From Planctomycetota bacterium (GTDB taxonomy: Bacteria; Planctomycetota; MHYJ01; JACQXL01): a stretch of 64,000 nucleotides of DNA. Positions 1 through 64,000 of the stretch are shown one piece after another. Position numbers and translations under genes: made by a program. Where the stretch lies: NCBI GenBank assembly GCA_043801445.1, contig JAZDMB010000030.1, positions 78,178-142,177 on the forward strand, in the 5' to 3' direction. How positions within the stretch are numbered: the first letter of the stretch is position 1; each line of letters opens with the position of its first letter. The notes below the pieces were generated by a model. That model was not told where the DNA came from. It searched no databases and saw only the letters and a program-made list of their open reading frames with translations.

Positions 1-1
1 G

Positions 2-1279
2 TTGCCAGCCGAATCAAAACCGACTTCATCTGACCCCGATGGGACCGCGGTCGAGAAAGGTTCTAAAGGAGAAACCTTACGCGACGATATATACCAGAAA
101 TCGAAGAAGATATATGAGGCTATCGAGAAAATAGACTCCGGGAATATTACTAAACAGCAGGAGGGTTTCGAACAGCTTCGTTTAATGGGTCCAATGGTCC
201 TGCCTTTTGTATCAGCCCATCTAAAAGAGAAATCAATCTTTCTGGAATTAGTCCGTCAGATTATTGAAGACGGTATTTTTAAAGATGGGAAACCGAGCGG
301 TATTTTTACTGCGCCTTTGCATAATATCAACTCTCTGCCGCCGGAAACCGCTCTCGTAGAAAAGTATTTTTATGGGAAATACCTGCAGTCGCTAAAACTA
401 TTTGACCAGGAAAACTATGAATCAGCAAAAGAGTTAGCAACCGCGATTCTTACGATAGAAAGAAAATTGTCATTTTCCAATCAACTTAAACTGCTGAAAA
501 TACAGTGCGAAGAAATGATTATTCAGCGCGGTTTGCTGAAAGCAACGTTAATACCGATTCCCAAAGAAGGGTTGCCTTCATGTCTATATGAAATAGGGGA
601 CCGTATAAAACTTACTTTGAAATTGGAAAATGTCAGTCTTCTGCCGCTTGAAATCATTTTCGGCAGAGATAATTTTATTATGCTGCAAGTCAATCTTAAT
701 CAATACGACCCTTTTGGTAATTTCAATAACAAGGTATTAACGGAAGAATTCCCTGTAAAAATTAATTCAGTAAAACTTAATCCTAACGAGAAAAAAGAGT
801 TTGAATTGGTTTTGGACACTTTACGTGATAATCCTAATAGCGCTTGTTACCGAACATATACTCTTTATACTGAAATCAGACCGGAGACAATTAAGGGCGA
901 GACCTTGGAGAAAAAGATAGGGATGAATGAGACTATCAGGAAAATATCATCGCCAAGTATTATGCTCAGGATATTCCCGCCTGATGTAAAACCAGCTTTA
1001 AATAATCCGATAGAAAAATTAGAAACGGCGCTCCAGGGAGGCATTCCGCTTGATATATTCCTTTGCAGTCTGTTAGTTCCGGAATCAAAACAGACGCAAG
1101 CCATAGAACTATTGATTAAGGCATTAGAATCGCCCCCGATAAAAACTCTTGAGGAAATAAAAATGTCACCGGAGGTCTGGGATTTGGTTATAATGAATTC
1201 GCTCAAGCATGTAACTAATCTGCCATTTGAGATAAATAAAACCACATGGCTGGAATGGTTTAAGCGGAAAAAGAAGTGA
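2..1279 (+). CDS. hypothetical protein, 5' partial (helical/repeat-like, no recognised catalytic motif)
   Basis: Long ORF open to the window edge, ends TGA at 1277-1279. No family recognised from sequence. Confidence 0.5.
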   Translation: MPAESKPTSSDPDGTAVEKGSKGETLRDDIYQKSKKIYEAIEKIDSGNITKQQEGFEQLRLMGPMVLPFVSAHLKEKSIFLELVRQIIEDGIFKDGKPSGIFTAPLHNINSLPPETALVEKYFYGKYLQSLKLFDQENYESAKELATAILTIERKLSFSNQLKLLKIQCEEMIIQRGLLKATLIPIPKEGLPSCLYEIGDRIKLTLKLENVSLLPLEIIFGRDNFIMLQVNLNQYDPFGNFNNKVLTEEFPVKINSVKLNPNEKKEFELVLDTLRDNPNSACYRTYTLYTEIRPETIKGETLEKKIGMNETIRKISSPSIMLRIFPPDVKPALNNPIEKLETALQGGIPLDIFLCSLLVPESKQTQAIELLIKALESPPIKTLEEIKMSPEVWDLVIMNSLKHVTNLPFEINKTTWLEWFKRKKK

Positions 1280-1531
1280 TTTTGCCAACTATTTTCGGTG
1301 GCAGAAACATGGAATCACTATACGAAAACTGTCAGTATAAGTGATGTAACAGATCTTGCATTAAAATTATTAAAATAATTTTACGTAAATACTTGACATA
1401 TTATTAAGTATATCTATTATATAGAAGCGATTAACCGCTCAGGATACTTTCTTACTTAATCTCACTTAATATTTTTAGCCTTTAAAATAACAAAACATTT
1501 CTATTAGCATAGATAATTATCCCAGTAAGAG

Positions 1532-2155
1532 ATGCCATTAAAGCTGATTATTGTTGGGTTAATAGGAGGAATCGGGAGCGGCAAAACCCATGTCGCTGAA
1601 ATATTCAAGCGATTAGGAGCCAGTTTAATAGAAGCAGATAAGATTGCTTATACAGTTATTAATCACCCTCAAATTAAAAGAACTTTATTAAAATGGCACG
1701 GATATAGTATTATTAAAAAGACCGGTCAAATTGACCGTAAGAAACTGGCGGATGTATCATTTAATAGCCGTAAAAATATCGGAAGATTAAATAAATTAAC
1801 TCATCCCTATATTAAAAAGGAGATTTCTAACCGATTAAGGCAACTGAATAGCAATCGCAAATTAAAAGAAACGGGCGTGGTGGTAATTGATGCTCCTCTT
1901 TTATTGGAAACGGGTCTGGACAAGTTTTGTGATTGTATAGTGTTCATCAAAACATCCTATAAAATAAGATTGAAAAGAGTTCTTATCTCGAGAAAATGGG
2001 ATAAAACAGAAATAAAGAAAAGGGAACAATATCAAATACCTCTTTTGAGAAAACAATCTAAAGCCGACATTATTATTAATAACAATAAATCATCAGATAT
2101 AACGACATCACATATCAAAAATGTCTTTCAATTGATAACAAGAAAATATGATTAG
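1532..2155 (+). CDS. coaE: dephospho-CoA kinase
   Basis: N-terminal P-loop 'IVGLIGGIGSGKTHV' typical of CoaE (GLTGGIGSGKS). Size ~200 aa. Confidence 0.8.
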   Translation: MPLKLIIVGLIGGIGSGKTHVAEIFKRLGASLIEADKIAYTVINHPQIKRTLLKWHGYSIIKKTGQIDRKKLADVSFNSRKNIGRLNKLTHPYIKKEISNRLRQLNSNRKLKETGVVVIDAPLLLETGLDKFCDCIVFIKTSYKIRLKRVLISRKWDKTEIKKREQYQIPLLRKQSKADIIINNNKSSDITTSHIKNVFQLITRKYD

Positions 2156-2245
2156 GTCTTCCATAAAATGACACGATTCAATCTCAACCGCAATCAACTT
2201 CTAAACATAAATACGATTAAAATTATTAAATAAAGGAGGTTCATT

Positions 2246-3616
2246 ATGCCAAAGGCTGTTAAAGACAAAGAAAACGGTGAAATAAATACTACTACCGCTC
2301 CGGAAACAAAGCCTGTTACGCCTCTCAATAACGATAAATACGAGGAAGTAAAAAAGTCGGAATTATATCTTACCAAACTTCAAAAGATGACTATTGCGGA
2401 ACTTGTCCAAGTCGCCAAAAAAGAAGGCATGGTCGATTACAGCGGCTTGAAAAAGCAGGATTTAATATTCCGGATTCTGAAAGAGCGCGCTAATAAAAAC
2501 GGATTAACTATCGGAGAAGGCGTTTTAGAAATACTGCCTGAAGGTTTTGGATTCCTCAGGTCAACAGATTATAATTATTTGCCTTCACCCGATGATATTT
2601 ATGTTTCGCCCTCGCAAATTAAACGCTTCGGCATGCAAACAGGTTTAATCGTAACCGGCCAGATTAGACCGCCTAAAGAAGGCGAGAAATATTTTGCCCT
2701 TCTCAAAGTTGAAGCAATAAATCATGAAAATCCAGAGCTAAGAATCGGAAGAGTCGTTTTTGATGATTTAACACCGCTGTATCCTAAAGAACGGATTCTT
2801 CTCGAAACCACACCGGATGAAATTTCCATGCGTATTATGGATATGATAACTCCGATTGGAAAAGGACAACGCGGATTAATCGTTGCGGCGCCTCGAACCG
2901 GCAAAACGGTTTTCCTCCAGAAAATAGCCAATAGCATTGCTGTAAATCATCCCGAAGTTTATCTTATCGTTTTACTGATTGATGAAAGACCGGAAGAAGT
3001 CACCGATATGCAAAGGTCGGTAAAAGGAGAGGTGATAAGTTCTTGTTTTGACGAACCGGCCAGCCGTCATATTCAAGTAGCTGAAATGGTTTCAAATAAA
3101 GCCAAGAGATTAGTGGAATACGGGAAAGACGTGGTCATACTATTGGATTCTATTACTCGTTTAGGAAGGGCTTATAATACCGAGGCGCCTCATAGCGGCA
3201 AGATTCTTACCGGCGGTATTGATTCTGCGGCATTACAGGGACCGAAGAAGTTCTTCGGCGGAGCCCGTAAAATCGAAGAAGGCGGCAGTCTCACTATTAT
3301 CGCCACCGCCCTGATTGATACCGGCAGCAGAATGGATGAAGTTATTTTTGAGGAATTCAAAGGAACGGGTAATATGGAAATCCATCTTGACAGGCCGTTA
3401 GCAGACCGCAGAGTTTTCCCGGCAATTGATATGACTATGTCCGGTACGCGTAAGGAAGAATTAATACTTGATCCGGAAGAACTTAGACGCATCTGGCTGC
3501 TCAGAAAAGGGCTGTTAAGCGAAAGGAAAAATCCTTTAGAAATAATGTCATGGCTGATTGAAAATATATCTAAGACGAAAACCAATGCCGAATTCCTGAT
3601 GAAATTCAAGGTTTAA
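2246..3616 (+). CDS. rho: transcription termination factor Rho
   Basis: N-terminal '[21 protein letters not shown]' Rho_N domain, RNA-binding CSD region, and RecA-like ATPase with 'AAPRTGKT' Walker A. Strong RBS 'AAAGGAGG' upstream. Confidence 0.9.
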
Positions 3617-3865
3617 TAATGATGAAACCACGGATACACACTGATAAACACTGATTTTCATTATTCGTATTAATCAAATCCATAAATAAACACAGATTAT
3701 CTGCGTTCATCTGCCTGCCTACTTGGTGTTAATCTGTGGTTGCAATTTTAGATATCATCATTTTTGGAATATAATCATTCTTACAAATTAATCTTCAATT
3801 TATTTGACCTGACTCATATCGAATGTTATGCTTTATAAAAAGTCATAGGATTCCTATAAAATAAT

Positions 3866-4420
3866 ATGCCGAAAGACAAATTAATAATAAACGGGAAAAC
3901 GCTGGAGCATATTCTAAAAAACATTTCCGATGAAATCATTTCTCATCATTCTTCTAAGTCGGACAAGAATCAATTGGTTCTTATCGGTATCCACCGTCGC
4001 GGAGTTCCGTTAGGACAAAGATTGAAAAATCTCATAGAAAAGAAGATAAACAGGAAAATATTATTCGGGACATTGGATATTACTTTGTATCGTGATGACC
4101 TCGATACGATAGGGCATGCGCCGGTAGTTAAAAACACCGATATCCCATTCGATTTAACCGACAAGAATATTATTCTGGTGGATGACGTTTTATTCACCGG
4201 ACGAACCGTACGCTCGGCTCTTAATGAACTGACCGATTTCGGCCGTCCGAAACGAATCCAGCTATCCGTTCTTATAGACCGCGGTCATCGTGAACTGCCT
4301 ATCGCCGCTGATTATACAGGTAAAGAGATTAAAACAACGTCAAACGAAATCGTAATGGTCAGGTTGAAGGAAATTGACGGTGTTGATGAAGTGGTTATCA
4401 GACAGAAAAAGATAATATGA
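3866..4420 (+). CDS. pyrR: bifunctional pyrimidine operon regulator / uracil phosphoribosyltransferase PyrR
   Basis: '[17 protein letters not shown]' and PRTase motif '[17 protein letters not shown]'. 4-nt overlap with downstream pyrB indicates an operon. Confidence 0.85.
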
Positions 4421-5379
4421 AATCAGAGAAACAAATTATCTGGAAACATAAACACCTTTTGGGTCTGGAAGAGCTTACTTCCGCTGAAATCAATCATATC
4501 CTGGATACGGCCGAGTCATTCAAGGAAATCTCTACGCGGAATATCAAGAAGGTTCCCACGCTCAGAGGCAAGGTAGTCGTTAATATGTTTGTCGAGCCGA
4601 GCACGCGGACCAAGATGTCATTTTCTCTGGCTGCAAAAAGACTCAGTGCCGATATAATAGACTTCTCGCCTTCTACCAGCAGTCTTTCCAAAGGAGAAAC
4701 CCTGAAAGATACGGCTCGTAATATCGAAGCAATGGGCATTGATATCGTAATTATCAGGCATACCTCTCCGGGCGCTCCTCATATGTTATCGCGTATCATA
4801 GATGCCAGTGTTATTAATGCCGGCGACGGCGCTCATGAACATCCGACTCAGGGACTGCTGGACATTTTTACTATGCGCGAACAAAAAGGCAAAATAAAAG
4901 GGCTCAAGGTCGCGGTCGTGGGGGATATTCTGCATAGCCGTGTGGCAAGAAGCAATATCTGGGGGCTGACAAAACTCGGCGCCGAAGTCATTGCGGTCGG
5001 TCCGCCTACTTTAATACCGGTCCAGCTCCGTGATATGGGAATTAAGATTTCTTATAATCTCGATGAGGTTATACCCGAAGTGGATGTAATAAATATTTTA
5101 CGGATTCAACTGGAACGCCAGAGAAGTAAATTCTTTCCTACAGTCAGAGAATATGCCAGGCTATTCGGAATAAATCCGGAACGGCTCAAAAATGCAAAGA
5201 AAGATGTAATGATAATGCACCCCGGACCTATTAACCGCGGTGTGGAAATTACACCGGACATTGCCGATGGTAAACAATCAGTCATATTACGACAGGTAAC
5301 TAACGGATTATCGGTCCGTATGGCTGTCTTATACTTGGTTTCAGGTTCTTATGGAACAGATGAAACGGAACCATTGTAA
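4417..5379 (+). CDS. pyrB: aspartate carbamoyltransferase catalytic subunit
   Basis: Carbamoyl-phosphate binding motif '[10 protein letters not shown]' (STRTR), 'HPTQGLLD' (HPxQ), and 'HPGP' near the C-terminus. Confidence 0.9.
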
Positions 5380-5584
5380 AGGAGTGAAGTTAAGCCACCG
5401 ATTACACAGATTGAAAAGATAGTAAGCGGATTGAACTGATAATACGCCTATACGGGTGTTAAATCAGATTACTCTTTAATTAAAAATTAATCGGTGAAAT
5501 TCGGACATAAATATAAATTAAACAACAAATTACACTGATTTAATAACTTAATCTGTGTAATCTGTGGCTAAATGATTAATCATT

Positions 5585-6859
5585 ATGAATAGCATACTTA
5601 TAAAAAATGGGCATGTGATAGACCCGGCTAATAAGATAGATAAGATTACCGATGTTTTTATACAGGATGGCAAGATAAAATCTATCGGGAAACAATCCTT
5701 CAAAGCGGATAAAATCATAGATGCCAAGGGATTAATAGTCACGCCCGGATTGATAGATATGCATGTCCATTTACGCGAGCCCGGTAAAGAAGACGAAGAA
5801 ACCATTGCTTCGGGTTCAGCCGCTGCAATAAACGGCGGTTTTACCTCGGTTGCCTGTATGCCTAATACTGACCCGGCCATTGATAATGAAGCGTCAGCCG
5901 AATTTGTTTATCTTCAGGCAAAACGCGCCGGTCGCGCCAATGTCTTCCCTATCGGCGCCGTAACTAAAAACCGGAAGGGCGAAGAACTCTCCGAAATGGG
6001 GCAGTTATACCGTGGCGGGGCTGTCGGATTCTCAGATGACGGCGAACCGATTAAAAGCGCCGAAGTTATGCGCCGCGCCTTGGAATACAGCAAGATGTTC
6101 GATAAACCTATCATTGACCACTGTGAAGACATTGATTTAATCCGTGACGGCACTATGAATGAAGGCAATGTTTCTGTCTCGTTGGGATTGGTTGGAATGC
6201 CTTCGGTAGCAGAAGAAATAATGGTCTATCGGGATATAGCATTAGCCAAACTAACCGGCGGTAAATTACATATCGCCCATATCTCCACCAAAAAGGCAGT
6301 CGAACTCGTCCGTCAGGCGAAAAAAGAAGGTATAAAGATTACGGCTGAAGTTACTCCTCACCATCTTATCCTTACTGATGATTATATTAAATCGAGTAAA
6401 TTTAATACGAACTATAAGGTCAACCCGCCGTTAAGAACGAAAACCGATGTACAAGCCGTAAGAGAAGGACTTGCCGACGGGACAATAGATGTAATCGCCT
6501 CTGACCACGCGCCTCATTCAGAAGAGGAAAAGGATGTGGAATTCAATGTCGCGCCATTCGGAATTATCGGAATGGAATCATTTCTGGGAATAATTCTCAC
6601 GGAACTCGTTGCCAAGGATGTCATTACACTGCCGCAATTAATATCATCTCTGACTATCAATCCCGCCCGGATTTTAGGAATACCGAAAGGAACGCTTTCG
6701 GTTGGAGCCGACGCTGATATCACTATCATAGACCCCAAAAAAGAATGGGTAATTGACCCGGCGCAATTCAAATCCAAGAGTCGCAATTGTCCCTTTGCCA
6801 ACTGGAAGGTCAAAGGCAAAGCCGTAAAAGTCATTGTCGCTGGGCAGATTATCATTTAA
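5585..6859 (+). CDS. pyrC: dihydroorotase
   Basis: Amidohydrolase metal-binding 'DMHVHLREPG' and 'DHAPH' motifs. ~420 aa class I DHOase. Follows pyrB. Confidence 0.85.
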   Translation: MNSILIKNGHVIDPANKIDKITDVFIQDGKIKSIGKQSFKADKIIDAKGLIVTPGLIDMHVHLREPGKEDEETIASGSAAAINGGFTSVACMPNTDPAIDNEASAEFVYLQAKRAGRANVFPIGAVTKNRKGEELSEMGQLYRGGAVGFSDDGEPIKSAEVMRRALEYSKMFDKPIIDHCEDIDLIRDGTMNEGNVSVSLGLVGMPSVAEEIMVYRDIALAKLTGGKLHIAHISTKKAVELVRQAKKEGIKITAEVTPHHLILTDDYIKSSKFNTNYKVNPPLRTKTDVQAVREGLADGTIDVIASDHAPHSEEEKDVEFNVAPFGIIGMESFLGIILTELVAKDVITLPQLISSLTINPARILGIPKGTLSVGADADITIIDPKKEWVIDPAQFKSKSRNCPFANWKVKGKAVKVIVAGQIII

Positions 6860-6951
6860 TAAGTTATTGGCTACAGAGTTAGAGGTTAACTTGCAACTTC
6901 TAACTTAATAAGGTGATACTTACTTTTGTTTCTTAAGAAATGAGATAAATT

Positions 6952-7998
6952 ATGAGCGAAGAAGTGGTTGAAAAACATAATTGGTGGATACGAAACTGGA
7001 AATGGTTTGTGCCCGTAAGCATTTTGACAGCCATAATTATTTTATGTCTGATATGTTTCGCCTTTGTTTATTTTATCTTCGGAATAATTAAATCCACGGA
7101 TGCCTATAAAACATCCCTTAAATATGCCCAAGAAAATGAAGAGGTCATAAAGACATTTGGAGGAAAAATCGAGCCTAAATGGTATGTCATTGGAAGCGTT
7201 AGAACAGTCGGTCTGGGTGGTCATGCATCACTTCAAATACCTGTTTCATACGGCAATAAATCTGGCAATGTCTATGTTGAAGCCGATAAGGAAACAGGCG
7301 TATGGACAATAAAAAAACTGATTGTACAAGCCGACGATACTGGTAAAAGATTAACGCTAATTGACTGGGGTGTAAAGTGTGACTCGAATGAGAATCAAAC
7401 CGCTGAAACAATAGTAGTAAATCCAACAGACTACTTGCCTTTAAAAATCGGGAATAAGTGGGTTTATAAAGTTACTTCCCACGGTGGAATAGGCAGAAAA
7501 GAAGAAGAGGCGAGTGAGATTATATATACTGTTACAAGTACCCAAAAGTATAATGGAGAAGAATGTTTCGTAATTGAAGGTCAGAGAAAAGAAGCTAATC
7601 CGCAACCGATTTTCTACAAAGCTACATTAGATGGCATTATAAGTTATCACGGTATACGAGGAGGTAACGCGATAGATTTTGATTCTCCTTTTGTGGACAT
7701 CAAGAATCCTTTAAAAATAGGAGAAGCTTGGACTGGTAAAGGGAATTTAGGTAATTTAGAATTCAATTTTTCTACAATATTTACTAAACAAGAGGAAATC
7801 ATTACTCCAGCAGGAAAGTTTCAATGTATCAAGATAGAACGAGTATGTAGATTTGGAAACACGGAAAGTAAAGATATCTATTGGTATGCTAAAAACGTAG
7901 GATTAGTAAAAATGATAAGCTGTTCCTATGGTACCCCGACATTTGGGATATCGGGTGGTGAAGATGTAGAGGAACTAATATCCTTTCAAGTAAATTGA
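6952..7998 (+). CDS. hypothetical membrane-anchored protein
   Basis: N-terminal hydrophobic helix (WKWFVPVSILTAIIILCLICFAFVYFIFGII) followed by a soluble domain. No family recognised. Confidence 0.5.
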   Translation: MSEEVVEKHNWWIRNWKWFVPVSILTAIIILCLICFAFVYFIFGIIKSTDAYKTSLKYAQENEEVIKTFGGKIEPKWYVIGSVRTVGLGGHASLQIPVSYGNKSGNVYVEADKETGVWTIKKLIVQADDTGKRLTLIDWGVKCDSNENQTAETIVVNPTDYLPLKIGNKWVYKVTSHGGIGRKEEEASEIIYTVTSTQKYNGEECFVIEGQRKEANPQPIFYKATLDGIISYHGIRGGNAIDFDSPFVDIKNPLKIGEAWTGKGNLGNLEFNFSTIFTKQEEIITPAGKFQCIKIERVCRFGNTESKDIYWYAKNVGLVKMISCSYGTPTFGISGGEDVEELISFQVN

Positions 7999-8283
7999 AT
8001 TTAGGTGAGAGTTAACCGGGTGACACACACCTTCCGATAAGACCTCCTCCATAGGCGGACAGGCGTTAAATATTTGCGAAGCCGCAGCGAAGTCCCGATT
8101 GTTCATCGGGGACTCGCAGGTTAAATTATCGCTTAATTAATTGTATGGGATTTCAAAGAAGCCACAGATTAAATTTGTGTAATTTATATTTATTAACCGA
8201 ATTCCACCGATTAAGTTAAATCTGTGGCTTAGGGACTTCTGGTTCATATATTTCTCTGTGTCTCTGTGGCTAATTATGTGGTT

Positions 8284-8727
8284 ATGAAAATTAATATAAA
8301 ACCAATCGGTATAATCCATACTCCATATAAAAAACCGCACGATGTTCCATTGCAGGCATATAAATCTAAGAAAAAGGGACGGGTTACGGTTTATAGGGAG
8401 TTCGCTGAAGGACTTGCCGATATTGACGGTTTCTCATATATCATCATTATTTTCTATTTCCATAAGGCGCATGGTTATAAACTTAAAGCCATACCGTATC
8501 GGGATAATGTTCCGCGCGGAATATTTGCAATCAAAGGGCCGTGGCGTCCTAATCATATCGGTGTTACAACCGTCAGATTATTAAAACGCATCGGAAGAGA
8601 ACTGATAATCAAAGGAATGGATATCGTGGATGGCTCACCGCTTCTGGACATAAAACCCTATGTCCCGCCATTTGACGAAAGGACAAACGCTAAAATCGGA
8701 TGGCTTGAAGGTAAAATAAAACGATAA
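8284..8727 (+). CDS. trmO: tRNA methyltransferase TsaA/YaeB (TrmO) family protein
   Basis: 'MKINIKPIGIIHTPY...' matches the conserved N-terminus of the TsaA/YaeB (TrmO) family. The ORF track starts earlier at a GTG at 8266; the ATG at 8284 is the likelier start. Confidence 0.6.
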   Translation: MKINIKPIGIIHTPYKKPHDVPLQAYKSKKKGRVTVYREFAEGLADIDGFSYIIIIFYFHKAHGYKLKAIPYRDNVPRGIFAIKGPWRPNHIGVTTVRLLKRIGRELIIKGMDIVDGSPLLDIKPYVPPFDERTNAKIGWLEGKIKR

Positions 8728-8916
8728 TAGGCTGTCTAAAAAGCAACCACAGATACACACCAAGTAGGCAGGCAGATGGACACAGATAAATCAGTAGGTA
8801 GTAGGTAGAAAATAGTAGGTAGGAAAAACTCCCTACATTCTATCTCTTATAATATCAGTGTTTATCCGTGTTAATCTGTGGTTACGAAGTTTTCTTGAAA
8901 TAAAGGAGGATTTTAT

Positions 8917-10329
8917 ATGAGCGGAATTTTTGGAGTAGTTACCGGGAAAAAGGATTGTTCTGAGCTTTTGCTTTACGGGACTGATTATCATTCGCATTTA
9001 GGCACCGAATACGGCGGGCTGGCAATACTGGGCAAAGAGTTTTTTAGGAAAATCCACCATATCAGCCAGTCGCAATTCAAATCGAAGTTTTATGAGGACC
9101 ATACGGCAATGTCCGGCAACAAGGGCATCGGCGTCATCAGCGCGGATGAGGAACAACCGATGTATCTTAATTCACGCTTGGGTCCTTTCGCCATATGCAC
9201 CAACGGCAGAATTGAAAATATAGACCGCCTCGTTTCGGAAATGCTCAAAAGGGGCGTCTCTTTCACCGAGGTTAAAGAAGGCAAGGTGAATTCTACCGAG
9301 GTCATTGCCAAGCTGATTAATGAGGGCAAGAATATCACGGACGGGATAGAGCGTGTTTTCAGCAAGATAAAAGGCTCATGTTCGCTCTTGCTTCTGAACA
9401 AGGACGGAGTCTATGCAGCGCGCGACCGATACGGGTATTCGCCGCTGATTATCGGCCAGAAAGCCGGCGCCTGGGCCGTTACTTCGGAAACCGCTTCGTT
9501 TCCCAATACCGGATTCAGGATAAAAAAATATCTACAGCCGGGCGAGATTGTCTTAATCCATGAAAACGGATTAAGTGAAAAACGGAAAGGCGGAAAGATT
9601 AACCAGATTTGCTCTTTTTTATGGATATACACCGGGTTCCCGGCCTCCAGTTATGAGGGCATCAACGCCGAGATAGTCAGGGAGCAGAGCGGACGCCTGC
9701 TTGCCCGTAATGATGATATCGCAGCCGAACTGGTTTCCGGAGTGCCTGATTCAGGAACGGCGCATGCCATCGGCTATGCTATGGAATCAGGAATACCTTT
9801 CAGGAGGCCGCTGGTAAAATACACTTCCGGCTACGGACGGAGCTATACACCGCCGGCTCAGGCAACCCGTGATTTGGTTGCCAAGATGAAGTTGATACCC
9901 ATCAAGGATATCATCAATAATAACCGCATTATTGTTTGCGAGGACTCCATTGTCAGAGGAACCCAGCTGAAGAATTTTACTGTTCAGAAGTTATGGGAAA
10001 ACGGCGCTAAGGAAATTCATATCCGTCCGGCATGTCCGCCCCTGATGTTTCCCTGCCGTTTTAATATTTCCACGCGCACTTTGGACGAACTTGCCGCCCG
10101 CCGCGCTATAAAAGATATCGAAGGCAAACCATTAAAAGACATAAGCGCATATATTGACCATAAAACCAAAAAGTATCAGAAAATGGTTGAATGGATTGCC
10201 CGTGATTTAGACGTCACCAGCCTGAGATATCAGACGATAGACGATATGGTTGAAGCTATCGGATTACCGCATGATAAACTCTGCCTTTACTGCTGGACCG
10301 GCCGGGCTCATGACAACAATAAGCAGTAG
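8917..10329 (+). CDS. amidophosphoribosyltransferase (PurF)-like protein with Ser replacing the N-terminal nucleophile Cys
   Basis: N-terminus 'MSGIFGV' (class II Ntn-GATase normally starts 'MCGIxG'). C-terminal type I PRTase motif 'IVCEDSIVRGTQLK'. C-terminal Cys pairs (CPPLMFPC, CLYC) resemble the PurF Fe-S ligands. Strong RBS upstream. Confidence 0.65.
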   Translation: MSGIFGVVTGKKDCSELLLYGTDYHSHLGTEYGGLAILGKEFFRKIHHISQSQFKSKFYEDHTAMSGNKGIGVISADEEQPMYLNSRLGPFAICTNGRIENIDRLVSEMLKRGVSFTEVKEGKVNSTEVIAKLINEGKNITDGIERVFSKIKGSCSLLLLNKDGVYAARDRYGYSPLIIGQKAGAWAVTSETASFPNTGFRIKKYLQPGEIVLIHENGLSEKRKGGKINQICSFLWIYTGFPASSYEGINAEIVREQSGRLLARNDDIAAELVSGVPDSGTAHAIGYAMESGIPFRRPLVKYTSGYGRSYTPPAQATRDLVAKMKLIPIKDIINNNRIIVCEDSIVRGTQLKNFTVQKLWENGAKEIHIRPACPPLMFPCRFNISTRTLDELAARRAIKDIEGKPLKDISAYIDHKTKKYQKMVEWIARDLDVTSLRYQTIDDMVEAIGLPHDKLCLYCWTGRAHDNNKQ

Positions 10330-10436
10330 CAGCCTTTGCTGAGCTTCTCAGCCCGTTAGAAGCCTCGCTTTCAACATGTGATATAATTTTATTCGTCTCT
10401 TTACCCCGTTGAGTTGCTTCTAACGGGGCAGGCGGA
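10326..10436 (+). repeat. hairpin-forming dispersed element, copy 1 (…gcagtagcag…cccgttagaagc / gcttctaacggg…gcaggc)
   Basis: 12-bp perfect inverted repeat cccgttagaagc/gcttctaacggg around a ~50-nt loop. Immediately 3' of the purF-like gene. Confidence 0.6.
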
Positions 10437-10539
10437 AATCATAGGGGTTGTAGAATTAGGAGGCGAGGTGTGTATCACTAGACCTTGACGAGATTTGTCA
10501 ATGTGTCTCTCGAGATACATAATTAATTTTGGAGAAAAG

Positions 10540-11355
10540 ATGAAGAAAATTAAAATATATAAGTTAACTGTGCTTTTGATTGTTTCACTGACAATTGCAA
10601 GCGCGATTTATTATGCGGGTTGTTCAAGAAGTAGAAATGCTGACGAAAATAAAGATATCGATAGGGATCCTCTTGCTGAGATTGAAGGTCAAATTGACAG
10701 GAAATCTAAGGAGTTAAAGAATACCAACGAACGTATTAACGCTTTATATAGTGAAGACAGGTTGACAAGAAGCGCTGGTATCTGGTCATTAATTGAACAT
10801 CCAGACCCCATAGCAATACCTCATATTATGCAACTACTGAAAAATAACGATATAAGACTTAAAACTTTTTATAATAGGAATCATTCTGGCAAGTCACTTG
10901 ATGTATTTATTAGTATTGGTGCGCCTGTAATTCCCTATATTATAGATGAGTTTAGAACTTGTTTAACACAAATGCCCAGTGAGGAAAATGAGTTCTTTAT
11001 TGTGCTACTAGAAAATACGCTGTCGGAGATGACATCTTTTCCTGCGAGATATAATTATATTAACGGTTCATCTCAAGAAAAAATGGCGGTTTTACAATGG
11101 TGGATTGGTTGGTGGGAGAAAAATGGGGGACTGTCAAATATTACTTGGCGTAAAGATTCTATTAGAACTCATCAAAAAGATTTAACCTTAAGAAATATCG
11201 GGAGAGTTTCAACAATCAAGAAATTAAGACAATTAACCGGACTAAAATATAGCGAGGTAATTGTTAATACATCACCTGTAGATTATCCTCCAATGAAAGA
11301 CAGGAATGGTAATTTTCAAGGTTATCCTAATAAAGAAGATTTGAAGAAGTGGTAG
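10540..11355 (+). CDS. hypothetical lipoprotein (W-rich C-terminal region)
   Basis: Start 'MKKIKIYKLTVLLIVSLTIASAIYYAGCS' is a signal peptide with lipobox. The ORF ends at a TAG that is followed in-frame by a further 57 coding-like codons (see findings). Confidence 0.45.
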   Translation: MKKIKIYKLTVLLIVSLTIASAIYYAGCSRSRNADENKDIDRDPLAEIEGQIDRKSKELKNTNERINALYSEDRLTRSAGIWSLIEHPDPIAIPHIMQLLKNNDIRLKTFYNRNHSGKSLDVFISIGAPVIPYIIDEFRTCLTQMPSEENEFFIVLLENTLSEMTSFPARYNYINGSSQEKMAVLQWWIGWWEKNGGLSNITWRKDSIRTHQKDLTLRNIGRVSTIKKLRQLTGLKYSEVIVNTSPVDYPPMKDRNGNFQGYPNKEDLKKW

Positions 11356-11529
11356 GAGTGGTTTGATGAATACGGCGAGATTGATAAATGGAATCAATGG
11401 ATAAATGAAAATTATGATTACTTATATTGGTCTAAAGAAAAAGGTTATTTTATTGTCAATGAAGAAGCCAAACAAAAGAAAATTCCGGTCGACCCAGAGA
11501 CCGGTCATATAAAAAGATAAACAATTCCA
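11356..11529 (+). pseudogene. in-frame coding-like extension downstream of the TAG stop of the 10540-11355 gene
   Basis: Same frame as the upstream gene. Translation EWFDEYGEIDKWNQWINENYDYLYWSKEKGYFIVNEEAKQKKIPVDPETGHIKR ends at TAA 11527-11529. Composition resembles the upstream W-rich protein. Confidence 0.3.
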
Positions 11530-11559
11530 TGGGACGGTGGCACCTCACCCTCCAAAGGC

Positions 11560-11721
11560 CATGCCAGAGGCCCTCCATAGGCGGGTAAACAGGTAAACGG
11601 GCAGGCAGTAGCAGAACAGGGTTGCATCTTCACCCCGTTAGAGTCGCAACAGCCGAATGGATTAAACCAAAACAAAACCCATATCACACATTACGAACGA
11701 CTCTAACGGGGCAGGCAGATT
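11560..11721 (+). repeat. hairpin-forming dispersed element, copy 2
   Basis: 'gggcaggcagtagcag...ccccgttagagtcg / cgactctaacgggg...caggcag'. Stem carries compensatory changes relative to copies 1 and 3 (gagtcg/cgactc vs gaagc/gcttc). Confidence 0.6.
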
Positions 11722-11837
11722 ATCTAATAAGGATTGCTCTTGACATACAAGGGATAATTTTCTATAGAATAGGCATTTAGGGACGATAGAGATATATGAT
11801 GCGTTCATAGAGAATCCCAATTACCGATTAGGTATAT

Positions 11838-12326
11838 ATGACACAGAAACAGAATCTCAAGCTTACGCTCGTTTTAGGATTATTCTTTATCTCGTTAGGC
11901 GGATTCCTGCTCCACCTGCGGATTCACAATCCGGCCGTTAAAGCGGTTAATTATTTCCCTTTTATTATCGGGCTGATTAATATTGTCATTATTCCGTGGC
12001 TTTTCTTGTTCCGTAAATGGGTGCTCACGGCATATCTTTTTAATGGTTTGACGGTTATTTTCGGCATAATTTTCATGGCGCATTTTTCCACCGCTCATTT
12101 AACTGATTTCAGTTTTAAGGGCATTGTTGTGGGTACGCTTTTGGCAGATATTATTGTGCTCGGCACCAAATTTACACTGGGCAAGGCATTATTCGATTTG
12201 GAAATGGGACATGACCCGGACCGGGAATTAAGATACATGAGCCTGCGCTATCCTAATATGGGCTGGTGGTTTATCCATCTTGCGGGTATCGCATTGGTCT
12301 ACGCTATAGGAGCCATTGTATTATGA
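11838..12326 (+). CDS. hypothetical integral membrane protein
   Basis: About five hydrophobic segments. No recognised motif. Confidence 0.5.
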   Translation: MTQKQNLKLTLVLGLFFISLGGFLLHLRIHNPAVKAVNYFPFIIGLINIVIIPWLFLFRKWVLTAYLFNGLTVIFGIIFMAHFSTAHLTDFSFKGIVVGTLLADIIVLGTKFTLGKALFDLEMGHDPDRELRYMSLRYPNMGWWFIHLAGIALVYAIGAIVL

Positions 12327-12444
12327 TGAGATATTTTAGATTGGGTTCGTTAGGCTGGTTTATCCTGCATCTGGCTGTGATTGTTTTAATATTATGGCTG
12401 GGTTCGGTTATAAAATTTATATAGGTAGAAAGGAGATAAGGAAT

Positions 12445-12759
12445 ATGCAAAAGGCAATAGTTATAGGGCTGCTTATGTGCGGCGTGGTGTATTATTGGGG
12501 CTGTGGCAAAGAAAAGACTGCCGAGCAGCCGACTGCGGCAAAAACCGTAGCTCCGGCAACCGATGTTGTCAATCCGCATACGATTACCGATGCCGAGGTG
12601 GGTTTAACTGCCAAGTGTCCGGTAATGGGCAGTGAAGTTACCGTTGCCAAAGATACTCTGGCCGCTGAATACAAAGGCAAGGTCTATTATTTCTGCTGCG
12701 GTAGCTGTCCTGAGCAATTCAAACTCGACCCGGAAAAGTTTATCAAGGAATCAAAGTAG
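12445..12759 (+). CDS. YHS/TRASH-type metal-binding domain lipoprotein
   Basis: Signal/lipobox 'LLMCGVVYYWGCG'. C-terminal 'CPVMGSEV...YYFCCGSCPEQF' matches the YHS-domain cysteine pattern. Confidence 0.6.
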   Translation: MQKAIVIGLLMCGVVYYWGCGKEKTAEQPTAAKTVAPATDVVNPHTITDAEVGLTAKCPVMGSEVTVAKDTLAAEYKGKVYYFCCGSCPEQFKLDPEKFIKESK

Positions 12760-12859
12760 TACTCGAGTACTTAGTACTAAAGTATCTTAGCGGCTAAATT
12801 CACCTGTGCCCGTAGGGTATACTTTCCTATACCGCGAGAAATCAGAAAGGAGAAATATT

Positions 12860-13834
12860 ATGAAAAACAGTGCAGCGATTCTGTTATTGGTAGTATTGGT
12901 AACTGTTTTTAATTATGGTTGCGGAAGCAGCAGCAGTGGTAGTTCTACCACCGCCGGGTCCACGACGGCCGTGGATGACTATGTTTGGGTGGCAAATTCT
13001 GGCGCTGTTACCCGCATTCTGAAATCAGATCCTGCTATCAGCACCACGATTACCGCGGGAGGTGGACGGGGAGTCGCAGTAGATGAAACCTATTGCTGGG
13101 CGGTAGAACAGGGCTCTAATTATATCATCCGCATCCTGAAATCAGACCCCGCTATCACGTCCACGATTGTGGTAGGAACTAACCCCTTTGGAATCGCGGT
13201 TGACGGGACCTATTGCTGGGTAGTAAATACTGGGTCTGCTAATGTCACCCGCATCCAGAAATCAAATACTGCTATTAGCGCCACGATTGGCGTGGGAAGT
13301 TCACCCCAGGACATTGCGGTAGACGCGACCTATTGCTGGGTGGCAAATCAGGGTAACGGCGCTAATAGTGTCACCCGCATCAAGAAATCAGACTTAACCA
13401 CGACCACGATTGCCGTAGGAACTAATCCCACCGGAATCGCGGTAGATGAGACCTATTGTTGGGTGGCAAATTATTATGATAATAATGTCAGCCGTATCTT
13501 GAAATCAAACCCGGCTATCAGCGACACGGTTACGGTGGAAAGTCGTCCAGTTGGAGTCGCGGTTGACGGAACCTATTGTTGGGTGGCAAATTATATTTCT
13601 TGCACTGTCACCCGCATCAAGAAATCAGACTTAACCACGTTCACGAGTCCGGTGGGAACTTCCCCTTGTGGAGTCGCGGTAGACGGAACCTATGTCTGGG
13701 TGACAAATTCTGTTGCTAATACTGTCACCCGTATCCTGAAATCAGACTTAAGCACAACCGCGATTGCGGTCGGAACTACTCCCGTATCGTTGGGCGATAT
13801 GACCGGCTATGCCTACGATAATTACGCCCGGTAG
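12860..13834 (+). CDS. YVTN-family beta-propeller repeat lipoprotein
   Basis: Lipobox 'NYGCGSSSSG'. About eight consecutive ~40-aa repeats 'TYCWVANxGxxxVTRIxKSDxxxxTTIxVGxxPxGIAVD' (YVTN 40-residue repeat). Confidence 0.65.
   Translation: MKNSAAILLLVVLVTVFNYGCGSSSSGSSTTAGSTTAVDDYVWVANSGAVTRILKSDPAISTTITAGGGRGVAVDETYCWAVEQGSNYIIRILKSDPAITSTIVVGTNPFGIAVDGTYCWVVNTGSANVTRIQKSNTAISATIGVGSSPQDIAVDATYCWVANQGNGANSVTRIKKSDLTTTTIAVGTNPTGIAVDETYCWVANYYDNNVSRILKSNPAISDTVTVESRPVGVAVDGTYCWVANYISCTVTRIKKSDLTTFTSPVGTSPCGVAVDGTYVWVTNSVANTVTRILKSDLSTTAIAVGTTPVSLGDMTGYAYDNYAR
12990..13790 (+). repeat. intragenic tandem repeat (~120 bp unit x ~7-8) encoding the YVTN propeller blades
   Basis: Recurring DNA blocks '...acctattgctgggtggcaaat...gtcacccgcatc(c/a)(a/t)gaaatcag...' visible at ~120-bp spacing. 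Confidence 0.7.
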
Positions 13835-14100
13835 TATTCTTGATGTTCAAGCATTGTTTTATTAATTTATATTATCATGGCAACCGCAGAGCAACAACTC
13901 CAATAGTTTAATTAATATGGTATCCCTAGAATTACTAAACATTTTGCTTGACTTATAGAGATCTTTCCTCTAGAGAGTAACTGGCAGAAAACCCAAAAGA
14001 GGATCCGTTAGGTTTTTCGTTTGAGACGACTCTGTTATGAACCATAACCAGTCCCCTGGTGAATATGATGGATTCTGATTAAAATATATTCTTTAAATAA

Positions 14101-16236
14101 ATGAAAATTATCGTATTGGTATTAGGTATTATCACTGGTTTAGCAATCTTGGGTTATGCCGCACAGGATAACAATAATACAGAACTGTCAAAAGCCAAAG
14201 AGGCAGATAAGGAAAAGATAGAAGTGTCAAAAGAGTTCTATAATTTAGGCTCAGATGCTTTCAAGGACAAAAAGTATGATAAAGCGCGTAGCTTCTTAAT
14301 CAAAGCAATTTCCTATAATACCGAATTCATTGAAGCTTATGCTTTACTCGGCGACATATACGCCATACTTAAAGAAGAGACATTGGCATTCGAAAATTAT
14401 AAGAAATGTATGGATTGTGTTGATAAATTGAAGTCACCTTCAGAAGAAATAATCAAGCTTCGTAATGATTTATTTACTAAAACAGCGAAATTCAGAGAAT
14501 GGGAGGCGAAATTATTAACTCTGGATGAGGAATTCGTTGGCCGATTACTTGAATTGGGCTTGAAAGCCAAGGAGGAAAACGATTATTTATTAGCCGAGGA
14601 TATATTTTCTTTGGTTGTAAAAGTAGATAAAAATAATTCAGAGGCTTCAGGTTATCTGCAGAAAGTCAAAGATGAATTAAGCCAGGGAGCCGGAGATGCA
14701 TCAAACGTTGAAGCCGCTCAAATTTATTATCAATCCGGGCTGGCGTTTTTTAAGCAAAATAAATACGAAGAAGCGATTGAAAAATTCAGTAAAGCGGTCT
14801 CGGCCAAAAAGTATTTCCTTGAAGCATTATTTAAGTTGGGTGAATGTTATGAAAAGACTAAAAATAATATTCAAGCGATAAATAATTATAGATTGTGTCT
14901 GAGGTCTTTAGAATTCAGAAAGGAACTTACCCAAGATGAAAAGAATATCTTAACAGCGGTTAAACGTAATCTTGGTGCAATTGATAATAAAAGTAAGGAA
15001 ATTACTACTGTCCGTGAGAAATATGTTACTGAACTGATAAAAACAGCTAAAGATTGCATATCGCAAAACTCGGTTGATTTTGCCAAAAGTATTTATCAGA
15101 AGATTCTCAAGATAGAACCGGGTAATAAAACCGCCGTTGAAGCAATTACCAGAATCGAAAAAGAATCTACGAAAAAGATTGGTTGGTTGTCATTAACTCT
15201 GGGAGGCGCTCACGGAGTCGGCGTGAAAACAGATGGCACTCTATGGAGCTGGGGTTTAAATCAATCCGGACAATTAGGTGATGGAACAAATACTAGCAGA
15301 AACAAACCTGGTCAGATTGGGAAAGATATCAATTGGTTGAGCATTGTAGCCGGTAGCAGTCATACCTTGGCTCTGAAATCGGATGGTAGTCTATGGGCAT
15401 GGGGTGCCAATGAGTATGGCCAATTGGGTGACGGTACGACCAAAAATCGAAATAGTCCAATTAGAATAGGCACTGATACAACATGGTCGGTAATTAATTG
15501 TGGGCTTAATCATAGTATTGCCTTGAAAATTAACGGAACTTTATGGACCTGGGGCAAAAATGGATATGGCGCACTGGGTGACGGCACATGGGAACATAAG
15601 AATGTCCCGATTCAGATAGGCATTGACACAAACTGGGCAATTATTGCGGGCGGGAGCGAGCTTACTGCTGTTTTAAAAACAGATGGGACTTTGTGGACCT
15701 GGGGCTGTAGTCTTTTTGGTCAATTGGGTGATGGGTTACCCAATCATAATAGAAATAGGCCGATGCAAATAGGCACGGATACTGACTGGGCCGCTATGGT
15801 CTCCAATAATGCGTCTATTACCGCTCTAAAAAAGAATGGCACTATCTGGACCTGGGGTAATAATAATTTCGGTCAACTTGGAGACGGTACATGGATAGAC
15901 AGAAATGTTCCGGTTCAAATGGGCATAGATACAGACTGGGCAATGATCCAAGCCGGCGGGGGTAATTTTATGGCTCTGAAATCGGACGGTAGTCTGTGGG
16001 CATGGGGCGCCAACGGTTCCGGCCAATTAGGGATTGGAACTAAAACGAATAAAAATATACCTACCCAGGTCGGCACTGATAAAAATTGGCAAACTATTGT
16101 ATTTGCAGGCTTATCCAATAGTTCTGCTGCCTTTAAGAACGACGGCAGTGTTTGGATTTGGGGTGCCAACGGCGCCGGGCAATTAGGCGACGGCACCACT
16201 ACTGATAAAAATTCTCTTACCCGAATGAGCCACTAA
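14101..16236 (+). CDS. TPR-repeat / RCC1-repeat beta-propeller fusion protein
   Basis: N-terminal signal anchor. TPR-like helical repeats (EAYALLGDIY, KLGECYEKTKNNIQAINNYRLCL). C-terminal seven RCC1 repeats, each with 'G(Q/A)LGDGT' and 'LKxDG(T/S)LW(T/A)WG'. Confidence 0.7.
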   Translation: MKIIVLVLGIITGLAILGYAAQDNNNTELSKAKEADKEKIEVSKEFYNLGSDAFKDKKYDKARSFLIKAISYNTEFIEAYALLGDIYAILKEETLAFENYKKCMDCVDKLKSPSEEIIKLRNDLFTKTAKFREWEAKLLTLDEEFVGRLLELGLKAKEENDYLLAEDIFSLVVKVDKNNSEASGYLQKVKDELSQGAGDASNVEAAQIYYQSGLAFFKQNKYEEAIEKFSKAVSAKKYFLEALFKLGECYEKTKNNIQAINNYRLCLRSLEFRKELTQDEKNILTAVKRNLGAIDNKSKEITTVREKYVTELIKTAKDCISQNSVDFAKSIYQKILKIEPGNKTAVEAITRIEKESTKKIGWLSLTLGGAHGVGVKTDGTLWSWGLNQSGQLGDGTNTSRNKPGQIGKDINWLSIVAGSSHTLALKSDGSLWAWGANEYGQLGDGTTKNRNSPIRIGTDTTWSVINCGLNHSIALKINGTLWTWGKNGYGALGDGTWEHKNVPIQIGIDTNWAIIAGGSELTAVLKTDGTLWTWGCSLFGQLGDGLPNHNRNRPMQIGTDTDWAAMVSNNASITALKKNGTIWTWGNNNFGQLGDGTWIDRNVPVQMGIDTDWAMIQAGGGNFMALKSDGSLWAWGANGSGQLGIGTKTNKNIPTQVGTDKNWQTIVFAGLSNSSAAFKNDGSVWIWGANGAGQLGDGTTTDKNSLTRMSH

Positions 16237-16268
16237 AATTATTTTATCTGACTAGAAAGGAATACTTT

Positions 16269-17846
16269 ATGCTGTCGAAATCAAAATATATTATATTTGG
16301 GATAGTGATTATTTCTTTTTTAGGTGTTTTGAATTATTCGTTGCCTGATGATAATTTAGTTCCAGCTTCAAATCAGGATGTGACCGACCCGCAAAAAATC
16401 GAGCTGGCAAAAGATTCCTATAATTTAGCTTTAGCCGCATACAAGGAGAAGAACTATGAAAGATCCTGTGATTATTTGTCAAAAGCGATTTCGTTTTATC
16501 CAAATTATACCGAAGCGTATGCTTTATTAGGTAACGTTTATTATTCATTGAAGGAAGAAGAACGGGCATACGAATCCTATAAGAAATGCATAGAACTTAT
16601 TGATAAATCCGAGTCACCGTCTGATGATATAAGCAAACTGCGTGCTGAAATATTACCCAAGATTGAGAAAATTCTGGTATTGGATGCCAAAATATCCGTT
16701 TTGGATAAGGAATTTGTGGCACGAATATTGGAATTAGGTATGGAATCTATGCAAAGAGAGGATTATTTATTGGCAGAAGAAACATTTTTACTAATACTTA
16801 AAATAGACGCGAATAACACTGAAGTATCGGATAATCTTCAAAAGGTTAAAAATATATTAGCCCAAAATGATGGCAGCAATAACTACGAAATAGCCAAAGC
16901 ATATTATCAGTCCGGGCTGTTGCTTTTTAATCAAAACAAGTATGACGAAGCAATCGAAAAATTCAATAAAGCCCTTTCAACTAAAAAGGATTTTGTCGAG
17001 GCATTATTTAAGTTAGGCGAATGTTATGAAAACACAAAGGATACCATTCAAGCAATAATCAATTATCGATTATGTCTAAAATCTCTGGAATCCAAGAAAG
17101 AACTTGTCCAGGATGAAAAAAATATCCTGACCAGTGCTAAACGCAATCTTGATAAAATAGATGTTAAAGGCAAAGAATTTAAGATTGCAAAAGAAAAATA
17201 CGTAGCGGAGCTTCTGAAAACAGTCAATGAATACGCCTCTAAAAAATATCTTAATTGTGCAGTAAAGTTATACCGAAAAATTTTGAGTGTTGATCCTGTT
17301 AACAAAGCCGCTTCGGACGGGCTGGCGAAAGTGCGCAATGATATGACGCAAAAGGCGGTTGGCTCTAAGAAAGAACGCCTGATTTTCAGCGGCGAAGATA
17401 TGAGTGGATGGGATGTGAACAGTATATGGTTGCCGCTCTGGTCAGTCGATAAACCATTTCTGGTTTTTAACAGAACATCAAGAGATCAACCCAGCCTTAT
17501 TGAATATAAAACTGCCTTCCCCGAAAATTATATTTTAGCATTCGAACTAATTTTAGAAAAAAGATTGCCTATAACAGGGTATGAAGTTGGTATTTGTTAC
17601 GGTCAAAGTAGCAATGAGGGTAAAATATCATTACAAATAGTTAATACAATTTTTTCCAAACTAAACAACTGGGAAAAAATACGCTTTACTTTTAGCAAAC
17701 AAGATATGACTTTTAAATTGGAGGAAGGGTCTAAGGTGACCAAGAAGGGCAAGCTGGAAGTATCTGGAGTTTATAAAATCGGCATAAACGCACGCGGTTA
17801 TATAGCCAAATTCCGCAATATTACCCTACTGGATTTGGATCAATGA
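16269..17846 (+). CDS. TPR-repeat protein, paralog of the N-terminal module of the upstream gene, with a different ~170-aa C-terminal domain
   Basis: Residues ~20-360 align closely with the 14101-16236 protein (e.g. 'KLGECYENTKDTIQAIINYRLCLKSLESKKELVQDEKNILTSAKRNL'). The C-terminus 'LIFSGEDMSGWDVN...FRNITLLDLDQ' is unrelated to RCC1. Confidence 0.6.
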   Translation: MLSKSKYIIFGIVIISFLGVLNYSLPDDNLVPASNQDVTDPQKIELAKDSYNLALAAYKEKNYERSCDYLSKAISFYPNYTEAYALLGNVYYSLKEEERAYESYKKCIELIDKSESPSDDISKLRAEILPKIEKILVLDAKISVLDKEFVARILELGMESMQREDYLLAEETFLLILKIDANNTEVSDNLQKVKNILAQNDGSNNYEIAKAYYQSGLLLFNQNKYDEAIEKFNKALSTKKDFVEALFKLGECYENTKDTIQAIINYRLCLKSLESKKELVQDEKNILTSAKRNLDKIDVKGKEFKIAKEKYVAELLKTVNEYASKKYLNCAVKLYRKILSVDPVNKAASDGLAKVRNDMTQKAVGSKKERLIFSGEDMSGWDVNSIWLPLWSVDKPFLVFNRTSRDQPSLIEYKTAFPENYILAFELILEKRLPITGYEVGICYGQSSNEGKISLQIVNTIFSKLNNWEKIRFTFSKQDMTFKLEEGSKVTKKGKLEVSGVYKIGINARGYIAKFRNITLLDLDQ

Positions 17847-17849
17847 ACT

Positions 17850-18750
17850 TGACTAAATTATTGTTGTTCTTGTTAAGCATTTTATTTTCTGATTAATATT
17901 TCATATCCCATATTTCTTAACTTTCTTGTTCATATTCCTGCTTGTTGGCATAGGTAGGGGTGTTAGTAAAATTTCTACGGGATACTCGTTAACGGCGAGG
18001 AATACCAAGCCATTCCGGATGGACATTTCATAAACCCTATATTACATCTGGGTTTTGGCGATGACTATCATCCGTCACCTTTAAGTAGGGCAGTTGTGCG
18101 ATAAACAGGCATACCTCTAACACCTTATTTCAGGCAGGTCACAGACTCATCTATCCTTGTAGTCAAATATCCCTAAGATATATAGGTTGGTCGCCTATAT
18201 GTGCTTATTTTATAGGATATACCGGTATAGGCTCTATTGGGTGGTAGGGGATACCCTACCCCCATACCACCAATACCATACCCCTTATAACTTATTCATA
18301 TACCTGATACTATCCTGTGATATATAGTATATACACCGGTAACCGAATATGTATTACCTTATATACTTACTGATACTACGATGTAGTCCATCTGATAGTA
18401 TATGTTATACTACAGGATAATATCAGATAATACAATGTTTAGTCAGGTATATTATATCGTATAGTATTGCATATGATAATTCATACTACCTTATAGTATA
18501 TAGTATAGTATGGGATAGATCAACTCATAGCATGGCATAGTCACACTATGTGGCATAGTTAGACACAGATACCGTATAGGTGAAATTCATTACAGAGAGT
18601 AATATACGGAAAATATATAATTATATTGACCCCATTAGAGATAATTGATATGGTTTACATATATGATAACCCCTCTGTCCCTGCGGGACTACGGGATAAC
18701 TGCCCGTAATTCTTCCCGACGGGACTCAAACAGGCAGTAAGGAGGTGTAA
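17850..18750. other. ~0.9 kb non-coding block of skewed, word-repetitive composition (tata/gtat/catag/ggtag words; near-palindrome GGTAGGGGATACCCTACCCCC)
   Basis: No ORF of 60 aa or more on either strand. Contains 'gggtggtaggggataccctacccccataccaccaataccatacccc' and long runs of 'tatagtata/catagcatggcatag'. Word content resembles the repeat arrays at 47.9-50.1 kb. Confidence 0.5.
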
Positions 18751-18751
18751 T

Positions 18752-19531
18752 ATGCCGATGATAAGTAAGGTGGATATACCGGTAATACCTGATGTGAGGC
18801 CGCACCAGGATATGAGCAGTAAATGGGAGGAGAATAGCAAGAATAACGCCCAGACTGCGAATGAACGCCGTAAATGGCGCATCAAGAACGATAATGACTA
18901 CGGCCAGATTATCGCCACACCTGCCGCGGAGAAATATAAGGCACGGGTTCAATTTACATCCGCCGGCGGTAATGACCGAGATGCCGAGGATATCTACGTT
19001 ATGCACCGCAAGAAACTGCTCAAGTCATACAAGAAATACCAAAAAGGATTGGATATCGTCTATGCCGAGGATGGCAAGAAATTCAAAGAGGCGATAGAGA
19101 AGAAGAAGGGTAACTGGGAAGAGGGCATCGGCACAACATTGCGATTTACCGGCAGTCGCGCCAGAGGCAGGCAGGTAGTCTCGGTAGTCGGCAAATGGCT
19201 GACCGGCGACCCGGCTACAGTCGGTATTTTACCGGAGGGTTCTCAGATTGATGGCGGTCCTTATGACATTGCGCCGGAGCGGCTGAAAGCCACATTACGC
19301 GCCTCGTTGACCCAACTCCTGACCCAGACCGGCATAATTATATCCGAATCAGAGTATAACCCGGCTCTGATGCTCAGGCACAACAGCCGAATAAAGGATT
19401 TTCTCTCGCGGATGTCCGACCCGACTAAAGCCATCAATTGGTCAATAGACCGCCTGACTGATAAATCGTATTGTGTCTGGTACCTGAACCAGGGGCAGTT
19501 GTTTCTGGGCATCCAGATTTATGCGCCGTAG
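18752..19531 (+). CDS. hypothetical protein (ORFan; visibly GC-richer than flanks)
   Basis: Strong RBS 'TAAGGAGGTGTAATATG'. 259-aa ORF with no recognisable motif. Codon composition is GC-richer than neighbouring genes. Upstream leader has several short GC hairpins (tacggg-ataactg-cccgta; gtccc-tgc-gggac). Confidence 0.5.
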   Translation: MPMISKVDIPVIPDVRPHQDMSSKWEENSKNNAQTANERRKWRIKNDNDYGQIIATPAAEKYKARVQFTSAGGNDRDAEDIYVMHRKKLLKSYKKYQKGLDIVYAEDGKKFKEAIEKKKGNWEEGIGTTLRFTGSRARGRQVVSVVGKWLTGDPATVGILPEGSQIDGGPYDIAPERLKATLRASLTQLLTQTGIIISESEYNPALMLRHNSRIKDFLSRMSDPTKAINWSIDRLTDKSYCVWYLNQGQLFLGIQIYAP

Positions 19532-19715
19532 GAACGTGAAACCACAGATAGACACGGATAAACACTGATTTTTATATGGGTTAATCAAATCCCGATTAAA
19601 CACTGATTATCTGTGTTCATCGGTGTTCATCTGTGGTTGTCATACCTGTGGCAGATCCGCCTTTGGCGGACAGTTTTCTTGACCCCGTTTGGAATATTTT
19701 ATATATTCATATAAT

Positions 19716-20186
19716 ATGATAGGTATAGGATTTGATATACATAGATTAATTAAGGGCCGTGAATTTATCTTGGGCGGCATAAAGATCGATTATCCCAGAG
19801 GACTTAAGGGCCATTCTGATGCCGATGTGCTTCTGCACGCTTTGATTGATGCGCTTCTGGGCGCATCAAAATTGGGCGATATCGGTAATTTATTCCCCGA
19901 TACTGACCCTTGTTATACAAATATCCCCAGTTCAATATTGCTTAAAAAGACTTTAGACTTTATTCGTTCACACAAAAAGAGGTTTAAGATGCAGGATGTA
20001 GATAGTATTATATTTTTAGAAGAGCCCAAATTAGGCAGGAAGAAAAAGGTTATGGCGAACAATATCGCTCGCTTATTAAATATACCGATCAACAATGTTA
20101 ATGTCAAAGCCAAGACAATGGAGGGTTTGGGACCGATAGGGCACAAGAGCGCCGTTGCCGCTTTGGTCTTGGTGAATCTGGCCTAA
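19716..20186 (+). CDS. ispF: 2-C-methyl-D-erythritol 2,4-cyclodiphosphate synthase
   Basis: 'MIGIGFDIHRL...GHSDADVLLHALIDALLGA...LGDIG..FPDTDP' are hallmark IspF motifs. Start taken at the internal ATG at 19716. Confidence 0.85.
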   Translation: MIGIGFDIHRLIKGREFILGGIKIDYPRGLKGHSDADVLLHALIDALLGASKLGDIGNLFPDTDPCYTNIPSSILLKKTLDFIRSHKKRFKMQDVDSIIFLEEPKLGRKKKVMANNIARLLNIPINNVNVKAKTMEGLGPIGHKSAVAALVLVNLA

Positions 20187-20352
20187 CAAATATATCAACG
20201 CATATCGCGATTTCAGCACAATTTAAATTCTAAAATCAAATCTATTTAGGTTTTATTTAATTTTATTTGACATCTAATATTATTTTATTGCATATTATAC
20301 TTAGTGAACCTAATTATTAGGTCGCCGTATTATAATTACATAGGGTAATTCA

Positions 20353-20802
20353 ATGGCACGAAAACAAGAAAGTCAGATTGATAAACTGGAAATCCTTTTA
20401 GCGAATATTCGCAGAAAAATCCATTCCATACCTACAAAACAGATTGTTTATAAAGATGTAACCTTTGCCCAGTTAAAAGTTATAAGATTTTTGAGCCACA
20501 AAACTAATGCTCCGATGACGGATATCGCCCAGGCGCTAAGTGTTGCCTTACCGACCGCGACCGGGTTGGTTGATAACTTGGTTCATAATGGGTATTTAAA
20601 AAGGTACCATCAAGCAAGTGATCGCCGGTTAGTGCATGTGGCGCTTTCGGTTAAAGGGCGTAAATTGCTCAACGCCATTTCTAAAAGGCAACGTGAGCGA
20701 TTAATAAAAATTAGTGATTCGATGACAAGCGCCGACAGGAAAAGGTTTATAGGAGCGCTTAAAACATTAGATAATCTTTTAGATAAAAGCAGGCAACTAT
20801 GA
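20353..20802 (+). CDS. MarR-family transcriptional regulator
   Basis: ~150 aa with a winged-HTH pattern ('MTDIAQALSVALPTATGLVDNLVHNGYLKRYHQASDRR'). First gene of the efflux operon, 4-nt overlap with the next gene. Confidence 0.7.
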   Translation: MARKQESQIDKLEILLANIRRKIHSIPTKQIVYKDVTFAQLKVIRFLSHKTNAPMTDIAQALSVALPTATGLVDNLVHNGYLKRYHQASDRRLVHVALSVKGRKLLNAISKRQRERLIKISDSMTSADRKRFIGALKTLDNLLDKSRQL

Positions 20803-22190
20803 CGTTATTCAATAGTAAAATATTGTGCATTAGTTATTTGGTCTTCTCCATTATTATGGCCGGTTGTATGTCCACCCATAGGCCGGCCCGAGATTATTAC
20901 TCCAGGTTTATATATGAGGATTCCAAAGATTACTCAAATCTACCCAAGGACCAAAAGACAGCACAACAGGAAATTAACAAAACAGAAGAAATCCAGAAGA
21001 AAGCTGAGTGGAGCCTGCAGGATTGTGTCAACTTGTCACTTATTAACGAAGAGGGATTAAAAATAAAGGGCGAGGCGTATTATCAAACCAAATGGCTTTA
21101 CCGACAGGCGCTTGCCACATGGTTACCCTCGCTAAGCATAGAAGGTTCAGCTACTAATTATGACCCATCAGCGCCCAATAGTTATTATAATAAGCAAGAC
21201 TATTGGTTTAGAATCAGACAGCCCGTCTTTAATGCCGGCAAGGAATTTATCGGCATAGCCAATGCCAAAGAACTGGATGAACTCCGCAAATATGAACTCA
21301 AACAGGGCAGAAACATTTTAATTCTTGTGGTAGCCGATGCTTTTTATCAGATGTTAGGTTTAAGGAATGAACTGAACGCCCTGGAGACACTTCAGGAATA
21401 TACTGAAAACTATGTGGCTATGGTCAAGGCGCGGGAAGAAGCCAGAATCGGCAAACGCAAGGATACGCTTTTAGCCGAGGCATCTCTTTTTGATATCAAG
21501 GCGCGGATTGCCCGCACCGCTAATTTCCTGAATAATGCCCGTCTGAACCTGCAGATACTGGTGGGTGTGCCGTTAACACAAAATTTCGTTGACACGCTCT
21601 CCGTGCCCGAGATACCGGTGTATAGTAATGAAGTCTTATCTAAGGTAATGGACAACAGGGATGAAATCAGAATAGCTCAACAGCAAATCAAACTGGCTAA
21701 AGCAGAAGTAGACTTAGCCAAAGCAAATTATCTGCCCCAGGTTAATCTGGATTGGAACAAGTATATGCACAACGACCGCAGTTCCGTTTCGGGACTCGAC
21801 TGGGCTTTAATTCTGTCTGCTTCAATACCGATTGATAACGGCGGCAGATATGCCAAATTAAAGGAAGTGTATTCCAAGCTCCGACAAGCCTCTCTGGCAA
21901 AGGAAAAGATGGTTAAGACTATTGAGAGTGACGTGGAGAAGGCATACGGTGATTTGCAATCCATTAAAGCTGATTTAGAGGCGCGGGAAAAAGAGCTTGC
22001 CGCAGCTAAAGAAACCGCTGATATCGTATTAGAGGAATACAAAGTCGGCGCAGCAACTAATGTGGAAGTCCTGTTTACTAAAAATATCTATGAGCAGGCT
22101 AAGGTATCACTGGAAAAATCTAAAATAGACTTGAAAATATCATATTTGAAATTAAAATTTGCCGTAGGTGAATTACCTGAAGAATTTTAA
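20799..22190 (+). CDS. TolC-like outer membrane efflux protein
   Basis: Signal/lipobox 'IIMAGCMS'. ~460 aa with two coiled-coil/beta repeats typical of OEP family proteins. Operon position before MFP and RND genes. Confidence 0.7.
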   Translation: MTLFNSKILCISYLVFSIIMAGCMSTHRPARDYYSRFIYEDSKDYSNLPKDQKTAQQEINKTEEIQKKAEWSLQDCVNLSLINEEGLKIKGEAYYQTKWLYRQALATWLPSLSIEGSATNYDPSAPNSYYNKQDYWFRIRQPVFNAGKEFIGIANAKELDELRKYELKQGRNILILVVADAFYQMLGLRNELNALETLQEYTENYVAMVKAREEARIGKRKDTLLAEASLFDIKARIARTANFLNNARLNLQILVGVPLTQNFVDTLSVPEIPVYSNEVLSKVMDNRDEIRIAQQQIKLAKAEVDLAKANYLPQVNLDWNKYMHNDRSSVSGLDWALILSASIPIDNGGRYAKLKEVYSKLRQASLAKEKMVKTIESDVEKAYGDLQSIKADLEAREKELAAAKETADIVLEEYKVGAATNVEVLFTKNIYEQAKVSLEKSKIDLKISYLKLKFAVGELPEEF

Positions 22191-22204
22191 TAGGAGGTAA
22201 ATCA

Positions 22205-23362
22205 ATGATGAAATCTAAATTTCTTGCGCCGGTTTTATTCCTACTTCTGTTTATGGCGCTATTGCCGGCGTGCTCCAAGCAGAAACCGGTTAAAAATAAA
22301 ACAGCACAAATAGCTAAGGTTACTGTGGCGCAACCCAAAGTCGAAAGGATTGAAAGGATAATTTCTGCAGTGGGCTCTTTGGAACCGGAAGATCAGGTCC
22401 AGTTAACAACCGAGGTATCCGGAATCATTAGCGAAATTAAGTTTGAAGAGGGACAGGAGCTCAATCAAGGCGATGCCATGGCAATATTAGACCCGGCGAG
22501 CTTTAAATTAAATGTGGAAAATTCACAGGCATTACTGGAGCGGGCTAAGACAAATCTGGCGCTGGCTGATGCCAATTACAAGCGCAAGAAAGACCTTTAC
22601 GAGAAGAAATTCATCACCGAGCAGGAACTGCAGGAATTAACTAATGCGCTGGATAAAGCCAAAGCCGAATACACCAGCGCTCTGGTGGCTTGCGACATCG
22701 CGCAAAAAGCGCTTCAGGACTCGGTCATCAAGGCCCCGTTTGACGTAAATAATAAAAACTATACCTGGGCGGTACAACAAAAGATGATATCTATCGGTGA
22801 ATTTATCAGTCCGGGAAAACCGATTGCCGAATTAGTCAACCGAACCACGCTAAAACTGCGTTTCACAGTGCCGGAGCAGGATGCGTTACATCTGACAATG
22901 GATAAACCGGTAAAATTTACCGTGCCGGCATTGCCGAACAGGGAGTTTGATGCTAAAATATTTTACATCAGCCCCAGTGCCGTAGAAAATATTCGCTCGG
23001 TCATTATCAAAGCGCGGCTTAATAATACTGAGCGATTATTAAGACCCGGCTATTCGGCAAATGTCCGCCTGATTGCCGAAATTAAAGAAAAAGCCATTGT
23101 CATACCCAGACGCTCCTTACGCTATGATGTAAATAAATCCTATGTTCTGGTTGTTAATTCTGGCGTATTAAACAGAAAGACGGTTACCCTGGGAGTCGAG
23201 AAAGAGGATTATGTGGAAATCGTCGCGGGAATCAACCCAACCGATTTGATAGTAGTCCGCTCAAGTTCATTTTTAGATGATGGCTCAGAAGTAGAAATAG
23301 TTGAAGACGCTCCTATCGGCGGAACTGCCCCAAAGGACACTTCAACTAATGAAAGAAAATAA
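22205..23362 (+). CDS. RND efflux membrane fusion protein (HlyD/AcrA family)
   Basis: Lipoprotein signal 'LLPACSK'. Biotinyl/lipoyl-like hairpin and coiled-coil segments. Immediately precedes the RND pump. Confidence 0.75.
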   Translation: MMKSKFLAPVLFLLLFMALLPACSKQKPVKNKTAQIAKVTVAQPKVERIERIISAVGSLEPEDQVQLTTEVSGIISEIKFEEGQELNQGDAMAILDPASFKLNVENSQALLERAKTNLALADANYKRKKDLYEKKFITEQELQELTNALDKAKAEYTSALVACDIAQKALQDSVIKAPFDVNNKNYTWAVQQKMISIGEFISPGKPIAELVNRTTLKLRFTVPEQDALHLTMDKPVKFTVPALPNREFDAKIFYISPSAVENIRSVIIKARLNNTERLLRPGYSANVRLIAEIKEKAIVIPRRSLRYDVNKSYVLVVNSGVLNRKTVTLGVEKEDYVEIVAGINPTDLIVVRSSSFLDDGSEVEIVEDAPIGGTAPKDTSTNERK

Positions 23363-23364
23363 TT

Positions 23365-26300
23365 ATGTGGCTTTCTGATACCGCAATAAAAAGGCCGGTT
23401 ACCACTATAATGGTTATCTCGGCTCTTCTTATTTTCGGGATAATCGGTTTTACCAGATTAGGCATTTCACTGATGCCCAATATTCAATTCCCGATGGTAA
23501 CCGTATCCACCCACTGGTTGAATTCCACGCCGGAACAGATAGAAATGAACATTACCAAGCCGATTGAGGACCGTATCGGAGAAGTTGAAGGCGTTAAACA
23601 CATTTCTTCATCAAGCCAGCGCGGCGACTCGCGCATTACCGTAGAATTCGAGCTATATAGGGAGATTGAAAGCGCGGCACAGGACGTCCGTGATGCAGTG
23701 GCCAGGGCAACAAGAGCCTTGCCTAATGATGCCGACCCGCCGGTTATTACCAAGGTAGATATAAATGCCCAACCCATTATGCAGCTGGTGGTATATGGTG
23801 ATTTGCCGGTGGCGGATATCCGCGAGTTCACCGAGGATACCATTACACCGCGCATCCAGCAAAAACCCGGTGTCGGCGCCGTGCAGGTCCGCGGAGGCAG
23901 AACAAAAGAAGTTCGGATTTGGCTCTACCGAGACAAACTAAAACAGTATGGGCTGACGATTCAGGACGTTACGCTGGCGCTCCGGACTCAGAATCTGGAA
24001 GTACCCGGAGGCAAAGTAGAAAACCAAATTCAAGAGCTGGTAATCAACACCAAAGGCAGGATTGATCATCCCTATCGCTTTAATGATGTGATTCTGGCAT
24101 ACCGGGACGGGACTCCGATAAAAATCCGTAATATAGGATATGCGGAAGACGGTTTAAACGATATGGATTCCATCGTCAGATTTATAGATTCAGCCGGAAC
24201 GGAACGTTTAAGCGTCGGTGTTGCCGTTTCACCGCAATCCGGAGCGAACCAGGTAGCTATAGCCAAGGCAATCCGACAAGAAGTAGAAAATATCAGGAAA
24301 ATTCTGCCGCCCGGCATATATATTGAGATTGCTTTTGATAATTCTGTTTTTATCGAACGGGCAATAAAAGACGTAGAAAGCAATCTTATTCTCGGCGCTA
24401 TTTTGGCTTCATTGGTAATTCTTTTATTCCTCCAGAATATCGGCACGGCGATTATCAGCTCTTTAGCCATTCCGACATCTATTATATCAACCTTTGCCTT
24501 TATGCATTTTATGGGTTTTACGCTGAATACCCTGACGATGCTGGGTTTGGCTTTAGCGGTCGGTATTGTGATTGACGATGCTATTATTATCGTGGAAAAT
24601 ATATATCGTCATAAAGAAAGCGGCAAGAATATATTGGAAGCCGCCAAGGATGGCGCCAGCGAAATCAGTTTCGCGGCTATGGCCGCCACCTTTGCGCTGT
24701 TAGCTGTCTTTCTGCCCGTTACTTTCATGTCCGGATTGGTTGGCAGATTCTTTTTTGAATTCGGATTAACTGTCGCATTCTCCATACTTATTTCTCTCCT
24801 TGTCGCGCTGACCCTGACACCGATGCTCGCTTCAAGATTCCTCCACGTCGGCATACCTCATTTCTTCATATTTAGATGGTTTGAATCTTTGATGAAACTA
24901 TTACACAAATTATATGAAAGTATTATAGGCTGGACATTGAAATACAGCCTGACTACGATATCTATTGCGATAGTCCTCTTCCTGGCCAGTTTATATTTAG
25001 TCCAGACACTGGGTATGGAATTTAATCCGCAGGAAGACCAGTCGCGCTTTAGGATACGGCTTGAGACCCCGATAGATTACTCTATTGAAGCCACAGACCG
25101 CGTGACCCAAAAAGTAATCGCTATTGTCAAGAATGTTCCGGAAGTGAATATTTTCCTTGCGTATGTCGATGTTAATTCAGGTTCTATTAATGTAACGCTT
25201 AAGGATAGAAGCCAGCGAACCAAAACACAATTTGAATTAATGGCTGAATTAAGACGAAAACTTTCTCAAATGCCTGATTTATTTGTTTCGGTCTCACCAG
25301 CCGGCGGATTTCAAGGCATGGGCGGCGGGCGCAGCGGAGATATGCAATATATTATTCAAGGGCCTGATATTAATGTGCTTGACATCAAATCAAACGAGAT
25401 TCTCGCGGAATTGAAAAAGATAAACGGCATGGTGGATGTAGACCGTGATTTGCGCATCGGCAAACCGGAACTGGATATTAAGATTGACCGTGAACGGGCG
25501 GCTGATATGGGCGTCTCAGTTGCCGATATATCAAATGTCATCGGCTCAACCTTCGGCGGGCTGGAAGTAGGTGATTACACTGCGCACGGCCGGACATATA
25601 AGGTGCGGGTTAAAGCCGTTGCTAATGAACGCAAAATCGCCAATGACATTTCGGATATAAGCATCCGTTCCAAAACCGGTGAGATAGTGGAACTTGCAAG
25701 CTTAATAGAAATAAAGCCGTCCATAGGGCCCAATACAATAAACAGAACCGACAGGGAACGTTCTGTTACAATCGTGGCAAATTTAGACGGCATCCCTTTG
25801 GGAGAAGGTATTACCAAACTGGAAGAAATATCCAAAAGAATACTGCCACCCGGATATTATGGCAGGAGGTCAGGTCAAACCGAAATATTCGGCGAGACCT
25901 TTTATAATATTGCTTTCGCATTGATTCTGGCGCTTATTTTCAGTTATATGATACTGGCGGCGCAATTTGAAAACTTCATACATCCTTTTTCTATCACGCT
26001 CTCGTTGCCTCTGGCGATTGTTGGCGCACTCGGGTTCCTCTGGATGGGAGCTTCTTTCACCAACCTGAGGGGAATGACCATAAATATGATGTTCTTAATA
26101 GGCGTAATATTGCTGGTTGGGCTTGCCAAGAAAAATGCCATCCTACTGATTGATTATACTAACCAATTACGCCGGAGCGGATTGGAACGTGACGAAGCAT
26201 TGCAAAAAGCCTGCCCGGTTCGTTTAAGACCGATTCTTATGATATCCATTGCAACTATCGCCGCCACCATCCCGGTGCTTTTCGGTCTGGGTGAAGGTTC

Positions 26301-26436
26301 AGAAAGTCGAAGACCTATGGCAATAGCCATATTCGGAGGAATGATAACTTCGACGTTACTGACATTAATTGTAATACCGGCTGTTTATCGGGTCTTTGAT
26401 ATCGTACTCAATAAACTACGCAAGTCATCAGGTTAA
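23365..26436 (+). CDS. RND family efflux transporter (AcrB/HAE1-like)
   Basis: 1023 aa with 12 TM helices in a 1+5/1+5 arrangement. Conserved 'AIGIVIDDAIIIVENI' TM4 motif (GxxVDDAIVVVEN). Confidence 0.85.
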   Translation: MWLSDTAIKRPVTTIMVISALLIFGIIGFTRLGISLMPNIQFPMVTVSTHWLNSTPEQIEMNITKPIEDRIGEVEGVKHISSSSQRGDSRITVEFELYREIESAAQDVRDAVARATRALPNDADPPVITKVDINAQPIMQLVVYGDLPVADIREFTEDTITPRIQQKPGVGAVQVRGGRTKEVRIWLYRDKLKQYGLTIQDVTLALRTQNLEVPGGKVENQIQELVINTKGRIDHPYRFNDVILAYRDGTPIKIRNIGYAEDGLNDMDSIVRFIDSAGTERLSVGVAVSPQSGANQVAIAKAIRQEVENIRKILPPGIYIEIAFDNSVFIERAIKDVESNLILGAILASLVILLFLQNIGTAIISSLAIPTSIISTFAFMHFMGFTLNTLTMLGLALAVGIVIDDAIIIVENIYRHKESGKNILEAAKDGASEISFAAMAATFALLAVFLPVTFMSGLVGRFFFEFGLTVAFSILISLLVALTLTPMLASRFLHVGIPHFFIFRWFESLMKLLHKLYESIIGWTLKYSLTTISIAIVLFLASLYLVQTLGMEFNPQEDQSRFRIRLETPIDYSIEATDRVTQKVIAIVKNVPEVNIFLAYVDVNSGSINVTLKDRSQRTKTQFELMAELRRKLSQMPDLFVSVSPAGGFQGMGGGRSGDMQYIIQGPDINVLDIKSNEILAELKKINGMVDVDRDLRIGKPELDIKIDRERAADMGVSVADISNVIGSTFGGLEVGDYTAHGRTYKVRVKAVANERKIANDISDISIRSKTGEIVELASLIEIKPSIGPNTINRTDRERSVTIVANLDGIPLGEGITKLEEISKRILPPGYYGRRSGQTEIFGETFYNIAFALILALIFSYMILAAQFENFIHPFSITLSLPLAIVGALGFLWMGASFTNLRGMTINMMFLIGVILLVGLAKKNAILLIDYTNQLRRSGLERDEALQKACPVRLRPILMISIATIAATIPVLFGLGEGSESRRPMAIAIFGGMITSTLLTLIVIPAVYRVFDIVLNKLRKSSG

Positions 26437-26504
26437 AGTATTATCTGTCGCCACGGTCCAGAATATAAACTTCTGAACTATGCATCTGTACGTCAAGAGC
26501 AGGG

Positions 26505-26690
26505 TGAATAATTTAAGATTGTTGCCAAAAATAACAATTTCACCCTGAACAAAATAACAAATCTTAAAGCTGTGCTTGATAACCTACCTAAGGTAAATTG
26601 TGATTCTTAGCTAAGTTTATTAAGTTTTCAGCGGGGCTCGAATAACACCGTTAATGAATTTCTAAACGGTCTCATATTGGATAAAGTTTT
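26505..26690 (+). ncRNA. conserved structured element (copy 1) in the cysS 5' leader region; second copy at 53745-53905
   Basis: Shares blocks with 53745-53905: 'agattgttg...caatttcaccctgaac', 'ctgtgcttg', 'acaccgtt...aacggtctcatatt'. Two hairpins are conserved with compensatory changes (attgtt-N9-aacaat vs attgttgac-ttt-gtcaacaat; accgtta-N-taaacggt vs accgttgaaa-N-tttcaacggt). Confidence 0.45.
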
Positions 26691-26742
26691 TTTGTTTTAC
26701 GCTTGACAGATAATAATATTATTTGATATGGTTTGTAGCACT

Positions 26743-28179
26743 ATGCCTTTATATCTTTACAATACCTACTCTAAACAAAAAGAGGAATTTAAACCGATAG
26801 AACCGAGTAAGGTGCAAATTTATTCCTGCGGTCCAACGGTTTATAGCCATCCTCATATCGGTAATTTTCGTTCATTTATCGCCGCTGATATTTTATGCAG
26901 GTATTTACGTTACAAGGGTTATGAAGTTACCCAGGTAATGAATATAACTGATGTCGGTCATCTGACCACTGATGACAACCTATCGGCTGATGCTGAGGGT
27001 GTTGATAAGATTCAGTTAGCAGCCCAATCTGAAATGAAGACGCCAAAAGAAATTACAGAGTTTTATGCTAATAAGTTTTTTGAATTAGTTAAAACATTGA
27101 ATCTACATCCAGCCAATCATTATCCTAAGGCAACTGACCATATCCCCGAAATGATTGAAATGGTGAAAAAATTATTAGAAAAGAATTGTGCCTATGAGGT
27201 TGACGGTAATGTTTATTATGATATTAGCCGTTTTGAGAAATACGGTAAACTTTCAGGTAATACGCTGGAAAATTTGAGGGCCGGGGTAAGGGTTGAGGTT
27301 AAGAGTGATAAAAGAAACCCGATGGATTTTGCATTATGGAAACAAGACCCGAAACATCTGATGCAATGGGATAGTCCATGGGGCAGGGGATTTCCGGGCT
27401 GGCATATTGAATGTTCGGCTATGTCATTAAAATATCTGGAAGATAATATCGATATTCATACAGGTGGCGAGGATAATATCTTCCCACATCACGAATGTGA
27501 GATTGCCCAATCAGATGCTTTTACAGGGAAACAGGTTGTTCAACATTGGTTCCATACAAGACACCTTTTAGTGGATAATCAGAAGATGTCAAAATCTCTG
27601 GGTAATTTCTATACTGTAGATGATATTTTAAAGCAGGGATATCATCCACTGGTCTTGAGATATGCCTTGATGAGCAGTCACTATCGCCAGCAGATAAATT
27701 TCAATATGGAATTATTGAAATCAGCGCACGGTGCAATCGAAAGACTCAGAAATTTCAAAATAATGATAGATAATAATATTAAAATTAATGAACCAATTCA
27801 CGGAACTCTTAAAATCAATAATCTATTAATTAAGGTAAAAAAATCATTTGAGGAATCACTTGATGATGACCTTAATATTTCCGAAGCACTCGGGGTTATA
27901 TTTGATTTCGTAACAGAGGTAAATAAGTTACCAATTTCCTTTAGTGATGCGGCAAATATAAAACAACTTATGAATGATTTCGATAAGGTATTGGGTATAT
28001 TAGAAATAGAAAAAACTGAAAGTCTTGATGATGAAATAACAAAACTGATTAATGAGAGAGAAGATGCACGAAAAAGAAAAGATTTTAAGCGTGCTGATGA
28101 AATAAGAGATATTCTATATAAGAAAAGAATTATTTTGGAAGATAATCTAAATGGTACAAGGTGGAAAAGAGTATTATAA
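26743..28179 (+). CDS. cysS: cysteine--tRNA ligase
   Basis: Class I aaRS motifs 'HIGNFRSF' (HIGH) and 'KMSKSLGN' (KMSKS). 'CGPTVYSHPHIGN' N-terminus typical of CysRS. Confidence 0.9.
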   Translation: MPLYLYNTYSKQKEEFKPIEPSKVQIYSCGPTVYSHPHIGNFRSFIAADILCRYLRYKGYEVTQVMNITDVGHLTTDDNLSADAEGVDKIQLAAQSEMKTPKEITEFYANKFFELVKTLNLHPANHYPKATDHIPEMIEMVKKLLEKNCAYEVDGNVYYDISRFEKYGKLSGNTLENLRAGVRVEVKSDKRNPMDFALWKQDPKHLMQWDSPWGRGFPGWHIECSAMSLKYLEDNIDIHTGGEDNIFPHHECEIAQSDAFTGKQVVQHWFHTRHLLVDNQKMSKSLGNFYTVDDILKQGYHPLVLRYALMSSHYRQQINFNMELLKSAHGAIERLRNFKIMIDNNIKINEPIHGTLKINNLLIKVKKSFEESLDDDLNISEALGVIFDFVTEVNKLPISFSDAANIKQLMNDFDKVLGILEIEKTESLDDEITKLINEREDARKRKDFKRADEIRDILYKKRIILEDNLNGTRWKRVL

Positions 28180-29052
28180 TTGAATAATCTTGTCAATGAC
28201 TGTTTGAAGAACAGAATCGGGGGTGGATGTACCAGTGGTAATCCCGATAGAGTGGTATTTTTTTAATGTGCGTAGCGGTAATTCTGATACTGATGCCACC
28301 TGAAATGCGGGAATTTTCAGGGAACGAACCAGAAGGGCGAGATTAGTTGTATTGGCGCTTTTATGGTCACCGACCACCACAAAAGCATCAACTTGTTTAG
28401 CCAATTCTTTGACTTCAAGTTGACGCCGGGCCGGCGCATGGCAAATCGTATTTAGAATAATCAGTTCATTATCTTTTGAAAGAGTTAATCGTAAAGTATC
28501 TACGATGTCCTCATAAAGTTGCGGTTGGAAAGTGCTTTGTGCCAGAATGCATATTTTCTTCTTTAATAATCTCGGTTTTGAATTTATGAACTTAACAACT
28601 TCCGGCGGAGAACTTATTACTATGGTATGATAATGATACCGACTATTACGAGCATATCCGACTAAACTTATCACTTCGGCATGTTTTTTGTCACCAACAA
28701 TGATTATCTGATAACCTTTATCAGCATATTGCTGAACCATTTTCTGCGATTTCTTGACGTGCGGACAGGTCGCATCTATTATCTTGAAACCTTTTAAGGT
28801 AAGTTTAGCACGAACCAGAGGCGGAATTCCATGAGCCCGAATTACCAAAGCATTTTTTCTAGAAGACTTCATTTTATCAGATGGTAACGGTTCTATACCT
28901 TTGGTCTTGAGCATCTGTACCACATCTTTGTTATGAATCAAAGGTCCGTAGGTATATATCTTACGTGAAGAAGACGAACTTTTAATGGCCAAATCCAAAG
29001 CACGTCTGACACCCCAGCAGAAACCTACATTATTTGTTAATTTGATGTTCAT
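28174..29052 (-). CDS. ispH: 4-hydroxy-3-methylbut-2-enyl diphosphate reductase
   Basis: 'MNIKLTNNVGFCWGVRRALDLA' (IspH GFCxGVxRA N-terminus). ~290 aa with three conserved Cys (C12, C96-like, CHAP). 6-bp convergent overlap with the cysS 3' end. Confidence 0.85.
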   Translation of the reverse strand: MNIKLTNNVGFCWGVRRALDLAIKSSSSSRKIYTYGPLIHNKDVVQMLKTKGIEPLPSDKMKSSRKNALVIRAHGIPPLVRAKLTLKGFKIIDATCPHVKKSQKMVQQYADKGYQIIIVGDKKHAEVISLVGYARNSRYHYHTIVISSPPEVVKFINSKPRLLKKKICILAQSTFQPQLYEDIVDTLRLTLSKDNELIILNTICHAPARRQLEVKELAKQVDAFVVVGDHKSANTTNLALLVRSLKIPAFQVASVSELPLRTLKKYHSIGITTGTSTPDSVLQTVIDKIIQL

Positions 29053-31835
29053 TTGAATATATCCAGAATCGGTAATGGTTTTATTTCAGCCTTGGGGTCA
29101 CTGAATGTACCTTCTACTTTGATTGTATAAATATTCTTCAAGAAGAATTCTTTAATCTGTTCAAATACTGGAATTTTGGGAATAATTGATTTGGGGAATT
29201 GCGTATCAAACTGGATATCCAAAACACCATCCTCAAGTTTCATTTTGCCGGCGCCTTTTAATATGACATCTTTGCTGCTAAAAATTAGTCTTCTTATGTT
29301 CATTTCACCGTTATATATTGAGAATCGTATTTCACCTTCCTTGAATGTTGATTTTTCTTTGAAGGTAAAAAGGTTATAAATACTTAAGAATACAGGAACT
29401 TCCCATAATTGAGCGTTAATAATAGATGCTTTGCCCTGAACATTGAGTGCCTGTTTAGATACTCCCTTACCATTAAAAACTAATTCTGTTGAAAATTTGC
29501 CTGATATATCCTTACTACCAAGAGATGTATCACGTCTGAACTCTTTAATATCAATACCTACCAAATCTATTTTACCCTGATATTCGTATGCTTCTATGTC
29601 TTTAGTCAATGAAGTGGTGTTATTAGATGTAATGGTTTGCGTTAATTCCGGTAATGACACCATAAAGAATCCGGAGACAGCTCCATTATAAGAGTTACCC
29701 TTAATATCATAAAAACTAACATGATTCTTTTCCTGTAAAAATTGAACCGATAGGTTATTGATAAGTTTATTTTCTACTCTTATCTGTGAGATTTTTCCAG
29801 AGCCAGCCATATAATTTGTTGTTGTATTGTCATCAGGGTTCATCGCTAATGAATAACGTCCCTTGAGAATTAACGAACCGGTAATATTGTCGAAGTTAAT
29901 CCCGGTTTTAAATCCGCAATCCAATAATTTCAATTCGCCGGTGTAATTTAAACCGTACTGGGATTTTGAGGGTGATGAATCTTCGTTCCCATCAGTGGTA
30001 ATTTTTAGTGCAACATCTGTTTTTCCATAAAAATCTATTTGTTGAAGCAAATCCTTCAAGTTAGCAGGTATTATGGAGTAAAATCCCTTTTCACCAAAGA
30101 CAAGATTGGAAATTTTAATATCTAATACTATTTTAGGTTCTTCTTGAATATATGAATCAATAGGAGCTAAATTAAAGTTATCAATAGTTCCAATTATTTC
30201 AAAACGTGTTCCTTTATAAATCGCAGAAAGGTGACTGAACAAGACATGTGACTCTTGAGCAACACCGTAATTAGAGTAATATTCTATCTGTCCCTGAACC
30301 TGCGTAATCGGTAATGATGATGAGCCTATTTTAAGTGCTATATCGTTACATTGGACTATAGATTTAACATCTATTTTATGGTTGCTTGAAGATTTCTGAA
30401 GAGTGGTTCTAATATTTATGGTTCCTTCAGGCTGAGATTTGCTCCAAAATTTATCTATATCAGGTATAATTTTTTTTGTTGCCTCTCTCAAGGTATAGTC
30501 ATTAATCTCAATATTTTTGGCGTCTATCGAAACAGAAAGATTTTCAACTTGGCCGGTTGCATTAATAGAAATATCTCCTTCTGTCTTGATTTCTCCACTA
30601 TTACGAGATGCGGAAATATATTTGATTTTTATGGATTGATCTAAGATTTCTATTTCTCCGCTTGCATTAGTAATATGGTAGGGGAAAAAAGAGGGAGTGA
30701 ATTCAACCGATCGACAATATAATTTTATATTGTACTGAATATTCTGATTCATACCAGAACGTTTAGAAATTAAAGACTCCGCATCCACTAAACCACCCGG
30801 CTTTAAATCATTCCAGATATTCCGCATATGAGAAGGTATGGCATTATAGAGTTTATTATCTAATGACATATTAGATATCTTCAACATTAGATTTAATCCG
30901 TCAGATTCTTCATAACCCTCCAGATAACCATTGGCAACGATAATGGTGGAGCCATTTGTTCCTTTTAAATTCTTGATATGAACTTCTGATGGTGTAAATT
31001 CAATCTGTCCATTAATTCCGGACAAGGTATAAGGAAATCCTTTAAAAGTCATAGCGTTTTCCTGACAATCCATTTGAATTTTCATATCAAGAGGCTGGTT
31101 ATTGCCAGCTTTAAAAAAAACGTTTAGATTTACTTTGCCATGTGGTTGGAAACGGTGCCAGATAGTATAATATTTCTCACTTAAACGTGCTGCCAGATAA
31201 TCTCCGATATCTGTATTCTGAGAAATGAGATTGACCTGCATATTGGTTGTTTGAGTATCTAATTCGCCTTGTATTCCCCATCCGCCTAATTCTAAGCCAT
31301 CAAAACCGCCTTCTATACGATAACGCCCATTAACAAGAGGATAGAAATGAATATTTACATCCTTGAGTTTTAGAGTAGTATCTGATTTTAAAAAGGTATG
31401 ATGAACAAATGCTACCGAAGCATTTTTTACAATGATTATCGGTGCTGGGGCATTTCCAGAAGTATTTAATCTTAAATGAGGTGTCTCATTATTAATCAAA
31501 TATATCTCCGGACTATAAAAAATTACTTTATCTATGACAAATTGACCTTTTATTAATTTGGTCTGATCATAAGTAATCCTAACTGTTTTTACTTTAAGAA
31601 AATCATAGCCTTTATCGGTTATGGGTAACCTGATATCAGAAATCTTTATACCCCGCCAGAAATTGAAACTGATTGACCCGACAGAAAATTTCTCGCCAAA
31701 AAGATTGTATAAAGTTGATTCAACATTAGATGGAGTTATTAAAGATGAGGAGATTATTCTTATGTTTATCGCGACGAGAATCAACAATAAGGCAACGATA
31801 AAAAAGAAAACGCTAATTGTACGATACTTGAGCAT
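29049..31835 (-). CDS. AsmA/TamB-like large membrane-anchored protein
   Basis: 928 aa. Single N-terminal TM helix followed by a long beta-rich region. Architecture and operon context (overlap with ispH) are AsmA-family-like. No catalytic motif. Confidence 0.45.
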   Translation of the reverse strand: MLKYRTISVFFFIVALLLILVAINIRIISSSLITPSNVESTLYNLFGEKFSVGSISFNFWRGIKISDIRLPITDKGYDFLKVKTVRITYDQTKLIKGQFVIDKVIFYSPEIYLINNETPHLRLNTSGNAPAPIIIVKNASVAFVHHTFLKSDTTLKLKDVNIHFYPLVNGRYRIEGGFDGLELGGWGIQGELDTQTTNMQVNLISQNTDIGDYLAARLSEKYYTIWHRFQPHGKVNLNVFFKAGNNQPLDMKIQMDCQENAMTFKGFPYTLSGINGQIEFTPSEVHIKNLKGTNGSTIIVANGYLEGYEESDGLNLMLKISNMSLDNKLYNAIPSHMRNIWNDLKPGGLVDAESLISKRSGMNQNIQYNIKLYCRSVEFTPSFFPYHITNASGEIEILDQSIKIKYISASRNSGEIKTEGDISINATGQVENLSVSIDAKNIEINDYTLREATKKIIPDIDKFWSKSQPEGTINIRTTLQKSSSNHKIDVKSIVQCNDIALKIGSSSLPITQVQGQIEYYSNYGVAQESHVLFSHLSAIYKGTRFEIIGTIDNFNLAPIDSYIQEEPKIVLDIKISNLVFGEKGFYSIIPANLKDLLQQIDFYGKTDVALKITTDGNEDSSPSKSQYGLNYTGELKLLDCGFKTGINFDNITGSLILKGRYSLAMNPDDNTTTNYMAGSGKISQIRVENKLINNLSVQFLQEKNHVSFYDIKGNSYNGAVSGFFMVSLPELTQTITSNNTTSLTKDIEAYEYQGKIDLVGIDIKEFRRDTSLGSKDISGKFSTELVFNGKGVSKQALNVQGKASIINAQLWEVPVFLSIYNLFTFKEKSTFKEGEIRFSIYNGEMNIRRLIFSSKDVILKGAGKMKLEDGVLDIQFDTQFPKSIIPKIPVFEQIKEFFLKNIYTIKVEGTFSDPKAEIKPLPILDIFK

Positions 31836-32175
31836 GTTTTTTAGTTCTTCAGTTAAAATAGAAACAATTCCTTAATAATATAACTTATAAAGTTTGAAGT
31901 CAATGTTTTTGGCTTGCCAAAATTACTATGTGTCTGATGAATAAAACTATCAGTCAAAATTATAGGGTTTTAGTAAGAGGACAATAAGATATATGTTTAA
32001 AGCGCGTTGAATTCTCTTTATCCCTGATCGCCGAGAAGTAATGCTACGGCTGGAAAATGCCGCCATGTTTCTGATGCATATTGTAATCGAACGGAATACG
32101 TGCCAGTTGTATCACGAGTCTGTTTCATTCGGCCTTCCAGCAACAGTTCAAGCAAGTCTGTAGAATGGATTATAA

Positions 32176-32688
32176 TTACATCCTATGGGTATGACAGATA
32201 GCAATTGCCAGAGCATCTGAGATGTCATAAGGTTTGGGTATTGTATCTAAAGATAAAAGGTGTTTAACCATTTCAGCCACCTGGCTTTTATCAGCCCGTC
32301 CGTTGCCGGTGACACTCTTTTTCACTTCTGCAGGGCTATATTCATAGACAGGCGTTTTGGTTATAGCTGCAACGAGTAATGCGATGCCCCTTGCCTCGCC
32401 TATTTTTATGGTTGCTTGCACGTCTTGAGAATAAAATACTGTTTCTATGGCTATTTCATCAGGTTTGTGTTGTTTGATTATCTTGAATAGCTCTTGATAA
32501 CTGATGAGCAAACGGGATGCCAGATTACTAACATCAGATATTAACTTAAAATTCTTAATTTGAGATGTGGAATTTTTAACTGAAGTTTTGATTGCTCCAC
32601 AAGTAATAATTTTTAAGTTAGATTTCTCTGATTGAATAATTCCATAACCGATTATTAGCGTGCCAGGATCAATACCTAATATAATCAT
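32176..32688 (-). CDS. ruvC: crossover junction endodeoxyribonuclease RuvC
   Basis: 'MIILGIDPGTLIIGYGII' N-terminus and ~165 aa size are characteristic of RuvC. Confidence 0.85.
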   Translation of the reverse strand: MIILGIDPGTLIIGYGIIQSEKSNLKIITCGAIKTSVKNSTSQIKNFKLISDVSNLASRLLISYQELFKIIKQHKPDEIAIETVFYSQDVQATIKIGEARGIALLVAAITKTPVYEYSPAEVKKSVTGNGRADKSQVAEMVKHLLSLDTIPKPYDISDALAIAICHTHRM

Positions 32689-32691
32689 ATT

Positions 32692-33543
32692 TTACTCGGA
32701 AGATAATACTTCGCAAATTCGATCCAATCTAAATTGGCGGATTTCATCAGCTTGATGGCAATGTGCTGCCACATATGTACTGCCACGAAATGAAAATATA
32801 TTAAAAGGCGTTATCCATCTTTGAGATTCTTCGCCTTTATTATTGCGGTAGGTTATTTCAATCGGTATAGATTGTTCCATTGCTTTTTTTAAGATTATTT
32901 TGTCAGGTGGTATTTCTATTTTATCAAATATATAATCATTAAACTTTAATCCACCAGTAGAACGAAGAGCAATATCATTTATAGTCATTTTGGAATCTAA
33001 TCGATCAAGACACATCTTATAAAGTTTCATAACTACATACGAATCAGCCAGAGCGCGGTGATATCCGGATTGCTCATTGCTGCCTACAAATGCTTCGACG
33101 GGCGGACAGGCAATATTCAGATATTTGCCCAGAGTTGATAATTTATGATTTTCTACATCTTTGAAGCATATTCTCGCTAATTCACAGGTATCAATCAAAA
33201 GATTAGAAGGTGACTTGATTTTATAAAGAGCCGCTGATGCCATCAGAAAACTGACGTCAAATGATATATTATGTGCAATCAAAGGATTGTTATTGATAAA
33301 CTCTAAAAATTTAGATAATGCTTCTCTTTCAGACGGTGCATTTTTTACCATTTCGTCGGTAATGCCGTGTATTTCTATGACTTCCTGCGGAATAGAAATT
33401 GCCGGATTAATAAAGGTTTGAAAAGTATTAATAATTTCAGTATCCTTTTCAAGATTAAAACAAACAGCACCGATTTCTATTATCTTATCCTTAATCGGAT
33501 ATAAGCCCGTGGTCTCAAAATCAAATGCTACAATATTGGTCAT
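32692..33543 (-). CDS. DnaQ-like 3'-5' exonuclease (DEDDh family) with C-terminal extension
   Basis: Exo I motif 'IVAFDFETTGL', Exo II 'AHNISFDVSFL', Exo III 'YHRALADSY'. Confidence 0.7.
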   Translation of the reverse strand: MTNIVAFDFETTGLYPIKDKIIEIGAVCFNLEKDTEIINTFQTFINPAISIPQEVIEIHGITDEMVKNAPSEREALSKFLEFINNNPLIAHNISFDVSFLMASAALYKIKSPSNLLIDTCELARICFKDVENHKLSTLGKYLNIACPPVEAFVGSNEQSGYHRALADSYVVMKLYKMCLDRLDSKMTINDIALRSTGGLKFNDYIFDKIEIPPDKIILKKAMEQSIPIEITYRNNKGEESQRWITPFNIFSFRGSTYVAAHCHQADEIRQFRLDRICEVLSSE

Positions 33544-33755
33544 ATATTTAGTTTTTGGTTATTAGCGATGGCTAAATAGCGCAGTAAAACCAGAAATTAT
33601 ATAATTTTGTAATATAATCCTGCTAATTTAAGTATGTCAAATAAAAGAGGGTAAATAGTTGACAATGTTAATAATTAATTATTAATATACTGAGTATTAT
33701 CATTATTAAACCCGCCTGACCAGTCGGGGATGCAACTTGAAAGAGGAGGTATTTC

Positions 33756-34511
33756 GTGAATATCATTACCTGCATAAAAAGAGTTCCCTCTACTGAAACA
33801 AATGTTAGAATTGGTAGTGACGGTAAATCATTGGAACAGACCGGAGTTGAATATATTTTGAGCCCTTTTGATGAGATAGCTTTGGAAGAAGCTTTACGCA
33901 TAAAAGAAAAATTAGGAAAAGGAGAAGTTATTGCTATTACTGTTGGTCCAGCAGAGGCATCTACCACTTTAAGGACTTGTTTAGCCATGGGTGCTGATAA
34001 AGCAATCCACATTAAAGACAACGATGCATATAAAAAAGACCCTTTCGCTATTGCATCAATTTTAGCTTCTATTATCCAAACAATCCCATATAATTTAATA
34101 CTTTGTGGCAAACAAGCGGTTGATGATGATAATTCTCAGACCGGTGCAATATTATCACGGCTATTAAATATACCATTTGTTAGCCTGATTACCAAACTTG
34201 AAATTGCCGAACAAAAAGTTACGGTGCACCGCGAGATTGGAAATGGTTATGAAGTATTAGAGGTGTCTTTACCAGCCGTATTAACCGCACAAAAAGGTCT
34301 GAATGAGCCGCGTTACCCTTCACTTAAGGGAATTATGTCCGCCAAGAAAAAACCGTTCGAGGAAAAATCAGTTAATTTTGAAGCTTTATCGATAGAGACA
34401 ATAAAAATGGAATATACGCCCAGCCGCCCAGCTGGACGAGTTGTCGGAAAGGGTATTGAGGTTGTTCCTGAACTTGTTAAGTTGCTCCGCGATGAAGCAA
34501 AGGTTATTTAA
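33756..34511 (+). CDS. etfB: electron transfer flavoprotein beta subunit
   Basis: 'NIITCIKRVPSTE' and 'ILCGKQAVDDDNSQTG' match EtfB. GTG start with RBS 'GAGGAGG'. Confidence 0.8.
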   Translation: MNIITCIKRVPSTETNVRIGSDGKSLEQTGVEYILSPFDEIALEEALRIKEKLGKGEVIAITVGPAEASTTLRTCLAMGADKAIHIKDNDAYKKDPFAIASILASIIQTIPYNLILCGKQAVDDDNSQTGAILSRLLNIPFVSLITKLEIAEQKVTVHREIGNGYEVLEVSLPAVLTAQKGLNEPRYPSLKGIMSAKKKPFEEKSVNFEALSIETIKMEYTPSRPAGRVVGKGIEVVPELVKLLRDEAKVI

Positions 34512-34561
34512 TAAAAAGAGAAATTACATAAACCGAAACAGATGTTAAAGGATTATATAAT

Positions 34562-35533
34562 ATGCAGCCAATATTAGTTTTTATAGAATCTACAGATAAT
34601 CAATTAAAAAAAACATCACTAGAAACACTTTCTGAGGCTAAAAGACTCAATGAAATACTCAAGACGGAAATAGTAGGTTTTATTGTTGGTGATAATGTCA
34701 GTTCTTTAACTAATGAAATTGCATCTTATGGGGCAAATAAGATAATTATAGCGGAAGGCGCTGATTCCACGAACTATATCCTGGCTAACTATACTAAAGC
34801 CATTCTGAGTGCAATAAATAAAATTAATCCTATGGCCATATTACTTTCAGCTACGCCTGTGGGCAAGGATTTAGCCGCCAATATTGCTGCGGAATTGAAA
34901 TCATCAGTAATTCAAGATAGTATCTTTCTTTCCTACGAAAATGGTTCTTTCGTTGCCAAAAGACCAGTCTATGCTGGTAAGGCTATTATTACGGTTAAGT
35001 CACTGAAATCTCCGGCTATAATTACACTTAGACCCAAAGTTTTTCCATTAGGTTTACCTAAAGACCAAACTGTTCAAATTGAAAAAATACAGGTTAATAT
35101 TTCACCTGACGACCAACGTGTAAAACTGAAAGAAACTGTAATGAGTGGTCAGAAGAAGATAGAATTAACCGAGGCTGATATTATTGTGTCTGGTGGACGA
35201 GGCATGAAAGGAACGGAAAACTTCAAGATAATAGAAGAATTAGCGCAGACACTTAATGCAGCAGTTGGGGCATCAAGAGCTGCAGTTGATTCAGGCTGGA
35301 GGCCTCATACTGACCAGGTTGGCCAGACCGGCAAAACCGTTTGTCCAACACTTTATATTGCATGTGGTATTTCTGGTGCTATTCAGCATCTGGCTGGGAT
35401 GTCATCATCAAAATGTATTGTTGCTATAAATAAAGACCCAGACGCACCTATTTTCAAAGTAGCTAATTATGGTGTAATAGGCGATTTGTTTGAAGTAGTG
35501 CCAGCACTATGCCATGAACTCAAGAAAAGTTAG
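34562..35533 (+). CDS. etfA: electron transfer flavoprotein alpha subunit
   Basis: C-terminal FAD-binding '[11 protein letters not shown]...[17 protein letters not shown]' signature of EtfA. Confidence 0.8.
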
Positions 35534-35685
35534 TCCTGTAATTGCTGTTTGCAGCGGATAGGCTTTGCGGTAAAAAATATTACGATTTTTCTTGAAAAAT
35601 ATAAAATTGGTTGTAAAGTGAATAGTTTTTAGTAAGTACATAATTTCTGAAAGGACAATAAGATATTTTTATAGATAGAGAGGTA

Positions 35686-37479
35686 ATGGACCATTTTATT
35701 CCCCATTCACAGATAGTTGAAATTCAGAAAGCTATAGATATAGTCGAGTTGATTTCCGATTATATCCCGCTGAAAAAAACTGGGGCGAATTATCGAACAC
35801 TTTGTCCATTCCATGAGGAAAAAACCGCATCTTTTACAGTCAATCCGAATAAACAAATCTTTCACTGCTTTGGTTGCCACAAAGGCGGGAATGTTTTTTC
35901 ATTTATCATGGCATACGAAAAAGTGGGGTTCCCCGAAGCCGTGAAAATGTTGGCTGAACGCAGCGGTATAAAATTAGCAACAGCTCAACCGCGGGATGAC
36001 GTCACTCGTGAAAAAAGGGCGGAATTCTTAAAAACAAATCGGTTAGTCACAAATTATTATCACCGCTGTTTATTGCAATCGCAAGAAGCCGATATAGCCA
36101 GAACTTATCTTGTTAAAAGAGGATTCACACAAGCAATGATTTCTCGTTTTCTTTTAGGTTATGCACTTCCCGGGTGGAATAATTTAATCGATTATGCAAA
36201 GAATAATAATATATCATTGAAATATCTGGAAGAATTAGGGTTAATCCTGCCGCGTAAAGAAAAGAATGGTTATTATGACCGTTTCCGCAATCGTTTGATG
36301 TTTCCTATTTTTAATCCTCGCGGTGGGGTGGTAGGATTTGGGGGCAGAGTTCTTGATAATAGCGAGCCGGTTTATCTTAATTCACCGGAGAGTATTCTTT
36401 TTTATAAAGGCAAATCACTATATGGGCTCAATTTTATTAAAGAATCATGTCAAAAGGAAGGTAAACTTTGCCTAGTGGAGGGATATACTGATGTAATTAT
36501 GGCGCACCAATGCGGTTTTGAATGGGTGGTCGGAACACTCGGAACGGCATTAACAACAGACCATATAAAATCTATCAGACGCTTTGTCAACAAGGTCATT
36601 ATTGTCTATGACGCTGATGTGGCAGGTGAAACAGCATCGGCTCGTTCGTTAGATTTATTCCTGACTGAAGAGATGAATCTTTTTATTGCCCGTCTGCCTG
36701 ATGGATTAGATCCTTATGATTGTCTCAGAAGCAAAGATGGTGCAAAGATATTCCAAAAGTGTCTTGATGATGCCGTAGACTTATTTACTTATAGACTTGA
36801 TTTAATCCGTCGTAAATATGACCTTAATAATATAGAAGATAAAACCAAGGCAGTAGATGAAATTTCAGAAACAATTCATGCGATTCCTAATGTGGTAAAA
36901 CGAAATTTATATATTAAGCAATTAAGCGAATCAATGAATATTTCCGAGGATATATTACGACACCGCTTTAAGATGATAGAGAAAAGAAATCCATCTAATT
37001 CTAAAACCAATTCAGCTTCTTCATTTTTCAAACCCACTATCTCCTTACAGGATAAAGATGTTAAAGCAGGCGATGAGCTTATAGAATTAATGTTAATAAA
37101 GAATGAATTTATACCGATAATAAAAGATTCGCTTGAATTGGAAGATTATCCCACTTTAATCATTAGACAATTAGCCGAAAAAATATTCGAGAATTATGAG
37201 CAAGAAGGTCAGGTTAGCGTGGAAGGCATTTTAAACTATGTAGCGGATAATCTTGAATTATCAAGTGCAATTGTTAGAATCTCGCAGAAGGAATCTGTGA
37301 TAGATTGCGACAAACATCTACCCGATTTATTGTTCTATATTAATAAGCGCCGGGGGCAAATGAGAGAAAATCCTCTTCTGAAACAACAACTTAAAGATGC
37401 CAACCTGAAAAGTGATGACAAATCAATAAATCGGTTACTTAAAAAATTAGAGGAGATGAAAATAGCAGGTTCTAAATAA
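35686..37479 (+). CDS. dnaG: DNA primase
   Basis: Zinc ribbon '[15 protein letters not shown]...[12 protein letters not shown]', TOPRIM 'EGYTDVI', '[10 protein letters not shown]'. Confidence 0.9.
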
Positions 37480-37505
37480 GACCATTTATAAAATATAATC
37501 ATATA

Positions 37506-39155
37506 ATGAAAAAATTAAGTAAAGCATTAAAACTGTTGGTGGAAGAAGGCAAACGGAAGGGTAAGCTGACATATGATGAAATCAATAAAGTTCTGCCGTC
37601 AGAAACAACCTTTCCCGAAGAACTTGATAAGCTATTAGTTCTTCTGTCTGATTTAGGTATTGAATTGGTTGAGGAAGAAGCGACTGCCGAAACTCAAGAA
37701 ACCGAGAAAGAAGAACGAGAGGGACATGAGGAACAAGAAGAGCCGGAGTTGAAGCCGGAAGTAGAAAAGGAGAAATTAGACGACCCGGTCCGGATGTACC
37801 TCAAACAGATGGCGGAGATACCGTTACTTTCCCGCACCGATGAATTAATGCTGGCAAAAAAGATTGAACAAGCCCGTCATCGCTTCCGTGAGAAAGTGGA
37901 AGAATCACCCGTGGCGGTATTGGAATCCATTAATTTATTGGAAGATGTCCGTAATGGTAATATTGCTCTTGACCGTACTTTGCGAGGTGACAGTGAGATA
38001 GACTTAAGCAAACGCAAGATAATCCGTCATTTACCCCGTATCATCAGTCAGCTCAAACGATTATTAAATAACAATAAAGACGATTATATAAATCTTACGA
38101 CCAATAAGCTCACATCTAAAATTAGGGATAAAATTAAACGTAAAGTTGCATCCAGACAAAAGAAATGGATTGGTATTTTAGAATCTCTTAATATACAGGT
38201 GCGAAGAATCAAACCAATTGCCAACCGCTTGAAAGACATTTATAAACAATGGAACCTGGCTGACAAAGAAATGTTATCTCTGCGGAAGAAACCAGCAAAT
38301 CGTCTGAGACGAAAGGAATTAGAAAGTAAATTTTCAGATTTTAAATTACTTCTGATGGAAGAATTTTTGACTTTAAAGACCAGAGTAAAAGAACTTGAAC
38401 GAAGGTATAATGAATATGAAAAATATAAACGCAGACTTTCGGCGAGTAATTTGAGACTAGTAGTAAGTATTGCCAAGCAATATCGTAATCGTGGCATGGG
38501 CTTTTTGGATCTGGTCCAGGAAGGTAACACGGGTTTAATGCGGGCCGTTGAAAAATACGACTACACACGCGGATATCGGTTTTCGACTTATGCAACCTGC
38601 TGGATTCGACAGGCGATTACTAGGGCTATTGCAGACCAATCACGGACCATAAGAATACCGGTTCATATGGTCGAAACCATGAGAAGGCTTAAGTCAGCTG
38701 CCAAAGAAATCATGCAGGACAAAGGAAGGAAACCGGCAATTGAAGAAATTGCCATACTCTCTGATGTGCCACTTGATGAGGCAAAAAGAATTTATCGGAT
38801 AATCAGACAGCCGGTTTCTATCGACCGCCCCGTTAAAAGCGGAGAAGACGCAGAATTCAGCGATTTTATTGAGGATACCTCCGTTCAATCACCGGTTAAG
38901 CTTGCGACACATGAAATGCTCAGGGAAAAACTTAGAATAGTTCTTCATTCTTTACCTTTCCGCGAACGAGAAATTGTCAAGCTCAGATACGGCATCGGTG
39001 CCGGCTATTCATATACTCTGGAAGAAATCGGTAAAATATTTAAAATTACCAGGGAAAGAGTCAGACAGATTGAAGAAAAAGCTCTGAAAAAATTAAGACA
39101 TCCCACAAAAATCAGAAAACTAGAAAGTTTTATGGAAGGGGTTAAGAAAATTTAA
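37506..39155 (+). CDS. rpoD: RNA polymerase primary sigma factor (sigma-70)
   Basis: Region 1.1 acidic stretch; region 2 '[54 protein letters not shown]'; region 4 '[30 protein letters not shown]'. Follows dnaG. Confidence 0.9.
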
Positions 39156-39893
39156 ATGAACAATCAAATTATTGAAAGACTCAAGGAACTGCAGGAAATC
39201 GATCTGAAAATAAATCGGCTGAATAAAATATGCGTTGAAAAATCGGATTCGATTGATGGAAAGCGGGAAGACATCAGAACGTTACAGCAAATAATCAAAG
39301 AGAAAAAGGATAAGGCCAAACAATTAAAAATAGAAATAGACAAAAAGGATTTGGACCTGAAGTGCAATGAGGAAAAGGCTAATAAATTAACTATCCAGTT
39401 AAACACGGTTCGCACCAATAAAGAATACTCGATTATTACCAATGAAATCAAAGCAGTCAAGGCCGATAATGATGTGATAGAGGATGTCCTTTTGAATTTC
39501 TTCAACCAGAATGATATGATACAAAAAGACATTAAAGAATTGGAAACCAAAATAAAAGAAAAGAATGATGAGATAAATGCCTTGACGGCTGTGATTAATG
39601 ATGAAATCAGCCAGATTAAAAAGGAAATAGATAATAATTGCCAAATCCGCAACAAGAATTCGGAAGAAATAGACAGTGAAGCATTGAATAAATATGAAAA
39701 AATCATGAATAGCAAACCGGATTTAACTGCGTTAGCCAAAGTAGTTGATTTTACCTGCGGGAGTTGTTATATGGATGTACCCCGGCAGCAGGTTAATGAA
39801 ATCCTGCGTGGTAAACAACTGATTTGCTGTAAGTCATGCTCACGAATTCTTTACCTTGATATTACTAATGGACTGCAGGAAAATAATGATTGA
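39156..39893 (+). CDS. coiled-coil protein with C-terminal C4 zinc ribbon (COG1579-like)
   Basis: Long heptad-rich region, then 'CGSCYMDVPRQQVNEILRGKQLICCKSCSRILY'. 1-nt gap after the rpoD stop. Confidence 0.55.
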   Translation: MNNQIIERLKELQEIDLKINRLNKICVEKSDSIDGKREDIRTLQQIIKEKKDKAKQLKIEIDKKDLDLKCNEEKANKLTIQLNTVRTNKEYSIITNEIKAVKADNDVIEDVLLNFFNQNDMIQKDIKELETKIKEKNDEINALTAVINDEISQIKKEIDNNCQIRNKNSEEIDSEALNKYEKIMNSKPDLTALAKVVDFTCGSCYMDVPRQQVNEILRGKQLICCKSCSRILYLDITNGLQENND

Positions 39894-39935
39894 ACTATGC
39901 CACATTATTTAATCGCTTCTGCATAGTTAACTAAA

Positions 39936-41246
39936 ATGGTAAAATTTTCTAACATTTTCAAATTATGGAACGTGGCCAAAGAAGAGGATGCAACAAAAGA
40001 TAAACAGGCAGAAAAGTCGCCTGATAGCAACCTGAAAATTCCGGCTGTCTCTCAGACCCGGGAAATGGAAATCAAAAACGATTCACCGGGTAAAAACATT
40101 CCTCAGAAATCAATAGAATCCATCAAGTATTCGGATATGACGCAAACATCAGCGTCGTCTCAAAAATCTCAAAATGAAGGTGCTGCTGTGAAAAGCGGTA
40201 TTGAAACTCCGGCGTTCAAAGATATTACGGCCGCCAAACTAAAAGAACCTGAAAACACAAACATCGCTTTTAAAAGAGAAGTGGTTACTTCTAATAAACC
40301 TGAGCAGCTTGATTCGGAAAAACCAAAGGAACAAGATAGTAAAAGTATGGCGGATGCTTTGTTGCTTTATGATAAATTATATACAATGAATCAATACACG
40401 CTTAATGTGATTAATAATAAGCTTCCGCTGACTTATATCAACATCAAGGAAATTGCACAGCTTCTTAAAGAAATAGTTGCTTCAATTCAGAATAATCCGG
40501 CTTTTATAGATTTAACTTATCGGGAATCAAAAGAAACCTATCTTGTTTCACACCAGGTTAATGTTACGTTAATATCAATGGTTATCGGATTTGAACTAGG
40601 TTATGACCGTATGCGTTTAGAAGATTTAAGCCTGGCTGCCTTTTTCCATGATATCGGTATGCAGGAATTACTTTTCCTGGTTGAGAAAAAGGAAAAATTA
40701 TCTGAATCCGAATATGAACGCGTTCGCAATCATATCGGAATCGGCATTAAGATTCTTCAGCAAATTCCTGAACTTCCATCTTTTGTAATAGACGTATGCT
40801 CCCAGCATCATGAACGCCTCGGCGGGTCGGGTCATCTCAGCTTAGAAGAAAGCATTATCCATGAACATGCCCAGATTATCGGATTGGTTGACACCTTTGA
40901 ATCATTAACACATAATCGCTCGTACCGGACGGCTAAGACGGTTCAGAATACATTAAGAGAATTGACTCAAATGACAGATACTGATTTCCCAAAAAAAGCG
41001 CTTAAAATATTGATTAGGAAAATCGGTATATATCCGGTCGGCACATTTGTCTTGCTTAATACCCAGGAAGTTGCCGAAGTCATCAAAATTAACGAAAAAT
41101 TCCCTTTAAGACCACTCGTCAAAATAGTTTACCAATCAGGTGATAAATTGATTTCATCAAAGACTCTTGATTTACTGGCTAATCAAACTTTCTATATTAC
41201 TGCCACCTTGACCAAAAAGGAAGCATTATCCCAAAGCCGTAACTGA
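39936..41246 (+). CDS. HD-domain phosphohydrolase (HD-GYP-like with degenerate GYP)
   Basis: 'FFHDIGM' (HD) ... 'HHERLGGSGH' where HD-GYP consensus is HHExxDGSGYP. K/S/E-rich low-complexity N-terminal ~150 aa. Confidence 0.6.
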   Translation: MVKFSNIFKLWNVAKEEDATKDKQAEKSPDSNLKIPAVSQTREMEIKNDSPGKNIPQKSIESIKYSDMTQTSASSQKSQNEGAAVKSGIETPAFKDITAAKLKEPENTNIAFKREVVTSNKPEQLDSEKPKEQDSKSMADALLLYDKLYTMNQYTLNVINNKLPLTYINIKEIAQLLKEIVASIQNNPAFIDLTYRESKETYLVSHQVNVTLISMVIGFELGYDRMRLEDLSLAAFFHDIGMQELLFLVEKKEKLSESEYERVRNHIGIGIKILQQIPELPSFVIDVCSQHHERLGGSGHLSLEESIIHEHAQIIGLVDTFESLTHNRSYRTAKTVQNTLRELTQMTDTDFPKKALKILIRKIGIYPVGTFVLLNTQEVAEVIKINEKFPLRPLVKIVYQSGDKLISSKTLDLLANQTFYITATLTKKEALSQSRN

Positions 41247-41266
41247 GAAACTATAATTTATTCATA

Positions 41267-41887
41267 ATGGAAAAAGTTTTAGTAGTTGAACGTGATAAAT
41301 TGTTGAGTGGTAAACCATTTTTGCACGGGTTCCACAATCAGAATTTAGATGAATTATTAGCCAATATTCACCGCTTTAGCTATTTTGTAGACCGTCCTGA
41401 TGCCGAAAATAATCCGGCACTCAAACAGATAATACCATACCTTTTGATTTCACATAAAAACAGCACAGCTGATGAGTATAAATTGTTCCTGGTTCAGCGT
41501 CTGGCTACCCAGACCGAAAAACGATTGCATAATAAATATTCTATCGGAATCGGAGGACATATTAATCCGGTTACTGCGAAAGACGATTCACCGGCAGAAG
41601 ATATCATCAAAAGCGGATTGGAACGTGAACTGCACGAGGAACTTGAAGTTTCCACTCCGTACCAATACAAACTGGTGGGTTATCTTAATGACGATACTAA
41701 TTCAGTAGGGCAGGTGCATTTCGGATTGGTCTTTCAGGTTATGGTCAACGAGGAAAATGGCGTTAAGGTGGCTGAAAAGGATTTGATGGTCGGAAAGTTT
41801 GTAAGCATCAAGGAGATTGAAAAACAATTCTCATTATTGGAATCATGGTCGCAGATAGTCTACAGCAACTTCGTAAAACATTTATAG
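41267..41887 (+). CDS. probable Nudix-family hydrolase
   Basis: 'GGHINPVTAKDDSPAEDIIKSGLERELHEELEV' approximates the Nudix box Gx5Ex7REUxEExGU. Weak call. Confidence 0.4.
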   Translation: MEKVLVVERDKLLSGKPFLHGFHNQNLDELLANIHRFSYFVDRPDAENNPALKQIIPYLLISHKNSTADEYKLFLVQRLATQTEKRLHNKYSIGIGGHINPVTAKDDSPAEDIIKSGLERELHEELEVSTPYQYKLVGYLNDDTNSVGQVHFGLVFQVMVNEENGVKVAEKDLMVGKFVSIKEIEKQFSLLESWSQIVYSNFVKHL

Positions 41888-42034
41888 TGCCGATTTATTC
41901 ACGCAACACCCCAAACCGTGCCAGCCAATACTTATTATTTTGGTGGCCAAAAAAGTGATTAGTAATTACAAACCCATCATAAATCTATAACGATGTGAAC
42001 ATTAAAGAAGCAATTCTGTCAGTGATAGGCTGGG

Positions 42035-43636
42035 TTAAATCAGCAAGCTGATTCCTTCCATTTCCGAAGGTTTTTCTATGCCGAGAATTCCCAGCATAGT
42101 CGGCGCAATATCGCATAATCTCCCATTCATTTTGAGTTTGCGATTCTTGAATTTCTCTCCAACCAGAGTAAAGGGAACTACATTAGTGGTATGATAAGTA
42201 TGCGGCTGGTTATTATTTTTATAATCTATCATCTCTTCGGCATTGCCGTGGTCTGCAGTAATGATAACAACGCCTTTTTTTCTTAATACCGCATCGACTA
42301 TTCTGCCGACTCCGCCGTCAACAGTCTCGACTGCCTTGATAGCAGCATTTATAATACCGGTATGTCCGACCATATCACAATTGGCATAATTCATAATAAT
42401 TACCTGATGGGCATTATTTTCAATATCTTTTAAGACCTCGCGGGTAACCTCAGGAGCATTCATTTCCGGTTGCATATCATAGGTCGGCACTTTGGGTGAA
42501 GGGATGAGTTTTCGGTCCTCGTATGGGAATGGAGTCTCTTCACCGCCATTAAAAAAATAGGTGACGTGGGCATATTTTTCCGTTTCGGCAATACGAAGTT
42601 GCGTTATCTGCTTCTCAGACAGGATAGCGCTCAGAATGTTTTTAAGGCTAACCGGTTTAAAGGCAACAGGCAGAGTAAAATGCTCGTCATACTGGGTCAT
42701 TGTGGTATATAAAACCTGCGGGAATGTTTTACGCTTGAATTCATTGAAATCAGGTTCGGTCAGTGTCCGGGCAATCTCTCTGGCGCGGTCAGCCCGGAAA
42801 TTAAAGAATATCACCGAGTCTTTGTCTTTGATTGAGCCGATGGCAAGATTATTCTCGGTAATGACGATAGGTTTGATGAATTCATCGGTCTCGCCTTTTT
42901 GATACGCATCTTTTATGGCTTCGATTACTGATGTTCGTTTTACGCCTTCTCCCAGCGTAAGTGAATGATAAGCCTTTTCCACGCGTTCCCATCGTTTATC
43001 GCGGTCCATTAAATAATAACGGCCACAAATCGTGGCTATCTTTCCTACGCCGAGCAAATTCATTTTATTGAGTAGTTTTTCAATATGATTGACTCCACTA
43101 TCAGGCGGCGTATCGCGTCCATCCGTAACGACGTGGAAAAAGAGATTGCTCCGGTTAAATCCGTTCTTTTTAGCCATTTCCAAAAGGGCGAAATAGTGAT
43201 TTTCAGAACTATGCACGCCGCCATCAGAAACAAGCCCGATTAAGTGGAGGTTGGTTTGATTACGGCGGGCATAGGTCATTGCATTGACGAGTTCGGGGTT
43301 GGCAAAAAATGAGCCGTCTTTGATAGTGTTATCAATCCGGGTAATTTCCTGCCAGACCACGCGTCCTGCGCCGATATTGAGATGTCCGACTTCAGAATTG
43401 CCCATTAAACCGGCCGGCAATCCGACGGCATTACCCGAACATTCAAGTTCGGTATATGGATATTCCTTCTCTAAACTGGTTAAGTTAGGAGTGCGCGCCA
43501 GTTTTATGGCATTACCTTCTTTACGCTCCGATGTCCCGCCTTGGCGGGAATATGGAGCGTCCCGTATCGAAGCATCGGGACGCTTGTTCACACCCCAGCC
43601 GTCCATTATGATTAATACAAATAAAGGAATTTCCAT
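42035..43636 (-). CDS. gpmI: 2,3-bisphosphoglycerate-independent phosphoglycerate mutase
   Basis: 'LIIMDGWGVN' N-terminus, 'SEVGHLNIGAGR', 'ADHGNAE' metal site. ~530 aa. Confidence 0.85.
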   Translation of the reverse strand: MEIPLFVLIIMDGWGVNKRPDASIRDAPYSRQGGTSERKEGNAIKLARTPNLTSLEKEYPYTELECSGNAVGLPAGLMGNSEVGHLNIGAGRVVWQEITRIDNTIKDGSFFANPELVNAMTYARRNQTNLHLIGLVSDGGVHSSENHYFALLEMAKKNGFNRSNLFFHVVTDGRDTPPDSGVNHIEKLLNKMNLLGVGKIATICGRYYLMDRDKRWERVEKAYHSLTLGEGVKRTSVIEAIKDAYQKGETDEFIKPIVITENNLAIGSIKDKDSVIFFNFRADRAREIARTLTEPDFNEFKRKTFPQVLYTTMTQYDEHFTLPVAFKPVSLKNILSAILSEKQITQLRIAETEKYAHVTYFFNGGEETPFPYEDRKLIPSPKVPTYDMQPEMNAPEVTREVLKDIENNAHQVIIMNYANCDMVGHTGIINAAIKAVETVDGGVGRIVDAVLRKKGVVIITADHGNAEEMIDYKNNNQPHTYHTTNVVPFTLVGEKFKNRKLKMNGRLCDIAPTMLGILGIEKPSEMEGISLLI

Positions 43637-43798
43637 ATATGTTTTTCAACATTTTATACTAAAGATAAATTAACTTAGCAAGAAGAAAGAGAAAGATATG
43701 ACAATTAATCTGTGTAATCTGTGGCTCAAGTTTAGCTCCTAAAAAGCCGATAAATACTTAACATCACTAATATATAATTCTTCAACAAGGAGTATGTT

Positions 43799-44593
43799 AT
43801 GGCGAATATATTAATCGTTGACACACTGCAAGAAACCGGCTCATTGATGAAGAGCCTGCTCAGCAATTATTACGGCGTATCACTGTCAGAAAATACCTCT
43901 GACGCCATAAAGAAAATAGAAACGGCTTTATTTGATGTCGTTATAATGGAATTGGAAAAGCTTAATCCCGATGCCGAGAAGTTTATAAAGGAAACAAAAG
44001 AAATGCTGCCTCAGTTGCCGATTATCATTATGAGCGACCACGAAGTGACCGCGGTCAGGGATGCTTCTAAAGGGAAAGCCCTCAGCGAACATCAGGACAA
44101 CCTGCAATCTTTAGACTGTCTCAAAGTAATGAGACGGCCTTTCCGGTGCACTGCATTAATGGAATCTATCGCCGATGGTCTTCTCAAATACAATATCGGT
44201 TCTGAGGTAAACGCTCATCATCGTTCCATGGCATACAATGTAGAAATATCCCAGAATAATAATAAGACATTGATACCGTTAAAGTGTTCTATAATTGATT
44301 TAAGTTTAAAGGGAATGATGATAGAACCATTAACTGTTTTCGCAGGCCGTTCCCAGGAGACCGAAAAGAACCAGTTCCAGAGTTTCTTTAAGACCCTGTG
44401 CCCTGAAGGGCGTATTTATTCGAAGCCGCTACATACCAATATTCTTATAAAAGAACAAGAATCAATCGGTCTTGACGCAAGCATTGCCTTCGTGGAAAAC
44501 AGTCCCGGCGATATTTTTAATAGGGCAGGCTTGAGTTTTAACGATTCCAATCAGCAGAACAATCGCCTGATGGAATTATTGAAACAAGCATAA
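43799..44593 (+). CDS. receiver-like (atypical, Asp->Glu at phospho-acceptor position) plus PilZ-like domain protein
   Basis: N-terminal CheY-like fold 'ILIVDT...FDVVIMELEKLNPD' with Glu where the phospho-Asp is expected. C-terminal 'HHRSMAYN...IIDLSLKGMMIE' resembles the PilZ RxxxR/DxSxxG pattern. Confidence 0.4.
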   Translation: MANILIVDTLQETGSLMKSLLSNYYGVSLSENTSDAIKKIETALFDVVIMELEKLNPDAEKFIKETKEMLPQLPIIIMSDHEVTAVRDASKGKALSEHQDNLQSLDCLKVMRRPFRCTALMESIADGLLKYNIGSEVNAHHRSMAYNVEISQNNNKTLIPLKCSIIDLSLKGMMIEPLTVFAGRSQETEKNQFQSFFKTLCPEGRIYSKPLHTNILIKEQESIGLDASIAFVENSPGDIFNRAGLSFNDSNQQNNRLMELLKQA

Positions 44594-44705
44594 TTTCAGA
44601 AAACTTCGTAACTTCTGCCACGAAAGCACAAAGACACCAAGAAGAAATTAACGAGTTGTTTTCTTTGTGCCTTAGTGTCTTTGTGGCTAAATTTTATGAC
44701 TTTCT

Positions 44706-46169
44706 ATGCTATTAAAGAAATTTGTATTAGGCATTGCGATTGCTTTTATCCCCTTTTTAGTCACGACAGTTTTGTCTACTGAGCCACCTAAACCAGAAAC
44801 AACCCCTACTACGGGACAAGCGGCAGTTGAAGTTCCGCCAGGGACAATAGAATCCGCTCTGACCTTTTCAGACGACTGGACATTTCTTTCATCAATAACA
44901 ACCCCTTTACCGGGCATCGGCAGGGTGGATACTGGCTTTATATCTTTACCAAATGATAAAAATCCTCAGGGTTACCGTTGTTCCGCGCAACAAAAGACCG
45001 TCCAATTAGATGTAGATGGAAACGGCTCTTATGATACCGAAATAGAAAAAAAAGATAATTTTGTAACCTATAAAATAAAATACCCGAATGGCGTTCAATT
45101 AAATTACCGCATGCGTGTATTTATCAAAGGAGCATCAAAAAGTATCTATACTGATGGTTCTACCAGCCAGCCGGTTTGGGCATATCAGCGGGCTTGTTTT
45201 CTTACGGCTAAAACACCGTTAGACACATTGGTCATTATTGATGACAACAACAATGGTTATTTTGGTGATTATGGACAGGATGCCATTATTATCGGCGCAG
45301 CAAATAAACAGTCAATCCCTCTTTCTTCTATTATTCCTATAAAGGGAAAATTTTACACAATTAAAGTAGAGGTGATTAATGAAATACCTGAAGAGAGTAA
45401 AAAGAACCCCAAGTTCAGCGGCATGAAATTAGTGCTTACTCCTTATACCGGCGATATGGGTAAAATAGACGTCACTAAGAATCTAAAACCTCCGAAAGAG
45501 AAGATATCTAATATTATTATCAAACGTGATACCGATATTTTCCTGCAATTGGCGGAGAGGGGCGAGACAACTGTCCCGACCGGAGAATATTATCTGGTAT
45601 CCGCTGTTTCCGGCAGCCGAATCCGGGTGCGGCTTGGCGAAAAATCTTTTACCGCAGTTGAAAAAGGTAAAACCAGCGCTCCCAAATGGGGCGGACCTTT
45701 TAAGTTAGAAGTTAAACCATATTGCGAAAAGGGCGGAGCAATTATTTTCGTGCAACCTTTCACTCAGACTACAGGACCGGCATATGCGCCGAAATCCAAG
45801 GATTGCCCATTTATTAAAATGAATTTCCCTGCGCTTATCGGTTCATTAGGCGAAGAATATTACATACCTGATGAGTTTCAGGATGAAGTCGGTAATACTT
45901 TCCCTGAAAAAGTCAGTTCCTTTAATGTGGAAATAAAGACCAAAAATACGGCATCCGAACAAAGAACATTCAACAAAGGCGTAAGTCCTTACACTGACAG
46001 ATGGATACCGATTGACCTCTCCGGCCCGCTCTATCAAAAGACGCCTTTCTGGGAATCATACCGCTGTCCCATAGAAAGATACCTTGGACCGGTAATAGTC
46101 AAAGTATGGGTTTCAGGACCAGCCTTCGGCGACCTGATTTCCGAGCAGGAAGTCCAGGTTACCGAGTAA
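44706..46169 (+). CDS. hypothetical secreted protein
   Basis: N-terminal signal peptide (LGIAIAFIPFLVTTVLS). No recognised domain. Confidence 0.5.
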   Translation: MLLKKFVLGIAIAFIPFLVTTVLSTEPPKPETTPTTGQAAVEVPPGTIESALTFSDDWTFLSSITTPLPGIGRVDTGFISLPNDKNPQGYRCSAQQKTVQLDVDGNGSYDTEIEKKDNFVTYKIKYPNGVQLNYRMRVFIKGASKSIYTDGSTSQPVWAYQRACFLTAKTPLDTLVIIDDNNNGYFGDYGQDAIIIGAANKQSIPLSSIIPIKGKFYTIKVEVINEIPEESKKNPKFSGMKLVLTPYTGDMGKIDVTKNLKPPKEKISNIIIKRDTDIFLQLAERGETTVPTGEYYLVSAVSGSRIRVRLGEKSFTAVEKGKTSAPKWGGPFKLEVKPYCEKGGAIIFVQPFTQTTGPAYAPKSKDCPFIKMNFPALIGSLGEEYYIPDEFQDEVGNTFPEKVSSFNVEIKTKNTASEQRTFNKGVSPYTDRWIPIDLSGPLYQKTPFWESYRCPIERYLGPVIVKVWVSGPAFGDLISEQEVQVTE

Positions 46170-46345
46170 AGAAACCACAAAGAGCGTGAGTATTTTATAA
46201 GGAGTCCATGAATTCAGGAAAATTAATCTTAGTTTCCTGGGTTCCTTATAGAAATTATCTGTGAAATCTGCTTGCCTCGTTAGAAAATGCAATTTCACCA
46301 CAACGAAATTCATTGATTTTATGGAATAAGAGGGCATAATCTGAA

Positions 46346-47530
46346 ATGATGAAAAGAGAAATCACGAACGCCCCGAAGTTATCGGGACGGAGTTTATCCC
46401 GCTGTTGGCGGGGTTGCGACTTCGCAAAACAATGGTTTCTTATTCTCCTGACCTGTCTTTTACTGGTTGCCTCTGTTGCCTACGCCGATAAAGAACAACC
46501 ATCTGATTTAACGCCTTCTATCAACACACCTATAACACCTACCGCTGTTTCCGGCATTCCCCTTAAGGTTCATTACATAGATGTTGGGCAGGCGGATTGT
46601 ATTCTTATCCAGATTCCAAATGGCAAAAATGTTCTCATTGACGCAGGTAATAGCTGTGACGCGGATAAAATAGTTTCTTATCTTCAACATCAAAAAGTTA
46701 AGAAATTAGATAACGTAATAGCCACACATCCGCACGCAGACCATATGGGCGCAATGGATACAATAATCAACAAATTTGATGTTGGTAAATTTATAATGCC
46801 TAATGCAACCTCTATTTCCAATACATTTAGTAAGGTAGTTACCACAAATATTGCATATATTGAAAAGCATCTTGAGATTACCTACGCCCATCCGGGGTTA
46901 CTAATAGACCTCAGTCCCAATATAACCGCACAAGTTATAGCGCCAATCTCTCCTACTTATCAAGGCAAGGACAAAGAAAATAATTATAGCATTGTTATTC
47001 ATTTGGAATTCGGCAAAACTTCCTTTTTATTTATGGGTGACGCGCTAGAAGAATCAGAAAATGAAATACTCAAATCCGGATTTGATATTAAGTCTGATGT
47101 ATTGAAAGTCGGCCATCACGGAAGCAAGACATCTACCGGCACAAGTTTTTTACGGAAAGTTCACCCATCGTATGCTGTTATTCCTGTCGGTAAAAACAAT
47201 ATATATGGACATCCTAAACAGATCACTTTAAAGAGACTTGAAGATGATAGGGTGCAAGTATTTAGAACAGACGAAAGCGGGACAATACTAATAGAATCCG
47301 ATGGCAAGGATTTAAAAGTTACTACTGAACGTAAACCAGAAAGCATACAAACAGGTTCTAAAAAAGCTGACGAAAACCCGGAAGAAGTTAAGATTTATGT
47401 TACAAGGACAGGGACAAAATACCACCGTGCCGACTGTGAATATTTAGCCAAGTCAATGATACCAATTTCGCTTAAGGAAGCCAAAAAGAGAGAGTATGAA
47501 CCTTGTAAGGTATGCAACCCTCCTAAGTAG
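46346..47530 (+). CDS. metallo-beta-lactamase fold protein (ComEC C-terminal domain-like)
   Basis: 'VHYIDVGQADCILIQ...VLIDAG', 'ATHPHADHMGA' (HxHxDH), 'KVGHHGS'. C-terminal 'YHRADCEY...CKVCNP' Cys-rich tail. Confidence 0.65.
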   Translation: MMKREITNAPKLSGRSLSRCWRGCDFAKQWFLILLTCLLLVASVAYADKEQPSDLTPSINTPITPTAVSGIPLKVHYIDVGQADCILIQIPNGKNVLIDAGNSCDADKIVSYLQHQKVKKLDNVIATHPHADHMGAMDTIINKFDVGKFIMPNATSISNTFSKVVTTNIAYIEKHLEITYAHPGLLIDLSPNITAQVIAPISPTYQGKDKENNYSIVIHLEFGKTSFLFMGDALEESENEILKSGFDIKSDVLKVGHHGSKTSTGTSFLRKVHPSYAVIPVGKNNIYGHPKQITLKRLEDDRVQVFRTDESGTILIESDGKDLKVTTERKPESIQTGSKKADENPEEVKIYVTRTGTKYHRADCEYLAKSMIPISLKEAKKREYEPCKVCNPPK

Positions 47531-47984
47531 GCAACGACTTGCGGGAGTCCCGACCGAACGTCGGGGGATGCCTGCCTGCGCTAAAGCTTCGGCGGGTAAT
47601 CCATACCTAATTATCCATCCGTAAAATCTGTTTTATCAGTTTAATCCACTTACAGATTCTTCGTATTTCTTACACACTAATATTAAATCCGTGTTCATCT
47701 GAGTTCATCTGTGTCCCATATTTCTTTGCGGTGAATCTTCTCTTAACCTACCTACTACCTACTTCATACTGCATACTACATACTATTAATTCGTGTCAAT
47801 CTTGTGAAATCTGTGGTTACGTTTCGGTTTTTATTTACCGTATTCCTCTTTCTTCTATCCGTAAGGATACCATAAGTAACGGGTTTGTTACTTATCCGGC
47901 AGGTATGAGAAATGAAGGTTTCATCTAACTTCTTGATTTGAAATGGATTAGAAAAAATAAAAAAATATGCAGAAATCCGAAAAT

Positions 47985-48250
47985 AGCACTCTCTGTTACT
48001 TATGGGGACCTATCCACTACGGGATTCTACCCTACCTACCTATGGTTATATGGGGTATATCCTATGGTTAGTAGGGATACTACCTATGGTTATATGGGGT
48101 ACTACCTATGGTTAGTAGGGATACCTCCTATGGTTATATGGGATACTACCTATGGTTATATGGTATACCTCTACTGGAGGGTACGGTATCCCCCCTGGGT
48201 AGGTAGGGTAGTATAGGGGGGAGATAGGGGGATGGGGGTATACCTAATTT
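47985..48250 (+). repeat. degenerate tandem array (~22-bp unit 'tacctatggttatatgggGatac', ~8 copies) ending in a G-run block
   Basis: Unit copies are visible directly. Ends '...ggggggagatagggggatgggggtatacc'. Read-through ORF 47938-48216 is periodic and judged non-coding. Confidence 0.75.
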
Positions 48251-48647
48251 TGGTAAAGTGATGCCTTAAAACTGGTTTATATCGTTGGATTAACTAAAGA
48301 CGGTGGGTGTCATTAAGCCAAGTGTATAGTATAAAGTATGAAGTAGGTAGTATGTAGAAGGTAGGAGAAGAGAAGACGTAAGATTTGCCACAGATTAAGC
48401 GGATTTGGCGGAATGCCTCAAATAAACGGTGAATTGTCTTGACAAAGGATTAGGGAATATGTATTAATTCACAATAGATATGGATAATTCGGGTGACGCT
48501 CTCCTACGCTCTTTGAGCGGAGTTTATCCCGCTCACAGCGGGGGAAGGGCAAGCCATACCGCATAGTTAAGATGTCCACGGAATTATGCGGGTGACAGCA
48601 TACTGAATTCCAATAATAAATATGTATTATGTATCCTGAATATAAAT

Positions 48648-49337
48648 ATGAAAAAAGTATTTAACTTTCTGATTGTTATTGGGTTATTTATTATCGCTTA
48701 TATATGCTGGAAGTATCATGACGAGATTCGTAAAGATTGGTATTTATACTCAACTCTTATCCTTGCAAGCATTGCTATCTTTCAAGACCCAATAAAACGA
48801 TGGTGGAATAAACCAATATTAGTTTTCACCCACAAGGAAACAAGCCCTTTCAGAAGAGAAAATACACTACTTATAGAACCTACTCTAACAACTTCTAAAG
48901 TTCTTAGTACCTATGAATGTTTTATGGTAGAAAACAATGGACGAGGTTCTGCTTTACAATGCCGATGCCAAATTCGTGAAGTAAGACAAAATGGTAAATC
49001 TTTTGGTTGTTACAGAGGATATCCTTTACATTGGGCCCGTAGGCCAGATGCAGAAATTGACCCATTGAAAGCTGAAAGACTTAATATTGGTCCAGGGGAA
49101 AGCGAGTTTCTAGATTTATGTTTCACCGCGTCTATAGATTCCGATATCCATTTAGCAAAATATCATACAATACCTATCGGTATTCCCGACTTCATTCCAT
49201 CTGGCGTATATGAGGTTAAATTAATATTTAGTGGTGATAATTTTAAACCGTATTTCATAGTCTTTGAGATTAAAAAAGATAACTCAGCGAATATCAATAG
49301 TATCAGTGTCAAACTAATAAAATACTGGCAAGGATAA
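48648..49337 (+). CDS. hypothetical membrane-anchored protein (ORFan) enclosed by inverted repeat arrays
   Basis: N-terminal TM helix (FNFLIVIGLFIIAYICW), Cys-containing soluble domain. No family recognised. Confidence 0.45.
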   Translation: MKKVFNFLIVIGLFIIAYICWKYHDEIRKDWYLYSTLILASIAIFQDPIKRWWNKPILVFTHKETSPFRRENTLLIEPTLTTSKVLSTYECFMVENNGRGSALQCRCQIREVRQNGKSFGCYRGYPLHWARRPDAEIDPLKAERLNIGPGESEFLDLCFTASIDSDIHLAKYHTIPIGIPDFIPSGVYEVKLIFSGDNFKPYFIVFEIKKDNSANINSISVKLIKYWQG

Positions 49338-49595
49338 CTTACTAATTCGGGGGGACACCCAGCACATAACGGAATTATGTGCTGGGCAGGCCCTAATTCA
49401 TAATTCTTAATTATTAAAACTCTATGCCTTCAGACACCTTTCTACATCCTGATTCCGGTAAGGATATCCGCACAGACGAGACATTAATTGAATTCTGAAG
49501 ACACCACACCTAATTCGCACTTATTCTGACCCCCAAACCCCCATTTTCGGCTATTTTCGTTATTACAAAACCTTATAAATCAACCACTTATACAG

Positions 49596-50100
49596 GCAGG
49601 GGGGGGTATACCCCCTCTACTGCCTCAGTAGAGGGCATCTACTGGATTATTAACCCATATCTCCTGAGGTAGTAGGTGGCGTCTGCTGAGGTATCTGACC
49701 ACCTCTCCTAAGATAGTAGACTGTATCTGCTGAGGTACCTGACCATCTCTTCTGAGATAGTAGACGGCATCTGCTGGATTGTCAACACCCCGCCACTGAG
49801 TTAGGGGGTGGTATCTGCCGGATTGGCAGCCCATGTCTCCTGAGATAGGGGATAGTATCTGCTGGATTATTAACACATCTCTCCTGAGGTAGTAGACGGT
49901 ATCCGGTGAGTTACCCGACCATATCCCCTGAGGTAGTAGATGGTATCTGCTGAGGTATCCAACCATATCCCCTGAGGTAGTAGATGGTATCTGCTGAGAT
50001 ATCCAACCATATCCCCTGAGATAGTAGATGGTATCTGCTGGATTGTCAACACCCCTCCACTGAGTTAGGGGGTAGTATCTGCTGAGTTACCTCCACCCTG
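49596..50100 (+). repeat. degenerate tandem array (~45-bp unit 'ccatatcccctgaggtagtagatggtatctgctgaggtatccaa', ~9 copies), inverted relative to the 47985-48250 array
   Basis: Unit contains 'ggtatccaaccatatcccctgaggtag', which resembles the reverse complement of the upstream unit ('ggtatccccatataaccataggtag'). Begins with the palindrome 'ggggggtataccccc'. Confidence 0.7.
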
Positions 50101-50127
50101 ATTAGAAATTTTGGTTGTTAGATTATG

Positions 50128-50269
50128 GTTCGGCAGGCAGTAGCAAGACACTGATGCAGTAGCAAGTTTTCTGGGCTTCTCAGCCAGTTAGAAGCGTCCT
50201 TTGAATGAGATGTAAGGCTTTCTGATAGGTTATTATTTTCTCTTGGTTTCGCTTCTAACGGGGCAGGCT
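50128..50269 (+). repeat. hairpin-forming dispersed element, copy 3
   Basis: 'ggcaggcagtagcaag...cagccagttagaagcg / cgcttctaacggggcaggc'. Lies between the tandem array and the gatC 3' end. Confidence 0.6.
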
Positions 50270-50296
50270 CCCGACCAGAATGACGAGGGATAATCA

Positions 50297-50623
50297 TTAT
50301 TCTATAATTCTCGGCACCTCGAAGAAATTACCTTTCCGTTTTGGCGCATTTTGGAGCGCTTTGTCAGGTGTCAATGAATTCTGATGTGCCTTATCATCCC
50401 GCCAAATACCCGCCTGACCGGCCGTCAGTTCGGGCAGGTTCAAGTGTTTTTCGTCCAAGGAATGTATTAATGGCTCGATATTAGTTACGTCTATTTCCTT
50501 AAGGCTGTCCACATAAGCGAGTATCTCTGACATGCCTTGTTTGAGTGATTCTTTGTCTTGAGGAGATACGGAAAGCCGCGCCAGTGAACAAAGATGCTCG
50601 ATAAGTTTATCGTCTATTTTCAT
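50297..50623 (-). CDS. gatC: aspartyl/glutamyl-tRNA amidotransferase subunit C
   Basis: 'MKIDDKLIEHLCSLARLSVSPQDKESL...ILAYVDSLKEIDVTNIEP...NFFEVPRIIE' matches GatC over its full length. Start taken at the internal Met. Confidence 0.75.
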   Translation of the reverse strand: MKIDDKLIEHLCSLARLSVSPQDKESLKQGMSEILAYVDSLKEIDVTNIEPLIHSLDEKHLNLPELTAGQAGIWRDDKAHQNSLTPDKALQNAPKRKGNFFEVPRIIE

Positions 50624-50802
50624 AGTGAATTTCCTTACTAACCACAAGATTTCACAAGATTAACACGAGAAAATAACCTTTATATAAAATCTGGTGAAAA
50701 TCTCGTGCTAATCTCGTGGTTTATATTTACCTACTACTACCATTCCCTCAAGCGGGACAAATTAGTGTCCCATTATTAAATTTAATAAATCTGTGTACTT
50801 AT

Positions 50803-51303
50803 TTATCTTATATACGATGTTGTATCAGTTATAGGCGCCTTATTCCGCCTCGGCGTAGTTATTATATTCGATTTTACTAATGAAATAAACCGGTTATCCG
50901 CTGTCCGGACACCGAATTCTGATTGGTATTTCGTATCCGGTAATACAGTCAGATAGTAATTGCCCTGGATACCGGAATAATTTTGCGGAGTTGGTATCGC
51001 AATATCATTGAATGATTTTTGCGAAATGTTTTGAACCCTCAATATCCATTTCAGATTGGGTTCTCTTTTGTTTCCTAATGCAGCCGTTACGGCTGTTCCT
51101 GAGAGTTCCCAATAGCAAAAGACACATTCGGGGTCACGGATTAGCAGTACGATGATATTCTGATTGTATGAATCAGGCAGCAGGGGACCATAATCAAGAT
51201 AGATAGCATCACGGTCGGGTTCGCTGTGGGTTTCTACTTTAGTGTGACCAACTGCGGTCACTTCGGGTTCAACATGATATTTTTCTTCAGGTATACTATT
51301 CAT
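50803..51303 (-). CDS. DUF4912-family protein (typically adjacent to GH57 enzymes)
   Basis: ~165 aa. Conserved 'LLIRDPECVFCYWEL' region. Genomic pairing with the upstream GH57 gene matches the known DUF4912 context. Confidence 0.5.
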   Translation of the reverse strand: MNSIPEEKYHVEPEVTAVGHTKVETHSEPDRDAIYLDYGPLLPDSYNQNIIVLLIRDPECVFCYWELSGTAVTAALGNKREPNLKWILRVQNISQKSFNDIAIPTPQNYSGIQGNYYLTVLPDTKYQSEFGVRTADNRFISLVKSNIITTPRRNKAPITDTTSYIR

Positions 51304-51478
51304 AGTATTTATTAATAATTTATCGTATGGAATTCCAGAGATAACAACGGAATTAAACTAATTAAAGAGAACACGAATAAGACGAATACGGCGAATCTCG
51401 CGAATAATTCGTGCTATTCGTTCCATTCGTGTGATTCGTGTTGAAATCTGATAAATCCGTTAAATCCTGTTGTTTAAT

Positions 51479-53677
51479 TTATAAGAATTTAATTACTTTA
51501 CTGATACGCACGGTCCATTTTTCCTGGGGCTGCAGTTTTATTTCCCAGCGGGGCAGAATCACGGATGATTGGTAAACCAGTTCGAATCCGCTTTCGGACT
51601 GTGACACAGTCTGCACAGGGAAATACCATATCTGAGCCGGTTTAGTCAATTTAAAACCGATGTCTATCTTTTGGAATAAGTCCTTGATTCCGAATATTTT
51701 TTCATTACTTGATTCGCCTTCTGTAATAAGCGGTCCCAGATTGGGTTTACTGTCATAATAGAATCTGTCAGGCGCATTGCCGGCTAACATCGACAGGTTG
51801 AATTCGGGAGCAAAGATAGTTTCAAGATAGTCCGAACCGGTGTTTATAATCTCGTAATCTATCAAGAGGGTTTTATTGTCATTGGAATCAAATGCTATAT
51901 TCTTGCTGACTTTTATCGGGCATGGTTTTTCAGGTTTTTTAAGATAGCCGTCCCGATGGAATTGAACCGCAGTGTTGTTTTTAAGAATGGATATTTGGTA
52001 TTCATTGAGTATAAAATCGCCTTCTTCGTCATAATTACAACAGGCAAAATTCTTCAATGATGTATTTTTATCCAGGAAATGGTCAAGAAGACTCTGACGC
52101 GGGTACTTATCATAGTAGAGCAGGTTTTCCAAGCCGGCCACTTTGGACACAATAATATCGTGTATGGTGGCGACATTAGTAACATAATTTTTATCCTGCG
52201 CCTGAAGTATTTTCTGGTGATAGGATTCCTGTCTGCGTCTGAGCGTGGCTAAAGGATTGAACTTTTTAGGGATGATATCCATCTCGTAAAGAGCCGCTCC
52301 TTGAGATGGTTTGAAATAACAATTAATAATCCTGTTGGAATAACGTAATTCAGGATATCCGTCATAATCAAAATCACCCTTGTCTATCCGGTTTTTAGCC
52401 GTCTTTTGGGATGTTTCTGATTCGGAGATAATTTCTTCAGCCGTTATAAGATGCTGATAAATAGCGTGCCTGAGGTGGGGGAGATAGAATCCGCCGAAGA
52501 CGCCATGCCAATAGGCGCAATTACCCTGGCCTTGATAAAGTTCACGCCCGGCATCTGCCAATTTCCGGCTGTCTTTTTTATGATGTTGTTCTGCAGACGA
52601 TGCCAAAGCCTTGCTGACTTCCATCATCTTGGAATACATTATGTTTATCTCAGGGTATTTCACTAAGAAATTACGCCAGAAACCGCCGGGGTTAAGTGTA
52701 AATTCGGAAGAAGATGTCTGATGTTGCTTATTAGCCAGAGGCGGATCTGCCTCAGGCACAGGGTAGCAAGAAGAAGACCGCTTCCGATAGTTTTCATAGA
52801 GCGTTGCGGCATCAATTGATAAGACCCATTCCATCATTTCACGATAAGAACCGCTGGGGATATATGCTTTACCGATAGGCTTTATTTTATCTATGACTTC
52901 CGAATATGTCGTTATGTTGAGCCAGTCTTGGGCATCATTTAAGGCTTGGAAGAATCGTTCCAGCCAGCCGACGGGACTGCCGTAACAATGCTCGTATGTC
53001 TTGGGCCAAAGCCCGAATTTCTCGCCATCATCGGCATAGCAAATTACCGAATCAGTATTTTTATAACTGTCCTGCCGATAATGAGAGAGGTAATTTATCG
53101 TTTCTATCGGTTCTTTGAAAGGTATCATATAGCGGAGTCTTTCAGGAATAGGGAAAATAGAAATTGCCTTGCCCTGGTCTTCGCTGATAAAATAGCCCGA
53201 GAGTTCCTTATTCAAGAATCCGGTGGTCTTAAAATGGAAATCGTCTATTACAGTATATTCGACACCTGCTTGGGCTAAAGATTTTACGAGGCTTTGTTCC
53301 CAAACCCTTTCAGCCAGCCATATTCCACGCGGACGTTTACCGAAAAGCTTTTCCAGATAATCGCTGAATAGGGCAATCTGCCCGATTTTATCGTCATCTG
53401 TAAGCATCGTCAAAATCGGCTCATAAAAACCGCCGCCCAGTATTTCCAGCCTGCCGTCATTTACCATTTTTTGGAGGCGGCTGATAAATTTAGGATGGCT
53501 GCGTTTTAGGTATTCTAAAAGAGGACCGCTATAATGCATGCATAATTTTATCCGCGGGAATTTGTCTATTAAATTAAGGAATGGTTCATAACTCTGCCGA
53601 TAGGCTGATTCCATAATATCATCAAAATTACCCACAGGCTGATGATTATGGATGCATAAGATAAAATTTAGCGACAT
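51479..53677 (-). CDS. glycoside hydrolase family 57 protein (alpha-amylase / alpha-glucanotransferase / branching-enzyme type)
   Basis: 'LNFILCIHNHQPVGNF' (GH57 HQP motif), 'YEPILTMLTD', 'GIWLAERVWE' catalytic region. Additional C-terminal ~250-aa domain. Confidence 0.8.
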   Translation of the reverse strand: MSLNFILCIHNHQPVGNFDDIMESAYRQSYEPFLNLIDKFPRIKLCMHYSGPLLEYLKRSHPKFISRLQKMVNDGRLEILGGGFYEPILTMLTDDDKIGQIALFSDYLEKLFGKRPRGIWLAERVWEQSLVKSLAQAGVEYTVIDDFHFKTTGFLNKELSGYFISEDQGKAISIFPIPERLRYMIPFKEPIETINYLSHYRQDSYKNTDSVICYADDGEKFGLWPKTYEHCYGSPVGWLERFFQALNDAQDWLNITTYSEVIDKIKPIGKAYIPSGSYREMMEWVLSIDAATLYENYRKRSSSCYPVPEADPPLANKQHQTSSSEFTLNPGGFWRNFLVKYPEINIMYSKMMEVSKALASSAEQHHKKDSRKLADAGRELYQGQGNCAYWHGVFGGFYLPHLRHAIYQHLITAEEIISESETSQKTAKNRIDKGDFDYDGYPELRYSNRIINCYFKPSQGAALYEMDIIPKKFNPLATLRRRQESYHQKILQAQDKNYVTNVATIHDIIVSKVAGLENLLYYDKYPRQSLLDHFLDKNTSLKNFACCNYDEEGDFILNEYQISILKNNTAVQFHRDGYLKKPEKPCPIKVSKNIAFDSNDNKTLLIDYEIINTGSDYLETIFAPEFNLSMLAGNAPDRFYYDSKPNLGPLITEGESSNEKIFGIKDLFQKIDIGFKLTKPAQIWYFPVQTVSQSESGFELVYQSSVILPRWEIKLQPQEKWTVRISKVIKFL

Positions 53678-53744
53678 ATTTAGATTTTGTTCCCTAATTT
53701 CATATGTGTAGATTTAATTTTATATATATGAGATTGTTGACTTT

Positions 53745-53905
53745 GTCAACAATTTCACCCTGAACGAAGTGAAGGGTCTCAAACCCGCCTGACCGGATGA
53801 CCAGTCGAACAGAACTGTGCTTGGTGAGATTCTTCGCTTCCCACCGGGCCCCTGTGGGTCGCTCAGAATGACACCGTTGAAAGGTTTTTCAACGGTCTCA
53901 TATTA
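53745..53905 (+). ncRNA. conserved structured element (copy 2), paralogous to 26505-26690
   Basis: See copy 1. Both hairpins are retained with compensatory substitutions. Not positioned as a 5' leader of any + strand gene. Confidence 0.45.
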
Positions 53906-54055
53906 CGAATAAAGACAAGATTTTAATAAGATTTTGTAAGAGATGGAGAAACGATTGCCTAGAGATAAAAAGAAAAAGGGCGTTCCGATGTTTATCAGAA
54001 CGCCCTTGATTTAAATCAAGATGTTATATCACAGTTTCAGATAAAATGCAGCACC

Positions 54056-54772
54056 TTACTCTGCTGGCCCCCAGTTTCTGCCACCTGCGCCAGTTGACTG
54101 GGTGGGTGAACCACCAGCAGTTGTAGCAGGCCAAGTGAGAGGATTAGCCGCAGCCGGTCCACAATTCCAAGCGGCATTTGCGCCACCTTGGTCTGTTGAA
54201 TAGACTGTGCCACCTTCGTTTACAATAAACATATTGACACCGCTTGACCCATAAGCTTCAGGTGCAGCGGCAAAAGCAAAAAGACTATTATTACACGCGG
54301 CCACAGCTGCAACGCCAACCGTGTTTACTTTATAAAGAGCTCCTGAGGCGATATAAGTGGTTACTAATGCTCTGTATAAATAACCTGATTTTGCAGTCTT
54401 TACAAGTGCTGTTGCTCCTGCATCCCAATCTTCAAAGACTGGAGTTGCACCAAAAACATCATCAACCGCTCTGGAGTCATCAGCTCTGGCATAGGATATA
54501 TCAATGAAATTAACCTTTGTAGTGCCATCTGCCCGCGTCATACGGTTAAAACAAGAAAGATCATATGTCCAATAGTCTTTTGTTCCATTGCCATCACAAT
54601 CTTGCTGTTTCCAGATAGCTTCCTGTGAAGTGAGTGTTTTCAATCCTGCAATCGCGCTGGTCTCATTTGCAGACATACGGCCGGTTAACAGATTCGGGAT
54701 AGCAATAGCCGCGATAATCGCAATAATGGCGATTACTATCATCAGTTCAATCAGTGTAAAACCTTTACGCAT
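54056..54772 (-). CDS. prepilin-type N-terminal cleavage/methylation domain protein (type IV pilin / pseudopilin-like)
   Basis: 'MRKGFTLIELMIVIAIIAIIAAIAIPNLL' is the canonical class III signal peptide (G/FTLIE). Start taken at the internal Met preceding this motif. Confidence 0.7.
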   Translation of the reverse strand: MRKGFTLIELMIVIAIIAIIAAIAIPNLLTGRMSANETSAIAGLKTLTSQEAIWKQQDCDGNGTKDYWTYDLSCFNRMTRADGTTKVNFIDISYARADDSRAVDDVFGATPVFEDWDAGATALVKTAKSGYLYRALVTTYIASGALYKVNTVGVAAVAACNNSLFAFAAAPEAYGSSGVNMFIVNEGGTVYSTDQGGANAAWNCGPAAANPLTWPATTAGGSPTQSTGAGGRNWGPAE

Positions 54773-55424
54773 ATAGCTCCTTTCAGTTATAGTTATATTT
54801 TCGTTCTCTGATGGAGTATAAGAGAACGATTTCAACAATTTGTATCGCTTAGTTTTATGTGTTCTATATATTCTTATCACCTCCTTTATCTTTTATAGAA
54901 CCCATAAATCAAGAATACTCTATTGTTTGATTTAATTATATAGCAATTCTTATACCTGATTCTTGTAAATATGTCAATAAAATAATAAAATATAAGTAAT
55001 ATCCTTAACTTATTTATTAGTATGCAGATAAGAAAATAATTAAATTCAGTTAATAATAAAGCTATTAATAATCAACAATAACCTTACATAAAATACACTA
55101 TTAATTGTCATAATATACCATTTTTTGTAGCTGTTGTAGCAATTTTTTGTGTATATCTCTTATACTGCAGACAAAAGCGAGTAAAGTGCTTTTTGTTTCG
55201 CATGTATTTATCAGCAATAGAGCGATTGCTATAATCATGATTAAATAAATTGATGAAGCGATGCCATTCGGTGAATTTAGACGGCCATGTTCCTTTTCAT
55301 GCTTACCTTCTCAAATCAAGTAAAGAGACAATTCAACTCCACATCCTTGACCTAAAACACACAGCATAATGTTTACCTTGAATTTTTATTGACTATTTCG
55401 AGAATAATTATTTTAGTGTTTATA

Positions 55425-56366
55425 ATGATGAAGGATACTATTGTTGTTACAGGCGGTGCCGGTTTTGTTGGTTCCTATCTGTGTGAGCGTCTTTATGATG
55501 ACGGGTTTAAGATTATTTGTATTGATAATCTTATTACCGGCAGACTTAAGAATCTTTCTAATATATCAGGGAAAGCAGATTTCAGGTTTTTACAGCAGGA
55601 TATATCAGAAAAGGTTACGATTAAGATAAAAAAACTGGTTGCCATATTGCATTTTGCTTCTCCGGCAAGTCCAAAAGATTATCTGCAATATCCTATAGAG
55701 ACCTTAAAAACAGGTTCTTTTGGAACATATTTAGCATTAGAATTAGCACGTTCTTCAGGAGCACGATTCCTTTTAGCATCTACTTCAGAAGTTTATGGTG
55801 ATCCGCTTAAACATCCACAGGATGAAACTTACTGGGGAAATGTGAATCCCATAGGACAAAGAAGCGTATATGATGAAGCCAAGCGATTTGCCGAGGCATT
55901 AACAATGGCCTATCACAGAAAATATAAAATAGATACAAAGATTGCCAGAATTTTCAATACTTATGGACCAAGGATGAGGTTAAACGACGGCAGGGCACTG
56001 CCCAATTTTTTCGCTCAGGCAATTAAGAACAAGGATATCACCATCTATGGAAATGGGAAACAGACACGAAGTTTTTGTTATATTGATGATATGATTGATG
56101 GACTCGTTAAATTGCTTTGGTCAAATGAATATTTCCCGACAAATTTAGGTAATCCGGAAGAGATTAGTATGCAAAAAATAGTTCAAGAAATAATTGAAAT
56201 AACTGAAAGTAAAAGTAAAATAGTATATAAATATTTGCCGGAGGATGACCCTCAACGACGTAAGCCTAATATTAATAAAGCCAAGAAAATCCTCAAATGG
56301 CGACCATTGGTCAGCCGAGACGTAGGATTGATAAAAACACTAAAGTACTTTAGAAAGGAGTGCTAA
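55425..56366 (+). CDS. UDP-glucuronate decarboxylase-like NAD-dependent epimerase/dehydratase
   Basis: 'IVVTGGAGFVGSYL' Rossmann motif. 'YGDPLKHPQDETYWGNVNPIGQRSVYDEAKRFAE...ARIFNTYGPRM' closely parallels the UXS/ArnA-Cterm family (YxxxK catalytic motif). Confidence 0.75.
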   Translation: MMKDTIVVTGGAGFVGSYLCERLYDDGFKIICIDNLITGRLKNLSNISGKADFRFLQQDISEKVTIKIKKLVAILHFASPASPKDYLQYPIETLKTGSFGTYLALELARSSGARFLLASTSEVYGDPLKHPQDETYWGNVNPIGQRSVYDEAKRFAEALTMAYHRKYKIDTKIARIFNTYGPRMRLNDGRALPNFFAQAIKNKDITIYGNGKQTRSFCYIDDMIDGLVKLLWSNEYFPTNLGNPEEISMQKIVQEIIEITESKSKIVYKYLPEDDPQRRKPNINKAKKILKWRPLVSRDVGLIKTLKYFRKEC

Positions 56367-56367
56367 G

Positions 56368-57345
56368 ATGCCAATGCTGATAAAGAAAGAACAGATAACA
56401 AAGGTATTAACAATGGCCGATGTGGTTAAAATCATGGAAACAACCTTTCGGTTCCACGGGCTGGGTAAGATTCAGCAGCCTCCAAAATCTTATTTGATAT
56501 TCCAGCACGGTGATATGAGGTCAATGCCTTCCCATATTAGCGCACCAACAATGGAAATCGCCGGTATTAAATGTGTTACCGTGCATCCTAACAACCGTAA
56601 ACTTGGTCTGCCTACAGTAATGGCAACTATCCTTTTGATAGACCCGAAAACAGGATATAATATTGCAGTAATGGATGGCACATTGATTACTGATATGAGA
56701 ACCGGTGCAGCAGGCGCCTTAGCGGCCAAATATCTTTCCAAGAAAAATAGTAAGGTTGCTGGTTTTGTGGGAGCAGGCCGTCAAGCATATACTCAAATGG
56801 AAGCTTTGAAAATAGTCCGTAATATTAAGGTTGTAAAAATATATGATCTCAATTTGCAAACCGTCAAGACATTCGCACAATGGATAAAGAAAAATTATCC
56901 TGATATCAATGTGCTGACTGCCAAGAGTGTTTCTGACGCCGTTAATCAATGCGATATCGTAGTTACAACTACACCTGCCCGAGGTCCGATTGTTATGGCT
57001 AAAGACGTTAGCCCGGGAACTCATATTAATGCTATCGGAGCCGATGCGCCAGGCAAGCAGGAATTAGAGGATAAACTAACAAAGAAATGTAAAATTGTCA
57101 TTGATGAATGGGAGCAAGCTTCGCACAGTGGTGAAATCAATGTGCCTTTTGCTAAAGGTGTAATTACTAAAAATGATATTTATGGGGAATTAGGTAAAAT
57201 CGTTGCCAAATTACAAAAAGGACGTACTAACAATAACGAAATCACCATCTTTGATTCAACCGGTTTGGCTTGCCAGGATATTGCTACCGCGTATACCGTT
57301 TACAAGAAACTTAAAGGTAAAGCAGTTGAAGTTAAATTCTTCTGA
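56368..57345 (+). CDS. ornithine cyclodeaminase / mu-crystallin family protein
   Basis: 'VAGFVGAGRQAYTQMEAL' NAD-binding motif of the OCD/mu-crystallin family. ~325 aa. Confidence 0.75.
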   Translation: MPMLIKKEQITKVLTMADVVKIMETTFRFHGLGKIQQPPKSYLIFQHGDMRSMPSHISAPTMEIAGIKCVTVHPNNRKLGLPTVMATILLIDPKTGYNIAVMDGTLITDMRTGAAGALAAKYLSKKNSKVAGFVGAGRQAYTQMEALKIVRNIKVVKIYDLNLQTVKTFAQWIKKNYPDINVLTAKSVSDAVNQCDIVVTTTPARGPIVMAKDVSPGTHINAIGADAPGKQELEDKLTKKCKIVIDEWEQASHSGEINVPFAKGVITKNDIYGELGKIVAKLQKGRTNNNEITIFDSTGLACQDIATAYTVYKKLKGKAVEVKFF

Positions 57346-57453
57346 TTACTTTTTAAAATCGAATAAGAGTGTTTGGCGTATAATCACGGTCAGGTAGTGA
57401 CAAATACGGTTTTTAGCTTTATTTGTATTATAAAGCTAAAGTAAGGATATCTT

Positions 57454-58770
57454 ATGGAATTCAATCCGATGATTGAGGCATCAAAATTCTGGACACTAAG
57501 AGGTAATCCAGCATTGATTTCCGGCAAGCGTCTTAAACAAGAAAATATTAAATGGACGCATCAAGGTATTACACACGGAGTTATTTTCTGTAATATCGGT
57601 GATACACATTTAGAAAAAGATATTGTTATTCCACAAGTAGTCAAAAAAGCCGTGCACCGATGCATCGAACAACAAAGAATATGCTATACCTTTTCCGAAG
57701 GCGACCCGTCATTAATTAAAAGCATCTCCGCCAAGTTCGGCGTATCGGATACTGAAATATTTATCACCAATGGCGTTACTGAAGCGATTTTGTTCCTGGG
57801 TCGTTTATTCGGCCAAATTATAGGTAAACCTGAAGACGGATTAACCTGTGCCAGGCGCAAAAGCAATTGGCCTGGTATCGTTTTAGTCAGCCCAGTTTAT
57901 CCGCCCTGGAACGGTATAATGATGGAATACGGACTGAAGGTAAACTTAGCTTGCCGCCATGATTCTGGCAAATTAAAAGGGCAAGCAAATATTGCCGAGA
58001 TTAAAAACAAAATAAACAGCGGAACTCAGGCGGTCGTTTTGATACCAGCTGATAATCCTACCGGTAAAGTCCTGCCGCCAGATAATATAGAAGAGGTAGC
58101 AAAATTGCTGGTTAAGGAAAAGGAAAATGGCAAAGACATATTCCTCATTGTAGATGATGTTTACCGGGAATTTATCGACCCCAAAATGCGGGTCGATTAT
58201 ATCAAACTGGCGGACAAATACAAATTACCTTTGATACTATTAGGCGGTATTGATAAGGTATTAGGAACCGGATTCCACGGTGGTTGGATGATTATTCATG
58301 TGCCAAAGGAATTGGAACGTCTGCATAAATTAACACCTGACACCATGCGCTTGATATTCGCTAAATACACAGGCGCAAATACCATCACTCAATATGCAAT
58401 GATGCCTTATTTCAACGATTACAACAGGGTTTTATCTGATATTAAAAAGAATCTAAAGAAATTTCACAACTGGAGCAATAAATATATTAAAGGATTCAAA
58501 ACGTATAGCAAAAACTATCTTAGGTTTAAATATGGTCCGCCCGAACTACCATTGTATTTATGGTTAGAACTTGTTCCCAAAAATGTCTGGGCGAATGCTA
58601 CTGAATTTGCTGATGACCTCGTAAAGACAACTGGCGTCTTAGTAGCACCAGGAGACCCTTTTGGTGATAAAAATTGTATTCGTATTTCAGTAGTTCGTGA
58701 TCCCCTTAAACCGTTAAATATTCCTAAAATTATTATTGATTTTATGAGAAGGGAAACAGGATTTAAATAA
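57454..58770 (+). CDS. probable PLP-dependent aminotransferase (fold type I)
   Basis: 'LIPADNPTGKV' (NPTG signature of class I/II aminotransferases), 'FLIVDDVYREF' (DExY-like). Confidence 0.5.
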   Translation: MEFNPMIEASKFWTLRGNPALISGKRLKQENIKWTHQGITHGVIFCNIGDTHLEKDIVIPQVVKKAVHRCIEQQRICYTFSEGDPSLIKSISAKFGVSDTEIFITNGVTEAILFLGRLFGQIIGKPEDGLTCARRKSNWPGIVLVSPVYPPWNGIMMEYGLKVNLACRHDSGKLKGQANIAEIKNKINSGTQAVVLIPADNPTGKVLPPDNIEEVAKLLVKEKENGKDIFLIVDDVYREFIDPKMRVDYIKLADKYKLPLILLGGIDKVLGTGFHGGWMIIHVPKELERLHKLTPDTMRLIFAKYTGANTITQYAMMPYFNDYNRVLSDIKKNLKKFHNWSNKYIKGFKTYSKNYLRFKYGPPELPLYLWLELVPKNVWANATEFADDLVKTTGVLVAPGDPFGDKNCIRISVVRDPLKPLNIPKIIIDFMRRETGFK

Positions 58771-58833
58771 TTCATGAAAATATGTCGCAAACAAATTGCA
58801 AACTGCATATATTATAAAATAAGGTGAAATAAT

Positions 58834-59037
58834 ATGCGGAAAAAAGAACTATTTGGAGAAATAGCTGTTAGATTAAGACTTGCAACACCACAACAGGTAA
58901 AATTAGCTCTAAAAAAACAACAGCAACTGAAAGAAAATAATAGGCACCGTTTAATTGGGTTAATCATGCTTGAGATGAATATTCTTGATACTACAGGTTT
59001 TATTAGTATTCTGAAGGAAATTGACAAGTCTATTTAA
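58834..59037 (+). CDS. small T2SSE_N/MshEN-like domain protein (possible c-di-GMP-binding module)
   Basis: Two tandem ~24-aa motifs 'LFGEIAVRLRLATPQQVKLALKKQ' and 'HRLIGLIMLEMNILDTTGFISILKEI' resemble the RLGxxLVxxGLITxEQLxxALxxQ repeats of GspE/MshE N-terminal domains. Confidence 0.4.
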   Translation: MRKKELFGEIAVRLRLATPQQVKLALKKQQQLKENNRHRLIGLIMLEMNILDTTGFISILKEIDKSI

Positions 59038-59554
59038 AACTCATACAAAAATAAAACAGCAAAAGAAAGGTTACATGAAAAAAAATAAGCCCTCTAAGAA
59101 AAAGATTCCTAATCAACAATCTTTAACATTTCCTTGCCACCCTAAATATTTAGTGACCGTACGAAAAGTAGTGTCTAGAATGTGGCGTCTAAATAAATTG
59201 CCGTTAAAAGATATGAGATTAGTAACGTTAGCAATTGATGAAGCAGCCAGTGTTATTGTTCAACATGCATTAGCGATAAAACAAAGCGGGAATATCAATA
59301 TTCATTTGGATATAAACGATGTAAGGTTTAAAGCTGTTATACAAGATAATATTCATTATTTTGATATAGATAATCTTTCCGAAACAGAACGTCGTTCTTT
59401 ATTACTAAAAGAAAGACGTCACCAAATATCCCTTTATTTAATAACTACAGTGATGGATGAAGTTACTTATGTTTATAAAAAGGGATTCGAGAATGAATTG
59501 CATCTCATTAAATTTATAAAACCATCCTCAATTCAAAGAAACAACTTGAAATAA
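59021..59554 (+). CDS. hypothetical protein, possible HATPase-like anti-sigma regulatory factor
   Basis: 'VTLAIDEAASVIVQHA' resembles the N-box (ExxxNAxxHA) of RsbW/SpoIIAB-type kinases. G-boxes not evident. Overlaps the upstream small ORF by 17 nt. Confidence 0.3.
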   Translation: MTSLFKTHTKIKQQKKGYMKKNKPSKKKIPNQQSLTFPCHPKYLVTVRKVVSRMWRLNKLPLKDMRLVTLAIDEAASVIVQHALAIKQSGNINIHLDINDVRFKAVIQDNIHYFDIDNLSETERRSLLLKERRHQISLYLITTVMDEVTYVYKKGFENELHLIKFIKPSSIQRNNLK

Positions 59555-59567
59555 TACGATTTTATTT

Positions 59568-60485
59568 ATGCTTAATAACAATGAAGTTGCTACAGAGTTA
59601 CTGCCAAATAATAATTATAAAGCCACAAAAGTCTCGGAAAGATTACGATATTTAGAAAATGTCTTGAATTTTTCTCCTGACATTATTATTTGTGGTGATA
59701 GCAATGGTAAAATCGTGGAATTTAATAGGGGAGCTGAAAAATTATTGGGTTACTCGCGAGGAGAAGTATTAGGCAAGCCGATTACCGACCTTTATTTTAA
59801 TCCTCGCGACAGATATAAAATGATTAATCTTTTACAACGAAAAGGTCAAGTTGTCGATTATGAAACCAGGCTTAAAAATAAAGCGGGACGAATGATTTAT
59901 ATATCAACCAGTGTAGCTTATCTTTATAACGAATTCGGGAAACTTATTGGTACAATTGGTATTGCTAAAGACATTAGACGCAGAAAGGAATTAGATAAAA
60001 AATTAGAGCGTTTAGCAATTACAGATGGATTAACCAACTTATATGATAGAGGCCATTTTAATATTTCCTTAGTTAAAATTATTGAAAAAGCTCGAAAAAC
60101 ACGACAATTGCTGAGTTGTATAATGATTGATTTAGACGGATTTAAAGAATATAATGATAAAGAAGGACATCTTGGAGGCGATGAAGTTCTGCGGAAAGTA
60201 GGTTCAATCATCCTAAAAGTTATACCTTATAACACAGGCTCAGCTTATCGTTATGGGGGAGATGAGTTTATCATGTTGATTACTGGGAAGAAACAAATGG
60301 TGGTAACATCTTTAGCTGAAAGAATCAGGAAAGAAATAGAAAATAATTTTAATAAACGAATTACGGCAAGTATTGGTGTTACTTATTGGCAATTATTTCA
60401 GACACCGCACCAACTGGTCAAAAATGCTGATGATGCGATGTATCGGGCAAAATCGTATGGCGGTAATAGAGTCTGTTTATCATGA
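59568..60485 (+). CDS. PAS-GGDEF diguanylate cyclase
   Basis: N-terminal PAS-like region, then 'RYGGDEF' active site with preceding 'IMIDLDGFKEYND'. 4-nt overlap with ruvA. Confidence 0.8.
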   Translation: MLNNNEVATELLPNNNYKATKVSERLRYLENVLNFSPDIIICGDSNGKIVEFNRGAEKLLGYSRGEVLGKPITDLYFNPRDRYKMINLLQRKGQVVDYETRLKNKAGRMIYISTSVAYLYNEFGKLIGTIGIAKDIRRRKELDKKLERLAITDGLTNLYDRGHFNISLVKIIEKARKTRQLLSCIMIDLDGFKEYNDKEGHLGGDEVLRKVGSIILKVIPYNTGSAYRYGGDEFIMLITGKKQMVVTSLAERIRKEIENNFNKRITASIGVTYWQLFQTPHQLVKNADDAMYRAKSYGGNRVCLS

Positions 60486-61096
60486 TAGAATATATTTGCG
60501 GACAACTAAAAGAAAAGAACCCAGCTACAGCAATAATAGATATTAATGGCATTGCCTTTAAGTTGTTTATTCCATTATCTACCTATGAAAAACTGCCAGA
60601 AAAAGGTCCCGTTTCACTTTTTACAACTCTTGTTATTCATGGTGGAATGTCATCTTCCGGTGAATTAAAAATATATGGTTTTGGCTCTAAAGAAGAACGC
60701 CAGTTTTTTCAGCTTCTCTGTTCGGTTACTCGAATCGGTCCATTAGTAGCATTACGAATACTTTCTGGTTCTTCAATTTATAATATCAAACAAGCCATTA
60801 TTTCTGAGGACGTTAAATTTCTATCTAAGGTAAAAGGTGTAGGCCTTAAAACTGCTCAAAGGATTATTATGGAACTTAAAGATTCTCTCAAGGATTTTGA
60901 AATAATGACGACTGCAACAACCCCCATAAAAAATATAGCGGTTACTGAAGCAATATTAGTTTTAAATGCTTTAGGATATCCTCTAAATATTGCCGAGAAA
61001 ACTGTGAGACAAGTATTACAAAAACCATTATCAGAAATATCTACTGAAATTTTAGTTAAACAAGCATTAAAAGAATCTCAATATGAACCATTATAG
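60482..61096 (+). CDS. ruvA: Holliday junction DNA helicase RuvA
   Basis: 'MIEYICGQLKEKNPATAIIDINGIAFKLFIPLSTYEKL' OB-fold N-terminus, HhH 'VKGVGLKTAQRIIMELKD'. ~200 aa. Confidence 0.85.
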   Translation: MIEYICGQLKEKNPATAIIDINGIAFKLFIPLSTYEKLPEKGPVSLFTTLVIHGGMSSSGELKIYGFGSKEERQFFQLLCSVTRIGPLVALRILSGSSIYNIKQAIISEDVKFLSKVKGVGLKTAQRIIMELKDSLKDFEIMTTATTPIKNIAVTEAILVLNALGYPLNIAEKTVRQVLQKPLSEISTEILVKQALKESQYEPL

Positions 61097-61715
61097 ATTA
61101 TACCACGTATTATTTGTTGTAATAAGTTTATTTGTCAGTTGTAGTTCACCGCAATTAGACAGAACTGGATTCTCACCACAAGATCATTATAAATTCGGGT
61201 TAAATTGGATAGGAGCTCATGACTTTCAGAGGGCGGAATTTTCCTTTAAGAAGGCAGTTGAATTAGATAGTAATTTTGGAGATGCCTACATCCAATTAGG
61301 ATTAGTGTATTATATTCTTTATGAAAAAGAAGTATCTTCTACTAAGAATCCAGATACTATAATGCAATATTATAACTCCGCATATAATTGTTTTACTAAA
61401 GGGTTAAAATGTGGCTCTAAAAATCCGCAGGCATATACAGGAATCGCAAGATTACAAAAAGTAGCTAATAGATTTGATAAAGCTATTGAAAGCTTGCTAA
61501 AAGCGCATGAACTTACTGAACCGGATGATATCACTACTGAAATTATCATTCATTATGAGTTAGGAGATTGTTATTTGGCACAAGGAAAATATAAGGAAGC
61601 TCTAGCGGAATACAAGGAATATCTGGAATTAGTTCCAACCAGTCAAGAACACGAAAATATTGAGAATGTCATTAAGGAAATCGAAAAACAGTTAGGCATC
61701 AGCTCGCCCCGATAA
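61083..61715 (+). CDS. TPR-repeat lipoprotein
   Basis: Signal/lipobox 'LFVSCSS'. TPR-like repeats (AEFSFKKAVELDSNFGDAYIQLGLVYY; YELGDCYLAQGKYKEALAEYKEYLEL). Confidence 0.55.
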   Translation: MNHYRLYHVLFVVISLFVSCSSPQLDRTGFSPQDHYKFGLNWIGAHDFQRAEFSFKKAVELDSNFGDAYIQLGLVYYILYEKEVSSTKNPDTIMQYYNSAYNCFTKGLKCGSKNPQAYTGIARLQKVANRFDKAIESLLKAHELTEPDDITTEIIIHYELGDCYLAQGKYKEALAEYKEYLELVPTSQEHENIENVIKEIEKQLGISSPR

Positions 61716-61759
61716 ATTTTCAGACCTTTCTCGTACTCATTTATTATTAATTTTTATAA

Positions 61760-61897
61760 AGATTTTTTATGTTTTTTCTTGACAAGTTTATTTACATACT
61801 GTAAATTACATCATGTAAAAAATATTTTAATAATATTTTTTATTTTTCTTGACATTTTTACACATTGTAATTTATACTATGTAAAGAATAAATAATA
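61760..61897 (+). promoter_or_regulatory. tandemly duplicated promoter/operator unit (2 x ~60 bp: TTCTTGACA-N17-TAAATT/TATACT with paired TTACA-N3-TGTAA palindromes)
   Basis: 'ttttttcttgacaagtttatttacatactgtaaattacatcatgtaaa' and 'tttttcttgacatttttacacattgtaatttatactatgtaaag' both visible. Each has a consensus -35 TTGACA and two TTACA..TGTAA inverted repeats. Confidence 0.55.
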
Positions 61898-62161
61898 ATG
61901 ATTATGAAAAATAAAAGGGCATTTGAATACCAGCCTAGAAAATTATATAGGATATCTGAAATCCTTTATTTTTTACAGCAGGGCGGCACAAGAATTTCAA
62001 GACAGACTCTTCATAATTATACTTTAATGGGATTAATTTCTGAAGATTGCCGTACACAAGCCGGTCATCGCTTATATGATGCAAACGTTTTTAAACGTCT
62101 AAGAAAAATAGAACTTTTAAAAAGACACAGAACATTATCAGAAATAAAAAAAATAATATAG
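61898..62161 (+). CDS. small HTH DNA-binding protein (MerR/excisionase-like)
   Basis: 'YRISEILYFLQQGGTRISRQTLHNYTLMGLI' is an HTH-like pattern; 87 aa. Directly downstream of the duplicated operator-like promoter. Confidence 0.4.
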   Translation: MIMKNKRAFEYQPRKLYRISEILYFLQQGGTRISRQTLHNYTLMGLISEDCRTQAGHRLYDANVFKRLRKIELLKRHRTLSEIKKII

Positions 62162-62198
62162 GTATTGATAACGAGAGGATAAATGTGAAAGGAGATTT

Positions 62199-62972
62199 AT
62201 GAAAATAAACACAGAAAATTTAGAACTAATGTCTCTTTGGGGGAAATACAAGAAAACTTATCGTAAAGATTTTCGCAATCAACTAATAGAACATTATTTG
62301 CCTATAGTTAAGAATATTGCCGAGAGATTATCATTACATCTACCTAATTTTATTAATGTCGAAGATTTGATTAGTATGGGGGTACTTGGGTTATTTACTT
62401 CTATTAGGTCATTTAATTTGAAACGGGGTGTACGCTTTGAAACTTATTGTGCCAATAGAGTTCGTGGAGCTATGATAGATGGATTAAGAGAATCAGATTG
62501 GGTTCCTCGTCTGGTAAGAACGAAATCTCATCGATTAGAAAAAACATCCCGCTATTTAGAAAATGTCCTCTGTAGAAAACCGAATGATGTTGAAATTGCT
62601 AAAAAACTTAGAATTTCGTTGAATGAATATAACCGATTACGTCATGAATCAGTTGCAACTTCTATATTGCCTTTTGCTTATAAGGATGATGAGGACGAAA
62701 CCAATATGTTAACGTCTAATATTCTTGAAGACAATAAAAGTCCTGATAATTTGAAAAGGTTTTTAAATCGTCAAATAGTAGAAAATATTAAAAATAATCT
62801 TTCTAAAAAGGAACGGCTTGTTTTAGAAATGTATTATTATGAGGAAATGACAATGGATGAAATCGGTTACGTATTAGATATTACCGAATCACGTGTAAGT
62901 CAGATACTGGCAAATTTGATTAAACGATTGAAAACTTTGTTACAAAAGCATAAATATGAGTGGCTATCCTAA
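62199..62972 (+). CDS. fliA: FliA/WhiG-family (sigma-28-like) RNA polymerase sigma factor
   Basis: Region 2 'LIEHYLPIVKNIAERL...LISMGVLGLFTSIRSFNLKRGVRFETYCANRVRGAMIDGLRE'; region 4 'MTMDEIGYVLDITESRVSQILANLIKRL'. No flagellar genes in the window. Confidence 0.7.
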   Translation: MKINTENLELMSLWGKYKKTYRKDFRNQLIEHYLPIVKNIAERLSLHLPNFINVEDLISMGVLGLFTSIRSFNLKRGVRFETYCANRVRGAMIDGLRESDWVPRLVRTKSHRLEKTSRYLENVLCRKPNDVEIAKKLRISLNEYNRLRHESVATSILPFAYKDDEDETNMLTSNILEDNKSPDNLKRFLNRQIVENIKNNLSKKERLVLEMYYYEEMTMDEIGYVLDITESRVSQILANLIKRLKTLLQKHKYEWLS

Positions 62973-63780
62973 TAAACCGCATATATTATTAACTAATGAT
63001 GATGGATTAGGAAAATCTGAAGGATTGAAAAGTTTGTATTTATCGTTAAGTAAACGGTTCACAGTGACAGTGGTAGCACCATTCTATGAACAAAGTGGCA
63101 AAAGCCAATCTATAACCATTTTGTCTCCTATCTTTATAGATAAAATTAATAATGATAAAAAAGGAGTTGATTATATATATGCTGTAAAAGGCACTCCAAC
63201 TGATTGTGTCAAGATTGCTTTCAGTTATATACTAAAAAGACTACCAGATTTTGTTGTTTCAGGTATTAATTTAGGTGCTAATGTCGGATTAGATGTTTTT
63301 TATTCCGGCACTGTTGCAGCAGCAATTGAATCCTCCTTTTGGGGTGTTACTTCATTTGCGGTATCAGTAGAAAAACATACTCATCAGAAAAAAAAGCTAG
63401 ATTTAAGAAAAATATCTCAAATCGCCGGAAAGGTTATCAGATCACTTATTAAAACTAATCCACCCAGAGGAAGCATTTTTAATATTAATATCCCCTCAAA
63501 TACATCCTCTATCAAAGGTATTAAATATACTCGACAAGATTTACGATTAATCAAAGATAATTTTATCAAAGGCATAGACCCGAGAGGCAGACATTATTAT
63601 TGGATGACATCAGGTCATAGAACCATTTCTCCAACTGATTCGCCTGATGATAAATTTTTATCAGATATAATGACTCTAAAATCCGGCTATATTTCAATCA
63701 CGCCCCTTAAAGCAAATTTTACAAACGATACATTCCTTACTAACCATCCTCAAATTAACCCCGGATTATTCATACGTTAA
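62956..63780 (+). CDS. surE: 5'/3'-nucleotidase SurE
   Basis: 'ILLTNDDGLGKSEGLKSLYLSL...VVAPFYEQSGKSQSIT' SurE N-terminal signature (DDG motif). Confidence 0.85.
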   Translation: MSGYPNKPHILLTNDDGLGKSEGLKSLYLSLSKRFTVTVVAPFYEQSGKSQSITILSPIFIDKINNDKKGVDYIYAVKGTPTDCVKIAFSYILKRLPDFVVSGINLGANVGLDVFYSGTVAAAIESSFWGVTSFAVSVEKHTHQKKKLDLRKISQIAGKVIRSLIKTNPPRGSIFNINIPSNTSSIKGIKYTRQDLRLIKDNFIKGIDPRGRHYYWMTSGHRTISPTDSPDDKFLSDIMTLKSGYISITPLKANFTNDTFLTNHPQINPGLFIR

Positions 63781-64000
63781 TCTGTTTAAAAGCGGATAAA
63801 TCGTAGAGGGAGGATTAACGATATGGTGCATCGAGACAAGCCATATATTTTTCAAGGCAATATTTACTTGATATATATTGAAATTATCCTGACCACTACC
63901 TCCGCACCTTTGCGGCGAATAATGTATGGTATGTAAGATAGGTGGTTTTGTTATAACAGGGTTATTGGGTGATTTTTATTGATTATACCCAAATTATCAG

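What the first reader, a model, noticed from the sequence alone, without database searches (positions are those of the whole stretch)
10326..10436. Dispersed hairpin repeat with compensatory stem changes at gene 3' ends (three copies: 10.3, 11.6 and 50.1 kb)
Copies at 10326-10436, 11560-11721 and 50128-50269 share 'ggcaggcagtagca' at the 5' end and 'cttctaacggggcaggc' at the 3' end, with a 10-14-bp stem (cccgttagaagc/gcttctaacggg). In copy 2 the stem is ccccgttagagtcg/cgactctaacgggg, so both arms changed while pairing was preserved. All three sit immediately downstream of convergent or terminal gene ends. They are not followed by T-tracts, so they are not classic intrinsic terminators. REP/BIME-like elements, mRNA-stabilising 3' hairpins or an ncRNA family are all candidates.
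Basis: seen in the sequence. Interest (0 to 1): 0.55.

Follow-up and report, generated by a model that had tools for sequence, protein, structure and literature searches.

The report
Cross-phylum mobile hairpin repeat element
The three repeats are real copies of a small hairpin-shaped piece of mobile DNA, similar in kind to the REP elements of E. coli, but its stem sequence is almost identical in uncultured bacteria of seven phyla, and in some genomes it sits, nested, inside tRNA-Val genes.

Summary
Three same-strand copies lie at 10323-10432, 11605-11715 and 50156-50267. Each is an inverted pair of CCCCGTTAGA / TCTAACGGGG plus 3-4 covarying base pairs, a 51-53-nt unconserved loop and a CAGG tail. 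No U-tract follows.

It is not a local duplication. One pattern scan found 37 loci in MAGs of seven phyla, and a second found 7 metagenome loci of the window's own subfamily. Rfam, viral contigs and plasmids gave nothing.

It behaves as inserted DNA:
- An orthologous empty site in a Nitrospirota relative shows a clean 37-nt insertion (hairpin plus 4-nt tail) with no target duplication.
- Relatives lack the copy after purF, and that copy supplies the purF stop codon.
- Subfamilies with near-identical loops sit at unrelated loci, and one loop is inverted.
- Elements nest inside each other and inside tRNA-Val anticodon loops, where they carry an intact replacement tRNA-Val.
- Orientation relative to genes is random.

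Best reading: a non-autonomous REP/REPIN-like hairpin element moved in trans, probably by an HUH/Y1-type single-strand transposase. No such enzyme was found. An mRNA or ncRNA role is neither needed nor excluded. The family appears undescribed. Novelty: new variant of a known kind. Interest is moderate.

The parts
10323..10432 (+). Copy 1. 5' extension GCAGTAGCA... 10323-10351; left arm CCCGTTAGAAGC 10352-10363; loop 10364-10415; right arm GCTTCTAACGGG(G) 10416-10428; tail CAGG 10429-10432. TAG at 10327-10329 is the stop codon of the purF-like ORF 8917-10329.
   Evidence: Homology with relatives' purF loci ends at 10322.
11605..11715 (+). Copy 2. 5' extension GCAGTAGCAGAACAGGGTTGCATCTTCA 11605-11632; left arm CCCCGTTAGAGTCG 11633-11646; loop; right arm CGACTCTAACGGGG 11698-11711; tail CAGG 11712-11715.
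11590..11606 (+). Possible relic of the right end of an older upstream unit (gtaaaCGGGCAGGC) abutting copy 2.
   Evidence: Intact tandem arrangement ...TCTAACGGGGCAAGAG|GCAGTAGCAG... in L044/L048. Inference.
50156..50267 (+). Copy 3. 5' extension GCAGTAGCAAG... 50156-50183; left arm CC-A-GTTAGAAGCG 50184-50196 (bulged A at 50186); loop; right arm CGCTTCTAACGGGG 50250-50263; tail CAGG 50264-50267.
   Evidence: loop 83-87% identical to L044/L047/L048
50132..50155 (+). Truncated second 5' extension (GGCAGGC + AGTAGCAAGACACTGAT), of the type seen intact in L013 and L045. It lies just upstream of copy 3.
46262..46290 (-). Degenerate solo arm (GCATTTTCTAACGAGGCAAGCAG) inside another small hairpin. 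It is homologous to an intact solo arm in metagenome contig L043 1585-1643.

Best explanation
The three repeats are copies of a non-autonomous mobile DNA element of the REP/REPIN (or 'TIR-dimer') kind.

The unit is a hairpin. It has a 10-bp sequence-constrained stem base (CCCCGTTAGA/TCTAACGGGG), 3-4 further base pairs that only need to pair, a loop of free sequence and length (3 nt to more than 100 nt, sometimes holding cargo such as a tRNA gene), and a 4-nt tail CAGG on one side. The window's subfamily also carries about 30 nt of 5' extension (GCAGTAGCA...).

Shown here: the unit is inserted or absent as a block at orthologous sites, with no target-site duplication. It is dispersed at unrelated loci in either orientation to genes. 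It nests in the loops of other hairpins, both other copies and tRNA-Val anticodon loops.

Inferred: it moves as single-stranded DNA folded into the hairpin. It is cut and rejoined by an HUH/Y1 tyrosine transposase encoded elsewhere in the genome (RAYT/TIRYT/IS200-like), which reads the stem base and the unpaired flanks (5' flank usually TTYA or a purine; 3' tail CAGG).

Any effect on neighbouring genes would be a by-product: a stable 3' RNA hairpin, or the new stop codon for purF.
For: Family and constraint.
- 37 genome loci in Planctomycetota, Patescibacteria, Omnitrophota, Nitrospirota, Thermodesulfobacteriota, Bdellovibrionales and Cloacimonadota.
- 7 metagenome loci of the window's own subfamily.
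- Extra unselected copies within those loci.
- Arms are invariant, while loops share no motif and range from 25 to 75% GC.
- Stem covariation score is 0.25 against 0.13 in shuffles, 0/500 shuffles as high; slid controls give 0.06-0.09.
- The unselected inner positions 1-3 are Watson-Crick paired in 21-26 of the 37 raw hits.

Insertion.
- L054 against its syntenic relatives L055-L057 shows a clean 37-nt insertion (hairpin plus CAAG) between ...GTTCTCC and GCGGTAA... with no duplication. A second unit is present only in L054.
- Relatives with purF genes 81-86% identical in DNA lack copy 1, and homology stops at 10322.

Dispersal.
- The copy 1 loop is 80% identical to L013, and the copy 3 loop is 83-87% identical to L044/L047/L048. 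All have unrelated flanks.
- The L042 loop is the reverse complement (85-91%) of those loops, while its flanks keep their orientation.

Nesting.
- L016 holds an element inside an element.
- L021 and L033 hold an element with an intact tRNA-Val inside a tRNA-Val anticodon loop, three layers deep in L033. L032 is the recombined relic.

Other.
- Orientation to genes is random.
- Solo, paired and clustered units occur, as described for the TIR families next to TIRYT Y1 transposases, whose TIRs share GGGGWSAS (PMC3733652, PMC6006769).
- The complement of the left flank reads GGGGTGAR.
Against: - No transposase was identified. There is no Y1/HUH-like ORF in the window or the loci fetched up to (motif scan; Pfam), and no protein family recurs near the elements.
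- A RAYT profile search returned mostly unnamed metagenomic proteins; every named hit but one was proteobacterial, and none was from the phyla that carry the element.
- The REP hallmark tags GTAG/CGTC are not adjacent to the stem.
- The right-arm motif GGGGCAGG does not fit GGGGWSAS.
- REP families are normally lineage-specific, whereas these arms are the same in seven phyla. That is unexpected for a RAYT-type system and is unexplained.
- The clean empty site rests on one locus pair.
- MAG taxonomy may contain binning errors.
- Joining the interrupted tRNA-Val halves at the deduced ends leaves two extra T in the loop.
Confidence: 0.6

Rival explanations
1. It is primarily an RNA element. The transcribed hairpin is bound by a conserved host protein or RNase and acts as an mRNA 3'-end stabiliser, a processing site or a factor-dependent terminator. 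The copies are kept for that function.
For: A stable 12-14-bp stem with compensatory changes. Copies 1 and 3 lie at gene ends. G.T/T.G pairs outnumber A.C/C.A by 22 to 11 at unselected stem positions on the strand bearing the CAGG tail, as expected if one strand folds; single-stranded DNA would give the same bias. Sequence conservation across phyla could reflect a conserved binding protein.
Against: No Rfam family matches. Loops are unconserved and range from 3 to more than 100 nt. Orientation and position relative to genes are random. No U-tract follows. Presence/absence at orthologous sites and nesting inside tRNA genes show insertion dynamics that a host cis-element does not need.
Confidence: 0.15
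2. It is a classical MITE: a deletion derivative of an insertion sequence with 13-19-bp terminal inverted repeats, moved as double-stranded DNA by a DDE transposase.
For: Inverted terminal arms surround a variable interior, which fits cargo capture. Some copies are flanked by short direct repeats: ATGAAT and ATGGAT in L015, GCAGGC in L020, L029, L030 and L034.
Against: The one precisely resolved insertion has no target-site duplication. The direct repeats recur with the same sequence at different copies, so they are not random target duplications. The inner stem positions covary, which a transposase-binding TIR does not require. Units with 3-13-nt loops and solo arms exist. No longer element with these termini and a transposase gene was seen.
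Confidence: 0.1
3. It is a recombination site of the integron attC type (or another folded site for a tyrosine recombinase), and the DNA between sites is a cassette.
For: It has an attC-like size (about 85 nt) and a conserved GTTAGA/TCTAAC core resembling GTTRRRY/RYYYAAC. Conservation is of structure rather than sequence. A bulged-base variant exists. Copies 1 and 2 lie in the same orientation around one ORF that has its own promoter-like site.
Against: The polarity is the reverse of attC: 5'-GTT...AAC-3' on both strands, where attC is 5'-RYYYAAC...GTTRRRY-3'. There is no second (L) box. No integrase is encoded in the window. The elements are scattered singly among housekeeping genes. The insertion unit is the hairpin itself.
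Confidence: 0.04
4. It is a tRNA-derived RNA element, or a new protein-dependent tRNA intron or split-tRNA joint. The long stem holds the two tRNA-Val halves together, and the intergenic copies are retro-copies or relics.
For: Three interrupted tRNA-Val genes in two phyla have matching halves and the same junctions. If the deduced element (CCCC...GGGGCAGG) is removed, TTCA|CAT or TTTA|CAT is restored, which are valid Val anticodon loops apart from two extra T. The left flank GCAT(Y)TT(Y)A of non-tRNA Planctomycetota copies resembles the tRNA anticodon stem and loop.
Against: The outer tRNAs look damaged: the L021 anticodon stem has 2 of 5 mismatches, the L033-A T-stem has a C.A pair, and the L032 3' half is decayed. 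An intact tRNA-Val always lies inside. ARAGORN finds no intron-containing tRNA. Units with 3-nt loops cannot be ribozymes. Bacteria are not known to have a tRNA splicing endonuclease (my own knowledge). Most copies have no tRNA context.
Confidence: 0.05

Closest known systems
REP elements and REPINs (REP doublets forming hairpins) mobilised by RAYT Y1 transposases (Bertels & Rainey 2011, PMC3116915; Di Nocera 2013, PMC3733652)
   Same: Short, intergenic and multi-copy. The hairpin has unpaired conserved flanks. Two inverted units are separated by about 50-70 nt to form a long hairpin. Singles, doublets and clusters occur. The element is non-autonomous. Insertion leaves no target duplication.
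   Different: There is no GTAG or CGTC tag at the stem foot. The single unit is not itself a palindrome. The arms are conserved across seven phyla, whereas REP families are lineage-specific. Loop length and content are free and can include a tRNA gene. No RAYT was found.
TIR repeat families next to TIRYT genes ('TIRtrons'; Di Nocera 2013; subclass 2.1 of Quentin 2018, PMC6006769)
   Same: Non-palindromic units of about 19 nt occur as singles, inverted dimers or groups. They hold a GGGG-containing motif (GGGGWSAS). The complement of the left flank here reads GGGGTGAA or GGGGTGAG. TIRYT subclass 2.1 was found in 14.9% of the bacterial strains surveyed by Quentin 2018.
   Different: The right arm reads GGGGCAGG, which does not fit the motif. 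No TIRYT gene flanked by these arms was found. The link is a lead from the literature, not a tested result.
IS200/IS605 ends and their ORF-less derivatives (PATEs)
   Same: Hairpin-dependent. No target duplication. Asymmetric ends. Insertion lies 3' of a short conserved flank (here mostly TTCA or TTTA, compare TTAC for IS608). Hairpin loops are plausible single-stranded targets.
   Different: IS200/IS605 elements have a separate small hairpin at each end, not one stem formed by the two ends. No TnpA or TnpB is nearby.
Integron attC sites
   Same: Folded site of similar size with a GTTRRR/YYYAAC-like core. Structure is conserved more than sequence. A bulged-base variant exists.
   Different: Opposite polarity of the core boxes. 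No L box. No integrase. Not arranged in arrays.
Rickettsia palindromic elements, Correia/NEMIS and other bacterial MITEs
   Same: Small palindromic insertions that can land in or next to genes and alter their ends, as copy 1 supplies the purF stop codon.
   Different: Those families are genus-specific, have fixed interiors and (Correia) leave TA duplications.

Membership tests
REP/REPIN-RAYT | Short imperfect palindrome, or an inverted doublet forming a hairpin, intergenic and multi-copy | tested here: met
   Three copies in 64 kb. 53 curated units in the fetched loci. Short-loop units of about 35 nt and doublet-like units of about 85 nt both occur.
REP/REPIN-RAYT | Conserved unpaired GTAG (or CGTC) tetranucleotide at the stem foot | tested here: not met
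   The flanks are (TTY)A or a purine on the 5' side and CAGG on the 3' side. GTAG occurs only 22-23 nt upstream, and only in the window's subfamily.
REP/REPIN-RAYT | A single-copy RAYT gene in the same genome, usually flanked by the repeats | not testable with these tools
No Y1-like ORF was found in the window or the loci fetched up. The RAYT profile search gave no usable hit.
REP/REPIN-RAYT | Family sequence specific to a genus or species lineage | tested here: not met
   The same arms occur in seven phyla.
TIRYT-associated TIR families | TIR carries GGGGWSAS | tested here: inconclusive
   The left-flank complement GGGGTGAG fits and GGGGTGAA nearly fits. The right arm GGGGCAGG does not.
TIRYT-associated TIR families | Units occur as singles, dimers and groups | tested here: met
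   Solo arms (W 46262-46290, L043 1605-1630), dimers (most copies) and clusters (L027/L054, L028, L044).
MITE (DDE transposon derivative) | Target-site duplication flanking the TIRs | tested here: not met
   The filled/empty alignment A3 shows none. The purF junction shows none.
Integron attC | 5'-RYYYAAC (R'') ... GTTRRRY (R')-3' polarity with an inner L''/L' box | tested here: not met
   Both strands read 5'-GTTAGA...TCTAAC-3'. There is no second box.
Integron attC | Adjacent intI and an array of cassettes | tested here: not met
   Pfam annotation shows housekeeping genes only.
Intrinsic terminator | GC-rich hairpin with a short loop, followed by a U-tract | tested here: not met
   The loop is 51-53 nt and no T-run follows. 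The scan finds none at the copies.
Known structured RNA families (Rfam 15), including the group I introns of bacterial tRNAs | Match to a covariance model | tested here: not met
   No hit at gathering score in the window. In the element regions, the only credible hit was the inner tRNA of L033; all other matches lay far below their families' gathering scores.

The most novel reading that the evidence does not exclude
This would be a previously unrecognised, ancient or horizontally spreading family of hairpin transposable elements with one recognition sequence shared by at least seven bacterial phyla, including CPR/Patescibacteria. It would insert into single-stranded hairpin loops. Its natural target would include the tRNA-Val anticodon loop (TTCA|C), where it survives only when it carries a replacement tRNA-Val, giving 'Russian-doll' tRNA genes. 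It would be served by an as yet unidentified, correspondingly conserved enzyme.
Probability: 0.2. Interest if true: 0.8.

Novelty: new variant of a known kind. Interest (0 to 1): 0.55.

Why it matters
- Small hairpin repeats such as REPs are thought to be private to narrow lineages and tied to a vertically inherited transposase. A family whose 10-bp stem base and tail are unchanged from Planctomycetota to CPR bacteria breaks that pattern, especially as its interior drifts to each host's base composition. It implies either a very conserved partner enzyme or frequent transfer between phyla that share habitats.
- The family offers a sequence tag for finding that enzyme by co-occurrence.
- It is an annotation hazard: it creates stop codons and splits tRNA genes that standard tools then miss.
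- The nested tRNA-Val genes are a natural example of an insertion that is tolerated because it brings its own replacement gene.
- For the window itself the practical message is modest. These are selfish or neutral insertions, not regulators that need explaining.

Tried and rejected
- Rfam at gathering and at permissive thresholds: nothing.
- Literature search for the arm sequences: only chance primer matches.
- Searches for tRNA-intron and MITE literature: only group I introns in Patescibacteria, which are unrelated.
- Viral contigs: 0 hits.
- Plasmid collection: only chance matches within the loop.
- Metagenome scan for the tRNA junction TCTAACGGGGCAGGCATTGC: 0 hits.
- Exact look-up of the window's purF product: not on record.
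- Shared neighbouring protein family among the 37 loci: none, apart from LysRS in 4 loci, in two of which (L021, L032) it lies just upstream of tRNA-Val.
- Hunt for the enzyme:
  - The motif scan for HUH...Y..NP ORFs found none.
  - ORFs lying between outward-facing arms looked like ordinary host genes on inspection of their N-termini, e.g. a DnaK-like start in L003; none was run against a family library.
  - A profile built from E. coli RayT and plasmid homologues returned mostly unnamed metagenomic proteins; every named hit but one was proteobacterial. This line was abandoned.
- attC reading: rejected on polarity.
- Invertible-promoter reading: considered because some loops hold -10-like boxes and one loop is inverted. 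Rejected because a segment of about 55 bp is too short for recombinase-mediated inversion, the loops share no motif, and promoter-like sites are not enriched.
- Synteny of the related MAG loci L002, L013 and L016 with the window: none around the copies, so the right-hand boundaries in the window could not be fixed by comparison.
Full report
**1. The observation**

Reading the three stretches confirms a shared architecture on the + strand:
- GCAGTAGCA.
- 22-23 nt further on, a left arm (C)CCCGTTAGA followed by 3-4 variable bases.
- About 52 nt of unrelated sequence.
- The complementary variable bases, then TCTAACGGGG.
- A tail CAGG(C).

The 15-mer TCTAACGGGGCAGGC occurs exactly three times. Shuffled sequence gives a mean of 0.77 matches even when three mismatches are allowed.

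The long-range stem is the dominant predicted feature on both strands. Whole-element folding z-scores are unremarkable because the loops are unstructured.

- GGCAGGCAGTAGCA is absent from copy 1.
- Copy 2 shares only TCTAACGGGGCAGGC at the 3' end.
- Copy 3 has a bulged A.

No T-tract and no terminator-like site follows any copy.

One further degenerate solo arm lies at 46262-46290 on the minus strand.

**2. Context**

The window is ordinary chromosome. It encodes rho, pyrB, pyrC, purF, ispF, cysS, ispH, ruvC, dnaG, rpoD, gpmI, gatC and ruvA, and no transposase or integrase.
- Copy 1 begins inside the last codons of the purF-like gene and supplies its stop codon.
- Copy 2 lies about 250 nt after a hypothetical lipoprotein-like ORF.
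- Copy 3 lies between a 44-bp tandem array and the 3' end of gatC on the other strand.

Among the purF homologues that carry a source name, almost all are from Omnitrophota or Planctomycetota MAGs.

**3. The family**

A single scan of one genome per GTDB species for GTTAGA-N55-72-TCTAACGGGGCAGGC returned 37 loci; by my estimate about four would be expected by chance. By their record titles these come from MAGs of Planctomycetota, Patescibacteria (Kaiser-, Pacei-, Uhr-, Moran-, Doudna-, Saccharibacteria and others), Omnitrophota, Nitrospirota, Thermodesulfobacteriota, Bdellovibrionales and Cloacimonadota. Many loci contain further copies that were not selected by the pattern.

A second scan found seven metagenome contigs carrying the window's own subfamily with the GCAGTAGCA extension.

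Nothing was found in viral contigs, in plasmids of cultured bacteria or in Rfam. I found no description in the searchable literature.

**4. What is conserved**

- Across 43 units, the four C, GTTAGA, TCTAAC, the four G and CAGG are nearly invariant.
- The base 5' of the foot is a purine, most often within TTCA or TTTA.
- Where the search pattern did not force it, the base after CAGG is free.
- Loops share no motif. Their G+C ranges from 25 to 75%, which I take to reflect the composition of each host. In unselected copies their length ranges from 3 to about 170 nt.
- The 3-4 pairs inside the conserved stem covary (A-U, G-C, U-A and others). On a 53-unit alignment the covariation score is 0.25 against 0.13 in shuffles (0/500 as high) and 0.06-0.09 in slid controls.
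- Two of those pairs were used in choosing the units. I therefore checked the 37 raw hits, where inner positions 1-3 are Watson-Crick paired in 26, 24 and 21 cases.
The stem must be about 13-14 bp long, but only its outer 10 bp are read by sequence.

**5. It is inserted DNA**

(a) L054, the full contig of L027 (Nitrospirota), is syntenic with L055-L057, whose marker protein is 84% identical. The intergenic alignment shows a clean 37-nt gap in the relatives. The gap corresponds exactly to one unit (CCCCATTAGAAAC-loop-GTTTCTAACGGGG plus CAAG), with 1 nt of ambiguity and no duplicated flank. A second unit in the opposite orientation is also present only in L054, and a third is shared.

(b) Four loci whose purF genes are 81-86% identical in DNA to the window's lack any element after the gene. 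Similarity stops at 10322, immediately before GCAGTAGCA, and two of the three homologues whose 3' ends were read encode tails 13-18 residues longer.

(c) Units with near-identical loops sit at unrelated loci. Copy 1 matches L013 at 80%. Copy 3 matches L044, L047 and L048 at 83-87%.

(d) The L042 loop is the reverse complement of the copy 3-type loop (85-91%), while its extension and tail keep their orientation. This fits either strand of a near-symmetrical hairpin being mobilised, or template switching within the palindrome.

(e) 5' extensions and loops are combined in different ways in different copies. In L044/L048 two units stand in tandem, so that the tail of one abuts GCAGTAGCA of the next. 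This probably explains the 'GGCAGGC' before copies 2 and 3 as relics of lost upstream units.

(f) Orientation relative to neighbouring genes is close to random.

**6. Nesting and tRNA genes**

In L016 one unit lies inside the loop of another.

In L021 (Bdellovibrionales) and L033 (Doudnabacteria) a unit whose loop holds an intact tRNA-Val(CAC) lies inside the anticodon loop of another tRNA-Val gene. L033 is three layers deep, with matching acceptor stems proving the nesting. L032 is the form expected after recombination between the outer and inner 5' halves.

With the ends deduced from the empty site (CCCC...GGGGCAGG), the junctions read TTCA|element|CAT or TTTA|element|CAT. The element therefore sits between anticodon positions 35 and 36 of Val loops. 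This agrees with the TTYA left flank seen at many non-tRNA copies.

The outer genes show damage, and an intact tRNA-Val always lies inside. I therefore read these as insertions that were tolerated because they carry a replacement gene, not as introns. ARAGORN finds no intron-bearing tRNA.

One point is unexplained. All three outer 5' halves carry two extra T before TTCA/TTTA, and Planctomycetota copies share the longer flank GCAT(Y)TT(Y)A. Either the flank travels with the element, or these copies descend from one interrupted tRNA.

**7. Mechanism**

*Shown:* block insertion without duplication, asymmetric ends, dependence on a stem, nesting in hairpin loops, and trans-dependence (no gene inside).

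*Inferred:* single-strand transposition by an HUH/Y1 enzyme, as for REP/REPIN-RAYT, TIR families-TIRYT and IS200/IS605.

The literature describes TIR families next to TIRYT genes that occur as singles, dimers and groups and share GGGGWSAS (PMC3733652, PMC6006769). Our left-flank complement (GGGGTGAR) resembles this motif, but the right arm (GGGGCAGG) does not.

I could not find the enzyme. This part therefore rests on analogy.

G.T pairs outnumber A.C by 22 to 11 at unselected stem positions on the tail-bearing strand. This is a weak hint that this strand is the folded one.

**8. Rivals**

- An RNA role (3' stabiliser, processing site) cannot be excluded, because the hairpin forms in transcripts of either strand. 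It explains neither the insertion dynamics nor the free loops.
- A DDE-type MITE is disfavoured by the lack of duplication and by the stem covariation.
- attC is excluded by polarity and by the absence of an L box or an integrase.
- A tRNA-intron or split-tRNA reading is disfavoured by the damaged outer genes and by the minimal units with 3-nt loops.

**9. Novelty and score**

In kind, this is a REP/REPIN-like element. Three features are unusual and, as far as I could find, undescribed:
- one recognition sequence shared across seven phyla;
- a loop that accepts arbitrary cargo;
- self-compensating nesting in tRNA-Val genes.

I rate it a new variant of a known kind, with moderate interest (0.55).

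Caveats:
- Taxonomy rests on MAG labels.
- There is only one clean filled/empty pair.
- Copy number per genome was not measured.
- No enzyme was identified.

Noticed in passing
window 49627-50126 and 48033-48171: Two intergenic tandem arrays. One has about 10 copies of a 44-bp unit (22-bp sub-period, 75% matches) directly upstream of copy 3. The other has about 6 copies of a 22-bp unit. ORFs called inside them (49625-49966 minus, 47938-48216 plus) have no Pfam match and are probably not genes.
   Followed up: partly
window 51364-51449 and 44618-44686; L045 5691-5782 and 5865-5936: Two other dispersed intergenic palindromes: an ACGAAT/ATTCGT-rich long hairpin, and CCACAAAGACAC...GTGTCTTTGTGG. 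They are shared at 80-85% identity with a metagenome contig that also carries the main element. This lineage therefore holds several hairpin repeat families.
   Followed up: partly
window 3623-3661, 8854-8880, 19537-19635, 47687-47713: A further short repeat family built from CACAGATAAACAC / GTGTTTATC-like words, in intergenic regions.
   Followed up: no
window 8765-8822: A GTAG/GCAG-rich low-complexity stretch (GTAGGCAGGCAG...GTAGGTAGTAGGTAG) upstream of purF. It contains the same GGCAGGCAG word as the element's tail region.
   Followed up: no
window 10323-10329 (end of ORF 8917-10329): The purF-like gene ends in a TAG supplied by the inserted element. Two of the three close homologues whose 3' ends were read encode C-terminal tails 13-18 residues longer.
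   Followed up: yes
L033 3880-3955: Inside the nested tRNA-Val locus of a Doudnabacteria MAG lies a truncated tRNA 5' fragment followed by a different set of small palindromes (CCCGAC...GTCGGG). The locus looks like a hotspot for several hairpin elements.
   Followed up: no
L005, L021, L032, L035: A lysyl-tRNA synthetase gene lies in the same 8-kb locus as the element in four loci from three phyla. In L021 and L032 this is because tRNA-Val follows lysS. The other two were not examined.
   Followed up: no
window 50280-50308 (+): A good sigma-70-like site (ATGACG-17-TATAAT) just after copy 3 points into the antisense strand of gatC. Similar promoter-like sites follow copies 1 and 2. Counts are not above the shuffled expectation.
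   Followed up: partly
arms of all copies, e.g. window 11635-11645: The left arm (CCGTTAGAGyC) resembles the 3' part of a tRNA D-arm (GGTTAGAGC), and the right arm resembles its complement. This may be chance or a trace of a tRNA origin.
   Followed up: no

What the first reader, a model, noticed from the sequence alone, without database searches (positions are those of the whole stretch)
12806..17846. Cluster of repeat-architecture surface proteins: YVTN propeller lipoprotein plus tandem TPR paralogs with swapped C-terminal domains
Two adjacent genes share a ~340-aa TPR-like N-terminal module with high identity. One carries a 7-bladed RCC1 propeller; the other carries an unrelated ~170-aa domain, a domain-swap duplication. 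Immediately upstream is an 8-blade YVTN propeller lipoprotein encoded by near-perfect ~120-bp DNA tandem repeats, which are prone to slippage and blade-number variation. RCC1 propellers are uncommon in bacteria. The cluster looks like a rapidly evolving binding-protein locus, potentially host- or phage-interaction related.
Basis: partly seen in the sequence, partly recalled or inferred. Interest (0 to 1): 0.55.

Follow-up and report, generated by a model that had tools for sequence, protein, structure and literature searches.

The report
Secreted TPR paralogs with swapped heads
Three neighbouring genes in an uncultivated Planctomycetota genome encode exported repeat proteins: a seven-bladed propeller lipoprotein and two duplicated helical-repeat proteins whose tail domains differ; this is a real but fairly ordinary case of domain shuffling, not a fast-evolving, slippage-prone locus.

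Summary
The three ORFs exist as described, and the two TPR genes are true paralogs (51% identity over 358 aa, E 3e-117). One carries a canonical 7-repeat RCC1-like propeller.

Two details are wrong:
- The YVTN protein has 7 blades, not 8. Its best structural match is the 1L0Q archaeal YVTN propeller.
- Its ~120-bp DNA units are only 57-77% identical, with a longest exact repeat of 34 bp. They are not near-perfect.

Relatives at 55-63% identity all keep 7 blades. There is no sign of slippage, hypervariation, phage defence or mobile DNA, and the genes sit among housekeeping genes.

The two TPR genes belong to a narrow, uncharacterised family of signal-peptide-bearing TPR-module proteins; every named member comes from a Planctomycetota MAG. 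The family occurs in tandem arrays and carries interchangeable C-terminal heads: mostly short DUF1080, but also Kelch, PD40, LamG, FGE-sulfatase, DUF2341 and extra TPRs. RCC1 is seen only in the window's cluster and arose after a local duplication. YVTN adjacency is not conserved.

Likely role: exported scaffold and ligand-binding proteins of the cell envelope. That function is inferred, not shown.

The parts
12860..13834 (+). YVTN-type seven-bladed beta-propeller, putative lipoprotein (324 aa). It has a signal peptide, then Cys21 (TGC at 12920-12922) in the motif FNYGC, then a Ser/Gly/Thr linker, then the propeller.
   Evidence: ORF. A Shine-Dalgarno AAGGAG lies 8 nt before the ATG at 12860. 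TIGR02276 scores 44.8 bits, above its cutoff. The AF2 model has pLDDT 87.2 and 28 strands. The best PDB match is 1l0q_A, E 3e-19, TM 0.80. The FNYG(G)C motif is conserved in relatives.
12956..13786 (+). Seven ~117-123-bp (about 40-aa) blade-coding units. The C-terminal segment 13787-13831 (TTPVSLGDMTGYAYDNYAR) supplies the closing strand.
   Evidence: Units are 57-77% identical at the DNA level and 46-67% at the protein level. TRF reports period 117-123 with 69-74% matches.
13369..13402 (+). Longest exact internal repeat (34 bp). The second copy is at 13606-13639, in blades 4 and 6.
14101..16236 (+). TPR-module/RCC1 paralog (711 aa; NCBI MFH0888442.1). It consists of a signal peptide (MKIIVLVLGIITGLAILGYA), the family TPR module (~residues 27-359, 14179-15177) and a 7-repeat RCC1-like propeller (residues ~361-711, 15181-16233).
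   Evidence: The closest solved RCC1-like domains are UVR8 and HERC2 (E 2.5e-46).
16269..17846 (+). TPR-module/short-DUF1080 paralog (525 aa; NCBI MFH0888443.1). It consists of a signal peptide or anchor, the family TPR module (~residues 31-362) and a C-terminal ~160-aa lectin-like beta-sandwich (residues ~365-525, 17361-17843).

Best explanation
The region holds three genes for exported repeat proteins of an uncultivated Planctomycetota bacterium. They are best read as two independent items, not one system.

(1) A lipoprotein made of a closed seven-bladed YVTN propeller. It is a trimmed member of a lineage-specific family whose other members carry extra FN3-like domains between the lipobox and the propeller.

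(2) Two tandem paralogs of a narrow family; every member that carries a source name comes from a Planctomycetota MAG. In this family a signal peptide and a conserved ~335-aa TPR-like module (itself an internal duplication of a ~165-aa unit) are joined to an interchangeable C-terminal 'head'. The ancestral and commonest head is a shortened DUF1080/CBM66-like concanavalin-type beta-sandwich. After a local tandem duplication, one copy in this lineage replaced that head with a canonical seven-bladed RCC1-like propeller.

Proposed mechanism (inferred):
- The proteins are exported across the cytoplasmic membrane.
- The TPR solenoid docks to a common partner or to other paralogs.
- The head binds a ligand: most probably a glycan for the lectin-like head, and a protein or other surface for the propeller.
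- Tandem arrays of paralogs would thus give a set of envelope or periplasmic scaffold-binding proteins with different specificities.
- The short DUF1080 head is more likely a binding module than a 3-keto-glycoside hydrolase, because it lacks the central ~45-residue segment of the family, including the GGNSG motif.

Shown: gene structures, paralogy, domain identities, predicted folds, family distribution, head diversity, and the lack of near-identical repeats.
Inferred: export, lipidation, binding function, and non-catalytic status.
For: Paralogy:
- 51% identity over 358 aa.
- A rough NJ tree of TPR modules puts the RCC1 pair (window plus sister genome) as sister to the adjacent DUF1080 pair, nested among DUF1080-bearing members.

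Head identity:
- Relatives P0003, P0004, P0007 and P0008 carry PF06439 at the aligned position.
- The profile of the head hits only PF06439 proteins and DUF1080 PDB entries.
- The AF2 model has pLDDT 87.6.
- Foldseek top hits are 9fbe_B, 3h3l, the CBM66 structure 4b1m and 4jqt, TM 0.61-0.69.
- The central deletion is seen in alignment A3.

Family:
- The search of 1.84 billion representatives finds about 60 family members.
- About half carry the short DUF1080 head, once or twice. Others carry Kelch, FGE-sulfatase, DUF2341, PD40, Laminin_G_3 or TPR arrays.
- RCC1 occurs only in the window's cluster.
- 56 of 58 members have an N-terminal hydrophobic signal segment.
- Tandem arrays occur in L002 (4 genes), L006 (4), L005 and L007.

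YVTN:
-. Relatives keep 7 blades.
- Tandem YVTN paralogs occur in L001 with no TPR-DUF1080 genes nearby.

Context:
- The flanking genes are housekeeping.
- No PADLOC hits, no Rfam hits and no tRNA.
Against: - There is no experimental or expression data, and no conserved functional partner gene in any relative, so the ligand and cellular role are guesses.
- The window's head itself gets no Pfam hit even at E<=10. Three relatives reach only ~26.5-26.8 bits against a 26.8 cutoff. Family assignment therefore rests on profile and fold evidence.
- The lipobox is non-canonical at position -3 (FNYGC).
- The TPR module was not modelled, and only about 4 TPR motifs are recognised by Pfam.
- The NJ tree has no support values.
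- GC3 of the TPR modules (0.33) is well below that of neighbouring housekeeping genes (0.43-0.55). This is unexplained and could mean foreign origin or low expression.
Confidence: 0.6

Rival explanations
1. One reading: a rapidly evolving contingency-type locus of surface binding proteins for host or phage interaction, with slippage-prone DNA repeats that vary blade number.
For: - The proteins are exported and built of repeats.
- There is one 34-bp exact repeat between blades 4 and 6.
- The sister-genome contig L004 lacks ~301 bp (two RCC1 blades) of the RCC1 paralog.
Against: - Blade-coding units are only 57-77% identical.
- All relatives complete across the propeller keep 7 blades, and a closed propeller does not tolerate loss of single blades.
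- The L004 difference is not a multiple of 3 and comes from a short-read Logan contig, so it is likely an assembly collapse.
- No PADLOC hit, and the genomic context is housekeeping.
- The paralogs are old: 51% aa and 68% nt identity.
Confidence: 0.06
2. The three genes form one co-transcribed functional unit, for example an envelope complex in which the TPR proteins dock the YVTN lipoprotein.
For: - All three are on the same strand. The gap between the two TPR genes is only 32 bp and no convincing terminator lies between them.
- In L007 a TPR-DUF1080 pair is followed by a Kelch propeller gene.
- All products are exported.
Against: - A 267-bp gap separates the YVTN gene from the first TPR gene.
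- YVTN relatives in L001 have no TPR-DUF1080 neighbours.
- TPR-family loci L002, L005 and L006 have no YVTN gene.
- Contexts differ in every relative.
Confidence: 0.12
3. The DUF1080-like head is catalytically active (a 3-keto-glycoside hydrolase/eliminase or other glycosidase), so the TPR-DUF1080 proteins are secreted carbohydrate-degrading enzymes, as has been proposed for planctomycete DUF1080 proteins.
For: - DUF1080 member BT2157 hydrolyses 3-keto-trehalose (PMC8121099).
- DUF1080 is over-represented in Planctomycetes and has been proposed to act as a glycosidase (PMC5673643).
- The best fold hit is the enzyme 9fbe_B.
Against: - The head is ~160 aa against ~190-240 aa for the enzymes.
- It lacks the central segment containing the conserved GGNSG motif.
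- Its size and topology match the CBM66 binding module equally well (TM 0.61-0.63 over the full 165 aa).
- No dehydrogenase or isomerase partners of the 3-keto pathway are nearby.
- PMC5673643 notes that DUF1080 and CBM66 annotations overlap.
Confidence: 0.12
4. The YVTN ORF is a decaying remnant (pseudogene) of a longer FN3-plus-propeller lipoprotein.
For: - Relatives are 446-526 aa and carry FN3-like domains that the window's protein lacks.
- The exact protein is absent from the 15-billion-protein collection although both flanking proteins are present. This suggests the depositor's annotation did not call it.
Against: - The ORF is intact, with an SD sequence, signal peptide, lipobox Cys, linker and a complete propeller modelled at pLDDT >90 over nearly the whole domain.
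- All blade motifs and the C-terminal GDMTGYAYDNY closing motif are conserved.
Confidence: 0.08

Closest known systems
YVTN beta-propeller repeat family (TIGR02276); archetype: the Methanosarcina mazei surface-layer protein propeller, PDB 1L0Q
   Same: - About 40-aa repeats.
- Seven four-stranded blades with C-terminal strand closure.
- Extracytoplasmic location.
- Foldseek E 3e-19, TM 0.80, rmsd 1.9 A, 28% identity. The repeat HMM scores above its cutoff.
   Different: - It is a bacterial putative lipoprotein, not an archaeal S-layer protein.
- It has no PKD domain.
- The blade motif is D-x-T-Y-C-W-V-A-N...V-T-R-I-x-K-S, with a conserved Cys in most blades.
- Unlike its closest relatives, it lacks the FN3-like N-terminal domains.
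DUF1080 / PF06439 (3-keto-disaccharide hydrolase family; BT2157; PDB 9FBE, 3H3L, 4JQT) and the overlapping CBM66 module (PDB 4B1M)
   Same: - Concanavalin-like beta-sandwich.
- N-terminal 'FNGxDLxxW' motif and C-terminal 'FRNIxLxEL' motif.
- The profile retrieves only PF06439 proteins.
- Best fold matches.
- The family is abundant in Planctomycetes (PMC5673643).
   Different: - About 45 residues shorter, lacking the central segment with GGNSG.
- The window's copy fails the Pfam model outright.
- It is fused to a TPR module and has no 3-keto-pathway neighbours.
- It is probably non-catalytic (inference).
RCC1-like domain (PF00415 / PF25390; UVR8, HERC1/2 RLDs; bacterial COG5184 proteins)
   Same: - Seven canonical ~50-aa RCC1 repeats with GxLG motifs.
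- E 2.5e-46 to UVR8.
   Different: - It is exported and fused behind a TPR module.
- This architecture was seen only in the window's cluster among about 60 family representatives drawn from 1.84 billion clusters.
- No GEF or UV-sensing role can be assumed.
Exported bacterial TPR scaffold proteins and lipoproteins (PilW, BamD, YbgF, LapB, BatC, Tgl)
   Same: Signal peptide plus TPR helical repeats. Weak partial hits to these NCBIfam models.
   Different: - All hits are far below the family cutoffs (for example PilW 47.8 against 154; BatC 19.2 against 175), so it is not a member of any of them.
- The ~335-aa module is a family of its own with variable C-terminal heads.

Membership tests
YVTN beta-propeller repeat (TIGR02276) | Repeat HMM above the curated cutoff | tested here: met
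   44.8 bits against a cutoff of 27.85, two stretches.
YVTN beta-propeller repeat (TIGR02276) | Seven-bladed closed propeller like 1L0Q | tested here: met
   Predicted only. The AF2 model has pLDDT 87 and 28 strands. Match to 1l0q_A has E 3e-19 and TM 0.80.
Bacterial lipoprotein | Signal peptide followed by a lipobox [LVI][ASTVI][GAS]C | tested here: inconclusive
   A hydrophobic h-region and a conserved Cys21 followed by a G/S linker are present. The -3/-2 residues are N-Y (FNYGC), which is non-canonical. The motif is conserved as FNYG(G)C in relatives. No lipoprotein predictor was available.
RCC1-like domain (PF00415, PF13540, PF25390) | About seven tandem RCC1 repeats above the gathering scores | tested here: met
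   PF00415 220.5 bits with 7 stretches; PF25390 274.6 bits against 150.
TPR (PF07719, PF00515, PF13181) | TPR motif HMMs above the gathering scores | tested here: met
   TPR_2 scores 50.3 and 69 bits against a cutoff of 27 in the two paralogs. Only about 2-3 motifs per protein are recognised; the rest of the module is helical but unassigned.
DUF1080 / PF06439 (3-keto-disaccharide hydrolase) | Pfam HMM above the gathering score (26.8 bits) | tested here: not met
   No hit for the window's head even at E<=10. Homologous heads of relatives score 25.6-26.8 (borderline) and 51.2 for P0008.
DUF1080 / PF06439 (3-keto-disaccharide hydrolase) | Homology detectable by profile, and the same fold | tested here: met
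   All 24 of 24 profile hits carry PF06439. PDB sequence hits are 4jqt, 3u1x and 3h3l. Foldseek top hits are 9fbe_B, 3h3l and 4jqt.
DUF1080 / PF06439 (3-keto-disaccharide hydrolase) | Full-length domain with the conserved central GGNSG segment (presumed active-site region) | tested here: not met
   Alignment A3 shows a ~45-column deletion covering this segment in all TPR-linked heads. Catalytic residues of the characterised enzymes were not mapped.
CBM66 | About 165-aa beta-sandwich that binds terminal fructosyl residues | tested here: inconclusive
   Fold match to 4b1m and 4azz, TM 0.61-0.63 over the full length, 13-14% identity. Binding residues and ligand were not tested.
Phase-variable / contingency repeat gene | Near-identical tandem DNA repeats, and repeat-number differences among close relatives | tested here: not met
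   Units are 57-77% identical and the longest exact repeat is 34 bp. The six relatives complete across the propeller all have 7 blades. Population read data are not available.
Known anti-phage defence systems (PADLOC-DB) | Match to any defence-protein model | tested here: not met
   No hits for the three proteins or four neighbours at E<=0.001.

The most novel reading that the evidence does not exclude
The conserved, signal-peptide-bearing ~335-aa TPR module, or its ~165-aa half encoded as a separate gene in relatives, is a dedicated docking adaptor of an uncultivated Planctomycetota lineage. It presents a repertoire of interchangeable binding heads (short DUF1080, LamG, Kelch, PD40, RCC1, FGE-like) from tandem gene arrays. 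This would be a previously undescribed modular envelope-receptor or substrate-capture system, with the RCC1 copy as a lineage-specific new specificity.
Probability: 0.2. Interest if true: 0.45.

Novelty: new member of a known kind. Interest (0 to 1): 0.25.

Why it matters
If the proposed function holds, the locus documents how one planctomycete lineage diversifies exported binding proteins: tandem duplication of a TPR scaffold, then replacement of its C-terminal head. The TPR+RCC1 architecture is apparently unique to this lineage.

It also defines a shortened DUF1080/CBM66-like module that current Pfam thresholds miss, which could improve annotation of Planctomycetota MAGs.

It does not bear on a long-standing open question. 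All component domains are known, and no mechanism of unusual genetics (slippage, hypervariation, defence) is supported.

Tried and rejected
- Exact-sequence look-ups of the window's TPR protein found no contig, so the source contig could not be fetched. The source is known only as an NCBI 'MAG: Planctomycetota bacterium' with a 187-kb contig.
- Pfam on the isolated head found nothing useful.
- Rfam on 10-21 kb had no hits, and there are no tRNAs in the window.
- The promoter/terminator scan was not above shuffled expectation.
- PADLOC found nothing.
- The genome-contig scan returned only 3 true relatives (L005-L007). The other 77 loci are generic TPR proteins, mostly Microcoleus, and were disregarded.
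- Repeat-number polymorphism could not be tested. The sister-genome contigs break at or collapse within the repeat genes.
- I looked for further paralogs in the window and found none.
- A BatA-E-like (VWA+TPR) operon was considered because of a VWA gene in L005 and a weak BatC hit. It was rejected: there is no VWA, MoxR or DUF58 gene in the window and the scores are far below cutoff.
- Homology of the YVTN protein to the hydrazine synthase beta subunit was considered and rejected: 22.7 bits against a cutoff of 560, which is only generic propeller similarity.
- A literature search for the catalytic residues of the 9FBE-type enzyme did not find the relevant paper.
Full report
**Observation**

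ORF listing confirms three same-strand genes: 12806/12860-13834, 14101-16236 (711 aa) and 16269-17846 (525 aa).

BLASTP of the two larger proteins gives one colinear alignment of 358 residues at 51% identity and 71% positives, E 3e-117. A weaker second HSP shows that the module's N-half resembles its C-half. The similarity is therefore genuine paralogy, not low complexity. At the DNA level the shared part is 68% identical over ~800 bp.

Pfam finds seven RCC1 repeats in the 711-aa protein (PF00415 2.6e-66; PF25390 2e-81) and TPR motifs in both proteins. The last ~160 aa of the 525-aa protein give no Pfam hit even at E<=10.

The upstream protein matches the YVTN repeat model TIGR02276 above its cutoff.

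**Corrections to the observation**

- The YVTN gene most likely starts at the ATG at 12860, which has an AAGGAG Shine-Dalgarno 8 nt upstream. That gives a 324-aa protein.
- It contains seven blade units, not eight. An AlphaFold2 model built on 42 homologues (mean pLDDT 87.2) has 28 strands. These form seven four-stranded blades, with the C-terminal strand completing blade 1. The best PDB match is the seven-bladed YVTN propeller of the Methanosarcina mazei S-layer protein, 1L0Q (E 3e-19, TM 0.80, rmsd 1.9 A).
- The DNA units are not near-perfect. TRF reports 69-74% matches. My pairwise comparison gives 57-77% identity, with a longest exact repeat of 34 bp at 13369-13402 and 13606-13639.

**Identity of the unknown C-terminal domain**

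- A search of 5.8 billion proteins found only a handful of relatives of the 525-aa protein, all from Planctomycetota MAGs or unnamed metagenome contigs. Four of them (P0003, P0004, P0007, P0008; 37-50% identical) carry PF06439 (DUF1080) exactly where the window's tail aligns.
- A profile of seven such tails retrieves 24 proteins, and every one is annotated PF06439. Against PDB sequences it hits the DUF1080 structures 4JQT, 3U1X, 3H3L and 4QHZ.
- An AlphaFold2 model of the tail (pLDDT 87.6, pTM 0.84) is an all-beta sandwich. Its best Foldseek matches are the 3-keto-glycoside eliminase/hydratase 9FBE, 3H3L, the CBM66 module 4B1M and 4JQT, with TM 0.61-0.69.
- The alignment with ordinary DUF1080 proteins shows the family's N-terminal FNGxDLxxW and C-terminal FRNIxLxEL motifs. 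It also shows a ~45-column deletion that removes the central segment with the conserved GGNSG motif.

I conclude that the tail is a shortened, divergent DUF1080/CBM66-like lectin-fold module. Because of the deletion and its CBM-like size, it is more likely a binding module than an enzyme; this is inference. Literature basis: a DUF1080 protein (BT2157) hydrolyses 3-keto-trehalose (PMC8121099). DUF1080 is strongly over-represented in Planctomycetes, and its annotation overlaps with CBM66 (PMC5673643).

**The TPR family and the domain swap**

- A profile of the ~335-aa module was searched against 1.84 billion cluster representatives. It separates about 60 specific family members from generic TPR proteins.
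- With local HMMs, about half of them carry one or two short-DUF1080 heads, and none outside the window's cluster carries RCC1. Pfam shows the remaining heads to be Kelch, FGE-sulfatase, DUF2341, PD40 propeller, Laminin_G_3 or canonical TPR arrays. One type remains unassigned.
- 56 of 58 members begin with a signal-peptide-like hydrophobic segment.
- In four related genomes the family occurs as tandem arrays: L002 has four TPR-DUF1080 genes in a row, L006 has four, and L005 and L007 have two or three.
- In those genomes the module is split. An upstream ~360-aa gene ends with the N-half. The following ~340-aa genes consist of signal peptide, C-half and head. The window's genes, and P0002-P0007, are the fused form.
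- A rough NJ tree of modules places the RCC1 pair (window plus sister genome) as sister to the adjacent DUF1080 pair, nested among DUF1080-bearing members. This fits a local tandem duplication followed by replacement of the DUF1080 head by RCC1.
- Both architectures already exist in a sister genome that is 85-88% identical (P0002, P0006), and the paralogs are only 51% identical. The event is therefore old, not ongoing.
- The RCC1 domain is canonical. Its nearest solved relatives are UVR8 and HERC2 RLDs, E ~1e-46. RCC1-like repeats are well documented in prokaryotes (PMC3035250).

**Is it a cluster or system, and is it fast-evolving?**

- YVTN relatives at 55-63% identity (P0074-P0080) align blade for blade. 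The six that are complete across the propeller each carry 7 blade motifs, and P0080 is cut at its N-terminus. Five of the seven (P0074, P0076-P0079) end in the same GDMTGYAYDNY segment; P0075 and P0080 continue past that motif into a C-terminal extension. Several carry FN3-like domains in front of the propeller, which the window's protein lacks.
- In L001 two YVTN paralogs sit in tandem without any TPR-DUF1080 gene. Conversely, the TPR-family loci lack YVTN genes. The adjacency in the window is therefore not conserved.
- The surroundings are housekeeping genes: rho, pyrR, pyrB, pyrC, trmO and purF upstream; ispF, a MarR-TolC-HlyD-AcrB efflux operon and cysS downstream.
- There are no PADLOC matches, no Rfam families, no tRNAs and no further paralogs in the window.

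Nothing supports slippage, hypervariation, mobile DNA or phage/host interaction specifically.

**Most likely function**

The following is inferred. The proteins are exported. The YVTN protein is probably lipid-anchored through Cys21, and the TPR proteins are released or anchored by their N-terminal hydrophobic segment. The TPR module would serve as a protein-protein docking scaffold, and the head would provide ligand recognition: glycan for the lectin-like head, and an unknown ligand for RCC1. Tandem arrays with different heads would give a set of envelope binding proteins.

I put about 0.85 confidence on the structural and evolutionary description and about 0.35 on the functional mechanism.

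**Verdict**

This is a real and correctly spotted duplication with a domain swap. It is built from known domains, in a little-known lineage-specific family. Several of the exciting attributes (8 blades, near-perfect repeats, rapid evolution, host/phage role) are not borne out. Interest is low to moderate.

Noticed in passing
window 17847-18751: A ~900-bp AT-rich stretch with no ORF of 80 aa or more, full of short TATAGTATA/GATA-like direct repeats. Synteny with the sister-genome contig L003 (88% nt identity) ends at ~17913. There L003 carries an ARPP-1 (PF20208) gene instead. This may be a rearrangement breakpoint or a regulatory region.
   Followed up: partly
window 18752-19531 (+): A 259-aa ORF directly after the gap, with no Pfam, NCBIfam or PADLOC match. 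It may not be a real gene.
   Followed up: partly
window 10495-11355, 12394-12759, 12860-13834: Three nearby ORFs share an unusual lipobox-like motif Y-x-G-C after the signal h-region (IYYAGCS, VYYWGCG, FNYGCG). It is conserved as FNYG(G)C in YVTN relatives from other Planctomycetota MAGs. This may be a lineage-specific lipobox variant.
   Followed up: partly
L004 1439-1713 versus window 15372-15946: The sister genome's RCC1 paralog (Logan contig from SRR29054610) lacks ~301 bp, about two RCC1 blades, and is frameshifted (520 aa plus 106 aa ORFs). This is either a real degraded allele or a short-read assembly collapse across the repeats.
   Followed up: partly
window 12860-13834: The exact YVTN protein, with either start codon, is absent from the 15-billion-protein collection. 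The two flanking TPR proteins are present as NCBI MFH0888442.1 and MFH0888443.1. The depositor's annotation probably skipped it or flagged it as a pseudogene, perhaps because relatives are 120-200 aa longer.
   Followed up: partly
window 14101-15180 and 16269-17360 versus neighbours: Third-codon-position GC of the TPR modules (0.33) is much lower than that of the YVTN gene (0.51), purF (0.55) or ispF (0.43). This is unexplained: it could reflect foreign origin, low expression or amino-acid bias.
   Followed up: no
window 14101-15180, 16269-17360; L002, L005, L006, L007: The ~335-aa TPR module is an internal duplication (N-half versus C-half ~20-27% identical). In relatives it is encoded as two separate adjacent genes, whereas it is fused in the window. 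This is a gene fusion or fission within the family.
   Followed up: yes
L007 10436-11602; L005 2838-4523; L007 106-8117: Relatives' TPR-DUF1080 arrays are flanked by other exported repeat or adhesion-type genes: a Kelch propeller, a VWA protein, and two ~1300-aa TPR+DUF3857+transglutaminase-like proteins. None is conserved across loci.
   Followed up: partly
window 12394-12759 (+): A small putative lipoprotein with a YHS/TRASH metal-binding domain (PF04945, 2.1e-09) lies 100 bp upstream of the YVTN gene. Weak structural resemblance of the propeller to metal- or cofactor-binding propellers (AztD, BtuG, NosZ) was seen, but at much lower scores than to 1L0Q.
   Followed up: no

What the first reader, a model, noticed from the sequence alone, without database searches (positions are those of the whole stretch)
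17850..19531. GC-shifted ORFan with multi-hairpin leader behind a 0.9-kb word-repetitive non-coding block
The block 17850-18750 has no ORFs and an unusual tata/gtat/catag/ggtag vocabulary with internal near-palindromes. It is followed by a strong SD and a 259-aa ORF whose codon composition is visibly GC-richer than the flanking core genes, which suggests foreign origin. Its leader (18655-18745) contains several short GC hairpins (gtccc-tgc-gggac; tacggg-ataactg-cccgta; cccgacggg). Protein sequence gives no hint of function. Together this looks like a horizontally acquired or regulatory-RNA-controlled locus, possibly related to the 48-50-kb cassette through its shared word content.
Basis: partly seen in the sequence, partly recalled or inferred. 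Interest (0 to 1): 0.7.

Follow-up and report, generated by a model that had tools for sequence, protein, structure and literature searches.

The report
Unknown gene with conserved AT-rich upstream block
A real gene from a widespread but undescribed protein family sits in a Planctomycetota genome behind a 0.63-kb non-coding block that travels with it in five related sequences. The block is neither protein-coding nor a folded RNA, so it is most likely a DNA-level control region, and its function is still unknown.

Summary
The raw observations hold. The stretch 17847-18751 has no credible ORF and the highest density of TAG/TATA words of any intergenic segment. The 259-aa ORF has a strong Shine-Dalgarno site and the highest GC and GC3 of 50 ORFs in the window.

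The ORF is not an ORFan. It belongs to an unnamed family of about 260 aa with at least 152 clusters at 50% identity, found in bacteria and archaea. Members lie in virus-like contigs and variable islands, and two are fused to trypsin-like peptidases. The predicted fold is confident (pLDDT 96) and has no neighbour in PDB or BFVD.

Six distinct loci, counting the window, carry close relatives at 74-98% identity. All have the same block of about 625 bp directly upstream of a conserved TTGAC promoter. The flanking genes differ in every locus. About 363 bp of the block is almost free of gaps.

The block shows no codon periodicity, no Rfam match and a structure conservation index of about 0.2. Its inverted repeats show no strand preference. 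The leader hairpins are not conserved.

My best reading is an accessory gene cassette with a DNA-level regulatory platform, at confidence about 0.4. A link to the 48-50-kb region rests on shared words only, not on homology.

The parts
17847..17969 (+). Spacer after the TPR gene, not conserved. It includes 17891-17940, a 50-nt piece also found left of the block in strain variant L005.
   Evidence: blastn similarity to L005 starts at 17970, with an isolated 82% match at 17891-17940. The other relatives do not align here.
17985..17999 (+). Short hairpin (CTCG-TTAACGG-CGAG) at the left edge of the conserved module.
   Evidence: Read from the sequence. L005 has CTCG...CGAG and L006/L009 have CGGG...CCCG at the same place. 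The pattern looks compensatory but rests on few sequences.
18001..18365 (+). Left half of the conserved block. It starts at AATACCAAG, is almost free of gaps in six sequences, has more C than G on the + strand, and carries ATACC words mostly in one orientation.
   Evidence: The distance from AATMCCAAG to the core motif is 242-243 nt in all six loci. Alignment columns 65-428 contain only two single-base gaps. GC skew is -0.12 to -0.30, and ATACC occurs 6-10 times on + against 1-4 times on - in all six. Substitutions show no 3-nt periodicity.
18244..18263 (.). Core motif GTAGGGGATACCCTACCCCC: a 6-4-6 palindrome (18244-18249 / 18254-18259) followed by a cluster of TACC words that runs to about 18305.
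   Evidence: The motif is identical in five of the six loci and has two changes in L009. It occurs once in the window; chance expectation is 0.00. TACC positions are conserved at 18252, 18257, 18265, 18279 and 18301.
18301..18429 (.). Inverted repeat with arms of 31 nt (18301-18331 and 18399-18429) separated by 67 nt.
   Evidence: The arms are 77% complementary in the window. Four of the six sequences keep 22-24 Watson-Crick pairs of 31. G-T mismatches number 8 on one strand and 9 on the other, so there is no strand preference. A profile of the block matches its own reverse strand in all six lineages.
18366..18625 (+). Right half of the block. It has about 30% GC, is rich in TATAGTA/ATACTA words in both orientations, tolerates insertions and deletions, and ends in an A/T-rich stretch just upstream of the promoter.
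   Evidence: Word positions, gaps of 22-25 columns among relatives and composition.
18626..18654 (+). Sigma-70-type promoter of the ORF: TTGACC, 17 nt, TATGGT, with TG before the -10 hexamer.
   Evidence: Promoter scan. TTGAC is invariant in all six loci. The sequence resembles the promoter-like site before ispF at 19679-19707 (repeat family D4).
18655..18751 (+). 5' leader with three short GC hairpins (18677-18689, 18690-18708, 18714-18724) and the Shine-Dalgarno site AAGGAGG (18739-18745).
   Evidence: Sequence. Folding z = -1.42. No consensus structure among relatives and variable length (columns 1001-1100). No Rfam match.
18752..19531 (+). Gene for a 259-aa basic protein (pI 9.5) of an unnamed family. 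The predicted fold is a helical bundle of about 12 helices with an N-terminal strand and a C-terminal beta-hairpin.
   Evidence: Homologs. Purifying selection: 85% amino-acid identity against 64% identity at 4-fold sites with L006. AlphaFold2 model with pLDDT 96 and pTM 0.86. No hit in Pfam, PHROGs, NCBIfam, PADLOC or PDB sequences. No structural neighbour. pI.
19540..19638 (.). Inverted pair of 30-nt arms made of 10-nt words (CCACAGAT / ACACTGAT). This is a generic repeat found after many genes of this lineage and is not part of the conserved module.
   Evidence: The same words follow family genes in other loci, but the sequence downstream of the stop codon is not otherwise conserved.
19656..19679 (+). 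Intrinsic-terminator-like hairpin TCCGCCTTTGGCGGA followed by a T-rich tail.
   Evidence: Terminator scan. The hairpin is also present in L005.

Best explanation
The locus is a self-contained accessory gene cassette of about 1.55 kb (about 17985-19531). The protein-coding part is a real, expressed-looking gene of a widespread but undescribed family associated with viruses and genomic islands. The gene has its own sigma-70-type promoter, a 97-nt leader and a strong ribosome-binding site.

The roughly 625 bp upstream of the promoter most likely act as double-stranded DNA. I read them as a regulatory platform that a trans-acting regulator or a nucleoid protein occupies to keep the promoter off until a signal arrives. 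The candidate binding features are a 6-4-6 palindrome, oriented ATACC words and 31-bp inverted repeats, held at fixed spacing.

Shown: the gene is real; the block is conserved and always linked to the gene; the block is neither coding nor a folded RNA; the promoter is conserved. Inferred: protein binding to the block, the silencing logic, and the function of the protein.
For: 1. The block is linked to the gene. All six distinct loci that encode close relatives (74-98% identity), counting the window, carry the block at the same place. The flanking genes differ in all of them. A profile of the block finds it nowhere else in 319 kb of fetched DNA. A metagenome scan with the core motif found it only next to this gene; the three other hits were chance palindromes.

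2. The block is constrained. A 20-mer is identical in five of the six loci. The spacing of 242-243 nt is fixed. About 363 columns contain only two 1-nt gaps although identity between clades is only about 50%. The block stays at 36-41% GC whatever the host GC.

3. It is not coding. Stop codons fill all frames under any reassignment, and substitutions show no 3-nt periodicity.

4. It is not a folded RNA. There is no Rfam hit. The consensus energy is only -32 (+) or -37 (-) kcal/mol over about 700 nt, and the covariation term is positive. The structure conservation index is 0.19 (+) and 0.20 (-). Single-sequence folding z-scores are symmetric at -2.85 and -2.95. G-T mismatches in the large inverted repeat show no strand preference, 8 against 9.

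5. The only promoter conserved in position is the one at the 3' end of the block.

6. Tight regulation is a family trait. Paralogous 'type B' genes (263-265 aa) are preceded by their own regulator genes, namely an ECF-type sigma factor and a CI/LexA-like S24 repressor, and by a conserved 30-aa peptide gene. The window's subfamily lacks these and has the block instead.
Against: No binding protein has been identified and no operator consensus has been shown. In the closest pairs the block diverges about as fast as 4-fold degenerate sites (0.88 against 0.89; 0.71 against 0.64). Constraint is therefore demonstrable only for islands, for length, and at deeper divergence.

The left half is strand-asymmetric in C/G skew and in ATACC orientation, which a transcript would explain as well as oriented binding sites do. 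Against column-shuffled alignments the consensus folding energy is significantly low (z = -8.7 and -5.7). The structure predicted by RNAalifold shows more compensatory pairs than shuffles do, but that test is circular. Only six sequences in about three clades are available. No expression data exist.
Confidence: 0.4

Rival explanations
1. The block is the gene for a long non-coding RNA on either strand. The RNA would have little global structure and a few local hairpins, and would act in cis on the neighbouring gene or together with its basic protein product.
For: All six sequences share strand asymmetry: C>G skew of -0.12 to -0.30 and a bias in ATACC orientation. Length is fixed over 363 nt. 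The consensus folding energy is lower than in column-shuffled alignments (z = -8.7 for + and -5.7 for -; local z = -14.7 for columns 301-460). Some helices show changes on both sides, for example 18316-18326 / 18348-18358. The subfamily's protein is strongly basic, with pI 9.5 and net charge +10.
Against: The structure conservation index is only 0.19-0.20, and the covariation term is positive on both strands. There is no Rfam match even at E <= 10. No promoter or terminator conserved in position flanks the block on either strand. The folding signal is equal on both strands, and the large inverted repeat shows no wobble-pair strand bias. The compensatory-pair test was run on a structure derived from the same alignment.
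Confidence: 0.25
2. This is the first reader's reading: a horizontally acquired ORFan whose expression is controlled by a structured regulatory RNA (riboswitch or attenuator) in the leader 18655-18745.
For: The hairpins exist. The ORF is the GC/GC3 outlier of the window. The genomic position is not conserved among relatives.
Against: There is no Rfam hit. Leader folding z is -1.42. Leaders of relatives are 90-285 nt long with different hairpins, and the consensus energy is -0.85 kcal/mol. The protein has at least 152 related clusters, so it is not an ORFan.
Confidence: 0.05
3. The block is a decaying relic without function, for example the remains of former regulator genes or of a repeat array, carried along only because it lies next to a selected gene.
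For: Block identity is about equal to 4-fold-site identity in the closest pairs. There are no ORFs. The right half tolerates insertions and deletions of 22-25 nt. The lineage has other word-repetitive intergenic blocks.
Against: A 20-mer is identical in five of six loci even though identity between clades is about 50%. About 363 columns hold only two 1-nt gaps; I would expect many more under neutrality, though that expectation is my own estimate and was not computed. Window-L009 block identity is 0.67-0.74 against 0.46 at 4-fold sites. The AT-rich composition is held in hosts with 51-54% GC flanks. There is no similarity to the upstream regions or the peptide gene of the type B loci.
Confidence: 0.12
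4. The block is the cis-acting site of a mobile or replicating element: a transposon or MITE end, an attachment site, or an iteron-type origin served by the 259-aa protein.
For: The left boundary is sharp, 10-30 nt before AATACCAAG, in three independent pairs. The flanks differ in every locus. The block contains 31-bp inverted repeats, repeated words and a core palindrome. Related genes occur in several copies per genome.
Against: No recombinase, transposase or Rep gene is in the module or next to it. The right boundary is simply the stop codon. The window holds a single copy. There are no regular direct repeats of 17-22 bp; the only tandem repeat is a 7-mer in 2.3 copies. The protein model has no neighbour in the PDB, and the listed weak hits include no initiator or recombinase. 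No target-site duplication was seen at the edges when reading the sequence, though this was not tested formally.
Confidence: 0.1

Closest known systems
Accessory or island genes held silent through an extended AT-rich upstream region (xenogeneic-silencing targets of H-NS, Lsr2, MvaT or Rok type). This comparison rests on my own knowledge, not on a test here.
   Same: A GC-shifted gene in variable genomic contexts has its own promoter. A long AT-rich, TA-step-rich non-coding stretch lies directly upstream, and its composition is kept whatever the host GC.
   Different: Such silencer targets are not known for conserved sequence islands at fixed spacing, or for co-inheritance of a specific block with the gene across species. 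In this window the block (GC 0.36) is barely more AT-rich than the genome average (0.39). No silencer protein was identified.
Iteron-type plasmid or phage origins next to their rep gene (R6K, pSC101, F and P1 type). This comparison rests on my own knowledge.
   Same: A gene for a protein of about 260 aa is preceded by several hundred bp of AT-rich DNA with repeated words and inverted repeats that reach the gene's promoter.
   Different: There are no regular tandem direct repeats. The protein has no structural or sequence similarity to any solved protein. The locus is chromosomal and single-copy.
Large structured non-coding RNAs of bacteria and phages (OLE, GOLLD, ROOL, HEARO, raiA).
   Same: The size is similar (about 600 nt), the element is conserved across species, and it is associated with mobile or virus-like genes.
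   Different: There is no Rfam match, the structure conservation index is about 0.2, and there is no net covariation.
The paralogous 'type B' cassettes of the same protein family in Planctomycetota
   Same: The protein family is the same (50-57% identity), the gene is likewise GC-rich, the genomic context is likewise variable, and there is again a long upstream region.
   Different: Type B loci carry regulator genes (an ECF-type sigma factor, an S24 CI/LexA-like repressor), a conserved 30-aa peptide gene upstream and a tail-fibre-like gene downstream (phrog_892, E = 4.5e-39). The window's type A has none of these and has the AT-rich block instead.

Membership tests
Any Rfam family (riboswitch, leader, sRNA, large ncRNA) | A match to the family's covariance model at or above its gathering score | tested here: not met
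   No match in the whole window at gathering score. For 17700-19800 at E <= 10 there were only five sub-threshold chance hits, the best E = 0.32 and all far below gathering scores.
Structured non-coding RNA (generic) | A secondary structure conserved among homologs: a high structure conservation index and net favourable covariation | tested here: not met
   The structure conservation index is 0.19 (+) and 0.20 (-). The RNAalifold covariation term is +4.03 and +2.71 kcal/mol. The only local exceptions are the core hairpin and one 11-bp helix.
Cis-regulatory leader RNA (riboswitch or attenuator) in 18655-18751 | A leader structure conserved in relatives and more stable than chance | tested here: not met
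   Folding z = -1.42. The consensus energy of six leaders is -0.85 kcal/mol, and their lengths range from 90 to 285 nt.
Protein-coding gene or pseudogene in the block | An open frame, possibly with a recoded stop codon, or 3-nt periodicity of substitutions | tested here: not met
   There are 3-12 of each stop codon in every frame. The longest open stretch is 89 codons even with one stop reassigned. Mismatches by phase are 706/679/683, p = 0.73.
Iteron-type replication origin plus Rep protein | At least three phased direct repeats of 17-22 bp | tested here: not met
   Tandem Repeats Finder reports only a 7-nt repeat in 2.3 copies in the block. The direct-repeat families found are two- or three-copy and 70-80% alike.
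Iteron-type replication origin plus Rep protein | A neighbouring protein related to a known replication initiator | tested here: not met
Insertion sequence, MITE or integrative element | A transposase or recombinase gene, or several copies with terminal inverted repeats and target duplications | tested here: not met
   No such gene lies in or beside the module. The block occurs once in the window and once per locus. The right edge is the stop codon. Target duplications were only looked for by eye.
Prophage or known phage structural protein family | A match to PHROGs or to phage genomes, with phage genes alongside in the window | tested here: not met
   No PHROG match for the protein or for 98 relatives. 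No tblastn hit in 50,697 phage records or in IMG/VR scans. The neighbours in the window are TPR/RCC1, ispF, MarR and efflux genes. Distant relatives do lie in virus-like contigs.
Known anti-phage defence system component | A match to a PADLOC model | tested here: not met
   No match for the window protein. Only five single-member hits, the best E = 5.1e-4, among 98 relatives. Some relatives sit next to restriction-modification genes.
Target of a xenogeneic silencer or nucleoid protein (the working model) | Binding of a silencer or regulator to the AT-rich block, with derepression on its removal | not testable with these tools
   Only indirect evidence is available: a conserved AT-rich composition, palindromic and oriented motifs at fixed spacing, and a promoter at the 3' end of the block.

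The most novel reading that the evidence does not exclude
The block and the protein may be two halves of one co-evolving system. In this reading the basic helical protein, which has a fold without known relatives, binds along the length-constrained block of about 625 nt. The block would serve either as DNA or as a low-structure transcript. The pair would form a nucleoprotein unit derived from a virus-like ancestor, for example a packaging, partition or immunity module. In this subfamily it would have replaced the regulator, peptide and tail-fibre genes of the paralogous cassettes.
Probability: 0.1. Interest if true: 0.8.

Novelty: new variant of a known kind. Interest (0 to 1): 0.45.

Why it matters
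Two pieces of genomic dark matter are tied together here. The first is a protein family of at least 152 clusters, present in bacteria and archaea. It has a confidently predicted fold that matches nothing in PDB or BFVD. Its partners recur across loci: trypsin-like peptidases, tail-fibre-like proteins and SOS-type repressors. The second is a non-coding element whose length is conserved over 363 bp. It is neither coding nor a folded RNA. If the block proves to be a binding platform, or the protein's nucleic-acid partner, it would give an experimental handle on the family. It would also be an example of long-range, spacing-constrained gene control in Planctomycetota, where regulation is poorly known. 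If the block is only a silencing spacer, the finding is an ordinary accessory gene with an unusual neighbour.

Tried and rejected
1. Rfam, at gathering score over the window and at E <= 10 over 17700-19800: nothing.
2. tRNA and tmRNA search: none.
3. Stop-codon recoding to open a frame in the block: no frame opens.
4. Codon periodicity of substitutions: none.
5. Global RNA structure on either strand: rejected.
6. Conserved leader structure: rejected.
7. Homology of the block to the 48-50-kb region or to anything else in the window: only 12-17-nt chance matches.
8. A shared GGG-AT-CCC palindrome: at chance level.
9. Homology of the two unknown proteins (259 aa and 229 aa): none.
10. The core motif as an independent element: the three extra metagenome hits lie in a coding region, a terminator and a phage-like ORF, and are unrelated.
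11. Block or protein in cultured phages, plasmids or IMG/VR: none.
12. Pfam, PHROGs, NCBIfam, PADLOC and PDB sequence searches with 98 relatives: no family.
14. The first structure prediction, from 22 close sequences, failed with pLDDT 45. It worked only with the 98-sequence alignment.
15. The type B 30-aa peptide gene or type B upstream sequences inside the block: absent.
16. The upstream 280-aa protein of L005 as a trypsin-like peptidase: only a motif-level resemblance, not significant.
17. One literature search: no paper found.
Full report
WHAT IS THERE. The window is a chromosomal stretch of a Planctomycetota genome assembled from a metagenome. The closest homologs are annotated 'MAG: Planctomycetota bacterium' or 'Candidatus Brocadiia'. 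Another ORF of the window is 100% identical to NCBI protein V1871_04590, which lies on a 187-kb contig.

A TPR-repeat gene ends at 17846, and ispF starts near 19689. Between them lie five features:
- a 905-bp stretch without credible ORFs (17847-18751);
- a sigma-70-type promoter, TTGACC-17-TATGGT, at 18626-18654;
- a 97-nt leader and the Shine-Dalgarno site AAGGAGG at 18739-18745;
- a 259-aa ORF at 18752-19531;
- an inverted pair of 10-nt words at 19540-19638, then a terminator-like hairpin at 19656-19670.

CHECK OF THE OBSERVATION.
- The longest ORF in the gap is 46 aa, and all frames are full of all three stop codons.
- The word bias is real and large. TATAGTA is about 108-fold over the rest of the window. 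The gap has 44 TAG/TATA-type words per kb, against 6 per kb in coding DNA and 0-30 per kb in other intergenic segments. The runner-up is 47531-48647.
- The ORF has the highest GC (0.508) and GC3 (0.614) of 50 ORFs. That is about 2.4 and 2.7 standard deviations above the mean, although the window itself is heterogeneous.
- The three leader hairpins exist, but the leader folds no better than shuffled sequence (z = -1.42).

THE PROTEIN. It matches no family in Pfam, PHROGs, NCBIfam, PADLOC or among PDB sequences. It is nevertheless not an orphan.

A word-indexed search found 21 relatives, all from Planctomycetota MAGs or metagenomes. An exhaustive profile search found 152 clusters at 50% identity with E <= 0.001. 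Most are 255-270 aa long, and one comes from a Bathyarchaeia MAG. Scanning 98 of these relatives still gave no named family.

The gene is under purifying selection: with L006, amino-acid identity is 85% against 64% at 4-fold sites. The window's subfamily is basic, with pI 9.5 and net charge +10; the family median pI is 9.0.

CONTEXT OF THE FAMILY. Two subfamilies occur in Planctomycetota.

'Type B' genes (263-265 aa, 50-57% identical to the window protein) lie in a recurrent small cassette. In order, it contains:
- one or more regulator genes: an ECF-type sigma factor, a CI/LexA-like S24 peptidase (phrog_4, E = 5.8e-21), or an unnamed protein of about 195 aa;
- a conserved 30-aa peptide gene (MFKSMSGFWKKV...);
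- the family gene;
- a small Cys-rich ORF;
- a tail-fibre-like protein with about 11-residue repeats (phrog_892, E = 4.5e-39).

Several copies occur per genome, for example four in MAG219. One MAG, JAZDFB01, has both types.

Two distant members are fused to an N-terminal trypsin-like peptidase, and one type B locus has such a peptidase gene upstream. Distant members lie in virus-like contigs, one of them from Bathyarchaeia. One sits between an EcoRV-type restriction-modification pair and rmuC, and one sits among metabolic genes.

The family therefore looks like cargo of viruses and variable islands. Its biochemical function was not established.

THE BLOCK. 'Type A' genes (258-260 aa) form the window's subfamily. 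Six distinct loci are known: the window, L005 (98%), L006 (85%), L012 (78%), L001 (77%) and L009 (74%). In all six, the 0.7-1 kb upstream is free of ORFs and alignable.

The conserved part begins 10-30 nt before the motif AATMCCAAG (window 18001). After exactly 242-243 nt it reaches the core GTAGGGGATACCCTACCCCC (18244-18263). It ends 356-404 nt further on at an invariant TTGAC, the -35 hexamer. Alignment columns 65-428 (window 18001-18365) contain only two single-base gaps, although identity between clades is only about 50%. The right half tolerates gaps of 22-25 nt.

The flanking genes differ in every locus. This is true even in L005, whose gene is 96% identical in nucleotides to the window's but which has different genes to the left. 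Downstream of the stop codon nothing is conserved except generic CCACAGAT-type words.

A profile of the block finds one copy per type A locus and none elsewhere in 319 kb of fetched DNA. A metagenome scan with the core motif found it only next to this gene, plus three unrelated chance palindromes. It has no match in phage, plasmid or IMG/VR collections.

The compositional contrast belongs to the module itself. The gene has GC 0.51-0.58 and the block 0.36-0.41 in all hosts, whatever the flank GC (0.36-0.54).

WHAT THE BLOCK IS NOT.
- It is not coding.
- It is not a member of any Rfam family.
- It is not a globally folded RNA. The consensus energies are -32 and -37 kcal/mol for about 700 columns, against about -170 and -184 for single sequences. 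That gives a structure conservation index of 0.19-0.20, and the covariation terms are positive.
- It is not homologous to the 48-50-kb region.
- It is not a relic of the type B upstream genes.
- It is not an iteron array, since it has no regular tandem repeats.

WHAT THE BLOCK DOES SHOW.
1. Conserved sequence islands at fixed spacing.
2. A 6-4-6 palindrome in the core, followed by a run of TACC words at conserved positions.
3. In all six sequences, a C>G skew and a one-orientation bias of ATACC in the left half.
4. Dyad symmetry in the centre and right. The block profile matches its own reverse strand in all six lineages. A 31-bp inverted repeat, 18301-18331 / 18399-18429, keeps 22-24 Watson-Crick pairs in four sequences. 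Its G-T mismatches are equally frequent on either strand, 8 against 9.
5. A consensus folding energy lower than in column-shuffled alignments (z = -8.7 and -5.7). The signal comes mainly from the core hairpin and one 11-bp helix. Its size is similar on both strands, as it is for single-sequence folding.

Equal signals on both strands point to symmetry at the DNA level rather than to a transcript. The skew in the left half keeps the RNA reading alive.

A caveat on constraint. In the closest pairs the block diverges about as fast as 4-fold sites (0.88 against 0.89; 0.71 against 0.64). It is clearly better conserved only at greater distance (0.67-0.74 against 0.46). The strongest arguments for selection are the invariant 20-mer, the fixed spacing, the near absence of insertions and deletions, and the maintained composition.

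INTERPRETATION. The best-supported reading, at about 0.4, is an accessory gene cassette whose promoter is governed by a long DNA-level platform. Operator-like palindromes and oriented words at fixed spacing would be bound by a regulator or nucleoid protein encoded elsewhere. In type B cassettes that role would be played by the adjacent sigma and repressor genes.

The rivals are:
- a low-structure non-coding RNA (0.25);
- a functionless relic (0.12);
- a cis site of a mobile or replicating element (0.10);

The ORFan claim, the regulatory-RNA idea and the link to the 48-50-kb cassette are not.

NOVELTY AND SCORE. Neither the protein family nor the block matches anything described in the libraries searched, and one literature search found nothing. 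Function is unknown, and only six sequences of the block exist.

I rate it a new variant of a known kind: an accessory gene with an extended upstream control region. My interest score is 0.45. The main surprises are the length-constrained non-coding block, which is neither coding nor a folded RNA, and the confident fold without neighbours. The most novel reading not excluded is that the block is the protein's own nucleic-acid partner, at probability about 0.1.

Noticed in passing
window 8793-8826, 47748-47785, 48327-48364, 18492-18507; L004 5577-5620: Short tandem arrays of related heptamers (AGTAGGT, CTACATA, TAGTATG, TATAGTA) lie in intergenic DNA, in L004 directly after a stop codon. The arrays at 47748-47785 and 48327-48364 are inverted relative to each other and bracket the 22-nt repeat array. 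They may be a lineage-wide family of intergenic repeats, comparable to the STRR heptamers of cyanobacteria.
   Followed up: partly
window 19540-19638, 3629-3655, 8853-8884, 5549-5566, 43706-43723, 47693-47711; also L003, L004, L006, L012, L019, L020 downstream of the family gene: 10-nt words of the type CCACAGAT(A) / ACACTGAT(A) recur after genes, often as inverted pairs. They look like a REP-like element associated with terminators and shared across these Planctomycetota.
   Followed up: partly
window 48036-48168 and 49627-50091: Two regular non-coding tandem arrays: a 22-nt unit CTACCTATGGTTATATGGGATA in 6 copies, and a 44-nt unit in about 9.7 copies. They flank an unrelated 229-aa ORF (48648-49337). 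The segment 47531-48647 is the second-richest in TAG/TATA words in the window. Their function is unknown, and they share no homology with the 18-kb block.
   Followed up: partly
window 48648-49337; L035, L034: The 229-aa ORF, which has an N-terminal hydrophobic segment, belongs to another patchy unnamed family that includes a Pacearchaeota MAG. Its 71% relative lies after a Tsp45I-type restriction-modification pair, with Trypsin_2 and DUF2582 genes nearby. DUF2582 also sits next to the fusion of a trypsin-like peptidase with the 259-aa family in L034. This hints at a shared pool of island genes.
   Followed up: partly
window 13070-13747 (ORF 12806-13834): Tandem repeats of about 120 nt (40 aa), about 5.7 copies, lie inside a GC-rich 342-aa ORF that has no significant Pfam match.
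   Followed up: no
L003 1915-2007, L004 5715-5807 and seven other type B loci: A conserved 30-aa amphipathic peptide gene (MFKSMSGFWKKVIKAIIEIVLDLIQKK...) lies 200-280 nt upstream of every type B family gene examined. A small Cys-rich ORF lies between the family gene and the tail-fibre-like gene.
   Followed up: partly
L005 1155-1997: In the strain variant L005 the gene just left of the module encodes a 280-aa protein with a GSGxLI...LTAQHVV motif like the start of trypsin-like peptidases. The similarity is not significant (E = 0.13). It echoes the peptidase fusions and neighbours of the family.
   Followed up: partly
window 14101-16236 and L001 1-617: An RCC1-repeat gene lies 2.5 kb (window) and 5.4 kb (L001) upstream of the module, with a 77% DNA match over 83 nt. 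This could be a remnant of synteny or a paralog match. It slightly tempers the claim that the module has no conserved neighbourhood.
   Followed up: no
window 18621-18651 and 19674-19704: The promoter of the 259-aa gene and the promoter-like site before ispF share TTGACCCC plus an AT-rich spacer, 74% identity over 31 nt. This suggests a common promoter form in this genome.
   Followed up: no

What the first reader, a model, noticed from the sequence alone, without database searches (positions are those of the whole stretch)
26505..26690. ~170-nt structured element with covarying hairpins, copy 1 (5' of cysS)
This segment and 53745-53905 share ordered sequence blocks and two hairpins whose stems differ by compensatory changes (attgtt-loop-aacaat vs attgttgac-ttt-gtcaacaat; accgtta...taaacggt vs accgttgaaa...tttcaacggt). 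Both end 'aacggtctcatatt'. Covariation argues for selection on RNA or DNA structure rather than recent duplication. Copy 1 lies in the cysS 5' region, which raised a T-box leader hypothesis, but copy 2 is not upstream of any same-strand gene. A small RNA family or a structured MITE-like repeat is more likely.
Basis: seen in the sequence. Interest (0 to 1): 0.65.

Follow-up and report, generated by a model that had tools for sequence, protein, structure and literature searches.

The report
Small mobile palindromic repeat, not RNA
The two look-alike segments are copies of a small non-coding mobile DNA element (a MITE-like repeat) of an uncultured Planctomycetota lineage; one copy is a datable insertion with a 4-base target duplication, so this is ordinary selfish DNA, not a cysS leader and probably not an RNA gene.

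Summary
The two copies are real: window 26515-26673 (degenerate) and 53730-53899 (intact). They share ordered blocks and hairpins, and they are the only copies in the 64 kb.

The claimed compensatory changes between them are not compensatory. Copy 1 simply has shortened, decayed stems.

Collection scans found about ten more copies, all in one Planctomycetota lineage. The compact form is 120 nt:
- a 12-bp terminal hairpin;
- an inverted doublet of a GAA-triloop hairpin;
- a second 12-bp terminal hairpin.

Compact copies are 93-98% identical although their flanks are unrelated. Seven of nine copies are flanked by 4-5 nt direct repeats (AAAT, ATAT, AATAT, AATTT).

The closest relative MAG has the same pilin-like/GH57 spacer without the element. 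The window becomes gaplessly colinear with it once the 170-nt element and one ATAT are removed. This is an empty site with a target-site duplication.

Copy 1 lies upstream of the conserved, near-leaderless cysS promoter, and relatives lack it there. Rfam finds nothing. Both strands fold equally well, and orientation relative to neighbouring genes is mixed.

Verdict: a non-autonomous transposable element (MITE-like), a new member of a known kind. The transposase was not found. The inner hairpin motif is widespread elsewhere.

The parts
53730..53899 (+). Copy 2: intact element, 170 nt. It is the 120-nt core plus two internal insertions. Orientation (hairpin 1 first) is a convention.
   Evidence: nhmmer E 3e-39; 93-96% identical to L040 over three blocks; absent from the orthologous spacer of L192.
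53726..53729 (.). Left copy of the target-site duplication, ATAT.
   Evidence: Removing 53730-53899 plus one ATAT makes the window gaplessly colinear with L192.
53900..53903 (.). Right copy of the target-site duplication, ATAT.
53730..53756 (+). Terminal hairpin 1: GAGATTGTTGAC ttt GTCAACAATTTC (12-bp stem with one G.T). It carries the left terminal inverted repeat.
   Evidence: Folds; 97% of cells paired over 9 copies.
53757..53780 (+). Inner hairpin, forward copy: ACCCTGAAC GAA GTGAAGGGT, followed by CTC.
   Evidence: It is a close variant (A for G in the stem, T for C next to the loop) of the widespread motif CAYYCTGAGCGAAGCGAAGRRTC, and does not match that consensus exactly.
53784..53813 (+). 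30-nt G+C-rich insertion, absent from the compact copies.
   Evidence: Alignment with L040.
53815..53825 (+). Central spacer CTGTGCTTGGT between the two inner hairpins.
   Evidence: Conserved in copy 2, L040, L150 and L157 (one mismatch in L158); copy 1 keeps CTGTGCTTG only.
53826..53869 (+). Inner hairpin, inverted copy: GAGATTCTTCGCTTC..CGCTCAGAAT, with a nested G+C-rich hairpin (CCCAC..GTGGG on the - strand) in its loop.
53870..53899 (+). Terminal hairpin 2: GACACCGTTGAA aggttt TTCAACGGTCTC. It carries the right terminal inverted repeat (its reverse complement GAGACCGTTGAA matches GAGATTGTTGAC at 9 of 12 positions).
26515..26673 (+). Copy 1: old, decayed copy (159 nt, 29% G+C). The ends are recognisable, the interior is degenerate and no flanking direct repeat is left.
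   Evidence: nhmmer E 2e-13; CM 18 bits; folds like shuffles; flanks AATTT / ATATT.
26515..26541 (+). Remnant of hairpin 1 in copy 1; only ATTGTT/AACAAT still pair.
26644..26673 (+). Remnant of hairpin 2 in copy 1; ACCGTT/AACGGT pair.
   Evidence: family D14.
26703..26732 (+). Context: cysS promoter TTGACA-N18-TATGGT, downstream of copy 1. The cysS start codon is at 26743.
   Evidence: the same promoter is present in relative L184; the annotated product is 478 aa.
53976..54007 (-). Context: intrinsic terminator of the pilin-like gene. Copy 2 was inserted between it and the GH57 gene.
   Evidence: conserved in L192.

Best explanation
Both segments are copies of a small, non-coding, non-autonomous transposable element (MITE-like) that has spread in one lineage of uncultured Planctomycetota.

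The 120-nt core has three parts: a 12-bp terminal hairpin (GAGATTGTTGAC/GTCAACAATTTC), an inverted doublet of a GAA-triloop hairpin around a 13-15 nt spacer, and a second 12-bp terminal hairpin (GACACCGTTGAA/TTCAACGGTCTC). The outer 12 bases of the two ends are inverted repeats (9 of 12 identical).

The element inserts into A/T-rich AWWT sites in intergenic DNA and duplicates 4-5 bases of the target.

Shown:
- insertion polymorphism with a target duplication at copy 2;
- flanking direct repeats in 7 of 9 copies;
- near-identical copies in unrelated flanks;
- deletion and insertion subfamilies that kept spreading;
- copy 1 is a decayed old copy lying upstream of the cysS promoter, not inside its transcript.

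Inferred:
- A transposase supplied in trans makes a staggered cut. It is probably a DDE enzyme. From memory, GAG ends with a 4-bp duplication resemble the IS5 family.
- The terminal palindromes are its binding sites.
- The hairpins reflect palindromic DNA rather than a selected RNA fold.
For: - Empty site. L192, from the closest relative MAG GCA_043807745.1, has the same pilin-like gene, spacer and GH57 arrangement. The spacers align at about 85% and become gaplessly colinear when window 53730-53899 plus one ATAT are removed.
- Flanking direct repeats. AAAT (L150, L157a, L097), ATAT (copy 2, L040), AATAT (L158) and AATTT (L157b) give 7 of 9 copies with a repeat of at least 4 nt. For mismatched left/right pairs the figure is 19 of 72. 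Permutation P = 0.005.
- Recent spread. Four compact copies from different contigs are 93-98% identical, with unrelated flanks. L157 holds two copies within 3.2 kb.
- Subfamilies. L097 and L031 share a deletion of the second inner hairpin and the loop insert ..ATAAACTCC. L157a shares that insert.
- No coding capacity and no protein relatives.
- All copies are intergenic and in mixed orientation.
- Both strands fold equally: RNA -56.9 vs -54.9 kcal/mol, DNA -30.4 vs -29.1 kcal/mol.
- No Rfam family.
- Narrow host range. Only two loci of one Planctomycetota MAG among 185,579 species genomes, and contigs of one metagenome series.
Against: - No transposase-encoding partner with the same termini was found in the window or in any held locus. 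The enzyme and its family are therefore guesses.
- The target ATAT lies in an (AT)n run, where slippage alone could change length by 4 nt.
- Only nine full copies were available for the flank statistics, and three of them share the same AAAT.
- Insertions inside the element are always hairpin-shaped and sit in loops. In L157a hairpin 2 is replaced outright by an unrelated hairpin. This hints at a constraint on, or a mutational process acting on, single-stranded structure, which a plain double-stranded-DNA transposon model does not predict.
- Solo arms (L106, L163) and the widespread inner doublets, which show no visible duplication, resemble REP/REPIN biology.
Confidence: 0.8

Rival explanations
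1. A REP/REPIN-like palindromic repeat. The unit is one arm (terminal hairpin plus inner hairpin, about 50 nt), found as singlets and inverted doublets. It would be spread through single-stranded DNA by a RAYT- or TIRYT-type tyrosine (HUH) transposase.
For: - Solo arms exist (L106 and L163).
- The inner hairpin is widespread as singlets and tail-to-tail inverted doublets: 70 instances in 64 viral-collection loci, 21 of them with a partner against 2% by chance.
- Its core GCGAAGC is the very stable DNA mini-hairpin (PMC13037366).
- 'Double palindromic' terminal repeats that occur singly, as dimers or in groups are described around tyrosine transposase genes (PMC3733652).
- An IS110-family element, a family that (from memory) targets REP-like palindromes, sits in such a doublet in L084.
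Against: - Insertion with a 4-5 nt target duplication is not what IS200/IS605-type HUH transposition produces (established knowledge).
- There is no GTAG or CGTC tag, read directly from the sequence against the definition in PMC3733652.
- No tyrosine transposase is present in the window.
- The generic doublets show no flanking repeats, whereas this family does.
Confidence: 0.1
2. A family of structured small RNA genes, or a MITE-borne RNA module that has been exapted, transcribed from one strand.
For: - Very strong predicted folds (z -7 to -8; z -7.1 for copy 2 on the minus strand).
- Hairpins are retained while the loops accept nested hairpins, and one stem is wholly replaced.
- One compensatory pair and several wobble changes in hairpin 1.
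Against: - No Rfam match.
- No associated promoter or terminator.
- No strand preference in folding. G.U pairs favour opposite strands in different helices.
- Absent from orthologous sites in the closest relative.
- Mixed orientation relative to genes.
- Covariation is not above the controls.
- Copy 1 is decayed.
Confidence: 0.06
3. A cis-regulatory leader of cysS (T-box or other).
For: Copy 1 lies 5' of cysS on the same strand.
Against: - The cysS promoter (26703-26732) lies downstream of copy 1 and only about 10 nt from the start codon at 26743, which makes the mRNA near-leaderless.
- The same promoter without the element is present in L184.
- ispF abuts cysS in L189.
- No T-box hit, even at E<=10.
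- Copy 2 and the other copies sit next to unrelated genes.
Confidence: 0.01

Closest known systems
Bacterial MITEs (for example Correia/NEMIS of Neisseria, ERIC/IRU, RUP, cyanobacterial Nezha); cited from general knowledge
   Same: - 100-300 nt and non-coding.
- Terminal inverted repeats and short target-site duplications.
- Many intergenic copies, insertion polymorphism between close relatives, and highly folded when single-stranded.
   Different: - Each terminus is itself a perfect 12-bp palindrome.
- The duplication is 4-5 nt of AWWT, not TA.
- The interior is an inverted doublet of a hairpin motif that is widespread outside this family.
- No parent insertion sequence has been identified.
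REP / REPIN / BIME elements and the TIR families around RAYT/TIRYT genes (PMC3733652)
   Same: Palindromic units occur as singlets and inverted dimers in extragenic DNA. 'Double palindromic' arms occur. Insertion sequences target them.
   Different: There is no GTAG or CGTC tag and no tyrosine transposase nearby. This family makes target duplications and has an exact empty site.
d(GCGAAGC) mini-hairpin DNA (PMC13037366)
   Same: The inverted inner hairpin contains GCGAAGC on the minus strand. This gives a GAA loop closed by C-G with a sheared G.A pair. The forward copy has the variant ACGAAGT.
   Different: The mini-hairpin is a biophysical motif known from phage origins and promoters. It is not a repeat family, and no role is shown here.
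T-box leaders of aminoacyl-tRNA synthetase genes
   Same: Only the position 5' of a tRNA synthetase gene.
   Different: There is no T-box sequence or Rfam hit. The element lies upstream of the promoter and is absent in orthologues.

Membership tests
MITE (non-autonomous DNA transposon) | Short and non-coding | tested here: met
   Copies are 120-258 nt. The open frame has no start codon and no relatives among 5.8 billion proteins.
MITE (non-autonomous DNA transposon) | Terminal inverted repeats | tested here: met
   GAGATTGTTGAC against the reverse complement of the right end, GAGACCGTTGAA, matches at 9 of 12 positions. The whole ~55-nt arms are imperfect inverted copies.
MITE (non-autonomous DNA transposon) | Target-site duplication | tested here: met
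   7 of 9 copies have 4-5 nt flanking direct repeats, permutation P = 0.005. An ATAT duplication is seen against the empty site in L192.
MITE (non-autonomous DNA transposon) | Multiple dispersed copies with presence/absence polymorphism | tested here: met
   About 12 copies in unrelated flanks. The sites are empty or lack the element in the closest relative.
MITE (non-autonomous DNA transposon) | A related autonomous element with the same termini and a transposase | tested here: inconclusive
   None was found in the window or in 1.3 Mb of held loci. Whole genomes could not be scanned again. The IS110 element in L084 has no such termini.
REP / REPIN | 20-40 nt palindrome with a GTAG or CGTC tag at one end (PMC3733652) | tested here: not met
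   No such tag is next to any of the four hairpins, read from the sequences.
REP / REPIN | Singlets and inverted doublets | tested here: met
   Solo arms in L106 and L163. All other copies are doublets.
REP / REPIN | Associated RAYT (tyrosine/HUH transposase) gene | tested here: inconclusive
   None among the window ORFs of at least 180 aa that were scanned. The rest of the genome was not seen.
IS200/IS605-derived elements (PATE) | Insertion without target duplication, 3' of a fixed short target | tested here: not met
   Variable AWWT repeats occur on both sides, and there is an empty site.
T-box leader | Match to the T-box covariance model | tested here: not met
   No hit at gathering score or at E<=10.
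T-box leader | Lies in the 5' UTR between promoter and start codon, and is conserved upstream of orthologues | tested here: not met
   The promoter 26703-26732 is downstream of the element. The element is absent in L184, L185 and L189.
Small RNA gene family | Own promoter and terminator, and a strand-specific fold | tested here: not met
Small RNA gene family | Covariation beyond relatedness | tested here: inconclusive
   One compensatory pair. The measures are not clearly above shuffles because the sequences are too similar.
Small RNA gene family | A discrete transcript | not testable with these tools
   No transcriptome data were available.

The most novel reading that the evidence does not exclude
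The functional core may be the inner inverted doublet of the hairpin TGTCAYYCTGAGCGAAGCGAAGRRTCTC, not the terminal repeats. This motif is widespread: 64 contigs of 37-69% G+C in the viral collection alone, against about 0.1 expected. It is built around the ultra-stable GCGAAGC DNA mini-hairpin and appears to be undescribed. It would be a pan-bacterial selfish or functional element that acts as folded single-stranded DNA or RNA. Its loops would be hot spots for nested hairpin insertions. In this Planctomycetota lineage it would have acquired terminal palindromes and a transposition mode that makes target duplications.
Probability: 0.15. Interest if true: 0.55.

Novelty: new member of a known kind. 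Interest (0 to 1): 0.3.

Why it matters
- It prevents a mis-annotation. This is a highly structured, repeated intergenic segment next to a tRNA synthetase gene, and it is neither a riboswitch or T-box nor a demonstrated small RNA.
- It adds a MITE family to a poorly studied, uncultured Planctomycetota lineage. Its presence/absence sites can serve as strain markers, and its copies sit right next to promoters (cysS) and between a terminator and the next gene (GH57), where they could alter expression.
- The by-product may matter more. The inner hairpin motif is very widespread in metagenomic DNA, forms inverted doublets, and was not found in the searchable literature.

Tried and rejected
- Rfam at gathering score on the whole window, and at E<=10 on both regions, gave nothing relevant.
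- T-box or leader idea: rejected on promoter position and on the relatives.
- The 18-mer in the viral collection gave only chance hits in coding DNA. The hairpin-1 palindrome there gave two chance hits in one phage gene.
- Exact look-up of three window proteins failed, probably because of start-codon differences. The rest of the 187-kb contig could therefore not be fetched.
- A search of the protein database with the element's open frame, used as a proxy for a DNA search, found no candidates.
- A covariance model of the core handled the internal insertions badly. It only confirmed that the window holds two copies.
- A search for the 12-nt termini far apart, which would mark an autonomous element, found none in the window or the loci held then (L001-L190). 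A Pfam sweep of 36 of the 43 window ORFs of at least 180 aa found no transposase; seven, most near the right end of the window, were not scanned.
- A GIY-YIG gene is flanked by the inner motif in L248, but this is one locus of 64, so it is taken as coincidence.
- BLAST of all copy-bearing contigs against the window and the relatives, to find more empty sites, found none.
- Literature searches for the motif sequence found no relevant paper.

Full report
**Observation.** The two segments exist and are related. They share the blocks GATTGTTG, AACAATTTCACCCTGAAC, CTGTGCTTG, GAATRACACCGTT and AACGGTCTC in the same order. The 18-mer occurs twice in the window against 0.08 expected. A profile built only from copies found elsewhere hits both, at E 3e-39 and 2e-13, and nothing else in the 64 kb. 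Refined limits are 26515-26673 (copy 1, 159 nt) and 53730-53899 (copy 2, 170 nt).

The 'compensatory' differences do not hold up.
- Copy 1 has lost the inner pairs of both terminal stems. GAC/GTC has become GCC/ATA, and a G-C pair has become A.A.
- Copy 1 folds like shuffled sequence (z about -1). Copy 2 folds strongly on both strands (z -5.2 and -7.1).

**Source and relatives.** cysS of the window is 100% identical to a protein of an NCBI Planctomycetota MAG, on a contig of 187 kb. The closest relative is MAG GCA_043807745.1, with cysS 83% and GH57 86% identical.

**More copies.** The exact 18-mer was scanned in 185,579 species genomes. Of 72 loci, only two were real, and both came from that relative MAG (L031, L040). 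The metagenome scan added L084, L097, L150, L157 and L158 as full or nearly full copies. It also added L106 and L163, an orthologous pair carrying one arm only, which the profile search recognised. The same search found a second copy in L157. All of these come from one series of metagenomes plus one other sample.

**Anatomy.** The compact form is 120 nt:
- GAGATTGTTGAC aaa GTCAACAATTTC (hairpin 1, 12 bp);
- ACCCTGAAC GAA GTGAAGGGT (inner hairpin);
- CTC, a spacer containing CTGTGCTTGG, then GAG;
- ATTCTTCGC TTC GCTCAGAAT (the same inner hairpin, inverted);
- GACACCGTTGAA gggttt TTCAACGGTCTC (hairpin 2, 12 bp).

The whole element is an imperfect inverted repeat of a ~55-nt arm. The outer 12 bases match their inverted counterpart at 9 of 12 positions. 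Both strands fold equally well: RNA -56.9 and -54.9 kcal/mol, DNA -30.4 and -29.1 kcal/mol, z -6 to -8. This is what palindromic DNA gives, not what a strand-specific RNA gene gives.

**Evidence for mobility.**
- The four compact copies are 93-98% identical although their flanks are unrelated and they come from different samples.
- Seven of nine full copies are flanked by direct repeats of 4-5 nt that differ between copies: AAAT three times, ATAT twice, AATAT once and AATTT once. The two exceptions are the most altered copies, copy 1 and L031. Mismatched left/right pairs match in 19 of 72 cases. Permutation gives P = 0.005.
- The decisive point is an empty site. The relative MAG has the same pilin-like gene, spacer and GH57 arrangement (L192). 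Its spacer is about 85% identical to the window's. It becomes gaplessly colinear with the window when 53730-53899 plus one ATAT are removed. The window reads GTA ATAT[element]ATAT ATATAAAAT and L192 reads GTA ATAT ATATAAACT. Copy 2 is therefore an insertion with a 4-bp target duplication.
- Subfamilies exist. L097 and L031 share a deletion of the second inner hairpin and a loop insert ending ATAAACTCC, which L157a also has.

**Against a cysS leader.**
- The cysS promoter TTGACA-N18-TATGGT (26703-26732) lies downstream of copy 1 and about 10 nt from the annotated start at 26743. cysS is therefore near-leaderless.
- The same promoter and start, without the element, are present in the relative (L184). 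In a more distant relative ispF abuts cysS.
- No T-box or other Rfam family is matched.

**Against an RNA gene.**
- No promoter or terminator goes with the element.
- Orientation relative to neighbouring genes is mixed, and all copies are intergenic.
- On nine 5' arms, 94% of cells are paired but only one pair changes on both sides, and that comes from one orthologous pair of loci. The measures do not clearly exceed shuffles.

**What remains open.**
- No transposase with matching termini was found. The window is a housekeeping region with rho, pyrB, dnaG, rpoD, cysS and ispH. The enzyme is therefore inferred. From memory, GAG.. ends with a 4-bp duplication resemble the IS5 family.
- Insertions inside the element are always G+C-rich hairpins placed in loops or junctions: in copy 2, L157a, L097 and L031. 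In L157a hairpin 2 is replaced by an unrelated hairpin, CCCGATG/CATCGGG. This suggests either selection on a single-stranded fold or a palindrome-generating mutational process such as template switching. I could not tell which.

**The inner hairpin elsewhere.**
- CAYYCTGAGCGAAGCGAAGRRTC occurs in 64 loci of the viral collection, where about 0.1 is expected. Of 70 distinct instances, 58 are preceded by TGT, and 21 have a tail-to-tail inverted partner within 27-109 nt against 2% by chance. The contigs range from 37 to 69% G+C. No flanking duplication is visible.
- More distant relatives carry such doublets with other outer ends (L184, L185).
- Its core GCGAAGC is the very stable DNA mini-hairpin (PMC13037366).
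- REP-like families with singlets, dimers and 'double palindromic' arms are described (PMC3733652), but this motif has neither of their tags.
- In L084 an IS110-family element sits inside such a doublet, next to a truncated copy of the element.

**Verdict.** This is a MITE-like non-autonomous mobile element: a new member of a known kind, of modest interest. The widespread inner motif is the more interesting loose end.

Noticed in passing
L194-L257 (viral collection); also L184 275-338 and L185 8888-9006: The inner hairpin motif TGTCAYYCTGAGCGAAGCGAAGRRTCTC is widespread: 64 loci against about 0.1 expected by chance, in contigs of 37-69% G+C. It occurs as singlets and, in 21 of 70 cases, as tail-to-tail inverted doublets, with no visible target duplication. 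It yields the spurious peptides ..VILSEAKNL.. and ..ILRFAQND... No paper in the library holds the sequence.
   Followed up: partly
L084 126-1880: An IS110-family transposase gene (407-1780) lies between TGTCATTCTGAG and GAGATTCTTCGCTTCGCTCAGAATGACA. That places it inside an inner-motif doublet, next to a copy of the element that lacks hairpin 2. This fits the known taste of IS110 elements for REP-like palindromes (from memory).
   Followed up: partly
window 53976-54007 (- strand) and L192 about 5105-5140: The intrinsic terminator of the pilin-like gene is conserved in the relative MAG with changes on both sides of the stem that keep pairing (GCGTTCTGAT..ATCGGAACGC against GCGTCCCGAT..ATCGGGGCGC). 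This is a cleaner case of covariation than anything in the element.
   Followed up: no
window 26703-26743: The cysS promoter TTGACA-N18-TATGGT ends about 10 nt before the annotated start codon (26743), so cysS looks near-leaderless. The arrangement is conserved in L184.
   Followed up: partly
window 53614-53677: The GH57 ORF listed from 53677 is probably 21 codons too long. The closest homologues are 711-713 aa, and similarity to L192 and L191 begins at the ATG at about 53614.
   Followed up: partly
window 3623-3748, 5387-5572, 8738-8883, 19537-19575, 43705-43732: A second dispersed repeat family rich in CACAGAT/CACGGAT/CACTGAT units (for example AACCACAGATAGACACGGATAAACACTGATTTT) occurs in direct and inverted copies in several intergenic regions.
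   Followed up: no
window 47748-50126 and 13006-13783: Several tandem arrays: units of 22 nt (48036-48189) and 44 nt (49615-50126) in a region without long ORFs, and ~120-nt repeats inside the ORF 12806-13834, which has no Pfam match.
   Followed up: no
L248 10733-11226: A small GIY-YIG nuclease ORF (10844-11188) is bracketed by the inner hairpin motif. This was seen in only 1 of 64 loci, so it is probably a coincidence.
   Followed up: yes
window 26551-26640 (interior of copy 1): Compared with the family consensus, the interior of copy 1 differs mostly by G-to-A and C-to-T or C-to-A changes (29% G+C against 47-56%). This fits long decay under A/T-biased mutation.
   Followed up: no
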